Shown one piece after another: positions 1 through 64,000 of a DNA stretch of 64,000 nucleotides. The stretch is taken from the NCBI GenBank assembly GCA_001179505.1, contig CDMY01000531.1, positions 287,130-351,129 of the forward strand. Direction: 5' to 3'. The DNA comes from Vitrella brassicaformis CCMP3155 (lineage: Eukaryota; Protista; Chromerida). The notes below the pieces were generated by a model. The model saw nothing but the letters and a program-made list of their open reading frames with translations. It was not told the origin of the DNA and did no database searches. The translations under genes were made by a program, and so were the position numbers. Positions within the stretch are counted from its first letter, which is position 1, and every line of letters begins with the position of its first letter.

Positions 1-134
1 AGGAGAGAAGGAGAGACAGAAAAATAGCCAGCCAGCACTGGCAAGCCGGCCGGCTCTGCTCTGCTCTCGACGTCCTCCCCCTCCCTACGTACACACCGCA
101 CCGCCCCCGCCACGGCAGCCCGATACGATCTGTG

Positions 135-3100
135 CTACTTCCCCGCCCCCAGCCATGAAGCCATCCACCCTGACTGCTGCTGCCGTTGCTGGGCACTGTC
201 GCCCTTCGGCGCCTCAAGGACGATGTTGTCCACAAGCCGACAGGAAGGGCCCACCGACGCACCTGACACGACACAGAAACGCCACGCCCACCACACACGT
301 GCAGAGAGAGAACATCCGCCGTGGTCTGCCTGCGTGTGTTCTGTTCCTTACCGATAGCGACGCAGTAGCTCTTTGTGGGCTGCAGCACGTCGGCTGCCTT
401 GCCCGTGTAAAGGTCGCACACAGTGATGTAGTCCACAGACAGACCGTGAGACGCCGCAAACACCCGCCCAGCCTCAGTCAGCACCCCGGCGTCCCGCTCT
501 CCACGCCGGTGCTGCGCCTCGACGGCCTGCAGCGTCTGGTAGATGAGCGGCGCCCTCTTCCTCTCCTCCGGGGTGAGCCGTGCGTTGCGTGATGCGAAGG
601 CCAGGCCGTCCTTCTCGCGGACCGTCGGCACCACTGCCACCTGCAGCAGAGAAAGAGGAGATGGGATGGAGCCATGGATTGAGGGAGGGAGGGAGGGGGA
701 ATGGGGTTACCTCGACGTCAGGGAAGAACTCGGCGCACAGTTTGCGCACGATGACGGTCTGTAGGAAGTCCTTCTGGCCAAACACGACCACCGATGGCCT
801 GCGGACACACGAGAGAAGACAATTCAGCGACGTGTGCAGAGCGTCCTCTCACTTGCCCTTGCTCACCTTGTCCATGCGAAGAACTTCGTCAGGACGGTTC
901 CAATGCCCCGGAAGAAGCTGAGTGAGACCAGCAGATTGACGTGTGTGCCCCCTTTCGGCCATCCATCTGTATCCCTCGTCGCTCACACACTCACCCAGGT
1001 CGTTCCTTGCCCTCTCCGTCGACCGCCTCGATGCCGGCGAAGTCCACACGCGCCGGGAAGCTGTCCTCTGTGTGTGTGCAGAGACAAAGAAAGGGGCCAT
1101 TCCACTCCATCCGCTGCGCTGCATGGTGATAATCCATCCGTACCAGCTGTGGGGTATATGTCCTGCACATTCGGGGTGAAGATGACCTCGACATTCCTGT
1201 CCCTCAGCTTGGCGATGTCCTCATCCAGACGCATTGGGTAGGTCTCAAAATCCTGCACAACCACCAACACACAAAGCATGACAGCAGGAGCGATGCGGCG
1301 TAGACAGAGGCTCGCGAGGCAGCACGGACCTTGGCCGACTGGAACTGCAGCTGGTTGAGGAAGAGGCTCGTCCACACACGGTCACCGCGACGAGACGCCT
1401 CGTCAAGCTGACGGATCGCCCCAGACATCCATCCATCCAGACTGCATGAATGAATCCCTTGGAACCAACCCTTTTCTCCCCAGCTCACCAGTGCCATGTG
1501 CCCGTCGTGCAGGCCACCTAGGAAGGGCACGAACGCCACACGAGCCGACGCTGGCAGGGTGGACCGCACACCCATCAGCTCACTGGGTGTCTTGCACACA
1601 CGAGTGGCCATCGGTGGGCTGGTGGCCGCGGCTGTGGGTGCGAGGGCTGCATGGGTCTCCTTTGCCGCTGTTGGCTGTGGTGGTAGTGGTGGGGATGCTG
1701 GTGCTGGTGGGGTGGTCTGCCGCTGTTCCTCGAGCGCTTTGATCAGGTGGACGAGCATCTCGTTGACGGGCGCAGAGAGGCCGACCTTCCGCGCCTCAGA
1801 CGCGATGGCGCCACAAATCGCCGAAATCTCGGTGGGGAGCCTGAAACAGATATACACCCATCCCATAGGAAGTCCATCTGCCTTGTCGTGTTCTCCATCC
1901 ACCACCCACCTCATCCACCACCCACCTGTTCTCCACATCAGTGCGCATCGATGACGTGTTCGCGGCCGTGGTTTCAGCGGCCCTCTGCACCACCTTGACG
2001 AGATTCGACCCCTCGGGCAGCCGGATGCCTCGCGCGCGGCCTACCTCAGAGACCTGAACAGACCAGGAAAGGTGCGTGCGTGTGTGCGTTGGAATACTCT
2101 CGGGCGTAGGTGGCGGTGGGGGGTACCAACCTCCTGTGCGATTTGGGAGATGAGGGGCTCGAAGTGAGGCCGTGTGAGAGCACCGTTGTTGACGCCATAC
2201 AACGCCGTCAGGGGATTCACGACGGCTGACACACACAGGCGACAACACAAGTTGAACATGGGGATGCCAAGGAAAGGCTGGCTGCTCACCATTGATGGCC
2301 AACTTGTGCCAGATGGTCTCCAGCACATCTTGCGACCGCACCGTGCGCGTCGTCAAAGCCGCCGCGTTCAACAGATCCCTCACCCGCTCCACACACGCCT
2401 CGTCCTTCCTCTCCGCCGCCCCGATGACCGTCTCGCCCTCCCCCATCCGCCACACACGGCCCTCGTCCCCGGCACGCACAAGCGCCCCATTGGTGGTGGT
2501 GCCCAGCAGCAGCTTCGGGCCGTCGCGGCCTTTGAAGGCCTTCTTCAGCTCTAGCGGCGCGTCGAGGCCGTTCTGCAGGGAGAGGACGCAGCCGTCGGGC
2601 CTCACAGCCCTCCTGGCGAGCTTGGCCGCCCGTTCGGTGTCGGCGCTTTTGATCAGGATGATGGCGAGGTCGAAGGCGCCTTGTGGTAGGGTGGTGTCGT
2701 CAGTGACGACGTCCAGGGTGACGGGCGGGCCGTGGGGATTGCCCAAGGGGTCCACACACGACAGACCGCCGCCAGAAGAGATCGCACTCGCTGAGGAGAG
2801 ACACAATTCCATATATGTGAGCGATGGTGCGGTATTTTCTCGGTGGGCTGACCTTGCTGTTGCCACCGCGTCGCGACGGTGACGGCTACATCCCCCTTGG
2901 TGGCGAGCATGTAGGCCACAAGTGACGCCATGCCCCCCGAACCGATCACCAACACCCTCTTCAACCCACCAGCCACCATGCCACCAACACCAGACGCAGA
3001 TAAGGCCGGCTCACCCCCCTGATCAACCACAACATCAGCCGGAGACAGTGGCTCGCCCTCTGTCCATCGGATGAAGGCGTCCCTCTCGCCGGGATCCATC

Positions 3101-4642
3101 AAGAACGAGTTGTGCTGCGGGTGGGGGAAGGTCTCCCGCTCCACTGCTGTGGCGTACTCCTCGACTGCTTTGGCGGTCTGCCGCCAGCCGTCGCCAAAGC
3201 GCCTGACGAACTTGAGGGAGAGGGAGCCGGGCGACTGCAGGCCCAATACGTCATGCCACACCAACACCTGCCCGTCACAGTGAGGCCCTGCAGTGCACAC
3301 GAACAAACACACAGAGAGGGAGGGGGATGCGTGTGTGGAGGGCTTTGCGTTTGTCTGTGTGTGGACCTGCGCCAATGCCGATGGTCGGGATGGTGAGTCT
3401 GCGTGAGATCTCTTCAGCAACCTCTGAGCACACCTTCTCCAGGACGATCATGCAGCAGCCGGCAGCCTCGAGCGCCTGCGCCTCCTCGACCAAATACTGC
3501 ACCCACCCATACACAACATCAGCCACCCAGACAGCACAGCACCTCTGGTTGCGAGTGCCGCCACTTGATGTGCCCTGGTCTCTACCTGGGCATCTTTGGC
3601 CGTCTTGCCCCTCGCAAGGAAGTTCTCGGCCGTCTGCGGCAGCACACCCGTGTGGCCCACGACCGGCGTCAGCTGACTCACGGCCTGCATACACCAACAG
3701 ACAGACAGCCACACGGGAGTCTTGATCCCTCCCTCATATCATTGTATAGGTGGGCAGTTTACCTTGATTTGCTCGTACATGGGTCCCTCGATCTTGACGG
3801 CGGCCACGCCGCCCTCGTTGACGAAGCGAATGGCGTTTTGGACGGCCCTGTCGACGGTGCTGTAGCTGCCGAATGGCATGTCGCCGATGACGAAACACCG
3901 CGAGTTGCCGCGGGTGACTGACTTGCAGTGATATAGCATCTCGTCCATGCCGATCTGAAGATGAGATGAATGATGGACCACCAGAGCTGCTGTGAATGGG
4001 GTTTTCCTCTGGTTTGGTTTGGTTTGGTTTGTGCAGCGTCAGTCACCTGGTTGGTGCGTGCGTGTCCGAGCACCACGTTGGCCAGCGAGTCGCCCACAAG
4101 GATGCAATCCAGCACTGATGGACAAGAAAACAACAAAACGCGCCCTCTCATCAGCACGCCCGTTGAAAGACCAGCTCTCCAACTGCCGCCTACTTGCAGA
4201 ATTGGCCACTTGTGCGCCGATGAAGTCATACGCTGCAGGCAGGCAGGCAGGATAAGAACAACACAACACACACACGGGGATGGATGCCGTCCGCCCGATG
4301 CATCAGATCTGATGCTTACACATGCAGACACACAGACAGTTTTCCTCTCTCACCGGTGATGACGGTGATCTTCCTCCTCTCCTTCTTCTTCCGCAGCAGA
4401 TCTCTCATCTTCAGCGACTTGACACCGCCGCCGCCACTCGCATACAACGTCCGCACACCGCCCATTCGCCGCCAATCATCACTCATGGGCGGCATCCGGC
4501 TTACCGCTGCCGGCGGTCTCGCCACGCACAGGCTGTGCAGCGCCATCCGGCTGACCGGCAGCGCACCTGACGCCCTGGCTGCCGCCTGGCTGACTAGAGA
4601 CCGACTTGAGGACAGAACTCGATGAACACTCAGTCCTTTCAT
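135..4642 (-). CDS. panB-panE-panC: Trifunctional pantothenate biosynthesis protein: ketopantoate hydroxymethyltransferase + ketopantoate reductase + pantoate-beta-alanine ligase, with a mitochondrial-type presequence
   Basis: Manual GT-AG splicing gives one frame from ATG 4642 to TAG 135. PanB motifs: TAYD, VGDSL, DMPFGSY, VKIEG, GHTGVLPQ, GIGAG, DGQVLV. PanE motifs: VLVIGSGG, QNGL, WHKLAIN, NPLTAL, SSMRTD, PTEI. PanC motifs: FVPFLGGLHDGH, RPGFFRG, FGQKD, REKDGLAFASRN, RLVDN. Confidence 0.92.
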
Positions 4643-4920
4643 CTTTCAACTCGGCGATGACTTGCGGATCCGAGTACGGCCTCCATGATGCTCACGCTGA
4701 CGCGGTGACGGGACAAACAGGGAGATCGCGCACAGCTAAGCTCGCAGCCTTCCTCAAGCTCGCATTTGGCGGCGCATGGAGAGAGGGTCGCGGGTAGCGT
4801 CTGTGTAGTGGCTCGGCAGCAATGTTTGCCGAGCGCTGATTCAGCTTGCCTCTACCTCGCGCGACTCTCGTGGGAAGCGTTGCCGTGAAGGCCGGCGAGG
4901 CGCCGCGGGATCAGATCCCC
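4643..4920. promoter_or_regulatory. Bidirectional promoter region with two AGCTCGCA motifs
   Basis: Lies between divergent ATGs; motif at 4739 and 4757. Confidence 0.5.
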
Positions 4921-7591
4921 ATGGCCGAGGTGATGGATGCCGTCCGTCCCTCCACCCCCACCCCCACCCCCCACCCCAGATCCTCCCTCCCCCTCTCCGC
5001 CACCTTCCCCGCCAGCAACCTCGATTTTACGCTGCCGCCGCAGCACCACCACCTGCACACAACGGCCAAGACCGTCACGCGCATGCCCGTCATTATCAAC
5101 CAGCAGACGACCGCTTCATCGGCCCTGCCGCAGTGCGATGGTGACGACGGCTCGTGTGTGGCCTCGCCGAGGTCGCAAGGCGAGGACCAGGCCGCTCCGA
5201 AGACGGTGCGGCGTGTGGCAGACCTGTTTTGGGGCATTCGGGGGAGGCAGAGGGAGGGGGAGAGGAAGGGCGCCAAGGCGGCCAGCGAGGCGCATCATGT
5301 TTCAGAAGAACGTAAGGAGAGATGAGATGGAACACAACACAACAAAATGATGGATGGATGCATGCCTGCCTGCCTGTTTGTCTGTTTGTTTGTCAGGTGT
5401 GCGGGGGGATTTCGATGCTGCGGATGCATGGTTGCGGCGTGAGCTTGACGTGGGCCACATCGTGCCGGTCGGTGCCCTGACGATGCTCAAGAAGCCAAGG
5501 GGATGCAACGCATTCACCTCGGTGAGCAAAGCGCTGACCATGATCAGCCAGCCAGCCACCCCGTCGCCCGCGCCTCGGTGTGTCTGCGTTTGCAGGTCCA
5601 GCGTGCAACCCTCGAATGGCAGTATGTCGATATCATATGGATTGACGCAAGAGGTGCGTTGACGTGACGTGCGACACACTCATACACAAGAAGCCATCGG
5701 TCGCTTCCATCCATCCATCCATCCACTCATTTATAATGTCCTGCAGCTCTATCGAGGCACCGTCACTCGTACATGCGGACGCCCGCGCTGATGGAGCTGC
5801 TGGACAACGGCATCTTCAACCTCAGAAACGCCGGCACAGCCATCGCAGTGCCCTTCAGGGGCGTCGTGTGCAGCTATCCACGGATCGGTATCATCACAGA
5901 GGCGCAGGGAATGCCGCTCGCTAAGGTAGGGAATCAGCCACACCTCTCACACGAGAGATGTGCATCTGTGTGTGTGTGTGTGTGTGGTGTTGACAGTTTC
6001 TGCGTGAGTATCCTGACGTGATTCGGGTTGAGGAGCACCGTTGGTCGATCATGGAGCAGCTGGCCAGGGCGGTGGAGAGCCTGCACTGCCGCAAGACGCC
6101 CATCATGCACAGAGACATCTCAGAGCACACCGTCATGCTCCAATGGGTCAGCCAAATCAGCCAGCCCGCCACTCCGACCAAAGCATAGACACCAACACGC
6201 CCCTCCCTCTCTCTCTCGCTCAACACATCAGGAGTATGAGGTGGTTCACCAGACGCCCACGTACATGGATCTGAAGCCCCGTGTCCGCCTGCGTCTGTCG
6301 CACTTCCTCTACTCGAGCGAGGTGTCGGCCACCAGCTGCATAGACGACCCCCCCACCGGCCCTTGTCTGCACTACATGGCGCCGGAGGAGATCGTCGTGC
6401 CGTCAAGACACACCAGAATGGTATGTATTGTATGTATGTGGCGGGCTGGGGAAACAAACGGGAGGGATGACTCTCTCTGTGTTTGTTGTGTGGCTGTGGG
6501 TGTAGGCGTGTCTGAAGTCTGATGTGTGGCGGGTGATGCTCATATTCCGGCTGCTGCACGGCCTGCACCTCAACACAAAGGTCAGTCAGTCTGACGTCGA
6601 TAGCCATCCATCCATCCATCTGTCTGTCTCTACACGCGTGGTGTGCGTCTGTCCCTCTCCCTCAATCGGTCAATTGGTCAGGATGCGGCCGACGAGTATG
6701 ATTTGTGGGCCGAGCTGTGTCGACTGGTGCCGGTGCGTTACGGCAAGCAGGAGGCCGAGTACATCACGCCGCTGCCCAAGATGATCAACGCCATGTCATC
6801 CCTCCTACCCGAATACAGATGGAACTCATCTCAGGTACGTGAGCCCTTTTCTCCACACGTCACCCCTTCCACGCCCACACCCACACCCCTCTCGCTCTCT
6901 CTGTGTGCGTCACACACATACTAACAGGTGTTGAGTGTGCTGCATCGGCCAGCGACGGCCTACAGCCTGCCGCACGCGCCGTCGGGTCTCCTGAGGAGCG
7001 TCCCGGACACCTCCACCCCCTACCCGCGATATGACCCCGTGGTGCAGAAGCTCAACCCTCCGGCGCACTTCCTGGGCGGCAGTGACGTCAAGCAGCCGTG
7101 CATTCTCATTGTGCCCCACTTCGGGAGAGTCTGGTCAGTAGATAGATAAAACGGAGAGTGGGCGGCAGTGGAGAAATGCTCATGTCCATGTCCATGTGTG
7201 TGGTGTGTGCAGGGGCACGTTGTCTCCCTCCGAGTATTGCGACATCTGCCTGACGCCCTGCTCGCCCATCCCGCCGCCGAACGAGTCGTGCTGCCTCTCG
7301 TGCGGCTGCACACACGTGCCCACCAAGATGCCCCTCTACAGCGGCCATCACGCAGCCGCCGGGCCCACCCTCACCCGTCTGCGCGCCCCGCCGGCCCTTC
7401 CCCAGGGCATGCCGCCCCCCTTCTACTACCCCTCGGTGCACGGACATGCACCTGCACCCCCAGCCATGCTGCCCTATTATCCCTACTACCCGCCCTCTTC
7501 GTTGGGTGGGTATGGCTGTGGCTATGGGTATGGGTACCCCCACTACCTGGATCATGTCATGTACGGCGGTAACAGAGAGGCGGGGGCGTGA
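4921..7591 (+). CDS. Protein-kinase-like protein, probably a pseudokinase, with a C-terminal Cys cluster and Pro/Tyr-rich tail
   Basis: Spliced exons give MHRDISEHT, LSHF at the DFG position, YMAPE and SDVW, followed by YCDIC...CLSC. Stop at 7591. Confidence 0.7.
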
Positions 7592-7783
7592 CGGGACTTG
7601 AGAGATGGGTGCTGGCTCGCGAGTGGGTGCGGGGTGGCTGGGTGGGACGGTGTGGTGGCATGGGTGTTTTTTGCCATACACATGCGTTCATTGGGGGATC
7701 GATGGCTGGATGGATGGATGGACTGACGGATTGATGTCGTGCTGGTGCTGTGGTTTGTAAGGGCTCTCTCCCTGGCTCTGTGC

Positions 7784-7885
7784 GTGCCGTCACTGCTAGA
7801 ATCTTTCTTTCGCAATTGACTCGCTAACGGGCCACTTTCCGGGGGCGAGCGAGCTGCGAAGGAGAGATTCTAGCAGTGATGGTGC
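7784..7885 (+). ncRNA. Long RNA hairpin (pre-miRNA-like or 3'-UTR structure)
   Basis: 7784-7814 pairs with 7855-7885 over 31 consecutive positions (26 Watson-Crick + 5 G.U). An inner helix pairs 7820-7825 with 7848-7853. Confidence 0.5.
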
Positions 7886-8269
7886 AGGTGCCAGGCAGGC
7901 CCTCGTTCCGTGCTTTTATCCAAAGAATGCATGTGTGGGCCCCTGTGGCCCTCTATCTCCCCGCTCTCTGCCGTGGGCGGTTCCAAGTTACTTTTATTTC
8001 AGCTCCCTTTGTGTGCCTCTTATCCACATGTATGTCTGTGCGGACAATTAACGACAGAACACAGCGCGAGTGTCTTTATGCGAAACGAGATGAGTAAGTC
8101 CATCCTGCCTGCCTGCCTGCCTGCCTGTCTCTTTCTTCATTCATGTGTACACTAACTATGGCGAGTGGCCGGCGGGCTGGTCGTCTTGACCGTCCTGATG
8201 CGTGGATGGATGGATGAGTGGTGTGAGGAATGCATGCACGACTGCACATTTTTCCCGTGCTGCCCCCCC

Positions 8270-8569
8270 NNNNNNNNNNNNNNNNNNNNNNNNNNNNNNN
8301 NNNNNNNNNNNNNNNNNNNNNNNNNNNNNNNNNNNNNNNNNNNNNNNNNNNNNNNNNNNNNNNNNNNNNNNNNNNNNNNNNNNNNNNNNNNNNNNNNNNN
8401 NNNNNNNNNNNNNNNNNNNNNNNNNNNNNNNNNNNNNNNNNNNNNNNNNNNNNNNNNNNNNNNNNNNNNNNNNNNNNNNNNNNNNNNNNNNNNNNNNNNN
8501 NNNNNNNNNNNNNNNNNNNNNNNNNNNNNNNNNNNNNNNNNNNNNNNNNNNNNNNNNNNNNNNNNNNNN
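8270..8569. other. Assembly gap (300 N)
   Basis: Run of N; gaps of the same length at 13153-13452, 14086-14385, 30511-30810 and 55875-56174. Confidence 0.99.
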
Positions 8570-9336
8570 CCCCCCCCCCCCCCCCCCCCCTGTCGATGAA
8601 TGCAATGCACCAAGTGCAGCAGAGGTCCGTCGCTGCGCGACAATCACACACCGACAGTTCACTCAACACAAATGGACAGACCAGCCCCTGACGAGCTGTC
8701 TGTCTGAGCTCGACACCTACTGCTGAACCAGATTAAAGCCAGCCCGCCAGCCGGTCAGTCGTCTCGAGGAACATCGCCAATGACGGCCTTCCACGTACCT
8801 GCACATACACAAACACAGAGAGAGAGAGAGATGTGTGTGTGGTGTGTCGTGTGCGTACCGCCATATGTTTGGGATGAGGGCATGGCCATGCCGTCGCTGC
8901 CGACAGTCGCATGGCGAGAGCTGTCAGCACCACACACTGACGGCAACACAAGCGACACACTGCAGATAGCACCGCTGTTCCTGTCCGGCCGTTGCAATGC
9001 ACGTCCAATGTCTCGCCGCGCTTGGGCAGTGAGTGCGTCGACGCGACGCCTTCTCCGTCTCATTCAGGGCATTTCGCAGAGGTCGTGTGGGCGGAGAGCG
9101 TCTGCATTCGTTATTATCCGTTCGGTCGCCGCGAGAAGAGTTCGCGTTTCTCGACGAAAGGAGACGGGAGACGGGAGACGGACCTTCTTTGAGAAGTTAT
9201 TGATTTCTCAGACAGCGCCTCTCATTTGACATTCGTTCAATCCTCCTGCGCATCGCCCTCAGCTCGCAGCAAACGGCTGACCGTTGAGGAGTGAGAGAGA
9301 GCAAACAGCAGCGACATGCTGTCAGCGTCCTTCGCC

Positions 9337-10568
9337 TATGTATGTCTACAGCACAGCAGCAGCAGCGCGACAGCAAGAGCCCGTCGGCACGGATCAGGTT
9401 CAGCCGTCCCCTGGCCAGCCGTGCCATTTCACGACAGCGACACCAACAGCACACCAAGACCGTGACCCACCCCGTCGGCACGGATCACCGGCAGACCTCC
9501 CCTGCCCAGCCGTGCCACAAACAAGACCACCGCCAGTGCCACCACACACACCAACGGCGGCCAAGACGACTGGGCTTCGTCTGCTGACCACCGCGGCAGA
9601 GTGCCTTGCGGGAGAGGGCCGTAGAGACCGTGGCTGAGGAGCCGGATGAGGTGTGCGCCGACGTGGGCGAGGAGGAGCCGAGCATCCTCCCCCTGCCGCA
9701 CCTCAGCAACACGGCCGCCACACGCCTCCCCGACCACCGCGGCGCCAGCGAGGCCGGCAGCAGTTTAGACGCCGCGGGAGCACCAAGCCCGTCAGCAAAG
9801 AGGGAGGGAGAGGGTGAGGGTGAGTGGGAGGAGGGCGATGAGTGGCTGGCCGACTTGGGCGAGGAGGAGACCCCCATCAGCCACCCTCTGTGCAGCAGCA
9901 GCACTCTTAGCATCGCCACTCGGGACGGAGCGGGCTCTACGGCCGATGATAGCAAATCGCAGCAAGGTAAGTGACGGACTGTCTGGTCAGTCAGTCAGTG
10001 TGATTGGTTGATGGTCATGAGTGAAACTGTCGTATGTGTGTTGGCTCTGCGCTGCGTTCCGTTGCTCTCTCTATGTGCAGGTCTGTCAGTGGCCGAGCCG
10101 TGTGACGAAGGACCCCCTCCCGCCCCTATCCTCGCACCTGCACCACCCGCCATCCTGCGCCTGAAGAGCGGTGCCGAAGTAGAGCTCCGAGTCAAGCTCG
10201 GCGAGGGCACTCGCGGCAAGGTGATGGCCGGCGTGGTCAACGAGCGATGGATGGCCTTCAAGATGGCCATCAGGGGGGCGGGCAGCCGGACCATCTGCGA
10301 GGAGATGGAGGCCGAGAGGGCCACGATGGAGAGGCTGCAGCAGCGGAAGAGGGAGAGGGGCGAGATGGGCCTGTTTCTCGACATCTACGTCTACGCGGGT
10401 CCCTCGGACGGCGCCACGTTCCGCGCCAGCCCCTCTGAGCCGCCGCAGGAGGTGGCAGCACCATGGACGACGCTGACTACGACGAGTGTGGCCTCATCGG
10501 CCATCGCTGTCTACGTTTTATATTCCGTAGTCCTTTTGATTCATGTCTCGCGTCGATGTGTCGGCTAG
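9337..10568 (+). pseudogene. Chimeric/truncated kinase-family copy: shared acidic low-complexity exon 1 plus a different kinase N-lobe, no C-lobe
   Basis: Exon 1 matches the other copies. Exon 2 reads KLGEGTRGKVMAG...MAFKMA...EEMEAE, then runs into the shared VAAPWTTL 3' module. No HxD or DFG motif. Confidence 0.6.
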
Positions 10569-10589
10569 TTCGCAGCGTGGGAGTGACCT

Positions 10590-11140
10590 ACGGGAGGGAA
10601 AATAATTGCTTGATCAATCGCCCACCCATGTGAGGACCAGCGGCACGAACGTGTAGCCCTTCTGCCGACAGTTGGCACCGTACTTGCGGTCCTTGTCCCG
10701 TTCTACACAAAATACAAAGATAGACAATGACGAGTGCACTTCTGACCCTCTCCCTCCCTGTCTCTCCGTTGTGTTGTGTTCGCTGCTCACCGAAGTCCCA
10801 CTGGCTTTGGTTCTTCCGCCATTTGCAGCGATTCCCAGCGGACAGATGTGCACACACACAAATGACACACGGGCGCCCATAGCCACGGCAGGACGCTGCA
10901 GTGCTCTGCATCGACAGATCTATCTGGCCAGTCTTGCAGTGATCGAGCCATCGCAGCACACCATGCGTCTGAGTGCCGTCATGTCGGCCGGGGAGGGTGG
11001 TCAGAGGCGACAGCACACCCAGTAGGTCACCCTCTGCACAGCATGCAGTCCTTGATGCCGGCCGGCCGTTGCAATGCAGGTCCACAGCCTCGCCGCGTTT
11101 CGGCAGTGAGTGCGTCGACGCGACACCTTCTCCGTCTCAT
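10590..11140 (-). pseudogene. Fragment resembling the restriction-like (PD-(D/E)xK) endonuclease of RLE-type non-LTR retroelements, apparently intron-containing
   Basis: Minus-strand translation gives GQIDLSMQSTAAS ... WDF|ERDKDRKYGANCRQKGYTFVPLVLTW, with a GT-AG intron at about 10704-10790. Confidence 0.45.
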
Positions 11141-11708
11141 TCAGGGCATTTCGCAGAGGTCGTGTGGGCGGAGAGCGTCTGCATTCGTTATCATCCGTTC
11201 GGTCTCTGCGAGAAAAGTTCGCGTTTCTCGACGAAAGGAGACGGGAGACGGGAGACGGACCTTCTTTGAGAAGTTATTGATTTCTCAGACAGCGCCTCTC
11301 ATTTGGCATTCGTTCAATCCTCCTGCGCATCGCCCTCAGCTCGCAGCAAACGGCTGACCGTTGAGGAGTGAGAGAGAGCAAACAGCAGCGACATACTGTC
11401 AGCGTCCTTCGCCTATGTATGTCTACAGCACAGCAGCAGCAGCGCGACAGCAAGAGCCTGTCGGCACGGATCAGGTTCAGCCGTCCCCTGGCCAGCCGTG
11501 CCATTTCACGACAGCGACACCAGCAGCACACCAAGACCGTGACCCACACCGTCGGCACGGATCACCGGTAGACCTCCCCTGCCCAGCCGTGCCACAAACA
11601 AGACCAAGACCACCGCCAGTGCCACCACACACACCAACGGCGGCCAAGACGACTGGGCTTCGTCTGCTGACCACCGCGGCAGAGTGCCTTGCGGGAGAGG
11701 GCCGTAGA

Positions 11709-13152
11709 GATGCCGGTGGCTGAGGAGCCGGATGAGGTGTGCGCCGACGTGAGCGGGGAGGAGCCGACCATCCTCCCCTCCCGCACCTCAACACGGCCGC
11801 CACACGCCTCCCCTACAACCACCGCGGCGCCAGCGACGGCGGCAGCAGCCGAGAGGCCGCGGGAGCACCAAGCCCGCCAGTAAAGAGGGAGGGAGAGGGT
11901 GAGGGTGAGTGGGAGGAGGGCGATGAGTGGCTGGCCGACGTGGGCGAAGAGGAGACTCCAATCAGCCACCCTCTGTGCAGCAGCAGCACGTTTAGCATCG
12001 CCACGCGGGACGTAGCGGGCTCTACGCCCAATGATAGCAAATCGCAGCAAGGTAAGTAACTGACGGACTGGTCAGTCAGTGTGATGGGTTGTGGTCATGA
12101 GTGAAACTGTCGTATGTGTGTTGGCTCTGCGCTGCGTTCCGTTGCTCTCTCTGTGTGCAGGTGAGTCAGTGGGCGAGCCGTGTGTCGGATCCAATACAAC
12201 GGACGAGCCGCGGGGCGTGTGCAGCCCGTCTCCGTCGCCCGGGTCACCGATGTCTGTGCCCTGTGGGTCCGCCCCGTCCTCGCCAACGGCCACCCCTCCT
12301 CCACTGGCGTTCGTCCTCACCGAGAGCGTCACGTTTGTGGCCGAGAAACGACTGACCGGCGGGAGGGGCCACTGCGAGGTCCTGGAGGGGCGACTGCACG
12401 TCACCGAGGGCGGCGTCACCACCACACGACACGCCGTCATCATGAAGTCGGCCGCCAGAGGGGACCCACAGCGCCGCGACAACCAGAGGACCGCCGAACA
12501 CTACGACAGGCGGTGTGACGAGTATAAGCGGGGGGCCAACATGGAGGCGGAGGGGCAGTGGGCTGAGTACATCAACTCTTTCGCCACGGCCGCCCAGCGA
12601 CAAGAACACCAGCACCAGTACAATCGCTTCCCCGAGACCCACACCGGGACGGCCCACATCGTACCACAGGTGCACATCCGCAGCAACAGGCAGCCCGAAG
12701 AGCCGCAGACAGAGGGGCAGGGCCACTTCGGCGACCACTACGCCGTATTTGACAAAGTCGGCAACGGTACGCACCCTCCCACTCACTCGCCGACAGAGAG
12801 ACAGATAGACAGACACTACACAAAGAGGGACAGATGTTTGTGTCGCGTCATTTCTCTGTCTCAATCTGTATCCGTATGTCTGTCTGTCTGTCTGTCTGTC
12901 TGTGTGCAGGCAAGGAGCTCGAGGACGTGATTTTCGACTCGACGTGTGGCAGCGACGACTACGGTGCCGTGGTGGGGGTCAACGTGCTGCTGTGCATGCT
13001 TGGGCTGCACGCCCTGGGCGTGACGCACAACGACTACCACTACGGCAACCTGCTGGTGGCGGACGAGGCCACCGGCGGGCTCAAGGTCATCGACCTGGAG
13101 AGCCTGCGCAAGGTCGTGTGGGCCCGACACCCCACAGCAAAATGCAGAGAGG
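11709..13152 (+). CDS. Atypical protein kinase, repeat copy interrupted by a gap
   Basis: LTGGRGHCEV, AVIMK, HNDYHYGNLL, KVIDLE. Introns at about 12053-12160 and 12768-12910. Confidence 0.7.
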
Positions 13153-13452
13153 NNNNNNNNNNNNNNNNNNNNNNNNNNNNNNNNNNNNNNNNNNNNNNNN
13201 NNNNNNNNNNNNNNNNNNNNNNNNNNNNNNNNNNNNNNNNNNNNNNNNNNNNNNNNNNNNNNNNNNNNNNNNNNNNNNNNNNNNNNNNNNNNNNNNNNNN
13301 NNNNNNNNNNNNNNNNNNNNNNNNNNNNNNNNNNNNNNNNNNNNNNNNNNNNNNNNNNNNNNNNNNNNNNNNNNNNNNNNNNNNNNNNNNNNNNNNNNNN
13401 NNNNNNNNNNNNNNNNNNNNNNNNNNNNNNNNNNNNNNNNNNNNNNNNNNNN

Positions 13453-14085
13453 GCGGGAGGGGCCACTGCGAGATCCTGGAGGGGCGACTGCACGTCACCG
13501 AGGGCGGCGTCACCACCACACGCCACGCTGTCATCATGAAGTCGGCCGCCAGAGGGGACCCGCAGCGCCGCGACAGCGAGAGGACCGCCGAGCACCTCGA
13601 CAGGCAGTGGAACGAGTCGCTGCGGGGGGTCAACATGGAGGCCGAGGGGCAGTGGGCCTACTACATCAACTCGTTCGCCACGGCCGCCCAGGGACAAGAC
13701 CACCAGCACCAGTACAATCGCCTCCCCGAGACCCACACCGGGACGGCCCACATCGTACCACAGGTGCACATCCGCAGCAACAGGCAGCCCGAAGAGCCGC
13801 AGACAGAGGGGCAGGGCCACTTCGGCGACCACTACGCCGTATTTGACAAAGTCGGCAACGGTACGCACCCTCCCACTCACTCACTCGCCGACAGACAGAC
13901 AGACAGACAGACAGACAGAGAGACACCACACAAATCGAGACAGATCTTTGTATTGTGTCATTCATTTTTCTGTCTCCATCAATGTGTATCCGTCTGTCTG
14001 TCTGTCTGTCTGTATGTGTGCAGGCAAGGAGCTCGAGGACGTGATTTTCGACTCGACGTGTGGCAGCGACGACTATCGTGCCGTG
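13453..14085 (+). pseudogene. Internal kinase fragment between two gaps (possible assembly duplicate)
   Basis: Essentially identical to 14497-15130. Confidence 0.5.
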
Positions 14086-14385
14086 NNNNNNNNNNNNNNN
14101 NNNNNNNNNNNNNNNNNNNNNNNNNNNNNNNNNNNNNNNNNNNNNNNNNNNNNNNNNNNNNNNNNNNNNNNNNNNNNNNNNNNNNNNNNNNNNNNNNNNN
14201 NNNNNNNNNNNNNNNNNNNNNNNNNNNNNNNNNNNNNNNNNNNNNNNNNNNNNNNNNNNNNNNNNNNNNNNNNNNNNNNNNNNNNNNNNNNNNNNNNNNN
14301 NNNNNNNNNNNNNNNNNNNNNNNNNNNNNNNNNNNNNNNNNNNNNNNNNNNNNNNNNNNNNNNNNNNNNNNNNNNNNNNNNNNNN

Positions 14386-16012
14386 CCGATGTCTGTGCCC
14401 TGTGGGTCCGCCCCGTCGTCGCCAACGGCCACCTCTCCTCCACTGGCGTTCGTCCTCACCGACAGCGTCACGTTTGTGGCCGAGAAGCGGCTGACGGGCG
14501 GGAGGGGCCACTGCGAGATCCTGGAGGGGCGACTGCACGTCACCGAGGGCGGCGTCACCACCACACGCCACGCTGTCATCATGAAGTCGGCCGCCAGAGG
14601 GGACCCGCAGCGCCGCGACAGCGAGAGGACCGCCGAGCACCTCGACAGGCAGTGGAACGAGTCGCTGCGGGGGGTCAACATGGAGGCCGAGGGGCAGTGG
14701 GCCTACTACATCAACTCGTTCGCCACGGCCGCCCAGGGACAAGACCACCAGCACCAGTACAATCGCCTCCCCGAGACCCACACCGGGACGGCCCACATCG
14801 TACCACAGGTGCACATCCGCAGCAACAGGCAGCCCGAAGAGCCGCAGACAGAGGGGCAGGGCCACTTCGGCGACCACTACGCCGTATTTGACAAAGTCGG
14901 CAACGGTACGCACCCTCCCACTCACTCACTCGCCGACAGACAGACAGACAGACAGACAGACAGAGAGACACCACACAAATCGAGACAGATCTTTGTATTG
15001 TGTCATTCATTTTTCTGTCTCCATCAATGTGTATCCGTCTGTCTGTCTGTCTGTCTGTATGTGTGCAGGCAAGGAGCTCGAGGACGTGATTTTCGACTCG
15101 ACGTGTGGCAGCGACGACTATCGTGCCGTGGTGGGGGTCAACGCGCTGCTGTGCATGCTTGAGCTGCACGCCCTGGGCGTGACGCACAACGACTACCACT
15201 ACGGCAACCTGCTGGTGGCGGACGAGGCCACTGGCGAGCTCAAGGTCACCGACCTGGAGAGCCTGCGCAAGGTCCTGCGGGCCCGACACCCCACAGCCCC
15301 CTGCAGAGAGGACGGCACGCCCGGCCCCCAGCCACCCACCGGCCTCCCTCCCCTGCAAAGCCACCCGGCCCCGCTGCACCTGTCGCTGCACCATCTGCAG
15401 ACGTGGGCGAGGGGCGACTACGGCTATGACATCAAGGAGGTCAACGACTACACCCCCGCCACATTCGCCGTGTTGCTCCTCTCCTTCGACGGCCCCACCG
15501 CCGGGCACCTCCGCCACTTCGCCACCGACAAGCTTAGGGCCGTGCTGCACCACTTCAGTCACCTCGCCGAGGCGGACCTGGGCGACGAGGCCGCCAGACG
15601 CGCCGTGGGCATGTACCAGAGGGCCGTGGCGGACATCAGGCAGGAGGCCCGGCGGCTGTCAACCACCGAGCGGCAGGAGCGCGCCGTGGCGCTGGGCCGA
15701 GTGCTGCAGCAGCGACGACAAGGGCCGGCCACCAAAGCCCTCGGTGCTCAAGCAGCTGGTGCGCCAGTACTGCGACGAGACCATCGCCGACGTGTGTGCG
15801 AGTGTGAGGGTGGAGGCCTACCTCTCTCTCTCACTCTCTGGACGATGTGGCAGAGAGGACGGCACACCCGGCCCCAGGTGGCAGCACCATGGACGACGCT
15901 GACTACGAGAAGTGTGGCCTCACCGGCACATCGCTGCCTACGTTTTATATTCCGTAGTCCTTTTGATTCATGTCTCGCGTCGACGTGTCGGCTAATTCGC
16001 AGCGGGGAGTGA
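14386..16012 (+). pseudogene. Atypical kinase copy with a C-terminal 2-nt deletion frameshift
   Basis: HNDYHYGN and KVTDLE present. gcgctgggccgag here versus gcgctgtgggccgag in the 55 kb copy shifts ALWAECC to ALGRVLQ. Confidence 0.65.
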
Positions 16013-16229
16013 CCTACGGGCAAATTAATGCTTGCTTGCTCGTGAAGACACACACATGTTCTTCACAGTGCACAAGAGAGAGAAGTCAACCGTCCGGCAG
16101 CTTGTCCATTCATCCATCCGTCCATCCAGTTATCCACTCAAGAACGTGCCATGCATTCCCTCTAAAAACACGACGCCCACCCCACCCACACCCTTTACGG
16201 CTCTCCCCTCGTCGCATCAGCGATCAATG

Positions 16230-16494
16230 TCACGTCATCTGCCGTGAGTTGGTCCTGCCCATCGGCAGGTGGACGGATGGCGGCAGCGTCGAGGGATCGA
16301 TCTGCAGCTTCTCCATCTCGTCCTGCAGGCACGCCATCGGCACACACGCCATGCACTCCTCTCTCTGTCCCCTGCTGTGTCTGTCCGTGTGTAGAGGGGT
16401 ACCCACCTTGTCGAATGCGAGCAGTGTGGCGAGCACCGGCAGGAGGGCCTTCTGCCGGCTGTCGGTGAACCGGCTGCGGCTGCCGTACTCGGCG
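16230..16494 (-). pseudogene. Duplicated last two exons of the GRIP golgin gene
   Basis: AEYGSRSRFTDSRQKALLPVLATLLAFDK|DEMEKLQIDPSTLPPSVHLPMGRTNSRQMT* matches 54035-54298. Confidence 0.85.
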
Positions 16495-16590
16495 CATCAG
16501 ACAGAGAAGTACATGAAGCAAACTTGCCAGCCACGGTGGGCTGTCTGCGATGAATATCTACGCAATCTCAGACGCCAGCTGAGGCGAACA

Positions 16591-18426
16591 ATGATGGCAC
16601 GTGAAGCTGCTGCGCAGACAGCAGCAGCAAAAGCCCCCAGTGACAAACGAGGTAGGATCGATGCGAGCTCTTGCATGCAAAGTATTGTGTGCTGGTTTTC
16701 GGCATGAATGCGCCGCCAGACTACTTGGCTACGCTGATAGGCGATGCCCAGCTTCCGGGTGTGGATGGCCACTTGCATACCTTCGTTTCAGCCGACGACG
16801 TGCAGCGCCTCGTTGCTGTCTGCAAGCACCGGAACGAGCTCCTCAGCAATGCCTATGTGAGGACGCGCATCACCAACTTCATCCAAACCAACAACCTCGA
16901 CAACATTGTGCAGTTTCAGGTCTGCAGTACACGTGGCAGGCTGCTACTTAATGACAAAAAGGCCGACGGGGGGGCGTGTGGTGCGTTCTTCGTGTGTGTT
17001 CAGGAGCCCAGCGTGTCGGCATCAACTCGTCGCATCAACGGTGAGAGTCGCAAGAGGTCCAAGCTGCTCATGATACTGTACCTGCTCGAGAACGGCGGCC
17101 GGTTCGCGGGCTGGGAGGGCGTGTTGGTCTACGCCAAGACGTGTGGCCGCCTCAAGACGCTGCCCATCCCCATCGGAGATGCTGTGTGCAGCATCAAGAA
17201 GGCCGTCTTCGACAGCCGTGCCGAGAGCATCCGCGACTGGATGATCATCAGTCAGCAGTTCCAGGGCAAGAGGGAGGTGACGCTGTCGCGCAGCAAGTGC
17301 GGCCTGCCGGGGGCCGAGAAGTACTATCGGGAGATGATGGGCAAGCAGTGCATGTCGGTGTTCGGGCATGCCATTCTGTACGACCCTGCTGGGCACGCGA
17401 GGCCCGATGCCATTCTGTACGACCAGGCAAGGAGAGGGAGGGGAGGGGAGGGGTCGATCCGACCAACCTCTATCTGTCTAATGCGCGCTGTCATGTGCTG
17501 TGCTGTCCTGTATCTCGCCATGCAGGTGCACGGGGGGCATGAGATGGGAGTGGCTGAGCTGGAGGAACTATATGATGAAGCGGCTTATCAGGAGGGTAAC
17601 TACCCGTTAGTCCCCCATCCGTTCGCGGACTTTGACCTGGCCGACCCGCCCATCGCACGTACGTCTGCACGCACATCGGTGGCTGGCATAAGCGAGTGAC
17701 GACACCTGTACTACTTGTGATGTATCTGTTGTGTGGTGCATGGATGCGTGCAGTCAATGGCGACACATATCGCAGCATTCGCGATGCCGTAGTCAAGTGG
17801 TAGGCCGACTCTGGGGCTGACTAATGTGCTGCTGAGTGAGCTGACTTGTACCTGCGTGGTTGTGTGTGTGTGTGTGTGTGTGTCGGTGCAGTTTGCAGGG
17901 TAAGTTGTTGGCGCATGAGGTGAATGGTGTGGGCCACCTGGGCGTACCCGGGAGCCCGAGGCTCCTCCGCACCGTGCAACTCTGCAGCCAGGTGTGGTGC
18001 ACAGATCTGCATGCTCACACATACTTGCACACATGTCATGTTTGTCTGCAGAGTCCCGATGAAGCCCTCTGGGGCCGCACGAGGGTGATGTCGACGATGG
18101 GTGATGACGTGACGTTCCGCACCATCACGCTGAGCGGCGACCAACCCGGGGACCCCTTCATCTGCTACCTCGAAGTCGTCGACTTGACAAAGGCACCTAA
18201 CCCTGGAGACCGCGGCACCATAGCCTGTCGTAAGCAAGCAAACAGGGAAGCAACGGCGCTCGCTTCAGACGGCGACTTGGTTGATTATTTCTTTCATTCA
18301 GTGTACACGACGGAGGCCCAGCAGGCTGACGATGAGCAGCCTGCCGAAGTGAAGTTCCCCCTGACCATCCAGCTGGTTCGCAACACACTCGGCCAGCACG
18401 ACGCTCACTTACTGCTCAACCTGTGA
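16591..18426 (+). CDS. Hypothetical multi-exon protein with a possible ubiquitin-like domain
   Basis: In-frame splicing by hand from MMAREAAA to HLLLNL*. Segment VLVYAKTCGRLKTLPIPIGDAVCSIKKAV resembles the ubiquitin N-terminal pattern. Confidence 0.55.
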
Positions 18427-18693
18427 ATAGCTGACCCTCCCACCCATCTGATATCTGATGCGATCTGCGTGGAGTGTGCGTGCTGTGAGTGAATGGATGG
18501 ATGGACGGACTGTGGTGGGCGGACGGCACTTCTGACATCATGTGAAAGAGATAAGGTGTCAGTATTATTCTGGGCGGAATAGACACACACCCACGCGCAC
18601 ACACACACACACACAGATGGCGCACATACAGGAGTTATCCAAATAGAGGCCATAGCAAATATCAGGTCGTTTCGACCACCCGCCCACACACTA

Positions 18694-18747
18694 ATTGACC
18701 TGAATAAACCTATTGACCTGAATAAATATATTGACCTGAGTAAAACC
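18694..18747. repeat. 3 x 18-bp tandem repeat (ATTGACCTGA(A/G)TAAA core)
   Basis: Units start at 18694, 18712 and 18730. Confidence 0.85.
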
Positions 18748-18865
18748 TCACCAGAAGACCACACACGTACGCACACACGCACACACATATATACACACCG
18801 ATATCGACACGCACCCCTCCGTCCCGTTATACACACAAAGGTGCACACTGTACAGCCGCATCATC

Positions 18866-19278
18866 TCACAATGGGTTGCCCAGGAGCCCCTCGTACTGCA
18901 GGGGCACCAGCACGCCGGGCAACACCTTGACAAACACCCGATTGAGCTGTACGGGCCTGTTGTCCTTGTCCACACCCACGATCTTGCTCTCATCGATCAG
19001 CATGTTCATCGGCGGTGGGTTGTCAAACGGGTATTTCTGCACCAAAACAGCAGAGACCACACAATGCCATCCATCCACCTATGCCGTCTCTGTCTCTCTC
19101 CATTGCCTGCCCACTTGTCTGCCCAGCAGTGAGACTTCGTCCGGGCAGTCGGTCTTTGAAATGGAGTAGTCGTATATGTACGCCTCGCAGTCGTCGAGCT
19201 GCGCCTTCTCGTCGGGCAGCCGGCCGATGTACGCCTTGGCGGGGAAGAAGGTGATCTGGCTTTGGGCCAACTGCAGAA

Positions 19279-19309
<31 letters not shown>

Positions 19310-19817
19310 GGGAGAGAGAGAGAGAGAGAGAGAGAGGGTGGCCGCACACACACACGTACATTAGACCATCTGTCGTGTGTGTGTCCATGGTGGCAGCTCA
19401 CCTTGGCCCCGTCAAGAGGGTTCATCAGAGAGAAGAAGAAGTAGAAGTCCTCCCCCTTGCACCTGGTCTTCTGCATGAAGGACCCTTCCCAGGCCAGCCC
19501 AAACAGCTCCCTGTACAAGTCGCCAGCCAATGACGGGAGCACCGAATAGATGACCTCTCCGTAGGCCGGGCCGAGCAGAAAGTCGTCGTCGATGCAGCCT
19601 GCATGGCATGAATGTGCCAGCCCCCTCTCAACAAACACACAGAGATGCGTCGTGCTGTTCGTGTACGCTTGCCTTTCAAGTAGATGGCGTCCAGCTCCTC
19701 TTTGGTCCGATTTCTCAGCTCCGACAAGGTGCTGACGGGGTGGTCGTCTTTGTCCAGGCATCCGCAGTGAGCCAGCGGCACGCAAAGCGCCAGCAGACAC
19801 GCAAAACCGCGCATCAT
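18866..19817 (-). CDS. Secreted protein of unknown function, paralog A
   Basis: Signal peptide MMRGFACLLALCVPLAHC; AWEGSFM, YIYDYS, IDESKIV. Clear paralog of 22133-22993. Confidence 0.8.
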
Positions 19818-19885
19818 CTGATCGGCTTCCGGCTTGTACGCCGTGGAAGCCGACCGTTAGGCAAACCCTTCCAGCTGCGGCGGCG
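19818..19885. promoter_or_regulatory. 68-bp divergent intergenic region containing a palindrome
   Basis: ATGs at 19817 (-) and 19886 (+); TCGGCTTCC 19822-19830 pairs with GGAAGCCGA 19845-19853. Confidence 0.5.
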
Positions 19886-21441
19886 ATGAATCTGCTGAGT
19901 GTCGCGCTGTTGCTGTCCCTCCTGACCCCCTCCTTTGCCACTTGGCCATGGGAGGAGTGGTGGCGGGGCGGGCCGAGCGTCTCGGCCTCATCGGCGCCAG
20001 CAGAAACGGCACATGCAGCTCGGCCGGCCCAGCAACCGATGAAGGCTGCCCCGGCAGCACAGACACAAGCGCAAGCAGAATCAGGAGCAGAGCCGCAGCA
20101 ACAGCCGACGAATGCTCATGCCCATGCAGCAACCGCCGAGCAAGAGCCAGAGAGGCAGGAGCCGGTGCACAAGACCGCTGCCGCCTCATCTGCCGCAGCG
20201 TCAGCCCGTCCAGAAGGCGGCGGCCTGCTCTTCCCAGACGAGCTTGAGAAATACAGCGTGGCGGAGCTGCTGCAGCTCTTCCATGAGGGCTCGGGGGAGG
20301 GCGACCTTCCCCTGGGTATGGCATTCGGCCGCGTGCAGAAGCACCTGCCCGACCTGGAGCTCTATTTTCAAGAGACAGAGGGGGAGGGACGGCTGGCCCG
20401 CCTGGAGAGGGAGATGAGGTCGGCAGAGGGAGAGGACACCCTGGCTTCCCTGCGCAAGAAGTACAACACCACTGGTGAGGTGGACGACCTCCTGCCGGGC
20501 CAGAAGCTCTTCCATGAGGCGCTGATGAACGGGCTGAACACGACCAACAGCAGCAGAACAGTGGGCGAAGGAGACTTCTCTGATGTGGCCAGGGTGCTGG
20601 GTGATCTTGGGCTGAAGGTGGTGGAGCGGTTCCTGCAGTTCTTCGAGGAGGGTATTTGGACGGGCAAGCTGTTCATGGAGGTCAGTGGGCTTGTGAAGGA
20701 GAGGAAAGGACACCCGCCGCATCTCTGATGTGTGATCCATCTGTCCATGTCCGTTGCGTGCACTGCAGACCAAGTGCCAGGGCAAGCCTTTCAACTGGTA
20801 CTTCAACATGTGGGACCCCGGCCACTTTCTCCTTCCCGTCATATCAGACAAGTACCTCGCCCAGGCCATCATCGGTGCGCACGCACTCCGGCCACAAGTG
20901 CACACACTCGTCGGGCTGTGAGGATCGATCTGTCTGTCTCTCTGTGTGTCACAGCTGCGCCCGGCTACTTGTATCATGGGCAGGTCGAGAACGAGAACGT
21001 GAGGATCGACGACAAGCAGAGCATCGTCATCAGATACGACATCAAGCCAGCCATGTGCCCAGGTGTGGTGACAGATCCAGCCCCCACCTCGTTGCTCTAT
21101 GACGCACTTGCCATCCCCCCCCTCCCTCTCTCCCTCTCTGTCTATGTGTGTGTGTTTGCTGACCGATCAATCACCCAGGTCCGACGACCAGCATGAAGAT
21201 CGTGTCCCTTTGGAACCCCTTTGGCATCAATCTGGTGGTGGACGACGTGCGTGAGCTCGTCACGGTCAAGAAGGGCCTTTACATGGGGTTGGTGTACCTT
21301 AACCTCGGCAAGTACTGGCCCCTGGTGCAGATCTACAGCCTCGAGACACCCGTGTACGACGACGACGGTGACGGTGACGATGACGATGACGACGACAAGG
21401 ATGGCGATGACGAAGACACCAAAGAAACGACAGACAGATGA
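19886..21441 (+). CDS. Secreted protein of unknown function, divergent paralog B with helical insertion and poly-Asp tail
   Basis: Signal peptide MNLLSVALLLSLLTPSFA; IWTGKLFM|TKCQG, IVIRYD, VDDVRELV, GLYMGLVY. Confidence 0.75.
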
Positions 21442-22132
21442 CGGAGCGATGGATCCATATATGCCATGCCATGCCTGCCTCCCTAATGCTTTGTACGTTT
21501 CAGTGTATATATGTCTAGCTAGGTACGTTGGTTTTGCATTGAAACGTGTCTAGGTTTGTATATATTTCCCTTGTATATATGTCTAGGTTTTGCTGGGATA
21601 CGTTGGTAGACGAGTAGAGGTCATATGTACAGCAGCTCAGAGGCGCCGCTCAAATGTGTGGCATCACATAGGAGGCTGTCAGTAGTCGAGGCAGGTCATC
21701 ACCTAATTCAGACGACTGTATCTGTCTGTGTGCGCGGCCGGTTTTGTACGAGAGCTGAGCGGGTATCCATCTGGCTGCGTGTCTGCCTGCATGCCTCCTT
21801 TGTCACATGTATATAACTCCTGCCGCCATTTCCTTCCTTCATGTTGCCCTTTGGTCTATGTGGTGCGTGTCTGTGCCAGCGAATGTATGTCTGTGTTTAT
21901 ACGGGAATGTATGTATGTATGTATGTGTGCGTGTGTGTGTATGGCTGTCTGTGTCCGATACGGCTAATACGACATACATAATGTCGCTTTAGATGTTGCC
22001 AATCAAAACCGTATTGCGAAAAAAAGAAGTCATGTCTCTGGCTCGCAAAAACGCAACGGGCACCGTACAGTCGTGTAAACACAACTGACCGGAGGCGACG
22101 GAGCTGAGAATCCCGAAACGGAAAGGGGCAAG

Positions 22133-22993
22133 ATGAAGAGCTTTGGAGTGTGTGTCGTTGCCTGCTTGTTGGCACTCGTGCCGCTGGCAAATTGCGGCTG
22201 CCTCGACAGGGAGGACCACCCGATCAGCCACCCGAAGCAACTGAGGAAACTAGACCCAAAGAAACTCGACGAGATCTTCACACATGGTCAGCAGCGCAGC
22301 CCAGCGGATGGCGACGTCCACACGGATGCTTGTGCGTGTGCCTATGCGTGTGTGTGTGTGTGCAGGGTGCATTGAGGACAAGATGATGCTGGGCCCGGCT
22401 TACGGCGAGGTCATAGCGACGATGCTGCCCTTCCCCTTCGACTATGTGTACCAGGAGCTGTTCGGGCTGGCCTGGGAGGGCACCTTCATGCAGAAAACGC
22501 ACTGCAAGGGGGAGGACTTCCACTTCCACTTCTCTCTCCTCAACCCGCTCGACGGCTCCAAGGTAGACAGACACACGCACCCTGTGTGTGCCGCATCATC
22601 TGTGTGAGTGTCTGTGTTGCCCTCCCTCCCCCTCTGTGTGTGCAGCTGTTCAAGAGCCAGGTCACATGGTTCCCCGCCAAGGCGTCCATCGGCAAGCTGC
22701 CTGACAAGCACAAGCGGCTCGACGATGAGAAGTCCTACATCTACGACTACTCCGTCTCCAAGACCGACTGCCCGGACGAGGTGTCGCCCTGGGGTCGGCA
22801 GAAGTACCCCTTCGACAACCCCCCGCCCCTCAAGCTGATCTACGACGAGGCGCGCATCGTGGGTGTGTATGACGACAAGCCCATCCAGCTGGTGCGGGTC
22901 TTTTTGAATGTCTACGAGAAGCTGCTAATACCCATCTGGTACGAGATGTACGTCAGCGGCGAACAGCCGACGGACGGCGAGTCTGATGAGTAG
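22133..22993 (+). CDS. Secreted protein of unknown function, paralog C
   Basis: Signal peptide; GPAYGEV, LFGLAWEGTFMQKTHCKGEDF, YIYDYSVSKTDCPDEVS, YDEARIV. Confidence 0.8.
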
Positions 22994-23721
22994 GCAGGGC
23001 AGGAGAGCTTGGGGTGGGTTGGGGGCGACAGAGAGATGAGTGCACTGCACGATGCATGTATCAATTCGATCAGGACAGTGAGTGCAGACAGGCCGTGAGC
23101 GTGCGTGAGTGAGTGATGCGTGTGGGTGATGGTTTTTTGGGCGTCCCGCGTGCAAAAGACACACATGGGGCCCTCCCCTCCTCTCCCCCTTCTGCGTGTA
23201 ATGGCGTGATGTGCCTGTGCTGCTGCAATGAGGTATGAGATTTGAGGTGTGAGATGGATGGGTGGCGGATGGCTTTGTTGGGAGTTGGTAGTTGCTGTGT
23301 GGGCCAGCCGATGGTTCAACCACTCTCATGCCCTGCGTGTGTGAAGACATACATGCGCCAGCATGCAGCTGCTGGGCACCTACATGCCTCCGTGTGTCAG
23401 ATCAGACAGACTCTTGAGAGCTGGGCTGGAGCGGCTGGACTAGAGAGGGATGGGCGTCTCGGTGTGTCGGGCAAGATTGCCCTGATTGCGTTGGATTGCC
23501 GTGCCCGCGGTCATTTATCGACTCGTTCACACCTCACTCAGCACACGCAGCAGGTGTCTATCTGCCTGTCTGCCAAGTCAACATTGACCTCATCTCGTTG
23601 GTCCACAGATGGCCCTGGAAGTCTTCAGCAGCAGAAGCAGGGCTCACTAATTACTTACACACACCGATCAAGCAATCGATGTCTTGTCACTCTCACACAG
23701 CAACATCCATCCCTCACTCCA

Positions 23722-24207
23722 TCACGACTGGCTGAAGAGCTGCCTCGATATGTGCTCACGGGCACTCGCCAAGGCCTATGGTGGCACACACAGATAGACA
23801 CAGGCAGGGGTGGAGCGATTCGCGTCAGTCTGTGCGTGCAAGTGTGACGGGACTTTGGTCGCTCACCGCCTGGAATGGTTGTCCCTCCTGCGGCTCTCCC
23901 TCGAGCATGTTGCTGCGCTGTGTGATGATAGCAGGGTCGGTCCCGAAGATGATCCTACACACACACACACACAGACACACAGGGAGCCGTGTGTGCCGCG
24001 TCGTTCTGTCCATCCCGCTGACTGACCCGCCATCCGTGCATTCGTCGAGCATGAGGAACAGCGAGTCCAGGTGCTCAAGCAGAGACCGACGCCACACCTG
24101 GTTCCTGAGGCAGATGAGATAAGGAAGGTATGGGAGGTGAGATGACACACACACGTCACACGTCACACGTCAGCCACAGGCAGCACACCAAACCAAATAC
24201 ACAGAGC

Positions 24208-24240
<33 letters not shown>

Positions 24241-24488
24241 AGCCACCCACCAACCTACCCAGTGATAGTGCAGATGCACTGGTAGATGGCGTTCATGAGC
24301 TCCAGCAGCATCAGCTCGTTCTCATCCCCCTCGCCCACCAGGTACACCACCACATCGTTCGAAGACCGGAACAGAGCCAAATACTCGCCGACCATCATGA
24401 TCTCAACTGCACCATCCCAACACGCACACACACACACGCAGCGAGTGAAGCGCTGGCCCATCTGTATCTCTCTCTATATATATCTCCA

Positions 24489-24523
<35 letters not shown>

Positions 24524-24717
24524 ATGTGTGTGTGTGCCTGCCTCCCTCGCCCACCGTCATTGCGCCCGGTTAGCCTGTTTGACTTCTCTGAGAGCTGTTT
24601 CTCGAACTTTTGCTGCGCTGCAAAGTCCTTGAAGTCGTCGTGCTCCCCAAAGTACTTGACGGCAATCCGCCCCCCGTCGCTGTCCAGCACCACTATCGCA
24701 GCCACCTGGTTGTGCAT
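23722..24717 (-). CDS. COPZ: Coatomer subunit zeta
   Basis: AIVVLDSDGGRIAVKY, DENELMLLEL, LEHLDSLFLMLDE, GIIFGTDP, ALASAREHISRQLF*. The exact start is uncertain. Confidence 0.9.
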
Positions 24718-24973
24718 CTTGCAATCGCTCACTCACTCACAGCACCAACATCCACAAGCAGTGACGCAAAACAGTAGGCAGAGTGAGCGCTTGTCTGAGA
24801 GCTCTTGGCAGGCCTTGGCAGGCGCTGTTTTGGTTGAAACAGATCTTCAAGTTCTTCTGAGCTCGCAAGTGGATCGCCGAGAGTCCACCAAAGATCTGTT
24901 GAGTGTCAGGCAGGGCTGCTGCGGCGCTGTCGTCCCTGACCTGCATCTTTCTCCTCAGCATCGAATCGCAGCC

Positions 24974-26573
24974 ATGTCGGTGCTTTCTCTCCTGATCTGT
25001 CTGGTGTGTCTGGTTGCGCCAAGTCTGGCGCAGGTGGGCAGCCCCATCGGTGTGACCCCCGCGGAGGCATCGAGATTCATATGGAGTGAGTCAGAGAGAG
25101 GCAGCACATGCGACATGCGTGTTTGTATGTTGTGTTGTGTTGTGTGTGTTGTGTTGTGTGTGCAGCCGTCGCGCCGTATGAGGACATGGAGATCTCGCTG
25201 GGCCAGAGCCTGTCCTTCCGCTACCCGGCATTCCACGATGTCGCACTCGCCGATGATGAAGAAGGTAAGGTGCCCAGCACCCACAACACGCACATCACAC
25301 ACGCACGCCAGGTTTCACACACAAGCCGTTGATGTCTCTCTTACTGTGTGTCTGTACGTCTGTCTGTTATCCCACTGGCTGCAGCGTACACGAGCTGTGC
25401 GAAGGACAAGATGACGGTGACGGGTGCGATCGACAAGGGCATGCCGGAGCCGTTCGTCTTCACGCCAGAGGAGGTCGGCACCTACTACATCGTGTGCTCC
25501 GTCGCCGACCACTGCGAACTGGGGCAGAGGTTCGTCCTCAACGGTGAGTATGTCGGCAACACAACAACACACGCAGTACACGCATCACTGTTGTGTGTAT
25601 GTGTTTTTGTCGCAGTGACTGAGGCGTCCCCCCAGGCGGACACGGAGCCCATCCAGGTGCTGGTGGCGCAACAGCCGACATGGGCGGTTGGTGTGAAGTA
25701 CGACGACATCACTGCCAGGCAGGACACGGTGCTCAACTTCGTCAGCAACATACACCACGACGTCGTCCTTATCAACAATCGAGAGGCCTTCGAGGTGCGT
25801 GCGCCCCTGTATGTGTGTTGTGGGCAGGAGATGAATGTGTGCGTGTGCGTGTGCGTGTGTGTGCGTGTGTGTGTGTGTGTCCAGAACTGTACCATCGGCG
25901 AGGGCAACATCACCGTGGAGTACTCAGCACAGGACTTCGCCAACAACCCCGTCTTCAACTGGACTGTGGGGCCATGCAAAGAATACTACCTTGCTTGCTC
26001 GGTCGGCGCACACACACAGGCGACACTGTCTAGACAGGCAGAGACGCTCTGGTGCGTGTCTGTGTCTGTGTGTGCAGATCGGTAACCAGGGCTGCCAGGC
26101 GGGGGGCCACTGCGGGGGCGGGCAGAAGCTCAAAGGCAAGCACCACACACACATGGAAGACAGTGATGTCTATATGCCCTGACCAAGCTCTTGGCTGTTG
26201 CAGTGATCGTTGAGGACGGCACAGACGACTGCTACCCCCAATCGAACCCTGAAGCCGGTATAGGTGCACACCACCACTCTGCACACACACTGACAACCGT
26301 CCATCTGTGCCCTTCTGCGTGTCCACCATGTCAGCGGCTGTGTGTTTCGGCGGCGAGCCACTGTCCCTAGAGGACAGCAGCACCGACGAGATCGCCACTG
26401 AGGCCACTGAGGCGCCTGCAGATGGCGTGCAGGCAGAGAGTGAGGGCACCGCCGCAATGTCATCTGTCGAGGCAGATGAGGGCGAGGCGACCAGCGGTGC
26501 CTTTGCTGCCGCGCCCACCTTCGTCACTATCATCGTCGGGGCGGTCGCCTTTCTGACACTGACATCCATCTGA
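24974..26573 (+). CDS. Secreted two-domain phytocyanin/cupredoxin with a probable GPI signal
   Basis: Signal peptide. Domain 1: HDV...YYIVCSVADHCELGQ. Domain 2: HDV...YYLACSVGNQGCQAGGHCGGGQ. Acidic Ser/Thr/Ala stalk and hydrophobic C-terminus. Confidence 0.8.
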
Positions 26574-27928
26574 AGGCTGTGCGTGCCGTCTTGGAACATG
26601 TGTTGTCGAACGGAGAGCGCGATGCGCGGGGCGGGTGGGGCGCTCTCGCGTGCATGCGAGGGAGCGTGTGTGTGACGGGTGGATGGATGGATGGATGGCG
26701 ATTTTGGTAGCGCTCCTGTTTGTGCTTTGCTGCTGTGTGTCGATGAATGTGGGTGCGTACACGTAGGTGGATATATGTGTGTGTGTGTGGGTACGTGTAC
26801 CCGTCTCTTCTGAACAGAAGAGTGGGCGGGGCCCGGGCAAAGCATTAATGCAAGGGACTTTTATATATCGGGATGTGTGTCCTTCATGCTGGCGGGTGTA
26901 TGTGCGATAAGGGGGGAGGGAGGGAGGAGGGTATCGCTACTCGTTTCTTACGCTCACACGCAGGCACACAACCCTGTGTGGACGCACACACGCACACACA
27001 TTTATAGTGCATCCACACACGGCGTATCAGACAGAAGCTTTGTCGCAATCGGCAGCAGACAGCTGGGCGGCGACCTGTGGCAGTGACAGCTTCTGGCGCG
27101 TCACCCCAGAAGCGTGTCACTGCCCCAGCTTCCCGACCATTTGTCTGCAGCTGAGACAGGGACAGTTGAAAGCTGAAATGGCGCTCTGGCCAGACAATGG
27201 ACAGAATTCAGCTGCTGCGCCTGCTCGTCTGTTGTCTGGTTGATGGCTGTATGGCTTGCTCTCTGTGGTCTAGCTCTCGTCTCTGGTGCTGTCACCTAAC
27301 CTCTCAAGCTCACAACTGTTCCTTTGAGGCCCCGTGGCGGCGAAGGTCACGAGAGAGAGACACAGAGAGAGGCCGAGGAAGCCCAAGCTTCGTCCATCGG
27401 TCGGTGTCCATCAGTCAGATCAGATGATACGGGCCATGTGAGTGGGTGAGTGGGTTGTCCTGATGCATCGATGGAGGCACTTTCTCTCCTTGCTGCTTGT
27501 ATGCATCGGCCTGTGTCTGTCTGTCTGTCCGTCTGGTGTGCATCAAGGGTGGGTCTGCGATGCTGACTCTGTCTAGAGCCACGTCTCTGAGATCTCTCTT
27601 GACAATTGAGATCATGGTAGCGTGGCGCTGGCGAGGTGAAGCATTGCAGCCCGACCCAGCACGGCCCCATGAACGGCATGTGTATATGTGTTTGACGGAT
27701 GGATCTATGCAAGTGGACTCGTTGGATGGATGTCAGCACTCTGGGTGATGCAAAGCGCTCCTGTGTGGCAGCTTCTGTTCTTCGGGCTTCCCTCCTGAAG
27801 CTCGCATTGCGGAGGGGAGGGATCTCTAGCTGCTGCCCGCTGCAGCGGCTTGACCCGTCACCAGTCGGCTCAGCTGGGTCGCAGATTGCTTCGAAGTTCA
27901 TCGCAGAGAGACCATCTCTGACGGTGCG

Positions 27929-28830
27929 ATGAAGGTGAGTCACTTGGGTGAGTCACAGTGAATCAATATGGCTGTTGTTGCCTGCTTGTCTGTGGGTTTC
28001 AGAAGCAACCGCCATCATGGAGGTTTCCGACAAACCCGCCGCATAGGTTTCCGAAGGGCAACGGAGGATTCCAGTGAGGATGATTTGTTGTCGGGGGGCA
28101 ATTTCTGGTTGACCATGACATGACAAGAATGCTGCGCTGTTGTGTGTGTGTCGTCGTGCAGGGAATCGAGGCGGCGCAATAAGGAGAAGAGGGACTTAGA
28201 AGCCCTCAGGGAGTTTGAAGCCCTGGCATCCAGGAAGAGGACACGAAGGCAACAGGCGCTGTCAGACCGTTTGCGTGAGGTTGAGCATGAGTTGGTCTGT
28301 GCGTACCGGCCTGATGAGCCGGAGCTTCTGGACCTCAATGCGGTGGACTTGTACTTGAAGCACGAAGAAGGGTCTGACGAGCTGAGCAAGGACAGTAAGG
28401 AGGCGAAGCCCGACCCTGATCAGGTCATTTACCCATACCGCAACTTCACCTTGTCGGACGGTACACGACACACAACAGACAACCTACCGTCACTCAGCAG
28501 GTCGTCTCGTCTTCCTGTATACGCATTTTGTTCAGATCAGTCGGGTTTGAGGGTGTGTGTGGAGGCGTCCGATGCGATGCATGGCGTGACGGTGGCCGAT
28601 TTGGCCGGCTACCTCGGAGTCCAGAAGTTGCCGTGAGAAAGAGGCACCATAGACACACAGACACACAGAGTCACACACACACACACACACATACACACAC
28701 TGCAGCAGAGAGAACACACATGAGACTGGCTGCCTGGCTGCCTGTGTTGCTCGGTCGTCGCCGTAGGTATCTGGGTGTCGCGTGGTGGCAGCATCGAGGC
28801 CGCTACTCGATCTTGAACAAGTGTACATAA
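27929..28830 (+). CDS. Hypothetical protein (~190 aa)
   Basis: Five exons splice in frame by hand (MK|KQPPSW...|ESRRRNKEK...|DQSGLR...|YLGVAWWQHRGRYSILNKCT*). No family recognised. Confidence 0.5.
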
Positions 28831-30305
28831 GAGAAACAATGTGAATGACTGACAAGCAAGACCACAAGCACGAGGAAGGGCCCTTGTACATTCGACAAGG
28901 TCCTGCACATGTCTGTCGCGCTTGTGCTTTCCGCGTGTGTGCGAGGGCGGTGATCAATGACTCTTCGTAGGTCCGTTTCCCTCTGTGCTGTGGGTGATGG
29001 ATGATCCCTGTACATGCGTTTGAAGGCTACCTACCTGCTAGGTATACCTTGTTTATCTAACTGTCCGTCCGTGTGGTGATGCTTAGCTGCGTGGACGGAT
29101 TTCCCACCGACTCACAGCAGACGGGGTGTGCAGCCTGGGGGTGGTGGGGGTCTGCAATGCTACTGAGGTCCCTTTTCGAAAAGTGAGGCCAGCACGGCCC
29201 AGGGAAGTTTCCTTTGTCTGTGCGCTGATTGACCCATGAATGTGTGTGGACCCATCAACTGGCAGATTCGGTTGAAGGAGCATGACAGTTGATCAAAAGT
29301 GTCGTCTGCAGGAGTCACGTATACACGCACACACACATCCACACACATCCATCTCAACCATGGCTAGCTGACAGCGGCCTTCTGCAGGCCACCTGCCTGG
29401 GTCGGGCTTAAACTCACACGTACACACACACATCCATCCATCCATCCGTCCACACACACATGTATCTGATCTCGCCCAGCCTGCATTATCCATCAAAGTC
29501 CCCCACCCACAAATTCGGTCAGTTAAATAGGCGTGCTGTGGTACGGGAAAAGAAGCCGCTTGCAATGATGAAATGAACAGCCAGTCACACACGGGCCAGC
29601 CCGAATCCCGTAAGGTGAACCTGCTGCGGTGTGACAAGTGCAACACTGTCAACACGTGTCACCTCACGGCACCCGAATGCAGGTCACACCCCTTCTCTCA
29701 ATCATGCATCGATCGGTGTCACTCTGGCGCTCTCCACCGCTCTAAGGTCAGCCGAGGCACCCGACCGAACAATGGTAGCGAGACACACCACTGGCCCATC
29801 GACTGCCTGGATCCGCCCAAGGGCAGCATGGAACGCACCAGGTGATGAGCCGGCACAACAACAGATCTCTCTCTCTCTCTCTCTCTGTGGCTTCGTTCTT
29901 TCTGTGTGTGGTGGGCAAGAGCAAGCGTGATGCCATTCCTTCGGATAGGCAAAAAAACAGACAGACAGACAGACAGACGTCCATAAACAACAGCATCATT
30001 CCTTCACAGGCAGGCAGGCAGGCAGGCAGGGATCAACGGATGCACTGCAGCACCAGAAAGTGGCACGCACCCATGCAATGTTGCAATGCAGCACTCGTCA
30101 GGGAGTCGGTCGGTCGGCTGGCTAATGGTACACACACAAGACATTGATATCATGGACACGTCAGTCACAGGCATGCAAACACAAACGCGCTGCTGCCACA
30201 TGGCTGTGTGTGTGGATGGGCGTGGGGGCGTGTGAGATGAGGTAGAGTACATGCAGTCAGTCAGTCAGTCAGCCAGTAGGTGTGTAGTGGTATGGGCGTG
30301 TGTGT

Positions 30306-33699
<3,394 letters not shown>

Positions 33700-34160
33700 C
33701 GTGTCTTGACAAGCAAAACCGGAGTGCGGCTGCTGTCAGGCACCTCTGCGCCTGTTGTGGCGGAATGCCACAGAACCCTTTGGCGACAAAACGCGAGCTT
33801 ACTGTGCGAGCTTTTTTGACTGTCCAGCGATGTCTCCCTGGCCAGTCGGCCAGGATGAGAGGAACCTTTCTCGCGGCGCTTTGCAGGCCGACTGAGGAAG
33901 TCGGGGGGTCAATACACCCTCTAGGCGGTGTGGACTGCACTGACAGTGCGATTTGTTTGTATTCTCTTCCCCCTACCCGTGTCCAGCCGTCTACTGACGT
34001 GTATACTCTTCAACAAGCACGTGATGAACAGCGCCTGCAGACCGTTGCTCGTGACCAACCCATAAGGCCATGACAAATAATGTACTCTGCACACCGACTG
34101 TCTGCCAGCCTGTCTGCCTGTCTGTCTCCGTCCATCCATCCATCCATGTGTATGCAATGG

Positions 34161-34305
34161 TCAGAAGCCATCGAAAGTCATCCGTGGGTCGGCAGCCTTG
34201 CCCCCGCGGCCGCCCCGGCCCCTCCCGCGGCCTCTCCCCCTACCCCGCCCCCTCCCTCTCCCACGCCCCCTCCCTGATCCACGCGCACGCATCCGCCCAA
34301 ACCTG

Positions 34306-34336
<31 letters not shown>

Positions 34337-37300
34337 TGGTGGGTGCGTGTGCATGGAGGGGAGAGGGGGGGGGGAGGGTTGCTATGTGTACGTTGATTCG
34401 ACGTAGGAGTTGAGGAGGGGGTCGCACACGATGCAGGCGGTGGTCTCGCACGAGCCGTCCTTGAGGGGCGTGTTGTTCTTGTTGAAGACCACGTCGAGCA
34501 GGCTCGCGCTGCAGGAGTCGCAGCTGTCCTGAGACACCGATATCTCTGCACACACAGACAGACAGAGGCACACGACAAAGGGTGTGGTGTGTGTGTGTGT
34601 GGATGGCTATACGACTGACTGTGTGCGTTTTCGATGAGCTTGAGCTGGTAGTTGCAGACGTTGCAGTCCATCTTCCTGCAGCAAGCACCTCAGACAGGTC
34701 TGTCTTGTGCAGCTTACGGTGCCTCTCTGCGTGTGTTCGGTGCCTTCTTACCACTTAGGCTGCGAGGCGATGGATCGATCACCATGCGAAGAGTACGCAC
34801 CAACACAAAGAGGGAGGGGGTATGAAGTGAAGCCTACGCCGGCGTGTTCGTTCCTTGGCTGTTGCTCACTCACCGCTGAGTTGACGTCAAGATAGAGCGT
34901 GCCGCTGCCTGCAGCACCAAGACATAACACGTTTACCGGTCAATCAAATCGCCTCTCTCTCGTCCCATATGGCGGCTTACAGTTCTCTTGTGGGCAGTTG
35001 ATGACCCCGACGGCCGCGATGGAGTGCTTACACGTCGGGTGCATGCAGTCGACACACGACATGCCCTCTGAACGGCCACCACACACCCCACACACACCTC
35101 ATCGCATGGTGGGTGCGGGCGGGGCGGGGGGTTACACTCACTTTGGCGTGATGCGGTTGTGTCTTTGCCGAATGGTGGGTCGTTGTAGCACAGAGGACAC
35201 AGCGGATGGCTCTTGCCGCCTTCATCAACATACGCACACACACACACACACACACATCCATCCATCCATCTCTCCCCTGTTTCTACCCGTATGCATACCC
35301 TTGACAGTGAAGAGCACCAGCTCAAACTCATCGAGAGGACACTTAAGCTCCTTGTACAACTGCATGAACACACACACACACACACACGGGTGCATCAATC
35401 TGTATATGTCCGTCTGTCTGTCAGCCACCGACCTTGATGGATCCCCCCTGCGGCACGGCATAAGTGACGTTGCAGTGTCGGCAGTGCAGCCGAGTGGGCC
35501 GCTTGTCGATCAGGTGGAGGTAGCGCTTGCAGTGGCCGCACCGGCTGATGGCCTGGCCCGTCGAGGCCAGGGTGGTGAAGGTGGCCTCGAACAGACCGTC
35601 CATCAGCTCAATCTGCGCACACATCCATCCACGTGTGTGGGGGGTGGTGTGGGGCGGTGTGGGGCGGTGTGGGGAGGCAGGGAGGGAGGGGAGGTGTGCA
35701 TACGGACCTTCTTGACGTAGTATTCGAATTTCATTCTGAACATCCTCAGTGAGTGCGCCACCACCGCCTGCATGTTGGCCTTCCCTGCACACACGCAGAC
35801 AGCTCTCTCTCTCTCTCTCTCTGTCAGGGCGTGTGTGTGTGTGTGTGTGTGTTTGTGTCCGAGTAGTTTGTTTGCCTTTTGCAATGAGGTCGACGAGCGA
35901 CTCGATTGTGGCCCTGACGGTGGGCAGCACCAGCTCAGAGTCGATCATGTGATAGCCGTGCACCAGAGCCACACCCAACTTGGTCGGCTCCAGACGCCGA
36001 CTGCCCACCTGCACAAAGGTGTGTGTGGGTGTCTGTCTGTCTGTCTGTCTGTCGGTGTGTGCGTGTGTCTTCTTGCTGACCAGCTGCACGTAGTTCCTCT
36101 CACAGATGTTGTTGATGTGTGTGGGCATGGAGGCGTCCGTGCCGATGCCGTACTTCTCCATCAGACCCAGCAGCTCACTCTCGGACAAGTAGTCGGGCGG
36201 GCTGGTCTTGTGACTCTATTGCGCACACACACACACATAAAGAGCTACCACCATGTGAGTGGTGTGATGATGATGCCCCGCACCGATATGCTGACACTCG
36301 ACGGCACGATTTTGTCGCCCTTCTGGAACTTGGGCAGGGGGATGTCCTGCATCTCTCCCGACCTCTGCACACCCGTGAACCCGGGATCAATCAGACGGCG
36401 GCCTGCCCATGCACGCAGCCAACACACACACACACACACACATCCATCCATCCATCCATATCTGTGTCGTACCAGCGACGCTGAATCGCTCCCCGTTGAT
36501 GTCGAACCGCACACGAGTCCGCCAGAACTTGCAGTCGGGGCTGACGGTGGCCAAGAAGTGCCGGGTGACCAGCTCATACACACGCCACGCATCGCCCCCA
36601 CCCACATCGCCCTCCGTCGCACAACGCACTGGCGTGATCGGCGGATGGTCGCCCGCATCATGACCCTAAGAGCGACGGACGGCATCACACACGCACCGGA
36701 GACGGTCATTGTCGCTGTGCATGTGCCCGCCAGATCCCGCCAGATCTCATCATCTTACCTCTCTGGGCTTGGCGAGTCCCTTTTGCAGCAGCTCCCTGAC
36801 GTAGGCGCCCCACATGGGGTGGCTGGACTGCTCTGCCGCCGTCTTGCGGAGGTCGAAGTTGGGGGGGTACTGGTTGGTCTCTGTCCGAGGGTAGGTGATG
36901 TACCCGGATAGGTACAGTCGCTCTGCTACCTGACACACACATACACACATGACATGGGAGGTGTCTGTGTCTGTGTCTGTGTCTGTGAGACCACCCTCAG
37001 GGCTGACCTGCATGGCCTGGTGTGGTCCGATTCCGAGTCCGGACGAGGCGGCCTTGAGCAGGGCCACGGTGTTAAGCGCCGTCGGCCTCGCGCGCCGCTC
37101 CTCCTTCTCGCTGATGTCCAGCACCTCTGCTGCCGCACTGCTCTCACGCACCTGCACACACAGAGGGAGAGAGAAGGACATGTATGGGTGTTGGTCTGTC
37201 TGCTTCTGTGTGTGTGGATGGATGGATGGATGGATGCCCACGATTTGGAGGAAGGTGTTTGCGATGACTTGGTCGAAGACGCGGCCTCTTTCCCACTCTA

Positions 37301-38705
37301 AGGTCATGTCGTAGTCGCTCACCTTCAGAGAAACGTTGATCTGACGACACGTACACACACGATGCCATGTGTGTCTGTCTGCTTGTGTGTCTGTCTGGTT
37401 GTTGAAGACGTACGCAGTAGTAGGTTTCCGGCTGGAACGTCTGGATCTCGTCATATCGCTTGACGCAGAACTGCAGAGTGGGCGTCTGGCAGGGGCCATA
37501 CGACACGCAGCTGCTGTCCAGATCACCGTACTTGCCCTAAACACACACACGCACAGAGAGTGAGGAGCTGAGCATGGCCCATCCATCCATCCATCCATCC
37601 ATCCATCACCTGGAAGTACTGCGTCTGAAACCGCGTGAATGCGACGCCCACTTTGAGGTCCAACTCCTGCCGCGCATCCACGGCCTGCGCCTCGTTCTTG
37701 TTGGGCGCCACAAGGCTGCCCATCGCCTTGTGGATGTCGGGCGCAGCCAGAGACGAGAAACGCGCGCGCCACACCTGCATTGCAGTCAATACACACACCA
37801 CGATGGCTGATGTCTGTGCTTGTGTGTGGGTGTGTGTGAGAGAGAGTGTGGGCCAAGGTGCTTACATTGGTTTGGTTGCCCGATCTGACGAGGTTTGGTT
37901 CGACTGACTCTAGCACCTCAAAGCAGATGTTCTCCCCCTCTCTGTCGCAGTCGAGCCACAGCACGACGTGGTGGCAGCCGCGGGCCTCCGAGGCAAGATG
38001 CTTGGGCAGCCGGGTCTGGGGTTGTTGAATGAGTACACAGACACACACACATCAACAGACAGATGGATGATGCGATGCGTGTGTTCATCCGGGGTTTGTG
38101 ACCTTTTCGTTGGCCTCTTTCTTGATCACAGGTGCGTCGAAGAGGGTCAGCGGATCGGTGCGGTCCTGGGGGGACAGACACGTATACAGACACACACACA
38201 CAGACATTCGCCCTGAAGGAGGCGGCGTGTCTGAATCATACCCATCGTTGATACTCGGGAGGGAAGTCGGTCGTGTAGACGTGGCCCTGTCACACAACAC
38301 ACCAACACACACAAAGGACATCCATCGGCCCATCTGTGCCCATTTCGTGAGCGCAGCGTTACCGTGGTTGACGTCACCTTGAAGTGCGCCGCTGATCACA
38401 CGCACACACAGGCATGCAGACCATCACAGCGTCGCGCGTGCCATCCATCCATCCATCCACCTGTACACCCATACCTTGGCCGCGAAATGTCCCCTGGTAC
38501 TCGTGAACCGGACTCGCAGGCGAGATCTGCACCAGCCAGAATGAAATCAATCACATCAGCCGTTGGCATCATCTGAGCATACAGCTGGCTGGCTGACCGA
38601 CTGACTTACCCCTTTCCTCGAGGTCTTCTTGCCGTGTGAGAGGATGGACGCGATGGTGTCGCTGATGGACGGCTTCTCAGCCACCATCAACACACCCAAC
38701 GGCAT
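34161..38705 (-). CDS. TOP3B: DNA topoisomerase III beta
   Basis: [52 protein letters not shown], Cys clusters and a C-terminal RG repeat ending DPRMTFDGF. Confidence 0.95.
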
Positions 38706-38917
38706 CCTGCTTCTCGACGAAGATCCGGCTGCTTGCTCTCCAGATCCGCCTGTTCTGCCTCATTTCATGGCCATCTCGTGGCCTGTAGAGGAAACCGGCA
38801 TCATGTGCCCTGGGATGAATGCGAGCTAAGAATGCTGATCTCCAACATCCTGTTGAAGAAACGTGAGTAGCTCTGGCTGCACTGGGTGCTCCCCCCACTA
38901 TCGTGATGGAGGGTTTC

Positions 38918-40542
38918 ATGCGTTCGCATCCGGTTGTGCTGCTGGACGGAGGCCTGGCGACGGAGCTGGAGCGGCAGGGATATGACCTCAACCACCCGCT
39001 GTGGAGCGCACGGCTACTCACTGAGGCAAGGGAAGCATGCACAGCACAGCACGGATGGATGGACTGATAGATGAATGAGGTCAGTGACATGAACATGCTT
39101 TCTGTGCAGAATCCGGCGGCCATCCGTGACGCCCACCTTCGCTTCTTCGACGCAGGTGGGTGCGGCTGTCTGGCTGTGCGATCTGCACTGACCAGACTGT
39201 CTGCGATACACCTGCTGACATCGTCCATGTGTATGTTTCATTCAGGGGCCGACGTCGCCATTACATCGACCTACCAGGCAATGCGAGCACCTCTGATGAC
39301 GTACGTGAGTGGCATGGATGGGTGGGTGGCCCTGACTGCACGCACACCTGTCATCAGGCGTCGTTCCCAGGTTTCGCACAGCAAGGTACACACCCACGCA
39401 ATGCAATGGGCGGCTCTAGACTAGCGCGCCGTTCGCTCATTGCCTGTCTGATGTGACGTACATGTGACGTATCTGTGTCACTGACAGGTCTGAGCCCATC
39501 CGAGAGCCGAGCGCTCTTCCACAGGGCCATCGATTTGGCGGTCGAAGCGCGAGGTCTCAACGGGCAGCGGACAGGAAAGGACGCCGACAAACTGATCATC
39601 GGGTCATGTGGCCCTTACGGAGGTGAGCGACAAACAAGACAGCCATCTGGATGATGGCTGGCCCATGTCGTTGTTGCTGCTGTGTTATGTGTGTGTGTGT
39701 GTGCAGCCTATCTGGCTGACGGGGCAGAGTATCGGGGCAACTATGGCGTCGATCCTGACGTGCTTCGCGACTTCCACAGGGAGCGGCTGGCTGTGCTGTT
39801 GGAGACCGGCAAGGTCGATGGCATTGTGTTTGAGACCGTCCCTGACCGGACAGAAGCCAAGGCAAGAGCGGCGCAGTTGATTGTGTGTTTGTGGATGGAT
39901 GGATGGATGGGTGCAGGTGATTGTGTCGGGTGTGCTTCGGGAGTTCCCCGACCTGAGAGGATGTGTGTGGCTGTCCTTCAGCTGCAGGTGTGTACGTGTG
40001 TGTGAGTCGATGCGTGTGGGTACCCCCAAGAATGACGATCGTCGTCTGGCTGCGTGTGTGTTCTTCACCAGCTCTGGCAGCACCATTTGCTGCGGCGAGA
40101 GCTTCCGCGACACCGTCAATGAGATGCTCCAAGTAAGCTGCAGAACAACAGAGGCACCGCGCTGTTCCCTCCTCTGCCACATGGTCCTGTATGGCATGTT
40201 TATTTGCAGCTTGACGCCCGCGACCGTTTCCTGTGCGGCATTGGCGTCAACTGCAGCTCGCCCGACGTCATCATCCCTCTCTTGTGCGACCCCAGCCCCC
40301 TTGCCCCCTCCCACATGGGCTCTGTGCGGTTGATCGCCTACCCCAACAGTGGCGAGCAATGGGACACACACACGCACTCGTGGTGTGGCCCTCGAGGTGG
40401 TGGTGCGGGCGGGTTGGCGGATTATGTGGGTGGGTGGGTCGATGGGGGCGTGAGTGTTGTGGGCGGCTGCTGCCGGACATTTCCCGATGACATCGCACTG
40501 ATGCGGAGCCGGTTGGATGAGCGGGGGGGAGAGGGCACGTGA
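38918..40542 (+). CDS. mmuM: Homocysteine S-methyltransferase
   Basis: LLDGGLATELE, LWSARLL, TSTYQAS, GSCGPYGAYLADGAEYRG, FETVP, GVNC, YPNSGE, GGCCRT. Confidence 0.93.
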
Positions 40543-41142
40543 GTGGCCTTAGGGGGTGGTGTGCTTGATGCACCCCTGTGTGGCTATAGAGAGCGCCGTC
40601 CGCTCCCATCAGCGGTCACTCAGGTACGCACGAAGAGTAGACAGACGACTGGACGGATGGACGGCCGCCGAGTGTGTGTGTGTGTGTGTGTATGCAGCCC
40701 GGTGGCCGGATTCGCGTGCAGTGCATGCGGCGGCTTGGCAGCTATCTATGTATTCTTTCTCTAAGCCACCACACCCATACTCTATCCATCCATCTGTCTA
40801 TCCATCCATCTGTCTGATTTTCCGTGTGTGTGTGTGTGTGTGTGGTCGTCCCGCTTTCGATCTTGATACATCCATGTGCTGTGCTGCTGTTTTGGCAGTG
40901 CCCATCCGCGTGCTTGGAGGATGTTGTCGTTTCCATACTTTGCCACGCAACGCAAACGATGTGATTGTCATTTGTGTGATTCCCTCGAAAGAAAGGGACA
41001 CTAACCGTGTACCTTCAGTGCGAGCCGAGAGTAAAAGAGTAGACTGTTCGCGCGCATTCGACTCATCACGACGGCGCGATTGCTGCCGCCTTCGCTGTTT
41101 GGTAGGCTTGTGGCTGGTTCTCCATCGGCAGCACACCTGACG

Positions 41143-43852
41143 ATGGATGTCAATCAGGTGAGTGGGACCCATGGAGTGGGACCAGCGGGAGAGGGCACAC
41201 AACCACAGAAAAGAGAAGCGCAGCCACCTTTCGATCGCTCTTTCTGATGTGATGTGATTGGTCCTTTCTGCGTTTGTTCAGTTTGTTGCGAATGCTCGTG
41301 CGGTGAAGGACAGCTTGGTGCTGCTTCTCGACCAAGATCCCGCCACCATCGCCGCACAAGTGGGTTACACTCACTGCTGAGAAACATTGCCGAGGAGCCG
41401 CTCGCTGTGTCGTCGATTGATCAGCTGGGCTCGGTAGCCCCACTGCTGTGCACCCTCACGAGCCGGCTCCAGCAGGGAGGGCCCAGCCTCACCAGTACTG
41501 GAGCTGTAGATGCACCCAAATCGACCACCGAGGTTGCTGCTGCATCGGGATCGGCAGACACAGAGCCACAGGTAGGGTGGGGTGGAGTGGAGTGGAGTGG
41601 CTGGCCGTCTGCCGTCGTCTGTGCATGGATCCGCCCTCTGCCTTGTTGTGGCTGTCGTGTTGTCTTATTGCATTGCAGGCGCCTGTGGACACTGGTGGCC
41701 CATCGTATCGTCTGATCCATCGAAGCGGCAACAATCCTCCCGTGGGCCAAGTACCGGTAAGGACCACTCACGATTGATACAATCAGCCCGTCACGTTTGG
41801 TTGTCCTCTCTGTTTTTCATTTCAGGCTCGTCTTCGCCTGTCCCGCGATGAGCTGGCCAACGTGTACGGCCACCTGCAGCCGTGGGAGCTGGCGCGCCAC
41901 CGCCGGCGTCTCGGCACGCCCCTCTTCCATCAGTCGGCCGCCAACTACACCAAACTGGTCATCGACTGTGAGGACGACACGGCCAGTTGCATGTGGGAGA
42001 AGATGCCGCGGCCTGTGGCGCAGAGATGGGGCAAGAGGGCGACCAACGTCCGCGAGATCAGGATGCGGCACCCCGAATGGGGCCAATGGTGCCGCGGGAC
42101 GTGGGTGGCCGTGGTGGAAGGTCACTCGATTGGCCGGGCGGCCATCGCAGCGAAGGAGAGACGAGACAGGGAGGGAGGGGAGGCGGCATCTGCTGCGGCG
42201 ATGCGAGACGATGACGGTTGCCAGTTGGATGAGGGCACACTGGAGAAGCTGTCATTCGAGGCCGTCAAGCTCAGCATTCGCATCCCCCACCCTGCGCCCT
42301 CATCTGCTCTGCCCCCCGCCCCCACCGCCCCCATTCATCTGCCGGCACTCAGGACGGTCGAGAACATCCTCACCGCGTGCCTGGCGGCTCGCGTGGGCCG
42401 CCAGTGGCGGACACCCGCTGTCAAGACCCTCACCCCCCGAGGCTGGAATGCTGCGCCAGGGGAGGATTGCTGGACGGCGTGGCTGGGCGACTGTGAGGCC
42501 ATGGAGGTGTTGGACCTCGCCTTTTTGGCCGGCACGCCGGCCAATGTGCTGCGTGTGCTGCCAGTCGGCTCATCGCTCGCAGCGCTTCGCACACTACGGG
42601 GCGTACGGGTGGGTGTGAATGCCTCCCCCGCCGAGATCGACATGCTGCGTGAGGTGCTGGTAGCGAGGGGCATCCGGCGGTCCATTCGCGAGCTCAAGAT
42701 CAATCTGGGTCCTGCTCTGCAGAACACAGACGATCACTGGGAGAGACTGCAGAAGACCGCACACTTCGTGTAAGGACACACAAGAAGAGGAAGGGGTCAG
42801 GTACACGTGACATACACCAAATGTTTGTGACATACACCAAATGTTCTGTGTCTTGGTGTAATTTTGCAGTGACGCCGTCGTTCATCCTCAGGGGTTGTCG
42901 CAGCGCATTGTGCGCGACTGTGGCGGGGCTGGACGTATCTCCGCCGAGCTCCTCTCACGCAGCAGCAGCGCCGGCACTCCGACCGCACAGAGGATCGTCG
43001 ATGAATTCGCCAAGACAGCCGGCGTCGTAGGTTACAGCGGAGGCGACGCGACCCATCCTGTGGCCATCACGGACGACACATTCCCCCTCGCACACACACT
43101 GTCGCTGTCTGTCGGCGCCCCCATCTCTGACCAGAAGAAGGAGCGGGCCCTCCAGATCGCCTCCCACATACCCGACCTGTCCTCCATCCACGCCACACGC
43201 GAGGTCCCGGCTGGTGAGGTGTGGGGGTTCCTCGAGAGGCTGCAGACGGCGCTGGTCAGCAGGGAGCAACAGAAGAGCCTGTCGGTGGAGATGTTTCTGC
43301 CGACCAATGCATTCACCGCACCCCTGGCCGATGGGGGGAGTCCATCACTGTGGGGGCGGGACAGCAACAAGAAGCTGCCGCCGATCAAGGAAGTGTCTGT
43401 CAATATTGTGGGTGAGCGGGCATGGGAAGGCGTGTGACAACCAGCAGTCGTATTGTCTGTGTGCGGTGTCAATGTTCATTCCTTTCAGGCGAGGTAGACG
43501 ATGGCGAGTTGGAGACCTTCTACGGGCGCGTGATGGCCGCAGTGGCCTCATTCAGCAATGAGCTCAAGGTGCGCCTCACAACACACCACATACAGATGAC
43601 TGTCGGGCAATCACTGTGTGGCCACTGTCATGTTGCTTGAATGAATGACAGGGGCACGAGAGGACCAAAGTGTACTTATACGACACCGATGCTCTGCATG
43701 GGACGTTTCCTGGAAACACCATGTGCCGGGACTTCGAGCGGCGTTTCCTGGCTGAGCAGGCCGGCCCCAACTTCGGCGGGGGGCCATACAAGCTCAGCTT
43801 CGTTGATAGCAATGCGTCAATCCCGTACTTGTTGGTCGAGCGCCGCACGTGA
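41143..43852 (+). CDS. Hypothetical protein with an F-box-like segment (lineage-expanded type)
   Basis: Long exon beginning LSRDELANVYGHLQPWELARHRRRLGTPLF. Several in-frame exons; the ends are approximate. Confidence 0.6.
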
Positions 43853-44312
43853 CCTTTATTTAGGTGAGGACACTGAACGACAGACAAATGGGCGCGTCAC
43901 CAACCGTCTCTCTCCCTCTGTGTGTGTTGTCAGATCTGACGGCAGCTGTGGTTGGGTGTGTGGAGGGATACTGCGGAGGATAGACAGCACTTCTAGACCT
44001 TGCTCGGCTCGCGTATGTTTGTGTTGGTGACCTACTTGTGCCTGGATGGAAGTCACATAAAAGATGTCACATCCATCCAGGCCAGCTGGTGTAAGCTCGC
44101 AAGTGGTCATTCAAATGTCTAGACCATCCATCCATCCATCCATGGATCCATCTCTGCATCCACATGGATCCCCTACCCACCTATCTGCCCGAAGAATTGA
44201 TTCGGAGTGCAAATTTCGCAGAATTGATTCATGCATCATGACTGCATTGTCGTTCATCGTCTGACTTTTCCTTGACTCACTCATTCAAGCACTCATATAC
44301 GTGTGGCTGAGT

Positions 44313-45526
44313 TCACTGGACATAAACTTCCATCGAGGACACGCCCCAGCTCTCCTTGTCAGCCGAGACGCCCTTCATCGTTGACCCTGACACACACACG
44401 CGACACCACACACACATCGCAGGGAGGCACCCCTCTCCCTCTCCCTCTTTGTGGTTGTGGTTACCGAATGCGATTGTGACTTGGTCTGCCGTGTGTGTGA
44501 ATGAGATGTCGATGGGCACAGCGAACTTGCCCTCAGACACCGATGGATCCCCACACACATTCACACTGCACACAGAACACACAAACATCCATCTGTCTGT
44601 CCGTCCATCCGTCCGCGTACCCGTCTTGCTCATGGTCTTGGCTGTGCCTCTCTGTCCACACGTGGATGAGCTCTCCGCTGCGGCCGACGTCCGCACGCAT
44701 AAAGCCGGTCTCTCCTATCCACGCGTCGATGAAGTAGTACGTCGCTCGGATTCGGATGTGCGAGTGTGGCGGCAGACCCTTGAAGACCTTCGACACCTCA
44801 CCCTCGCTGTCAAAGCATACACACACATGTCATGGACTCATCAACGTGGGTGCCAGGTCATTCATTGTGTGGCCATATGGGTGGAGGCCTCACTCACCTG
44901 AAGGCTCTGTATCCGCCGAGCATGGTGAGTCCGGCACACTGCGTGACGGTGTTGTTGTCCCAGCCTGTCACACTGCCGCTGAAATCCTCCTTGTGCCACT
45001 GACACCACAAATGACATCACACACTCTTTTTGTCTGTCTCTCTGTGTGTGTCTCTCTCTGTGTGTGTGTGTGTCCATTACGAGTCTCCACTGTGGCACGC
45101 CGAATGACTTGAGGTCACCCTCCACATCCAAAGACCTTCGCACACACACACACACACACACACAACACATGTCAAGACAGACAGACATTTCGTGTGTGTG
45201 TTTGTGTGTTGTGCGTGTGTGTGTCTGTACTTGACGAGAAGTCCGGAGGGGATAGTCAGTGTGTTGTCGGTGCCAAGCGATAGTGCCGTCGTGCCGCCCC
45301 GCATTATGACGAACTCGCCGCTCGGCTTGACGCCCATTCGGTAGTCGCTGTCTGCCGACGGACCGAACGACACGAAGCCCGGCTGCCCGCTCACACTCAC
45401 GACGCGAAGGCCGGGCACGGCCACCCCGCCTCGAGTGGCCGGGCCAGACATCAGGTCGCACGCAGAGGGACCGATCAGAGACACCAGCAGAGAAGCGAGA
45501 GCTGTCAGAGCGAGCATCGTCTTCAT
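44313..45526 (-). CDS. Secreted protein D with a C-terminal beta-sandwich (lectin-like) domain
   Basis: Signal peptide MKTMLALTALASLLVSL; QWRLV, CAGLTMLGGY, GLPPHSHIRIRATYYFIDAWIGE, NVCG, SWGVSSMEVYVQ*. Confidence 0.8.
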
Positions 45527-45687
45527 GACTGATTGAGTGAGTGATAGATGGATAGATTGATTGCTTTGAGTGCTTTGATTGTGTTTGTCTGCTTCTGCTT
45601 GTGTGTGTCTTATGTACACATTCATCGATCGGTCACATGTACACGTACATGTACGCGCAGAAATGGCCTCACTCTCAGTCTTGTTGG

Positions 45688-46851
45688 CTATCTGACGTAT
45701 ATTTCTATCGCCGACACCTGTACACCAACCACGGCAGCACACACACAAAACAAAAGGCAAATGGTCCGATGCGTCTTATTCTCATCGTCGTCTCATCCCT
45801 TACCCCCCATGAGTGGTGCAGCGGGTTGTTCTGAGTAATCGTGCTACCTGCCACACACAAACAATCCACGGCACATATGCTGCCCGCCCGAATTGTGCGG
45901 ATTGTGTTCTCCGCTCACCAAATGCGAGGGCGACGGTCGGCTGGTTGTGTGGCAGCACCACGTCCACTGGCACGGCGAACTTGCCCTCGCTCGCAGTGAC
46001 GTCCCCACACAGATTGACGCCATTGACCGTCTCCGCCTGTGTGTGGCGCTCCGTCCACACAAACGTCATCCCACCTGCACACAGACGGACAGAAAGTGAA
46101 TGTAACATGAAACTGAATGCATGATGTAGGCCTACATACCTTCGCTGCCAATGTTGGCTTTCATATATCCGCTTTCGCCGACCCAGTCATCGATGAAGTG
46201 GAACGTGGCCTTTATTCTAAGGTGCGAGTGGGGTGGAAGCCCCGAAAACACCTTCGATACCTCTTTCTACACACACATGGGCACGCATCCACTGAACAGT
46301 GACGCCTCGCTCTTATGTGTTTCGCTGACCTGTGCGAACTCCCCGTATCCGCCGAGCATGGATGTACCGGCGCAGTGGGTCACTGCGTTGGCGTCCCACC
46401 CTTCTGCCGTCCCGTCGGCAAAGGACTCCTCCGATAACATCCGCCACTGCGGCACCCCCTGCACCAACAACCCTCTTGTCACGTCAAGGGACCTACACGC
46501 GCACAGGCAGACAGATGGGGGACCGTGGAAGTTGGCGGCGATGTTCGATGCTCACTCGACAAGGAGTTCTGGCGCTGCGATTTGGACCATACTGTCGTTG
46601 GTGATCATGAGAAGGGGCGCATCTTGCCTCGATATGGTGAAGACGCTGCCCTCACTGACGCACAGCTTGTAGCCGTCCGTTGCCGTGCCCATCTTGATGC
46701 AGGCCGGCTGTTCATTGATGGACTCCACGTGCACCTCCCCGACAACAACCCGGCCCTTGATGGTCGGGGAGCGTGAGGCTGCAATGGACGGAAGGACTAC
46801 AAAAAAGAAGGCCAAGGCAAGGACGGACGACTCCCTCTCGCATCCTTGCAT
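45688..46851 (-). CDS. Secreted protein E, same family
   Basis: Hydrophobic N-terminus; QWRML, CAGTSMLGGY, GLPPHSHLRIKATFHFIDDWVGE, NLCG, SWG|VSAIEIYVR*. Confidence 0.8.
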
Positions 46852-46951
46852 AGGTATTGCTGGTATTCGGGCAGCAAAGGGTCCCTGAATCAGTGTTTAC
46901 ATTGTGCTGTAAACGAATGCATCCCGCAAAATCCTATATCTCCGCGAAGCA

Positions 46952-47819
46952 ATGATGTCCTTCGGCGCATTGCTCTTTTTTCTTGTGTTGACGTTCCCCG
47001 CATCGCTATGGGGCACCACCCTCACTGTCAAGGAGGACAGCGTCGGCAGATCTACCGTCAGCTTCCTCCAGACAGGGCTCCTTCCTGATAATGGAGGTGA
47101 GGTGGGGATCATTGCAGGCGTCGTCGTCAACTCCACCGGCATCCTCTCCCTCTACGCCGGCTCAAACAGCATTCTCATGGATCACACTGCGGTCGGCATC
47201 CACAAGCTGCGGCTGGATGCTGACCTCCGCGTCAACCCCACGGCTCCCGTGACTATCGGGGGGCTACACCCATGGGTGCTCATCGCCCTCGATACCTTTG
47301 ATGAGTCCACGGGCGCTGATAAGGTCAAGTGGAGCAGTCACGAGGAATCCCGCTGCGGAAGCACACCAGATGTGTTCCTTGGCGGTGAGGATGCGCTCAC
47401 CCACCTTCTATTGGGGTATTCTGCTGTCTGTGTCCTTGACAGGTCATTGCAAGTTGGCTGCTGGTGTAGTGTCGAAGGCCTATCAGGGGCTGCCGGCCCA
47501 CAGCAGAATCCGACTGACAGCCCGGGCTCACTTCCTGGACGAGTGGCGTGGCGAGTCCCTCTACCTGCGGGTGGACGGGACTCCGGTATGGTCGGAGAGG
47601 TACCATTGGTGCACGGCCTTCAACACCACGGCCTGCCTAGGTTACGGCGTCAATGTGTGTGGGCAGTCCCGACCTGACCGGCTGTCTGTGCCGATAGATG
47701 TGACGGTGCCCCATGACAGGGATGGGGTGGAGGTGGTGTTTGGCTCGACGATTGACGATAGTGTGGACCCGTGTGACGCTTCGTGGGGCATTGACGATGT
47801 AGCGGTGTTTGTCATGTGA
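46952..47819 (+). CDS. Secreted protein F, same family
   Basis: Signal peptide; GLPAHSRIRLTARAHFLDEWRGE, NVCG, SWGIDDVAVFVM*. One intron at about 47386-47482. Confidence 0.8.
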
Positions 47820-47924
47820 ATTGATGGATACAATTAACTGTACATACTATCGCCATCACTGCGTCTCATTTGAGCGGCATTGATGAGTGAGTACGTCCTT
47901 GTGTATGCGACCTAAAATGGATGT

Positions 47925-49112
47925 ATGGATGCCGACTCACCCATCTCTGCTGGTGTCTCTGATCCGTCCATCTGCGTGCGACCTGATGCAACTCGAGGCG
48001 GGATGGCCGTGCCCGGCCTGAGGGTGGTGAGTGTGAGCGGGCAGCCGGGCTTCGTGTCGTTCGGTCCGTCGGCAGACAGCGACTACCGAATGGGCGTCAA
48101 GCCGAGCGGCGAGTTCGTCATAATGAGGGGCAGCACGATTGCACTCTCGCTCGGCACCGATAACACACTGACCATCCCCTCCGGACTTCTCGTCAAGTAA
48201 CATGTCACAGCACAAACACACGAAATGTCTGTCTGTCTTGACATATGTCGTGTGCGTGTGTGAAGGTCTTTGGATGTGGAGGGCGAGCTCAAGTCTTTCG
48301 GCGTGCCACAGTGGAGACTCGTAAGAGAGAGACACACACAGAGACAGACAGAGAGAGAGATTGTGTGTCACATGTCATCCGTGTGTCAGTGGCACAAGGA
48401 GGATTTCAGCGGCAGTGTGACAGGCTGGGACAACAACACCGTCACCCAGTGTGCCGGACTCACCATGCTCGGCGGATACAGAGCCTTCAGGTGAGTGAGG
48501 CCTCCACCCATATGGCCACACAATGAATGACCTGGCACCCACGTTGATGAGTCCATGACATGTGTGTGTGCGCTTTGACAGCGAGGGTGAGGTGTCGAAG
48601 GTCTTCAAGGGTCTGCCGCCCCACTCGCACATCCGAATCCGAGCGACGTACCACTTCATCGACGCGTGGATCGGCGAGACGGGCTTCATGCGTGCGGACG
48701 TCGGCCGCAGCGGAGAGCTCATCCACGTGTGGACGGAGAGGCACAGCCAAGACCATGAGCAAGACGGGTACGCGGACGGATGGACGGACAGACAGATGGA
48801 TGGATGGCATGTCCTCTGTGCATCTCTCTGTCTCTGTGTGTCCGGTGTGTAGTGTGAATGTGTGTGGGGATCCGTCGGTGTCTGAGGGCAAGTTCGCTGT
48901 GCCCATCGACATCTCATTCACACACACGGCAGACCAAATCACAATCGCATTCGGTAACCACAAAGAGGGAGAGGGAGAGGAGATTGGTGCCTCCATGTCT
49001 CTCTGCGATGTGTGTGTGGTGTCACGTGTGTGTGTCAGGGTCAACGATGAAGGGCGTCTCGGCTGACAAGGAGAGCTGGGGCGTGTCCTCGATGGAAATC
49101 TATGTTCAGTGA
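47925..49112 (+). pseudogene. Inverted duplicate (G) of gene D lacking the signal peptide
   Basis: 47950-49150 is nearly the reverse complement of 44265-45500. The first ~33 nt of D are missing and a net 10-nt deletion shifts the signal-peptide frame. Confidence 0.7.
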
Positions 49113-49542
49113 ACTCAGCCACACGTCTGTATATGAGTGCTTGAGTGAGTGAGGTCACTGGACGGTAAATGATGTGTGCCATCGCCATCAAGGCGTCTCT
49201 GTCGTTCGTCCATTTGTGCCCACGGACGACTCGTGCGAATGCACCCTCATTCATCCACTTATCCGTACGTGTGCGCAGGTAGACACACGACAGAGGCGTG
49301 GGAGCTCGAGGACGCAATAACACATGTCCTCATCGTCGCCGTATCATGACACACTTACACAACCCATCAACAGCAAGAGCACACAGACACATCGTTTGCT
49401 AAACGTGTTCAATGGGATCGCCCGTGGCGCGAGCAGATCGTTCAACGGGCGGTCCGGTTGACCACGTGCAAAAAACGATGGTGCTGAGACACGCTCGTGT
49501 GGCACTCCACGACAGCAGCCCATCCATCCATCCATCCATCCA

Positions 49543-51778
49543 TCAGTCTCTCCTTGCCTTCTTGAGCACCGGCTCCCCCTCCCCCTCCACACCTGGCCCT
49601 GCCTCTGTCTGCCCCTCCCCTCCGTCCCCCTTCCCCTCCCCGTCTGTGCGGCTTTCCGCTGGATGCTCTGCCCATGCCACCTCGGGCGGCACGTCAAACT
49701 CCACGCAATACATCCGCTTCCGAGGCGCCACGTCCCGAACCTATGATCAATGACACATACGCACGCACACGTGATGGTGAGGCACGTGCATCATGTGTGC
49801 GTCGTCTCCTGCTCCCTGACCTCGGTCAAGCGTGTTTCTGGCGGCACCATCCCAAGAGCAGCCTCGACACGCGGCTACAGGCAGAAAGGCAGATAGACAC
49901 AGAGTACAGACACGACGGCGTTGGCCCATTTGCTGGCTACGTACGTGTATTTCGTCCTCTGGTGGGTCTGTCTTGGCGAAGCAGTAGCAGTGGACAGAGA
50001 GGCGGGGGAGGCCCGCAGAGGGGCTACCGGGGTCAGAGGGGGCGTCACGTCCCGTGGCTACCCTGTAGATGCCACGAAACACGTCTGCATAGACACCACA
50101 CACCACACAAACACAGCCCTCCACCCACGTGTGGTGTATGTGTGTGTGAGTGTACCGAGGAAGTCGATGGCGAGCTCGGGCAAGTTCATGACGAAATGCA
50201 GCCGCAGTGGCCGGCTGCTGGCGTCAAACAGACCAAGGCCCTCCTCTCGCGCACAGTGCCGGACGAAGGCGCGTGCATCCATGTTGAAGCTCGTCACATT
50301 TGCAGACACCTGCAGACGTCAGGACACACCGACGGACGCGACGGTTCAGGCATCGAGCATGTGGCCCGTGAGCGTGTCCGACCCACTCTGTTGCGTTGTG
50401 CGTTTGTGGTGATGAGTTTTGCGCCGACAGGGTTAAGGTCGTTGGCAAGGACACGGCAGCCCTTCCGACCGAGGTACATGGCGAAGGCACCCACCCCGGC
50501 AAACATGTCACCTGGCCGACACCAGCTGTCGAGACGGTGTGGTGGTGCATCTGGTCTGCTGCTCGCTTACATACGGTGTCTTCTCTCGGTATCAGGTCTG
50601 CCAGGCGGCTCCTCTCATTCGATAACCTGACACAGCACAGCCGCCCCCCGTCCGCCACGTGTTAATATACTCGGTGCACTCACTCTTTGTGCTCGTCTCT
50701 CCGCTGGCCCTCGCTCACCGAGAGTTCCAATAGACATTCGCGTAGTCCACCTCAAAGGCGAGACCACTCTCCCGCTATACACGCAATGCAATGCATCCAT
50801 ACCACAGCCAACGGATGGATGAATGGCCTCAATCATCATCAGCTGTGGTCGTGTCGTGCAGCGAGCTCACTCACCACAGTTGCGACGAAGTCCTCCTGGC
50901 CAGCGAGCAGCTCCAGCTCGGGTGTGCGGAAGGTGTTGGCGAGAGTGCACACCTTGTTGCACACCGTACGCAACCCTGGATTCTTCTGATCGACCACACA
51001 CAGACACGAATGGAGCAAGCAGGTGGGGTTCGCAAGAGCGACGCGGCAATGTCACGTACATCGAGAATGACTTGTCCGATGATGTGTTTGTACGGCAGCC
51101 ACTGCTCCCGCAGGTTGAGGTGCGCTATGTGCCCTATCGTCTCGAACGCGGTGGGCGGGTCTTCACCACACGCAGGCAACACGCGACGAAAAACCTCTTC
51201 TGCACGACCACAGACCCACACACACATGGACAAATGCGGTCGGAGGGCCTCCTTTCCCACCTGTTGAGAGGTCCGCATAGGTGAGTTTGAGGCCATATTC
51301 TACCGCAATCTGCCGCAGCTCCGCCCTCTTGTCATCCACCTCGCCGCTCGCGGCCTGCGGGCACACCTGGCTGGCCAGGAAGCTGACGGCGTTGTCGGGA
51401 AGTTCTGAGAGGTCACTAGTGACGTTCTCGGCCAGCAGCACCAGCCGCTTGGTCATGTCCTGGGCATCCTCCACCACTGACCGGAGCTTCGGGCGCCGAA
51501 GAAGAACGCTGACAGACCGACCGGCACATACAGTAGAGCCCATTGTGTTTGTCACGGCAAGAGTGATTGATTACTTTTTCATTGTCGGGTTTTTCATGAT
51601 GGCGTTGCAGCACTGTGCTGGCACTCGCAGGGCAGTCAGAGGGAGCGTTGAATCAAACCTGACACACACACCCAACGCCGCATACACCACAAGCGCGATG
51701 CACATCCATGCTGCGTGACGTCCCTCACATGGTTCTGTCCAGCCTGGCGGGCTTCTCTACGTCACCATCTGTCGCCAT
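49543..51778 (-). CDS. TRM5: tRNA (guanine37-N1)-methyltransferase Trm5
   Basis: LDRTM|[77 protein letters not shown]. Confidence 0.93.
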
Positions 51779-52081
51779 CGTCGTCCTGCGATGGATCAGT
51801 CGATGAACACCGCGTGAAGGATCTCTCCGACGGGCTCGCTTGGCGAATCGAAGAAGATGCGTGAAGGCGATGGCGTGTGCTGCAGCAGAGGACACAACAA
51901 GCACGAAGGCAGCAACGATGAGCATCCGGCTGCGAAATCTAAGCTCGCAAACGGGAGGGACTTCCCGAACACCACACCTGATCAGCATGAATAGTCTGCC
52001 ACTATGCTGCGCAGATCTCCAACATCCATTTGATCTCATCTGACATGTGAGTGATCTCGAGAGTCTCCTCACCGTCGAGCC

Positions 52082-54298
52082 ATGCAGGCCGCCTCTGCCA
52101 GCACGTCGTCCACATCGGCCTCCTCGTCGTCGGCTGCCAACGGCCCTCTGTCGCTTGACACCATCGACCGTGACACACTCATCACTCTGCTCAAGCGAAA
52201 AGAAAAAGGCCTCAAGAGCCAGACCAACAAGCTGCTCAAGGCCGAGGAGGGGTATGTCAAGGTCGTCAAGGAGAAGCGGCTGCTCGAGGAGGCCGTCACG
52301 CCCTTCGTCGCGGCCATCACGGTGCACGAGGGGCACACCGGCGTGTTCAGGGCGAACCCGCTGGTGCAGGCGCCTTCTGGTAGCGATGATAAGGGTGGCG
52401 GCGGCAGCCAAGAGAGCCTAGATCTGGAGCAGCTGCAGCTGCTCTTTAGGTACGCGGAGGTTCATGTCGGCGGTGTTCCTGTGCACTCCATGTCTGAGTG
52501 TGTGAATGCAGTGAGCTTCGCGAGTATGTGAGTCGGAGCCTGCAGGACCGGGAGACGATCCTGCAGTTCCTGCAGATGATCTTCCCCAACGACACAAGCA
52601 TTGCCCACATGCTGCAGCACTCAGCATCAGGGGCGGGAGCTGGCAGCAGGTCTGGTGGGCTGGATTTCGACCTCCTGCGAGCCAAGTGGATGGCGTATGA
52701 GGAGCTGAGCAGCGAGTCGATCGCGGCTGTGCAGACGGCCGCACGAGAGGCCATCAAAACGCACGAGCAGCAGATGGAAGAGGTAGGCAAATAGGTCAGC
52801 ACCCACCCATGTTTCCCTTGTGTGTGCGTATGTGGCATGTGGCTATCATCAGGTGTTGTACGAGAAGAACGAGCTGGACCTTCGCGTCAAGGATCTGGAG
52901 GCGTCCCTCCAGCAGATACACAAGGAGAAGGCCCAGCTGCTCCTCTCGCACCTCAAGGCACGGCCACACGGCCACGGCCATCACCACATCGCCCCAACAA
53001 CAGGCCTCCAGCCACGCAACCCCGTCTCAGACACGGATGAAGACATCGAGAGGGAGGTGGAGACGCAGTCGTGCGGCGTCCAGACAGGGGGAGGGGAGGA
53101 GTCGGACGATGCGGACCTCCAGCCGCGCACAGCGCCTGCAGTGTGTGTAGAGATGGGTGTGCAGGCGGCTGGGGACGCCAATGAGAGGGAGAAGGAGGCG
53201 GCCAGGCTGAGGAGTGAGAGGGACAAGCTGAGGGAAGAGCTGCAGACCACCAAGGCACAGGTACGTTGCTGGGTGGCTGGGTGGGCGATCGATTCGGATT
53301 GGCTACCACCGTTTGTCCCTTGGCTGTCAGTGTCGGGAGCTGCTCCGGGACCAGGAGAAGCTCAAAGCCCGTCTCCAACTCAGCCCCGCCCCACTCCCGC
53401 CCCAACCGACCACCCAAGCTCCTTCACAATCACCCTCACCCCCACCAGCAGCAGCAACGTCATCATCATCAGCGTCAGCAGCAGCAGCAGCAGCCCCTCC
53501 CCCCCTCCCCCCTCTCGCCCCGTTTGACGCCGTCGGTGTGGGCGGCAATGGGATGGGCTACCCTGACGCGACGCTGCAGGACCTGATGCTCCTGGACGAT
53601 GTGGCAGAGCGGCAGGCCAGGGCCGAGATGAAACTTGCAGAGATGCGGCAGACGCTCGCGGTGAGATAGACGACGAGAGGGAGAGGGTGACGTGGGGAGA
53701 GTGTGTGTATGCGGTTGATCTGGTTAGGAAGCGGACCGGACCATTGCTCTGGGCCAGCAGCAGGAGAAAGTGCTCAAGGTGACCACGAGACACACACATA
53801 CACAGGCCCCCAGCACACACAAGGCATCACGCGTTTGCTTGTATGTATCACCATCTGTGCAGGCGCGCATCCGTGAGTTGGAGGGCGGCAGCAGCCGATC
53901 GCAGGTCAACATGGACTACCTCAAGTCGGTCGTCTTCAAGTCAGCCAACCACACACCGGGAGGAAGGGCGGGAGAGAGAGAGATAAGCCTTTCATTCCAT
54001 CTCCGTCTCTCCCCGCGTGTGGCTGTGTTAGGTACGCCGAGTACGGCAGCCGCAGCCGGTTCACCGACAGCCGTCAGAAGGCCCTCCTGCCGGTGCTCGC
54101 CACACTGCTCGCATTCGACAAGGTAGGCACCCGCCACACACGGACAGACACAGCAGGGGACAGAGAGAGGAGTGCATGACGTGTGTGCCGATGGCGTGTC
54201 TGCAGGACGAGATGGAGAAGCTGCAGATCGATCCGTCAACGCTGCCGCCGTCCATCCACATGCCGATGGGCAGGACCAACTCACGGCAGATGACGTGA
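52082..54298 (+). CDS. GRIP-domain golgin
   Basis: Coiled-coil exons followed by NMDYLKSVVFK|YAEY...LLPVLATLLAFDK|DE. Confidence 0.85.
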
Positions 54299-54848
54299 CA
54301 CTGATCGCTGATGCGACGAGGAGAGAGCCGTAAAGGGTGCGGGTGGGGTGCGTCGTGTTTCTAGAGAAACGCATAGCACATTCTTGAGTGGATAATTGGA
54401 TGGATGGATGGATGGATGATAAGCTGACGGACGGTTGACTTCTCTCTTGTGCACCGTGAAGGACATGTGTGTGTCTTCACGAGCAAGCAAGCATTAATTA
54501 GCCCGTAGGTCACTCCCACGCTGGGAATTAGCCGACAAATCCACGCGAGACATGAATCAAAAGGACTACGGAATATAAAACGCAGGCAGCGATGGCGGCT
54601 GAGGCCACACTTGTCGTAGTCAGCGTCTCTCTGTCTGTCTGTCTGTCTGTCTGTCGGGCTTCACTACTGCCCTCTGACGCACCGCATCCATGTGGCTCGG
54701 CTCGCCACGCCCGCTGCACCCACCCGTTGGCCTGCCCTGACTTCACTCCACTACACCACCGACTGCACACACCGCACCGTCCCTCTCCCCACCCCATCCC
54801 ATCCCACGTGCGGCTGCGATCGGTCGATAAGTCAGTCCACCCTCTAAT

Positions 54849-56869
54849 CTAGTAGGCACGGGCCATCTGGAGGTAGGCCTCCACCCTCACACTCACACAC
54901 ACGTCGGCGATGGTCTCGTCGCAGTACTGCCGCACCAGCTGCTTGAGCACCGAGGGCTCTGGTGGCCGGCCCTTGTCGTCGCTGCTGCAGCACTCGGCCC
55001 ACAGCGCCACGGCGCGCTCCTGCCGCTCGGTGGTCGACAGCCGCCGGGCCTCCTGCCTGATGTCCGCCACGGCCCTCTGGTACATGCCCACCGCACGCCT
55101 GGCGGCCTCGTCGCCCAGGTCCGCCTCGGCGAGGTGCCTGAAGTGGTGCAGCACGGCCTGCAGCTTGTCGGTGGCGAAATGGCGGAGGTGCCCGGCGGAC
55201 ACCGGCAGCTTCCTCTCCTCGTTCACGGCGAATGTGGCGGGGGTGTAGTCGCTGACCTCCTTGACGTCATAGCCCCACTCGTAGCCGTCGCCCCTCGCCC
55301 ACGTCTGCAGGTGGTGCAGTGACAGGTTCGGCGGGGCCGGGTGGCTCTGCAGGGAAAGGAAGCGGGTGGGCGGCTGGGGGCCGGGCGTGCCGTCCTCTCT
55401 GCATTTTGCTGTGGGGTGTCGGGCCCACACGACCTTGCGCAGGCTCTCCAGGTCGATGACCTTGAGCCCGCCGGTGGCCTCGTCCGCCACCAGCAGGTTG
55501 CCGTAGTGGTAGTCGTTGTGCGTCACGCCCAGGGCGTGCAGCCCAAGCATGCACAGCAGCACGTTGACCCCCACCACGGCACCGTAGTCGTCGCTGCCAC
55601 ACGTCGAGTCGAAAATCACGTCCTCGAGCTCCTTGCCTGCACACAGACAGACAGACAGACAGACAGACATACGGATACAGATTGAGACAGAGAAATGACG
55701 CGACACAAACATCTGTCCCTCTTTGTGTAGTGTCTGTCTATCTGTCTCTCTGTCGGCGAGTGAGTGGGAGGGTGCGTACCGTTGCCGACTTTGTCAAATA
55801 CGGCGTAGTGGTCGCCGAAGTGGCCCTGCCCCTCTGTCTGCGGCTCTTCGGGCTGCCTGTTGCTGCGGATGTGCNNNNNNNNNNNNNNNNNNNNNNNNNN
55901 NNNNNNNNNNNNNNNNNNNNNNNNNNNNNNNNNNNNNNNNNNNNNNNNNNNNNNNNNNNNNNNNNNNNNNNNNNNNNNNNNNNNNNNNNNNNNNNNNNNN
56001 NNNNNNNNNNNNNNNNNNNNNNNNNNNNNNNNNNNNNNNNNNNNNNNNNNNNNNNNNNNNNNNNNNNNNNNNNNNNNNNNNNNNNNNNNNNNNNNNNNNN
56101 NNNNNNNNNNNNNNNNNNNNNNNNNNNNNNNNNNNNNNNNNNNNNNNNNNNNNNNNNNNNNNNNNNNNNNNNNNACCCACAGGGCACAGACATCGGTGAC
56201 CCGGGCGACGGAGACGGGCTGCACACGCCCCGCGGCTCGTCCGCTGTATTGGACCCGACACACGGCTCGCCCACTGACAGACCTGCACATAGAGAGAGCA
56301 ATGGAACGCAACGAAGAGACAACAGACATACGACAGTCAAACTCATGACCATCAACCAATCACACTGACTGACCAGTCCGTCAGTTACCTTGCTGCGATT
56401 TGCTATCGTCGGCCGTAGACCCCGCTACGTCCCGCGTGGCGATGCTAAACGTGCTGCTGCTGCACAGAGGGTGGCTGATTGGGGTCTCCACCTCGCCCAA
56501 GTCGGCCAGCCACTCATCGCGCTCCTCACCCTCCCCCTCTCCCTCTCCCTCCCCCTCTACTGCCGGGCTTGGTGCTCCCGTGGCCTCTCGGCTGCTGCCG
56601 CCGTCGCTGGCGTGGTTGTAGGGGAGGCGTGTGGCGGCCGTGTTGCTGAGGTGCGGCAGGGGGAGGATGCTCGGCTCCTCCTCGCCCACGTCGGCGCACA
56701 CCTCATCCGGCTCCTCAGCCACCGGCATCTCTACGGCCCTCTCCCGCACGGCAGTGTGCCGCGGTCGCCACCAAACGAAGCCCAGTCGTCTTTGCCACCG
56801 CTGGTGTGTGTGGTGGCGGTGGTCTTGTTTGTGGCACGGCTGGGCAGGGGAGGTCTGCCGGTGATCCAT
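54849..56869 (-). CDS. Atypical protein kinase, most complete copy (3 exons; exon 2 spans a gap)
   Basis: Phase-1 introns at about 56387-56284 and 55778-55638. Exon 3 contains HNDYHYGNLL and KVIDLE and is open to the stop at 54849. The start is uncertain (56869 or ~56730). Confidence 0.75.
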
Positions 56870-58419
56870 GCCGACGGGGTGGGTCACGGTCTTGGTGTGC
56901 TGTTGGTGTCGCTGTCGTGAAATGGCACGGCTGGCGAGGGGACGGCTGAACCTGATCCGTGCCGACGGGGTCTTGCTGTCGCTGTTGTGTTGCTGTGCTG
57001 TAGACAAAGGCGAAGGACGCTGACAGTATGTCGCTGCTGTTTCCTCTCTCACTCCTCAACGAGCCGTTTGTTGCGAGCGGAAGGGCGATGCGCAAGGAGG
57101 ATTGAACGAATGCCAAATGAGAGGCGTTGTCTGAGAAATAAATAAGCAGTCTCAGAAGGTACGTCTCCCGTCGAGAAAGACGCGCTTCTCGCAGGGAAAC
57201 CAACGGATAACGAGCCAGCTGGCCGGCTGCGATTCCTCTCGGCCGCCACAGCCTTCTGTAAAATGCCATGGATGAGGCGGAGAAGGCGTCGTGTCGAATC
57301 ACTCACTCCCCAAACGCGGCGAGGCTTTGGACGTGCAACGGCCGGAAAGGTTATGGCTGCTGTGTGTGCAGTGTGTCCTTCTGTTGGCCGTCAGTGTGTG
57401 GTGCCGACAGCTCTCGCCATGCGACTGTTGGCAGCGACGGCATGGCCCTCATCCCAAATTAACACACACTACCGAGACGGCGTACGCACACCACAGACAT
57501 CGACACGCATCTCTCTTGCCGTATGTGTGTGCAGGTACGTGGAAGGCCGTCATTGGCGATGTTCCTCAGGCGACTGACCGGCTGGCGTGTTGGCTTTGTT
57601 CTGGTTCAACAGTCGGTCGGTGTCGAGCTCAGATAGACAACTCTTCAGGGGCTGGTCTGTCTATCTGTATTGAGTGTCCTGTCGGTGTGTGAGTATGGAC
57701 TGGAGCAGCGACGGACCTCTGCCGCACTCAGTGTATACATAGCACGGCAGGGCATTCATCGACAGCAGCGACGGGAACAGCCAGCACATGAATGAAGAAA
57801 AAGAAGGGCAGAGACTGCCAGGGAGGCAGGCAGGCAGGCAGCCTGAGACAGGCAGGAATTGTCCGCAGAGACATGCATATATACACAGCCAGAGGCTTGG
57901 AAGCGCCCACGGCAGAGAGCGGCTTGGCCTCAGTACATGTAAGGAAGCGACCGACTGTGTGTGTTGGTCCTCTGGCAAGGGAGGCGGGCAGTCCCAACCA
58001 ACGCATACAGAGGGGAGGGAAACGGAGGGAATGAGTGAGTGGATTGCGCTGTTGTGCCATGAATCGGTTTTGTCGGTGAGACGAGACACACCCTGACGCA
58101 CATGATTATTGGATTACGTGAGTGGTGCTTGTTCTCTCCAGCCCGACACACCAGCCACGTCGTGTTCCTTGTCTCTGCAATTGGTCCGTGCCCCTCTTGT
58201 GTCTCAAGACCAGTCATCCATCCCTCGTTCTGGCGGTGTCTATTCTCGTCTCTCCCTGTCTCTCCCCGTCCCTCCCTCCCTCCCACCTGAAGCCCTTGCA
58301 CACGACAGACGCACCTTCGCCCCCACCACTCCTCGCAAGACTAGTACATCCAAGCTTACGCCGTCCGATCAGATGACCCAAAACCAGCAGCGCACACAGA
58401 CGCTAAGGCACAGGGACGT

Positions 58420-60523
58420 TTACAGTATGTCAGATAGCTTCATCCCTTCAGCAGCCAGCTGCTGAACGAATAGAGTCACTGCGGCAAAATGCACAGGGGA
58501 CTCATCCACAACAGCGCTTTGCTTATCGCCTTCTCTTGTACCGTGGTTAGATAATCCGTGGGTCCCGTCGAGCTCGCGGAACACTGAGACAGTCAATCGG
58601 CTGGGCAGTTCATGGCCAATTTGCATGAAATCTCGGCCACTATCACAGCTCATGCCGCTCTCTGAGTCGAGCTGTGATAGTGATGTCCGAAATTGTTGTT
58701 GCCACTGCCATTGCCGTCTTTGCTGATCCTCTTGTGGGTTCACGTGTGGGTTCCGGTTCCACTCTTCCCAGATGACGACAGCAACCTTGACGCCCGTGAG
58801 TCCAGGAGATGATAGCAGAGTCTGTTTTGAAGGATCATGTGAGGACACAGATGTCGATGGAGCTATAGGCCTACGTGGACTTCAGAGTAGAGGCTCTGAT
58901 TGTACGGATCGACGACATAGATGATGCCAGCAGGCTTCTTCTCGGCAGCATGAGACATGCACTCTGCAGCCAAACACGCGAGATGTTTGCTAGGCAAATG
59001 AGATGTCAATCGCTACAGTACCCTCAAACGAGACCCCCTTCATTCGGAAGAGTTGGTTTTTCTTGGTGGGCACACCGGGATACAAAATAGAAGCCGGGAA
59101 GAACCAGTCGAGCTCATCCGATTTCTTGTTGAACACTCTGCCTGAAGGGTATTGGCCTGAAGGACACAGAGTTTCAACCCGGTCCTCGGACTGTCGCGAT
59201 ATCTTTAATGCTATGTATGGTATCTAAACATCAGGTCCTCACCTGATGCACGTTGGTGATCTGAAGGTGACTTTTCCCATTCCAACACGTGCTCCAACAT
59301 CTTGAATGCGTCAAACCCGCCAGTCTGATGTCTGTACTGTTGAATCGGCTGTCCGCGAACCAGGTAGACCATCTTCAATGGCTGGTGGTCACCCCACGGG
59401 TCCTCTCCAAGGGTGGTGCCCAGCGGTTGGCCACCGCCAGACAGGTTTACCTGTCCCGTGACGCCAGCGAGGGCCTGCATGGCGTCGTTGAGCTGCTTGA
59501 CTCTGGCCAGTGCAGCGTCTCGCTCGGCGGCGAAGTCATTGCTGGTCGTCTTGTCCTTCAGATTGCCGAGGGCGATGTTGAGCTTAATGAAGTTGTCCTC
59601 AAACTGCTGCAGGGCCCTCATTGAAGCGGGGCTGCCGCCAAACAACTCGTACTTCTTTGCGACGGGGCCCATCTTGTCGTTCAGGCGCTCAGCAACATCA
59701 AGCCACGGCTCTTGTTGGTTGTCTTGTGCGAACTTCATCGCTGCTTGGTACTCTTCCCCTAAAGCCTTCGACTTTTTTTCGAATTCCGCCAAGTCGAAAG
59801 CAGAGGTTCCGTCCACGGCTGCAACAAATGGCAGATGTACTACGTCTTCCATGCTGCAGGAGACTCACCGTATAGGCTGTCTCCTATCGACCGCTGCTCC
59901 TCGCTGAACTTCGTTTGGAGCTCTGTCCACAGACGCTGCTGCTCTGCGCTACCTGAAGTAAAAGACAACGCATCAATTGCACGATTGCAATATCGCATTA
60001 TTGCAGTTCAGCGGGTACCTTTGACCTCTTGTGCAATGTCCTGCGCAATCTTCCAGAAGCCTTTTGCATTGGGGTCACCTGGCAGCCACAAACAACAGCG
60101 TGAGGTGCTCTCCCGTCCCTTCTCCATCGTGATACCGAAAGGCTTCCCGAGTTTGTAGACGAGGTAGTCATTGAACTGGTCAGGTGTGATGTCATGGAGC
60201 TCGACTTCCATGCGGAACGCCGACACAATCTTTTCAATGGGCCAGTTGATGTCCAGCCAGATGGCCTTCCACGCTTGTGCCTCCGTGTCGAACACCATCT
60301 CCATCCACTTCCCAACCACAACAAGTTCGTCCGCCCCCACGCGCTCTTTGATGTCCTTGACGATGTCCTTGTTCGTCTGTTGGAGCTCCTGGATGTGCTT
60401 CAAAATGGCCTCAAGGCCCGTATCCTCCTTGCCTGTCATCACGCGTTGCCTCTCCTCTTGGGGGTCCGCTGAGACGGAGAGGGGGCCCCCAGGCCCCCAC
60501 AAGCTCGCGGCTCTCCCAGGCAT
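58420..60523 (-). CDS. Hypothetical multi-exon helical protein with a degenerate small-GTPase-like C-terminal segment
   Basis: ORFs 60008-60565, 59211-59852 and 58420-58848 join through short in-frame GT-AG exons. PAGIIYVVDP...LLSSPGLTGVKVAVVI. Termini are uncertain. Confidence 0.55.
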
Positions 60524-60649
60524 TCCGTGACCCGCTCTCTCAAAGGCAAGCCAGATCTTCCTCACCTCCGTCGTCCGTTCAGCCTCTATCGATCGTCAGC
60601 CTCCATCGCCTTGACCAAGCTCCACCACGAGGTCTACAACCACGTGAAG

Positions 60650-62668
60650 ATGGTCCTCAGAGTCTCTGAAGCCTTGACGGTCTTCCCCGACGACAGAACA
60701 GAATCATTCAAGGATTCTAGGGCGACCTTCTACAGGGCGGAAGACAGAGAGGTGAATATCCCGAACGATGGCGAGAAGCAACTCCCAAAGGCCCCGGAGG
60801 GCGACAACAACAGCCACGTACTTTCCAAAGATGTCGCAGGCCATCTCCTGACCGTCCTCGGCTACACCGACAAGAAGGACGCGGCGCTCATCAAGGAACT
60901 TGCCAAAAAAGTCATCAACTCAAAGGAGAACATCGTGCAGAAGCCCAGAAGTGAGAACCATCCAGGAGACACCAACAAAGACAACGCAATCATCGACGCA
61001 ATCCATGGCGACGGCGTCATGTACATCAAGGATGGCGTGAGAGCTCGAGGGCAGGAGGTGCTGAACATGTTGAATCAGCACGTTGAAGAAAAGGCGCCAC
61101 TGCTAACAGAAAAGGCGGCACAGGCACTCAGAGACGTGCGCGACGTATACGAGGTATTAGCGGACAATGTGAGAATACAGATGTGCCATTGCAAGTACAA
61201 GTATCCTCCCTGACTTCTTTGCAGGAGAAGTTTAAACAGAGAGGTCACTATGACAAGGAGACCGGCACTGTGGAAACCATTGCTAGTGAGACATATCACG
61301 CGTCTCCGTCTACCGAGATGAGCAAAAATGGGCAGCCCGTCTTCATCGGCGACAAAGGGGGGGTAAGCATATGTTTGACCTACTCATTCTGTCTCTCACC
61401 ATCGTCTATTCGTGCAGCGTTTCTACATCAATGGCAAGGGACATCGTCAGTACGTCAACAAGGAGGACACCGTCCCTCGGACATTTTCAAATGAACCTCC
61501 GAAAAATACCCCTGCTGCAGAAAAAGCTGACACGACGGCGTTCGACAAGAAACCCGCTCCACCCCAGGTGAACAAAAATACGCAGTCAGCCAGAGGAAAA
61601 GCGATGTCCTCTGCGCTTTCTGAATGACAGGAGACATTGGAAGAAAGAGGGCACTACGATGGTAAGACCGGCAGTGTAAAGACGATCGCCGGTGCGACGT
61701 ATTCGGCATCTCCATCGACCCTCAAGGCTAAGAACGGGCAGCCGATCTTCGTTGGCCCCAGAGGCGGGGTAAGTCTTCAATCGGCCTTAATGACCACACT
61801 TTAGTGACCACACTCTACTGAATGCCTGTCTTCACTGTCTATGCAGCTCTTTTACATTGATGGAAAGGGGCGTCGTCAGTACGTGGACGAAAAAGACGCC
61901 ATTCCTGAGACACAGACCAGGCCTTTGAGAATGGCAGACGATGCGAAATCCGTTCCCACTGCCGATACGGTCTCCGGCAAGGGCATCGGTGAGGGCAAGC
62001 CAATCGGCGTGAATGCGAAGGGCGAGACGGTGTTCGAAGGACCGAAGGGCGGTCGCTACATAGTGGACGCCAGCAACAATCGCCACTATCGTGCCGAGGT
62101 GCAGTCCAATCAGGTGCCTTCCACCGGCAGCACCACTGGAACAGGCTCTTACACCAACACGGGCACTGTCAAGGAGGTTGGCACCAACAAAAAGGGCGAG
62201 CCTGTGTATGAGGGCCCACTCGGAGGTATATTTACAATAAGCCAGAGCAACACCCGACGCTATGGAGCCCACGTGGAGAGATATCATCCTCAGCCCATCA
62301 CAAGCACAGCCAGCAGCATCCCCGCGGCCAGTGCAAGCAGCGGCTCGACGGGAGTTGGGAGCGGAACTCTGATCGGGCACACAACCCGCGGCAATCCAGT
62401 GTATATGGGGCCGCAAGGAGGCCAATACACCGTCAGCGCTGAGGGCAATCGCGGCTACAGCGCCAATGCTGCGTACACCTTGAGCAGCGAAGGAACCGGC
62501 GGAAACTCGAGTGGCGGAGGGGGAGGCTATACGAGTGGGCAGGGAGTGGGGAGCGGAACTCTGAGCGGATACACATCTGGCGGCAATGCCGTCTTCACGG
62601 GACCTCGCGGTGGCACCTATACCGTCAGTGCCTCGGGCAATCGCAGGTACGGAGCCAAGGCGGTGTGA
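60650..62668 (+). CDS. HNH-like nuclease motif fused to six PBCV-type basic adaptor repeats
   Basis: Introns at 61154-61224, 61363-61417, 61568-61630 and 61769-61846, all in frame. NSHVLS...INSKENIVQKPRSEN; six G-x-P/T/A-V/I-F/Y-x-G-x-x-G-G-x-F/Y/F...R-x-Y repeats. The true start may lie upstream. Confidence 0.75.
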
Positions 62669-63710
62669 AGGCCCGAGGGGAGGGATGCGTACCCACCAAA
62701 TGTGACACGAGGGCAAGATGGGCTATAGGGCGATGGGTGTTCCTTCATGTCTCGGTGTCACCTGTGTCTCCTTATCTGTTCTGCTTGTTGGGAGAGAGGG
62801 CGTGATTGTCGGTTCGTGTGGCCCTGTTTCATCTCTTTGCCTGGTCGGGCTGTGGTAGGGAAGGATGCATGTGTCTTTGCCTATTGCGTTTGCGGGCCCG
62901 TCTGAATAACTGTTCAATGCAGCTGCGAGAGATTGATGGTGACAATGCAGAGAGGGCACAGGGCGCGATGAGATGAAAGAAGAAGGAATCAGCTGAGGGC
63001 AAGAAAGGCTGCATGTATGGCGAGGGATGTGGTGTTCATTCATGTCTTTTGTCGCTTGTGTCTCCTTAGCCGTTCTGTCTGACTGTCGGTCTTGTCACGC
63101 AGCAGTGGGTGCGAGGGATGAGAGAAGGGGAAGAATGGTGACGTGCAGGGGCTTTGATGTCTGGTCTGGTCTGGTCTGGTTGGCTGTCTGTATGAGGGAG
63201 GGAAGGACGGGTGGCTGTGCTTGTCGAGCGTGCGGCGATGTGTCTGATCAATGCAGTTTCTTGAAGGGGTGGACTGATGAGACAGACTACCATGTGTAAG
63301 CGTGCACACGCCCTTTCGCGCACTGCGTAATGGTACACAGGCACGTGCAAAGACAAAATACGTACCGAATGGCTCTTGCACCCATCATTAGCAGCACGGG
63401 AAAAATGAGTACTGTTAAATATTTATACTGGTGGTGGTTCTTGAGTCACGTACGGTGCGAACTGCATTCACTCATTCATTGAATGTCTCGCTCGCGTTAC
63501 ATAGTACATAACACAGACAGATCGATCCGGGTGGACAAGCTGGATGGATGGATGGATGGATAAGCTGACGGACGGTGCGTGGCCTGACTTCGCTCTTAAG
63601 AACATGTGTGTACACATGGGTGGGCGGTTGATTAAGCCATCGTCTTCCCTCCCGTAGGTCACTCCCACGCTGCGAATTCATCAGCCGACACAACCACGCG
63701 AGACATCAAT

Positions 63711-64000
63711 CTAAAGGACTACGGAATATAAAACGTAGGCAGCGATGACCGGTGAGGCCACACTTGTCGTAGTCAGCGTCGTCCATGGTGCTGCCACGTG
63801 GGGGCCGGGCGTGCCGTCCTCTCTGCAGGGGGCTGTCGGGCGTCGGGCCCGCAGGATCTTGCGCAGGCTCTCCAGGTCGATGACCTTGAGCTCGCCAGTG
63901 GCCTCGTCCGCCACCAGCAGGTTGCCGTAGTGGTAGTCGTTGTGCGTCACGCCCAGGGCGTGCAGCCCAAGCATGCACAGCAGCACATTGACCCCCACCA
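63711..64000 (-). pseudogene. Further atypical kinase copy, internally deleted and running off the window
   Basis: HNDYHYGNLL and KVIDLE, then REDGTPGP joined directly to the VAAPWTTL module. Confidence 0.75.

What the first reader, a model, noticed from the sequence alone, without database searches (positions are those of the whole stretch)
135..4642. Three pantothenate-pathway enzymes (PanB, PanE, PanC) in one mitochondrion-targeted polypeptide
Seen: both domain junctions lie inside single exons. PanB to PanE is within 3287-2853 (DGQVLVWHD...LKRVLVIGSGG) and PanE to PanC is within 1840-1489 (PTEISAICG...RVAFVPFLGGLHDGH), so the fusion does not depend on my splicing across those junctions. 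The N-terminus is Arg/Ser/Ala-rich and acid-poor. Known: these three enzymes take ketoisovalerate to pantothenate in this order, they are normally separate, and Toxoplasma has a PanB-PanE fusion with a separate ligase. Inferred: a channelling megaenzyme that may be ancestral to the coccidian arrangement. I cannot verify whether it has already been reported.
Basis: partly seen in the sequence, partly recalled or inferred. Interest (0 to 1): 0.75.

Follow-up and report, generated by a model that had tools for sequence, protein, structure and literature searches.

The report
Known three-enzyme vitamin B5 fusion gene
The alga Vitrella brassicaformis really does encode the three enzymes that make pantothenate (vitamin B5) as one protein, but this gene is already annotated and was reported as "trifunctional" in 2021-2022, and the same fusion also occurs in other protists.

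Summary
On the minus strand, 135-4642, lies an 18-exon gene whose 17 introns are all GT-AG. Its single reading frame carries PanB (KPHMT), PanE (KPR) and PanC (PBAL) in that order. Both domain junctions sit inside single exons (3287-2853 and 1840-1489).

My splice model, from residue 60 on, is identical to the public protein CEM20945.1 / A0A0G4FZ92 (Vbra_16581, 988 aa) of Vitrella brassicaformis CCMP3155.

The fusion is not new. Lunghi et al. 2022 (Supplementary Data 1) list Vbra_16581 and Chromera Cvel_3471 as "trifunctional", and de Vries et al. 2021 say so in their text.

What I add:
- It is the only PanB and PanC locus found in this genome.
- A 92%-identical environmental relative keeps exons 11-18 free of indels, with mostly synonymous change.
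- The residues I take as catalytic are retained in all three domains.
- The same B-E-C order occurs in two choanoflagellates, the amoebozoan Stygamoeba and at least seven unnamed environmental sequence clusters.
- Chromerid PanB and PanC both group with foraminiferan PanB-PanC fusions, and PanB also groups with apicomplexan PanB-PanE.

The 59-residue presequence rests on a start codon upstream of the annotated one. It is unverified.

The parts
135..4642 (-). Whole gene (maximal CDS), 18 exons: 4642-4354, 4232-4194, 4114-4047, 3954-3763, 3684-3586, 3496-3367, 3287-2853, 2790-2290, 2225-2131, 2053-1926, 1840-1489, 1407-1330, 1252-1144, 1067-995, 917-867, 798-711, 640-352, 262-135
   Evidence: all 17 introns are GT-AG, the CDS is 3144 nt with no internal stop and encodes 1047 aa; residues 60-1047 are identical to public protein P0001 (CEM20945.1).
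3121..4411 (-). PanB / KPHMT domain (model aa 78-328), spread over exons 1-7
   Evidence: PF02548 scores 297 bits over profile positions 3-258 of 259 on P0001. The PDB match to 1oy0 scores 173 bits. The model has pLDDT above 90 over most of this domain.
1729..2955 (-). PanE / KPR domain (model aa 384-696), exons 7-11
   Evidence: PF02558 scores 78 bits and PF08546 122 bits. The PDB match to 5ayv scores 94.7 bits. Invariant columns G329, G331, N432, K521 and E604 are listed.
219..1599 (-). PanC / PBAL domain (model aa 740-1020), exons 11-18
   Evidence: PF02569 scores 237.6 bits over profile positions 2-268 of 268. E. coli PanC 1iho aligns at 195 bits over aa 696-963. Motif table.
2853..3287 (-). 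Exon 7: PanB-to-PanE junction inside one exon
   Evidence: The same open frame hits the PanB profile at 189-258 and the ApbA profile at 1-32.
1489..1840 (-). Exon 11: PanE-to-PanC junction inside one exon
   Evidence: The same frame hits ApbA_C at 90-125 and PanC at 2-43. In the relative L009 it is 95.9% identical with no indel.
2971..3036 (-). Linker 1 (P0001 aa 298-319), predicted disordered
   Evidence: pLDDT is below 50. There is no Pfam match between PanB and ApbA.
1615..1701 (-). Linker 2 (P0001 aa 647-675), Pro/Ala-rich, predicted disordered
   Evidence: pLDDT is below 50. It lies between the ApbA_C and PanC matches.
1408..1488 (-). Intron 11: 81 nt, in frame and stop-free, yet an intron
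   Evidence: PDB PanC chains align contiguously across it, chain residues 45 to 46. The relative L009 has lost 25 nt here, which would shift the frame if it were read through. It is absent from P0001.
4466..4642 (-).
   Evidence: Net charge is +7 and the first acidic residue is at position 55. An in-frame TGA lies two codons upstream. The codon-usage score is -2.2, against 5 to 44 for true CDS chunks. No homologue was found.
4463..4465 (-). Annotated start codon (Met60 of the maximal ORF)
   Evidence: P0001 begins here.
4639..4686 (-). Short upstream ORF of 15 codons whose TGA overlaps ATG 4642
   Evidence: Read directly from the sequence. It matters only if the 5' UTR reaches this far.

Best explanation
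This is the nuclear gene Vbra_16581 of Vitrella brassicaformis. One spliced mRNA encodes one polypeptide of 988-1047 residues. The polypeptide holds three separately folded catalytic domains joined by two disordered linkers of roughly 20-30 residues. PanB (KPHMT) makes ketopantoate from ketoisovalerate. PanE (KPR) reduces ketopantoate to pantoate using NADPH. PanC (PBAL) ligates pantoate to beta-alanine using ATP. No second PanB or PanC was found in the genome, so this protein is the alga's route to pantothenate. Shown here: the gene structure, the domain order, retention of the residues I take as catalytic, purifying selection on the PanC half, and orthology with Chromera Cvel_3471. Inferred: the three activities, any benefit from co-localisation or fixed 1:1:1 stoichiometry, and the compartment.
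For: Exon model and open frame. Identity to public CEM20945.1, named Vitrella brassicaformis CCMP3155 on a contig of 351129 bases. Full-length Pfam matches in the order B, E, C. PDB matches to all three enzymes. Near-invariant PanB and PanE columns. PanC signature residues kept. PanB and PanC families hit only this locus in the 72.7-Mb assembly. This agrees with Lunghi Supplementary Data 1. In the relative L009, exons 11-18 have no indels while 6 of 7 introns do, codon-position differences are 10/5/26, changed codons are 26 synonymous to 13 nonsynonymous, and there are no stops. The AF2 model has mean pLDDT 84.4 with three confident domains, low-confidence linkers and pTM 0.42.
Against: No transcript of this gene could be reached with the tools. 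A single mRNA is therefore supported only by the annotation, the exon-internal junctions and transcript-derived homologues in other species. The start codon is unresolved. No enzymatic data exist for any triple fusion. PanC carries lineage-specific changes next to the HxGH motif and in the SSRN motif.
Confidence: 0.9

Rival explanations
1. The protein starts at ATG 4642 and carries a cleavable mitochondrial presequence, so the whole pathway from ketoisovalerate to pantothenate runs in the mitochondrion.
For: The extension has 8 R, 1 K, 0 E, 11 S and 9 A, with no acidic residue before position 55 and no hydrophobic signal-peptide core. Relatives carry 37-236-residue, net-positive extensions before PanB. 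Toxoplasma KPHMT-KPR is mitochondrial by experiment. GC3 is high over codons 17-40.
Against: The public model starts at Met60. The codon-usage score of the 59 codons is -2.2, which is like flanking DNA and below every true CDS chunk. An open 59-codon stretch has roughly 15% chance odds at this GC content (my estimate). The annotated Chromera orthologue has only a short, slightly acidic N-terminus. Toxoplasma PBAL is nuclear, not mitochondrial. No homologue or transcript of exon 1 was found.
Confidence: 0.4
2. The triple fusion is an annotation artefact: neighbouring genes were merged by a gene predictor, or the mRNA is processed into separate products.
For: No transcript evidence could be retrieved here.
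Against: Both junctions lie inside exons, with no stop and no splice needed. Chromera has the same order. Transcript-derived proteins of Stygamoeba and Salpingoeca infusionum, and environmental contigs barely longer than their ORFs, carry all three domains. Exon 11 is conserved without indels in L009.
Confidence: 0.04
3. The PanC domain is a degenerate, non-catalytic module, and pantothenate is salvaged or made otherwise.
For: Unusual residues at several conserved PanC positions: the two residues before the glycine of the HxGH motif, the proline of NPxQF, the histidine of PGHF, and the first serine of SSRN.
Against: The residues I recall as essential by mutagenesis in M. tuberculosis PanC (two His, Asn, Gln, Lys, Gln) are all present, as are Asp and Arg. 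The His-to-Phe change is common in the eukaryote-type clade. The PFLGG variant is shared with foraminiferan enzymes. Synonymous changes outnumber nonsynonymous ones two to one. It is the only PanC found in the genome.
Confidence: 0.06

Closest known systems
Vbra_16581 / Cvel_3471, the 'trifunctional' KPHMT-KPR-PBAL ORFs of chromerids (Lunghi et al. 2022, PMC8764084, Supplementary Data 1; de Vries et al. 2021, PMC8717973)
   Same: It is the same gene: residues 60-1047 of my model equal the public protein. Chromera has the same domain order, with 56%, 37% and 45% identity in PanB, PanE and PanC.
   Different: Only the proposed start codon differs (59 extra residues). The review says Vitrella also has KPHMT as a single gene. 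The genome scan and the paper's own table show only extra KPR-like genes.
Toxoplasma gondii bifunctional KPHMT-KPR (TGME49_257050) plus separate PBAL (TGME49_265870)
   Same: PanB-PanE fused in the same order. PanB falls in one 100/100 clade with the chromerid proteins. The Toxoplasma enzyme is mitochondrial.
   Different: Coccidia have no PanC domain on that protein. Their PBAL is a separate nuclear-localised protein, and I could not place it in a tree.
Triple PanB-PanE-PanC proteins of Salpingoeca rosetta, S. infusionum and Stygamoeba regulata, and of environmental contigs
   Same: Same four Pfam domains in the same order, at 900-1250 residues.
   Different: They lie outside the chromerid/apicomplexan/foraminiferan PanB clade and are interleaved with PanB-PanE proteins. 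Identity is 31-45% per domain.
Foraminiferan PanB-PanC bifunctional proteins (Ammonia sp., Bolivina argentea, Tara Oceans transcripts)
   Same: They are the nearest relatives of both the PanB and the PanC domains of the chromerid protein (99-100 support in both trees). They share the PFLGG variant.
   Different: They lack the PanE domain between the two.

Membership tests
Ketopantoate hydroxymethyltransferase (PanB, PF02548) | Full-length match to the family profile above the curated cut-off | tested here: met
   297 bits against a cut-off of 28.7, profile positions 3-258 of 259. Exon-wise NCBIfam panB hits.
Ketopantoate hydroxymethyltransferase (PanB, PF02548) | Metal-binding and catalytic acidic and lysine residues. 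Their identity is from my knowledge of the E. coli and M. tuberculosis structures. | tested here: met
   D59, S60, D98, K127, E129, H148 and E190 of P0001 are at least 90% conserved across 27 fused proteins. Mapping them to catalytic roles is from memory, not tested.
Ketopantoate reductase (PanE/ApbA, PF02558 + PF08546) | N-terminal Rossmann domain with a glycine-rich loop, plus the helical C-terminal domain | tested here: met
   78 and 122 bits. G329, G331 and G334 are conserved. The fold has pLDDT above 90.
Ketopantoate reductase (PanE/ApbA, PF02558 + PF08546) | Catalytic Lys and Glu and the substrate-binding Asn and Ser (roles from my knowledge of E. coli KPR) | tested here: met
   K521, E604, N432 and S592 are invariant in the alignment.
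Pantoate-beta-alanine ligase (PanC, PF02569) | Full-length profile match and the HxGH, NxxQF, GxKDxxQ and SRN signatures | tested here: met
   237.6 bits and 195 bits to 1iho. All signature residues are present, with lineage-specific neighbours.
Chromerid trifunctional KPHMT-KPR-PBAL | All three domains in one ORF in the order B-E-C, orthologous to Cvel_3471 | tested here: met
   Vitrella and Chromera are sisters at 95/90 in the PanB tree, 89 in PanC and 85 in PanE.
Any of the three enzymes | Measured catalytic activity | not testable with these tools
   No biochemical data exist for this protein. I found none in the literature held.

The most novel reading that the evidence does not exclude
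The B-E-C architecture is old. It was present at least in the common ancestor of alveolates and rhizarians, and possibly much earlier in eukaryotes. It has been taken apart repeatedly: apicomplexans detached or replaced PanC, foraminifera deleted PanE from the middle, and many lineages kept only PanB-PanE. The papers I could search describe the triple fusion only for the two chromerids.
Probability: 0.4. Interest if true: 0.4.

Novelty: already known. Interest (0 to 1): 0.22.

Why it matters
The gene itself is a confirmed, already published annotation, so it adds no new kind of system. Its value is as a natural three-step fusion enzyme for a vitamin pathway that is a drug target in coccidian parasites. 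A free-living, culturable relative carrying all steps on one chain is a convenient source for biochemistry and structure. The wider distribution found here gives a tractable case of repeated domain fusion and fission in a short pathway. It covers choanoflagellates, an amoebozoan, and foraminiferan PanB-PanC relatives that share history in both flanking domains. The held literature does not seem to discuss it.

Tried and rejected
I redid it with numeric coordinates only.
- Look-up of contigs encoding P0001 found nothing on record.
- A word search with exon 1 (window:4355-4642:-) for transcripts or relatives of the N-terminal extension gave no hit.
- Codon-usage and four-fold GC3 tests of the extension were inconclusive. 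The score is like flanking DNA, but the undoubted coding linkers also have low GC3.
- The Cardiosporidium PanB-PanE protein has a roughly 200-residue tail and is named a ligase in NCBI. BLASTP and Pfam show no PanC similarity, so it is not a fourth alveolate triple fusion.
- Pfam scans of eight neighbouring ORFs (5305-11085) matched no family.
- Coccidian and Perkinsus PBAL sequences could not be fetched by reference, so their place in the PanC tree is untested.
- I sent no hand-joined spliced protein to any search or fold tool. Searches were done exon by exon by reference until the public protein P0001 came back. The joined model was used only locally, for frame and identity checks. The extension joined to the rest was never searched as one protein.
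Full report
**What is there.** The window is G000:C531:287130-351129 of a 72.7-Mb, 1064-contig assembly. Its protein from this locus is held publicly as CEM20945.1 / UniProt A0A0G4FZ92, named Vitrella brassicaformis CCMP3155, on a contig of 351129 bases.

Pfam scans of the raw minus-strand open frames between 477 and 4331 give colinear pieces of PanB, ApbA, ApbA_C and PanC. Two frames each carry the end of one enzyme and the start of the next. NCBIfam agrees exon by exon.

Reading the sequence, I set 18 exons numerically. A script confirmed the following:
- All 17 introns are GT-AG and 62-121 nt long.
- The CDS is 3144 nt with no internal stop.
- It runs from ATG 4642 to the TAG at 137-135.

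Intron 11 is 81 nt, in frame and stop-free, but it is a true intron. Solved PanC chains align straight across it. A close relative has lost 25 nt of it.

**Identity with the public model.** A library-wide HMMER search used exon 11 plus exon 12 by reference. It returned only 11 proteins at E up to 0.001. The best was a 988-residue protein at 99% identity. Residues 60-1047 of my model equal that protein exactly. My splicing is therefore the public annotation, and only the start codon differs.

On that protein, Pfam gives PanB at 19-269, ApbA at 325-485, ApbA_C at 513-637 and PanC at 681-961. PDB searches match all three enzymes: 1oy0 at 173 bits, 5ayv at 94.7 bits and 1iho at 195 bits.

An AlphaFold2 model built on 27 fused relatives has mean pLDDT 84.4. 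It shows three confident domains, low-confidence linkers at 298-319 and 647-675, and pTM 0.42. This is a beads-on-a-string layout with no defined domain packing.

**Is it functional?**
- In the alignment of fused proteins, the PanB positions D59, S60, D98, K127, E129, H148 and E190 are near-invariant, and so are the PanE positions G329, G331, N432, K521, S592 and E604. Their catalytic roles are from my knowledge of the E. coli enzymes.
- PanC keeps both histidines of HxGH, the Asn and Gln of NxxQF, the Lys, Asp and Gln of GxKDxxQ, and the Arg of SRN. It has unusual neighbouring residues.
- The PFLGG variant is shared with Chromera and foraminiferan enzymes. The His-to-Phe change in PGHF is common among eukaryote-type PanC. 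Only the Ser-to-Ala change in SSRN is chromerid-specific.
- An ENA metagenome contig (L009, ERZ893784) is about 92% identical to window 64-1830. There, exons 11-18 have no indels and are 96.5% identical. Introns are 91.7% identical, and six of seven carry indels. Differences by codon position are 10/5/26. Synonymous changed codons outnumber nonsynonymous ones 26 to 13.
- Six-frame scans of the whole assembly find PanB and PanC only at this locus. ApbA matches at two further loci.

**Already reported.** De Vries et al. 2021 (PMC8717973) state that Vitrella and Chromera contain one trifunctional ORF comprising KPHMT, KPR and PBAL. They also state that Perkinsus has a KPHMT-KPR fusion.

Lunghi et al. 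2022 (PMC8764084), Supplementary Data 1, lists Vbra_16581 (trifunctional), Vbra_12688 and Vbra_19192 (KPR), and Cvel_3471 (trifunctional). A supplementary alignment includes both chromerid proteins. That table matches my genome scans. The review's wording that Vitrella also has a single-gene KPHMT does not match them. Toxoplasma KPHMT-KPR is mitochondrial and its PBAL is nuclear.

**Wider distribution.** Word searches with the public protein, followed by Pfam and BLAST domain mapping, found the following:
- 14 proteins have the order B-E-C. They are Vitrella, Chromera, Salpingoeca rosetta (genome annotation), S. infusionum and Stygamoeba regulata (transcriptomes), and environmental sequences from at least seven 90%-identity clusters.
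- Several of the environmental contigs are barely longer than their ORF, as mRNA-derived contigs would be.
- 24 are PanB-PanE proteins. They include coccidia, Cardiosporidium, Capsaspora, Acrasis and Flectonema.
- Many are PanB-PanC proteins, from bacteria and from the foraminifera Ammonia and Bolivina.
- Two are PanE-PanC proteins.
- I found no paper in the held library that discusses the triple fusion outside chromerids. That is not proof that none exists.

**Trees.**
- PanB: chromerid B-E-C, apicomplexan B-E and foraminiferan-type B-C form one clade. Support is SH-aLRT 99 in the quick tree and 100/100 in a careful IQ-TREE run. The chromerid-plus-apicomplexan node inside it has only 55/54.
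- PanC: chromerids and the same foraminiferan-type proteins form a clade at 100. All triple proteins fall in a eukaryote-type clade at 95.
- PanE: this domain evolves fast. The PanE domains of all B-E and B-E-C proteins and of one of the two E-C proteins form a clade at 96, apart from one stand-alone protein and the other E-C protein. Chromerids and apicomplexans sit in the same clade of 19 at 97, unresolved.
- The architecture labels need six to eight changes for B-E-C on these trees, so domains were gained or lost repeatedly. The trees are unrooted and cannot tell gain from loss.
- PanB and PanC have congruent histories in chromerids and foraminifera. That fits an ancestor that already carried both, and makes a triple-domain ancestor of the apicomplexan arrangement plausible. 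Without coccidian PBAL in the tree this remains inference.

**The N-terminus.** ATG 4642 is the first possible start, because an in-frame TGA lies two codons upstream. The public model starts at Met60 (4465).

For the extension:
- The 59 extra residues are presequence-like in composition.
- Relatives have net-positive extensions of 37-236 residues.

Against it, or inconclusive:
- Their codon-usage score is -2.2. True CDS chunks score 5 to 44, and the upstream flank has a median of -1.8.
- Four-fold GC3 is 0.66 against 0.76 (p = 0.17), and the coding linkers are lower still.
- No homologue or transcript of exon 1 was found.

The start codon, and with it the compartment, stays open.

**Verdict.** This is a real and correctly read gene that is already annotated and published as trifunctional. 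The modest additions are selection evidence, residue checks, sole-copy status, and a broader, patchy distribution with congruent PanB and PanC history.

Noticed in passing
L009:1-2302 (ENA ERZ893784, k147_91810), aligned to window 64-1830: A metagenome contig about 92% identical to this Vitrella locus, introns included. This is evidently a close but distinct Vitrella-like lineage in an environmental sample.
   Followed up: partly
G000:C897:209346-209579 (L006) and G000:C289:111795-111920 (L008): Two further ApbA/KPR-family loci elsewhere in the genome. They probably correspond to the Vbra_12688 and Vbra_19192 'KPR' entries of Lunghi et al. Their substrate is unknown.
   Followed up: no
window 4639-4686, minus strand: A 15-codon upstream ORF whose stop codon overlaps ATG 4642 (ATGA). 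It would be relevant to translation only if the 5' UTR extends that far.
   Followed up: no
P0016, P0021, P0015, P0019 (Ammonia sp., Bolivina argentea, Tara MERC transcripts): Foraminiferan-type PanB-PanC fusions are the closest relatives of both flanking domains of the chromerid protein. This looks like a triple protein with the middle enzyme removed, or the reverse.
   Followed up: partly
P0025 (Cardiosporidium cionae, 942 aa): It is named pantoate-beta-alanine ligase in NCBI, but it carries only PanB and PanE plus a roughly 200-residue tail with no PanC similarity. The name is probably wrong.
   Followed up: yes
PMC8717973, section on pantothenate biosynthesis: The review says Vitrella has KPHMT as a single gene as well. 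The genome scan and the primary paper's table show a stand-alone KPHMT only for Chromera (Cvel_2832), not for Vitrella.
   Followed up: yes
window 5305-11085, both strands: Eight ORFs of 125-232 codons upstream of the gene match no Pfam family. The upstream neighbour gene was not identified.
   Followed up: partly

What the first reader, a model, noticed from the sequence alone, without database searches (positions are those of the whole stretch)
60650..62668. HNH-like nuclease fused to six chlorovirus-type (PBCV) basic adaptor repeats
Seen: N-terminal NSHVLS (His at 60815) and N-I-V-Q-K-P-R-S-E-N (60929-60958), which has the same 10-residue N...N spacing as the HNH N-L-x-x-L-C-x-x-C-N/H strand-helix. 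Six repeats follow: KNGQPVFIGDKGG|RFYINGKGHRQY, KNGQPIFVGPRGG|LFYIDGKGRRQY, NAKGETVFEGPKGGRYIVDASNNRHY, NKKGEPVYEGPLGGIFTISQSNTRRY, TTRGNPVYMGPQGGQYTVSAEGNRGY and TSGGNAVFTGPRGGTYTVSASGNRRY. The first two sit in a duplicated two-exon module with an identical intron position. Known: this repeat pattern matches the PBCV-specific basic adaptor domain (Pfam PF08789), described in chloroviruses fused to Ser/Thr kinases; similar motifs also occur in small bacterial proteins. Inferred: an intronised, virus- or bacterium-derived nucleic-acid-targeting protein, with an architecture I do not recognise from any described system.
Basis: partly seen in the sequence, partly recalled or inferred. Interest (0 to 1): 0.8.

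Follow-up and report, generated by a model that had tools for sequence, protein, structure and literature searches.

The report
Algal orphan protein with six adaptor repeats
This is an ordinary intron-bearing nuclear gene of the alga Vitrella brassicaformis whose protein carries six copies of a small basic module also found in chloroviruses, phages and bacteria, behind an N-terminal part with no known relatives and no sign of being a nuclease.

Summary
The sequence facts hold. The gene at 60650-62668 (+) has five exons and four phase-0 GT..AG introns. Its product equals the public 583-aa protein CEM20978.1 of Vitrella brassicaformis CCMP3155, annotated as uncharacterised. Six repeats are present, and the first two are split by introns at the same codon. 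The repeats match Pfam PF08789 (PBCV basic adaptor) just above its cut-off. A predicted repeat unit folds as four beta strands, and its best viral fold matches are proteins named after that domain. The same motif is common in giant-virus and phage-like contigs. It also sits at the C-terminus of secreted Bacteroidota proteins, one of them fused to a DNA/RNA non-specific endonuclease. The HNH reading is not supported. Residues 1-168 match no family profile or solved structure, and only themselves among 1.84 billion representative proteins. The quoted His/Asn pattern appears in 41% of shuffles, and the structure model is unreliable. Best reading: a native, soluble, multivalent tether, probably for nucleic acid, with an orphan acidic head of unknown role. 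It is a new member of a known domain family, of modest interest.

The parts
60650..62668 (+). Whole coding region of the gene (public protein CEM20978.1 / A0A0G4FZL9, 583 aa)
   Evidence: The same DNA is present at 100% identity in three independent read-set assemblies.
60650..61153 (+).
   Evidence: No family, PDB or protein relative. GC by codon position is 0.60/0.33/0.70, which fits coding sequence. AlphaFold pLDDT is 38.
61154..61224 (+). Intron 1 (71 nt, GT..AG, phase 0)
   Evidence: GC is 0.44 against 0.52-0.60 in the exons. Its position is homologous to that of intron 3.
61225..61362 (+). Exon 2: residues 169-214, the module 1 lead-in and the first half of repeat 1
61363..61417 (+). Intron 2 (55 nt, phase 0), which splits repeat 1 after the Gly-Gly turn
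61418..61567 (+). Exon 3: residues 215-264, the second half of repeat 1 and a linker
61568..61630 (+). Intron 3 (63 nt, phase 0)
61631..61768 (+). Exon 4: residues 265-310, a paralogue of exon 2 (61% identical), holding the first half of repeat 2
   Evidence: dN/dS against exon 2 is 0.15.
61769..61846 (+). Intron 4 (78 nt, phase 0), which splits repeat 2 at the same codon as intron 2 splits repeat 1
61847..62668 (+). Exon 5: residues 311-583 plus the stop; the second half of repeat 2, repeats 3-6 and Gly/Ser/Thr-rich linkers
61330..61453 (+). Repeat 1 core (residues 204-226, spans intron 2)
61736..61882 (+). Repeat 2 core (residues 300-322, spans intron 4)
62021..62089 (+). Repeat 3 core (residues 369-391); on its own it passes the PF08789 cut-off
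62195..62263 (+). Repeat 4 core (residues 427-449)
62390..62458 (+). Repeat 5 core (residues 492-514)
62582..62650 (+). Repeat 6 core (residues 556-578); PF08789 16.0 bits on its own

Best explanation
This is a native nuclear gene of Vitrella brassicaformis encoding a soluble 62-kDa protein. An acidic N-terminal region of about 168 residues, restricted to this lineage, is followed by six small basic four-stranded beta modules of the PF08789 family. The modules are joined by flexible Gly/Ser/Thr-rich linkers. The array grew by tandem duplication in three pairs, the oldest pair copied together with its two introns. Most likely mechanism (inferred): each module makes a weak contact with a polyanionic ligand, most probably DNA or RNA. 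Six modules together give avidity and tether the N-terminal region to that ligand. What the N-terminal region does is unknown, and nothing shows it to be catalytic.
For: Shown: the gene model equals the public protein. Exons are GC-richer than introns, and exon 1 has coding-type codon-position periodicity. dN/dS between the internal paralogues is 0.15-0.38, with dS near saturation. The neighbours are ordinary eukaryotic genes: GRIP, TYW2, HSP70, TOP3B and pantothenate enzymes. No segment is hydrophobic (maximum Kyte-Doolittle 0.73), and the repeat region has pI 9.4. PF08789 is matched above its cut-off. The repeat unit model has four strands and pLDDT 69. The top BFVD fold matches are proteins named after the PBCV adaptor domain. 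Profile-profile probability is 97.5% against viral members and 98.3% against bacterial members. Supporting the inferred ligand: PBCV-1 kinases A278L and A282L, which carry this domain, were recovered among the DNA-associated virion proteins (PMC3281028). A Bacteroidales protein joins the domain to a DNA/RNA non-specific endonuclease.
Against: No binding of this domain to nucleic acid has been shown directly anywhere. Most bacterial carriers found here are secreted or lipoproteins, and some are fused to Fib_succ_major and TPR domains, so the ligand could be something else. Some Vitrella repeats are barely basic, at net +0.4 to +0.9. The Pfam match is marginal. The viral and bacterial comparison sets were fetched with a pattern taken from the motif, so 10 of the 28-31 aligned columns agree by construction. 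Expression and splicing were not checked against transcripts.
Confidence: 0.5

Rival explanations
1. One reading: residues 1-168 are a diverged HNH/His-Me-finger nuclease, and the six adaptors aim it at nucleic acid.
For: A His and an N-x8-N stretch exist at the stated places. The architecture has precedents. L083 in a Bacteroidales genome combines Endonuclease_NS, a family I know as a His-Me-finger nuclease, with a C-terminal PF08789 domain. A chlorovirus protein named 'Endonuclease' is among the fold matches of the repeat unit (rank 14).
Against: No HNH-clan or Endonuclease_NS profile matches at E up to 10, whether the region is scanned whole or in fragments. There is no PDB sequence match and no similarity to the L083 nuclease. 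The pattern occurs in 41% of shuffles. The 38 residues between the His and the first Asn are modelled as two helices rather than a hairpin, although that model is unreliable. The region has no cysteine and no relatives in which to see conservation.
Confidence: 0.06
2. The repeats are adaptors for a ligand other than nucleic acid, such as a protein partner, a glycan or a surface polymer. The protein would then be a scaffold unrelated to DNA or RNA.
For: In Bacteroidota the motif closes 150-250-aa proteins that begin with signal peptides or lipoboxes. It is also fused to Fib_succ_major plus TPR proteins. Gly/Ser/Thr-rich linkers are common in scaffold proteins. The domain's function has never been measured, and no solved structure exists.
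Against: The Vitrella protein has no signal peptide or hydrophobic segment, so it is not secreted by the classical route. The domain-bearing chlorovirus proteins are DNA-associated (PMC3281028). One bacterial fusion partner is a nuclease.
Confidence: 0.3
3. Annotation artefact: exon 1, or the whole model, is not a real coding unit, and the N-terminal 'domain' is a chance open frame in GC-rich DNA.
For: The window holds 49 stop-free frames of at least 228 codons. Exon 1 has no relative anywhere. No transcript-derived contig encoding the 583-aa product was found.
Against: Exon 1 shows strong codon-position GC periodicity in the annotated frame. All four introns are GT..AG and phase 0 and are AT-richer than the exons. 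The repeats are under purifying selection, so at least exons 2-5 are coding.
Confidence: 0.06

Closest known systems
Pfam PF08789, PBCV-specific basic adaptor domain (for example the PBCV-1 kinases A278L and A282L)
   Same: The same short motif: a Gly-Pro-x-Gly-Gly turn between two strands, then an aromatic residue and a basic-x-Tyr strand. The Pfam score is above the cut-off. The fold model matches predicted structures of proteins named after this domain.
   Different: There are six tandem copies here, whereas every one of 109 motif-bearing frames in the fetched viral and bacterial loci holds one. The gene is cellular, intron-split and from an alveolate alga. The partner is an orphan region rather than a kinase. 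Several copies are only weakly basic.
Secreted Bacteroidota proteins that end in the same motif, including L083 (Endonuclease_NS + DUF5763 + PF08789)
   Same: The motif is shared, including the downstream columns the search pattern did not demand, which 96 of 121 matches carry. The profile match has probability 98.3%. L083 shows that a nuclease can be coupled to this module.
   Different: The bacterial proteins have signal peptides and a single C-terminal copy. The Vitrella protein has neither, and its head does not resemble the L083 nuclease.
HNH / His-Me-finger nucleases
   Same: Only a His and an Asn-x8-Asn spacing, which is no more than chance gives.
   Different: There is no profile match, no supported fold, no cysteine pairs and no conserved catalytic residues that could be assessed.

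Membership tests
PF08789 PBCV_basic_adap | Score at or above Pfam's gathering cut-off (20.4 bits) | tested here: met
   Exon 5 scores 26.1 bits, P0001 23.4 and repeat 3 alone 20.9. Repeat 6 scores 16.0. Repeats 4 and 5 alone give no hit.
PF08789 PBCV_basic_adap | Core motif: Gly-Pro-x-Gly-Gly, an aromatic residue, then basic-x-Tyr a few residues later | tested here: met
   The motif is present in all six repeats; repeat 1 has Asp in place of Pro. The same motif is seen in viral pieces, 6 of 10 of which pass the Pfam cut-off, and in bacterial proteins, 4 of 10 of which pass it.
PF08789 PBCV_basic_adap | Profile-profile similarity to accepted members | tested here: met
   hhalign gives 97.5% (E 7e-12) against the viral set and 98.3% (E 2e-14) against the bacterial set. 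Both values are inflated, because the sets were fetched with a 10-residue pattern taken from the motif.
PF08789 PBCV_basic_adap | Shared fold with family members | tested here: inconclusive
   The model has pLDDT 69 and four strands. The top BFVD matches are named members with probability 0.90-0.99, but E is only 0.07-0.5, as expected for 43 residues. No solved structure of the family exists.
PF08789 PBCV_basic_adap | Basic character | tested here: inconclusive
   Net charge per repeat is +0.4 to +3.8, and the repeat region has pI 9.4.
HNH / His-Me-finger nuclease | Match to an HNH-clan or Endonuclease_NS profile | tested here: not met
   No such family appears at E up to 10 for residues 1-168 or for two fragments around the motifs. 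NCBIfam, PHROGs and PADLOC give no such match either.
HNH / His-Me-finger nuclease | Beta-beta-alpha metal-finger fold | tested here: inconclusive
   The single-sequence AlphaFold model has pLDDT 38. It shows helices at 61-71 and 75-90 between the His and the Asn. The fold search gives no nuclease of this kind; the best hit has E 0.67 and probability 0.28.
HNH / His-Me-finger nuclease | Catalytic His and metal-binding Asn/His conserved among relatives | not testable with these tools
   The only match among 1.84 billion representative proteins is the protein itself.
HNH / His-Me-finger nuclease | Motif more frequent than chance | tested here: not met
   The pattern occurs in 41% of 20000 shuffles.
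HNH / His-Me-finger nuclease | Metal-dependent nuclease activity | not testable with these tools
   No computation can show this.

The most novel reading that the evidence does not exclude
The orphan N-terminal region is a new effector or enzyme fold that acts on nucleic acid, possibly an unrecognisably diverged metal-finger nuclease. A six-fold adaptor array would deliver it to its substrate. That would make this a eukaryotic counterpart of the bacterial nuclease-adaptor fusion and would give the 'PBCV-specific' domain its first assigned role in a cell.
Probability: 0.07. Interest if true: 0.6.

Novelty: new member of a known kind. Interest (0 to 1): 0.3.

Why it matters
The domain called 'PBCV-specific' is not virus-specific. 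Tool-derived sequences here place it in giant-virus MAGs, phage-like contigs and many Bacteroidota secreted proteins, and as a six-copy array in a nuclear gene of a chromerid alga, a photosynthetic relative of apicomplexan parasites. The family has no solved structure and no measured function. A six-fold cellular array and a bacterial nuclease fusion are useful pointers to what it binds. The nuclease claim, which made the finding look striking, has no support.

Tried and rejected
- Word-index protein searches with exon 1, exon 5 and residues 172-330 of P0001 found nothing or only the protein itself. The exon 5 search was swamped by low-complexity words.
- The search for related loci with the repeat alignment in viral contigs, and with exon 5 in bacterial genomes, matched patterns but gave no tblastn confirmation. 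One search failed because the alignment had no conserved stretch.
I resent it with 14.
- The AlphaFold model of the N-terminal region was too poor to use, so its fold search is meaningless.
- A PDB fold search of the repeat unit gave only generic beta-meander matches.
- Searches of papers for the run accessions and the protein accessions gave nothing.
- Rejected: an endogenous giant-virus insertion, because the window has no viral hallmark family and its composition is uniform.
- Rejected: contamination, because the gene has spliceosomal introns, lies on a 351-kb contig among eukaryotic genes and appears in three read sets.
- Rejected: the divergent neighbour as an immunity partner, because it has no family match on record and nothing links the two genes.

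Full report
**What the window is.** The protein search with exon 1 returned one match among 1,835,955,588 representative proteins. It is a 583-aa protein, 100% identical over residues 1-168. Its cluster record names it CEM20978.1 / A0A0G4FZL9, 'unnamed protein product' of Vitrella brassicaformis CCMP3155. It lies on contig CDMY01000531.1 of GCA_001179505.1, and that contig ends exactly where the window ends. Three independent read-set assemblies carry the same DNA at 100% identity. The window also holds HSP70, a TOP3B-type topoisomerase, pantothenate-pathway domains, a GRIP-domain gene and a TYW2-type methyltransferase. It has no viral hallmark family, no tRNA and no Rfam match. GC content is even at 0.50-0.62. 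This is ordinary nuclear DNA of a chromerid alga.

**The gene model.** I searched the model exon by exon, by reference, and did not join the exons myself; that joined step was left out. The public protein returned stood in for it. Each exon's translation is found in that protein, end to end and in order.
- The four introns are 71, 55, 63 and 78 nt long. All are GT..AG and phase 0, and their GC is 0.44-0.48 against 0.52-0.60 in the exons.
- Exon 1 has GC of 0.60/0.33/0.70 at codon positions 1, 2 and 3, which is a coding-type signal.
- No transcript evidence could be consulted.

**The repeats.** Six copies of a 23-residue core are present: two short strands around a Gly-Pro-x-Gly-Gly turn, an aromatic residue, then basic-x-Tyr. 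A regular expression written from these six copies finds 6 matches, against none in 5000 shuffles, so that count describes them rather than testing them independently. With the preceding strand, the unit is about 43 residues long.
- The copies fall into three pairs. Modules 1 and 2 include a 35-residue lead-in and are duplicated together with both flanking and internal introns; the exons are conserved and the introns have diverged.
- Repeats 3 and 4 lie 174 nt apart, and repeats 5 and 6 lie 192 nt apart.
- dN/dS between partners is 0.15-0.38, with synonymous sites near saturation. The duplications are therefore old and the peptide is under selection.

**Family assignment.**
- PF08789 is matched above its 20.4-bit cut-off by exon 5 (26.1), by the whole protein (23.4) and by repeat 3 alone (20.9).
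- An AlphaFold model of one unit, built on the alignment of the protein's own repeats, has pLDDT 69 and four strands.
- Its best matches among predicted viral structures include two entries named 'PBCV-specific basic adaptor domain-containing protein', one of them from a chlorovirus. A chlorovirus protein named 'Endonuclease' is also among them. Probabilities are 0.90-0.99, but E-values are only 0.07-0.5.
- Nothing in the PDB matches by fold or by profile.

**Relatives fetched with a motif pattern.** I scanned with a degenerate DNA pattern taken from the window's own repeats.
- In viral contigs it found 41 loci, some of them giant-virus MAGs. Six of ten excised pieces pass the PF08789 cut-off.
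- 96 of 121 bacterial matches also carry the downstream part of the motif, which the pattern did not demand.
- Profile-profile comparison of the Vitrella repeats gives 97.5% against the viral set and 98.3% against the bacterial set. These figures are inflated, because ten columns agree by construction.
- By tblastn, exon 5 matches these loci at 36-59% identity over 24-59 residues.

**Architectures elsewhere.**
- Every one of the 109 motif-bearing open frames in the fetched loci has a single copy; the Vitrella protein has six.
- Viral carriers are mostly 48-94-aa proteins, or larger proteins with unknown partner domains.
- Bacterial carriers begin with signal peptides or lipoboxes and end with the motif.
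- Two bacterial carriers are Fib_succ_major plus TPR proteins. One, from a Bacteroidales genome (L083), combines a DNA/RNA non-specific endonuclease (197 bits), DUF5763 and the adaptor.
- In PBCV-1, the two kinases annotated with this domain were found among the DNA-associated proteins of the virion (PMC3281028).

**The N-terminal region.** Residues 1-168 are acidic (pI 5.6) and have no cysteine.
- They match no Pfam, NCBIfam, PHROG or PADLOC family beyond noise, whether scanned whole or as fragments around the two motifs.
- They match no PDB sequence and no protein other than themselves.
- They match nothing in the 161 loci that carry the adaptor motif, nor the L083 nuclease.
- The single-sequence AlphaFold model is unreliable, with pLDDT 38. 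It shows a disordered first 54 residues followed by helices, two of them lying between the quoted His and Asn. Its fold search returns nothing meaningful.
- The quoted pattern arises in 41% of shuffles.
- The HNH reading is therefore unsupported. Because the structure is unknown, it is not formally excluded.

**Mechanism.** Shown: a native gene under selection, encoding a soluble protein with no hydrophobic segment, and a basic (pI 9.4) six-module array on flexible linkers. Inferred: multivalent, avidity-based tethering to a polyanion, most likely nucleic acid. That inference rests on the chlorovirus DNA-associated proteins and on the bacterial nuclease fusion. The secreted bacterial carriers keep a non-nucleic-acid ligand in play. 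The role of the N-terminal region is open.

**Verdict.** The repeats and the intron observation are real, and the family assignment is sound though marginal in score. The nuclease is not supported. This is a new, unusually repetitive cellular member of a known but uncharacterised domain family.

Noticed in passing
window 63711-64000 (-): An open frame with a kinase-type catalytic loop. Its Pfam matches to Kdo (E 0.0026) and APH (E 0.0097) are weak and below the cut-offs. The public annotation gives an 87-aa product. The gene is cut by the contig end and is convergent with the finding's gene. Chlorovirus adaptors are fused to kinases, but nothing links these two genes.
   Followed up: partly
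window 57528-57728 and 8613-8805; 63613-63674 and 10571-10632: Dispersed inverted repeat copies, 86% and 90% identical. All three read-set assemblies break at 63674, which suggests a repeated element there.
   Followed up: no
window 61787-61814: A 14-nt unit duplicated in tandem inside intron 4.
   Followed up: no
window 58420-60523 (-): The divergent neighbour, a 556-aa annotated product with no Pfam hit on record. Only 126 bp separate the two start codons, so the promoter region is probably shared.
   Followed up: partly
window 12753-16009: Very long stop-free frames on both strands, up to 712 codons. The longest one was scanned on its own and gave no Pfam match.
   Followed up: no
L083:486-1637 (-), contig CAZKCK010000078.1, uncultured Bacteroidales: A 384-aa protein made of a signal peptide, Endonuclease_NS, DUF5763 and a C-terminal PBCV-type adaptor. 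It is a natural nuclease-adaptor fusion.
   Followed up: partly
L046-L165 (bacterial loci): In Bacteroidota the motif lies at the extreme C-terminus of 150-250-aa proteins with signal peptides or lipoboxes. It is preceded by a conserved Gly-rich strand, and some genomes hold two such genes.
   Followed up: partly
window 60527-60649 (+): The 41 codons upstream of the annotated ATG are open in frame and show the same codon-position GC bias (0.59/0.42/0.73). The true start, or a further upstream exon, is not settled.
   Followed up: no
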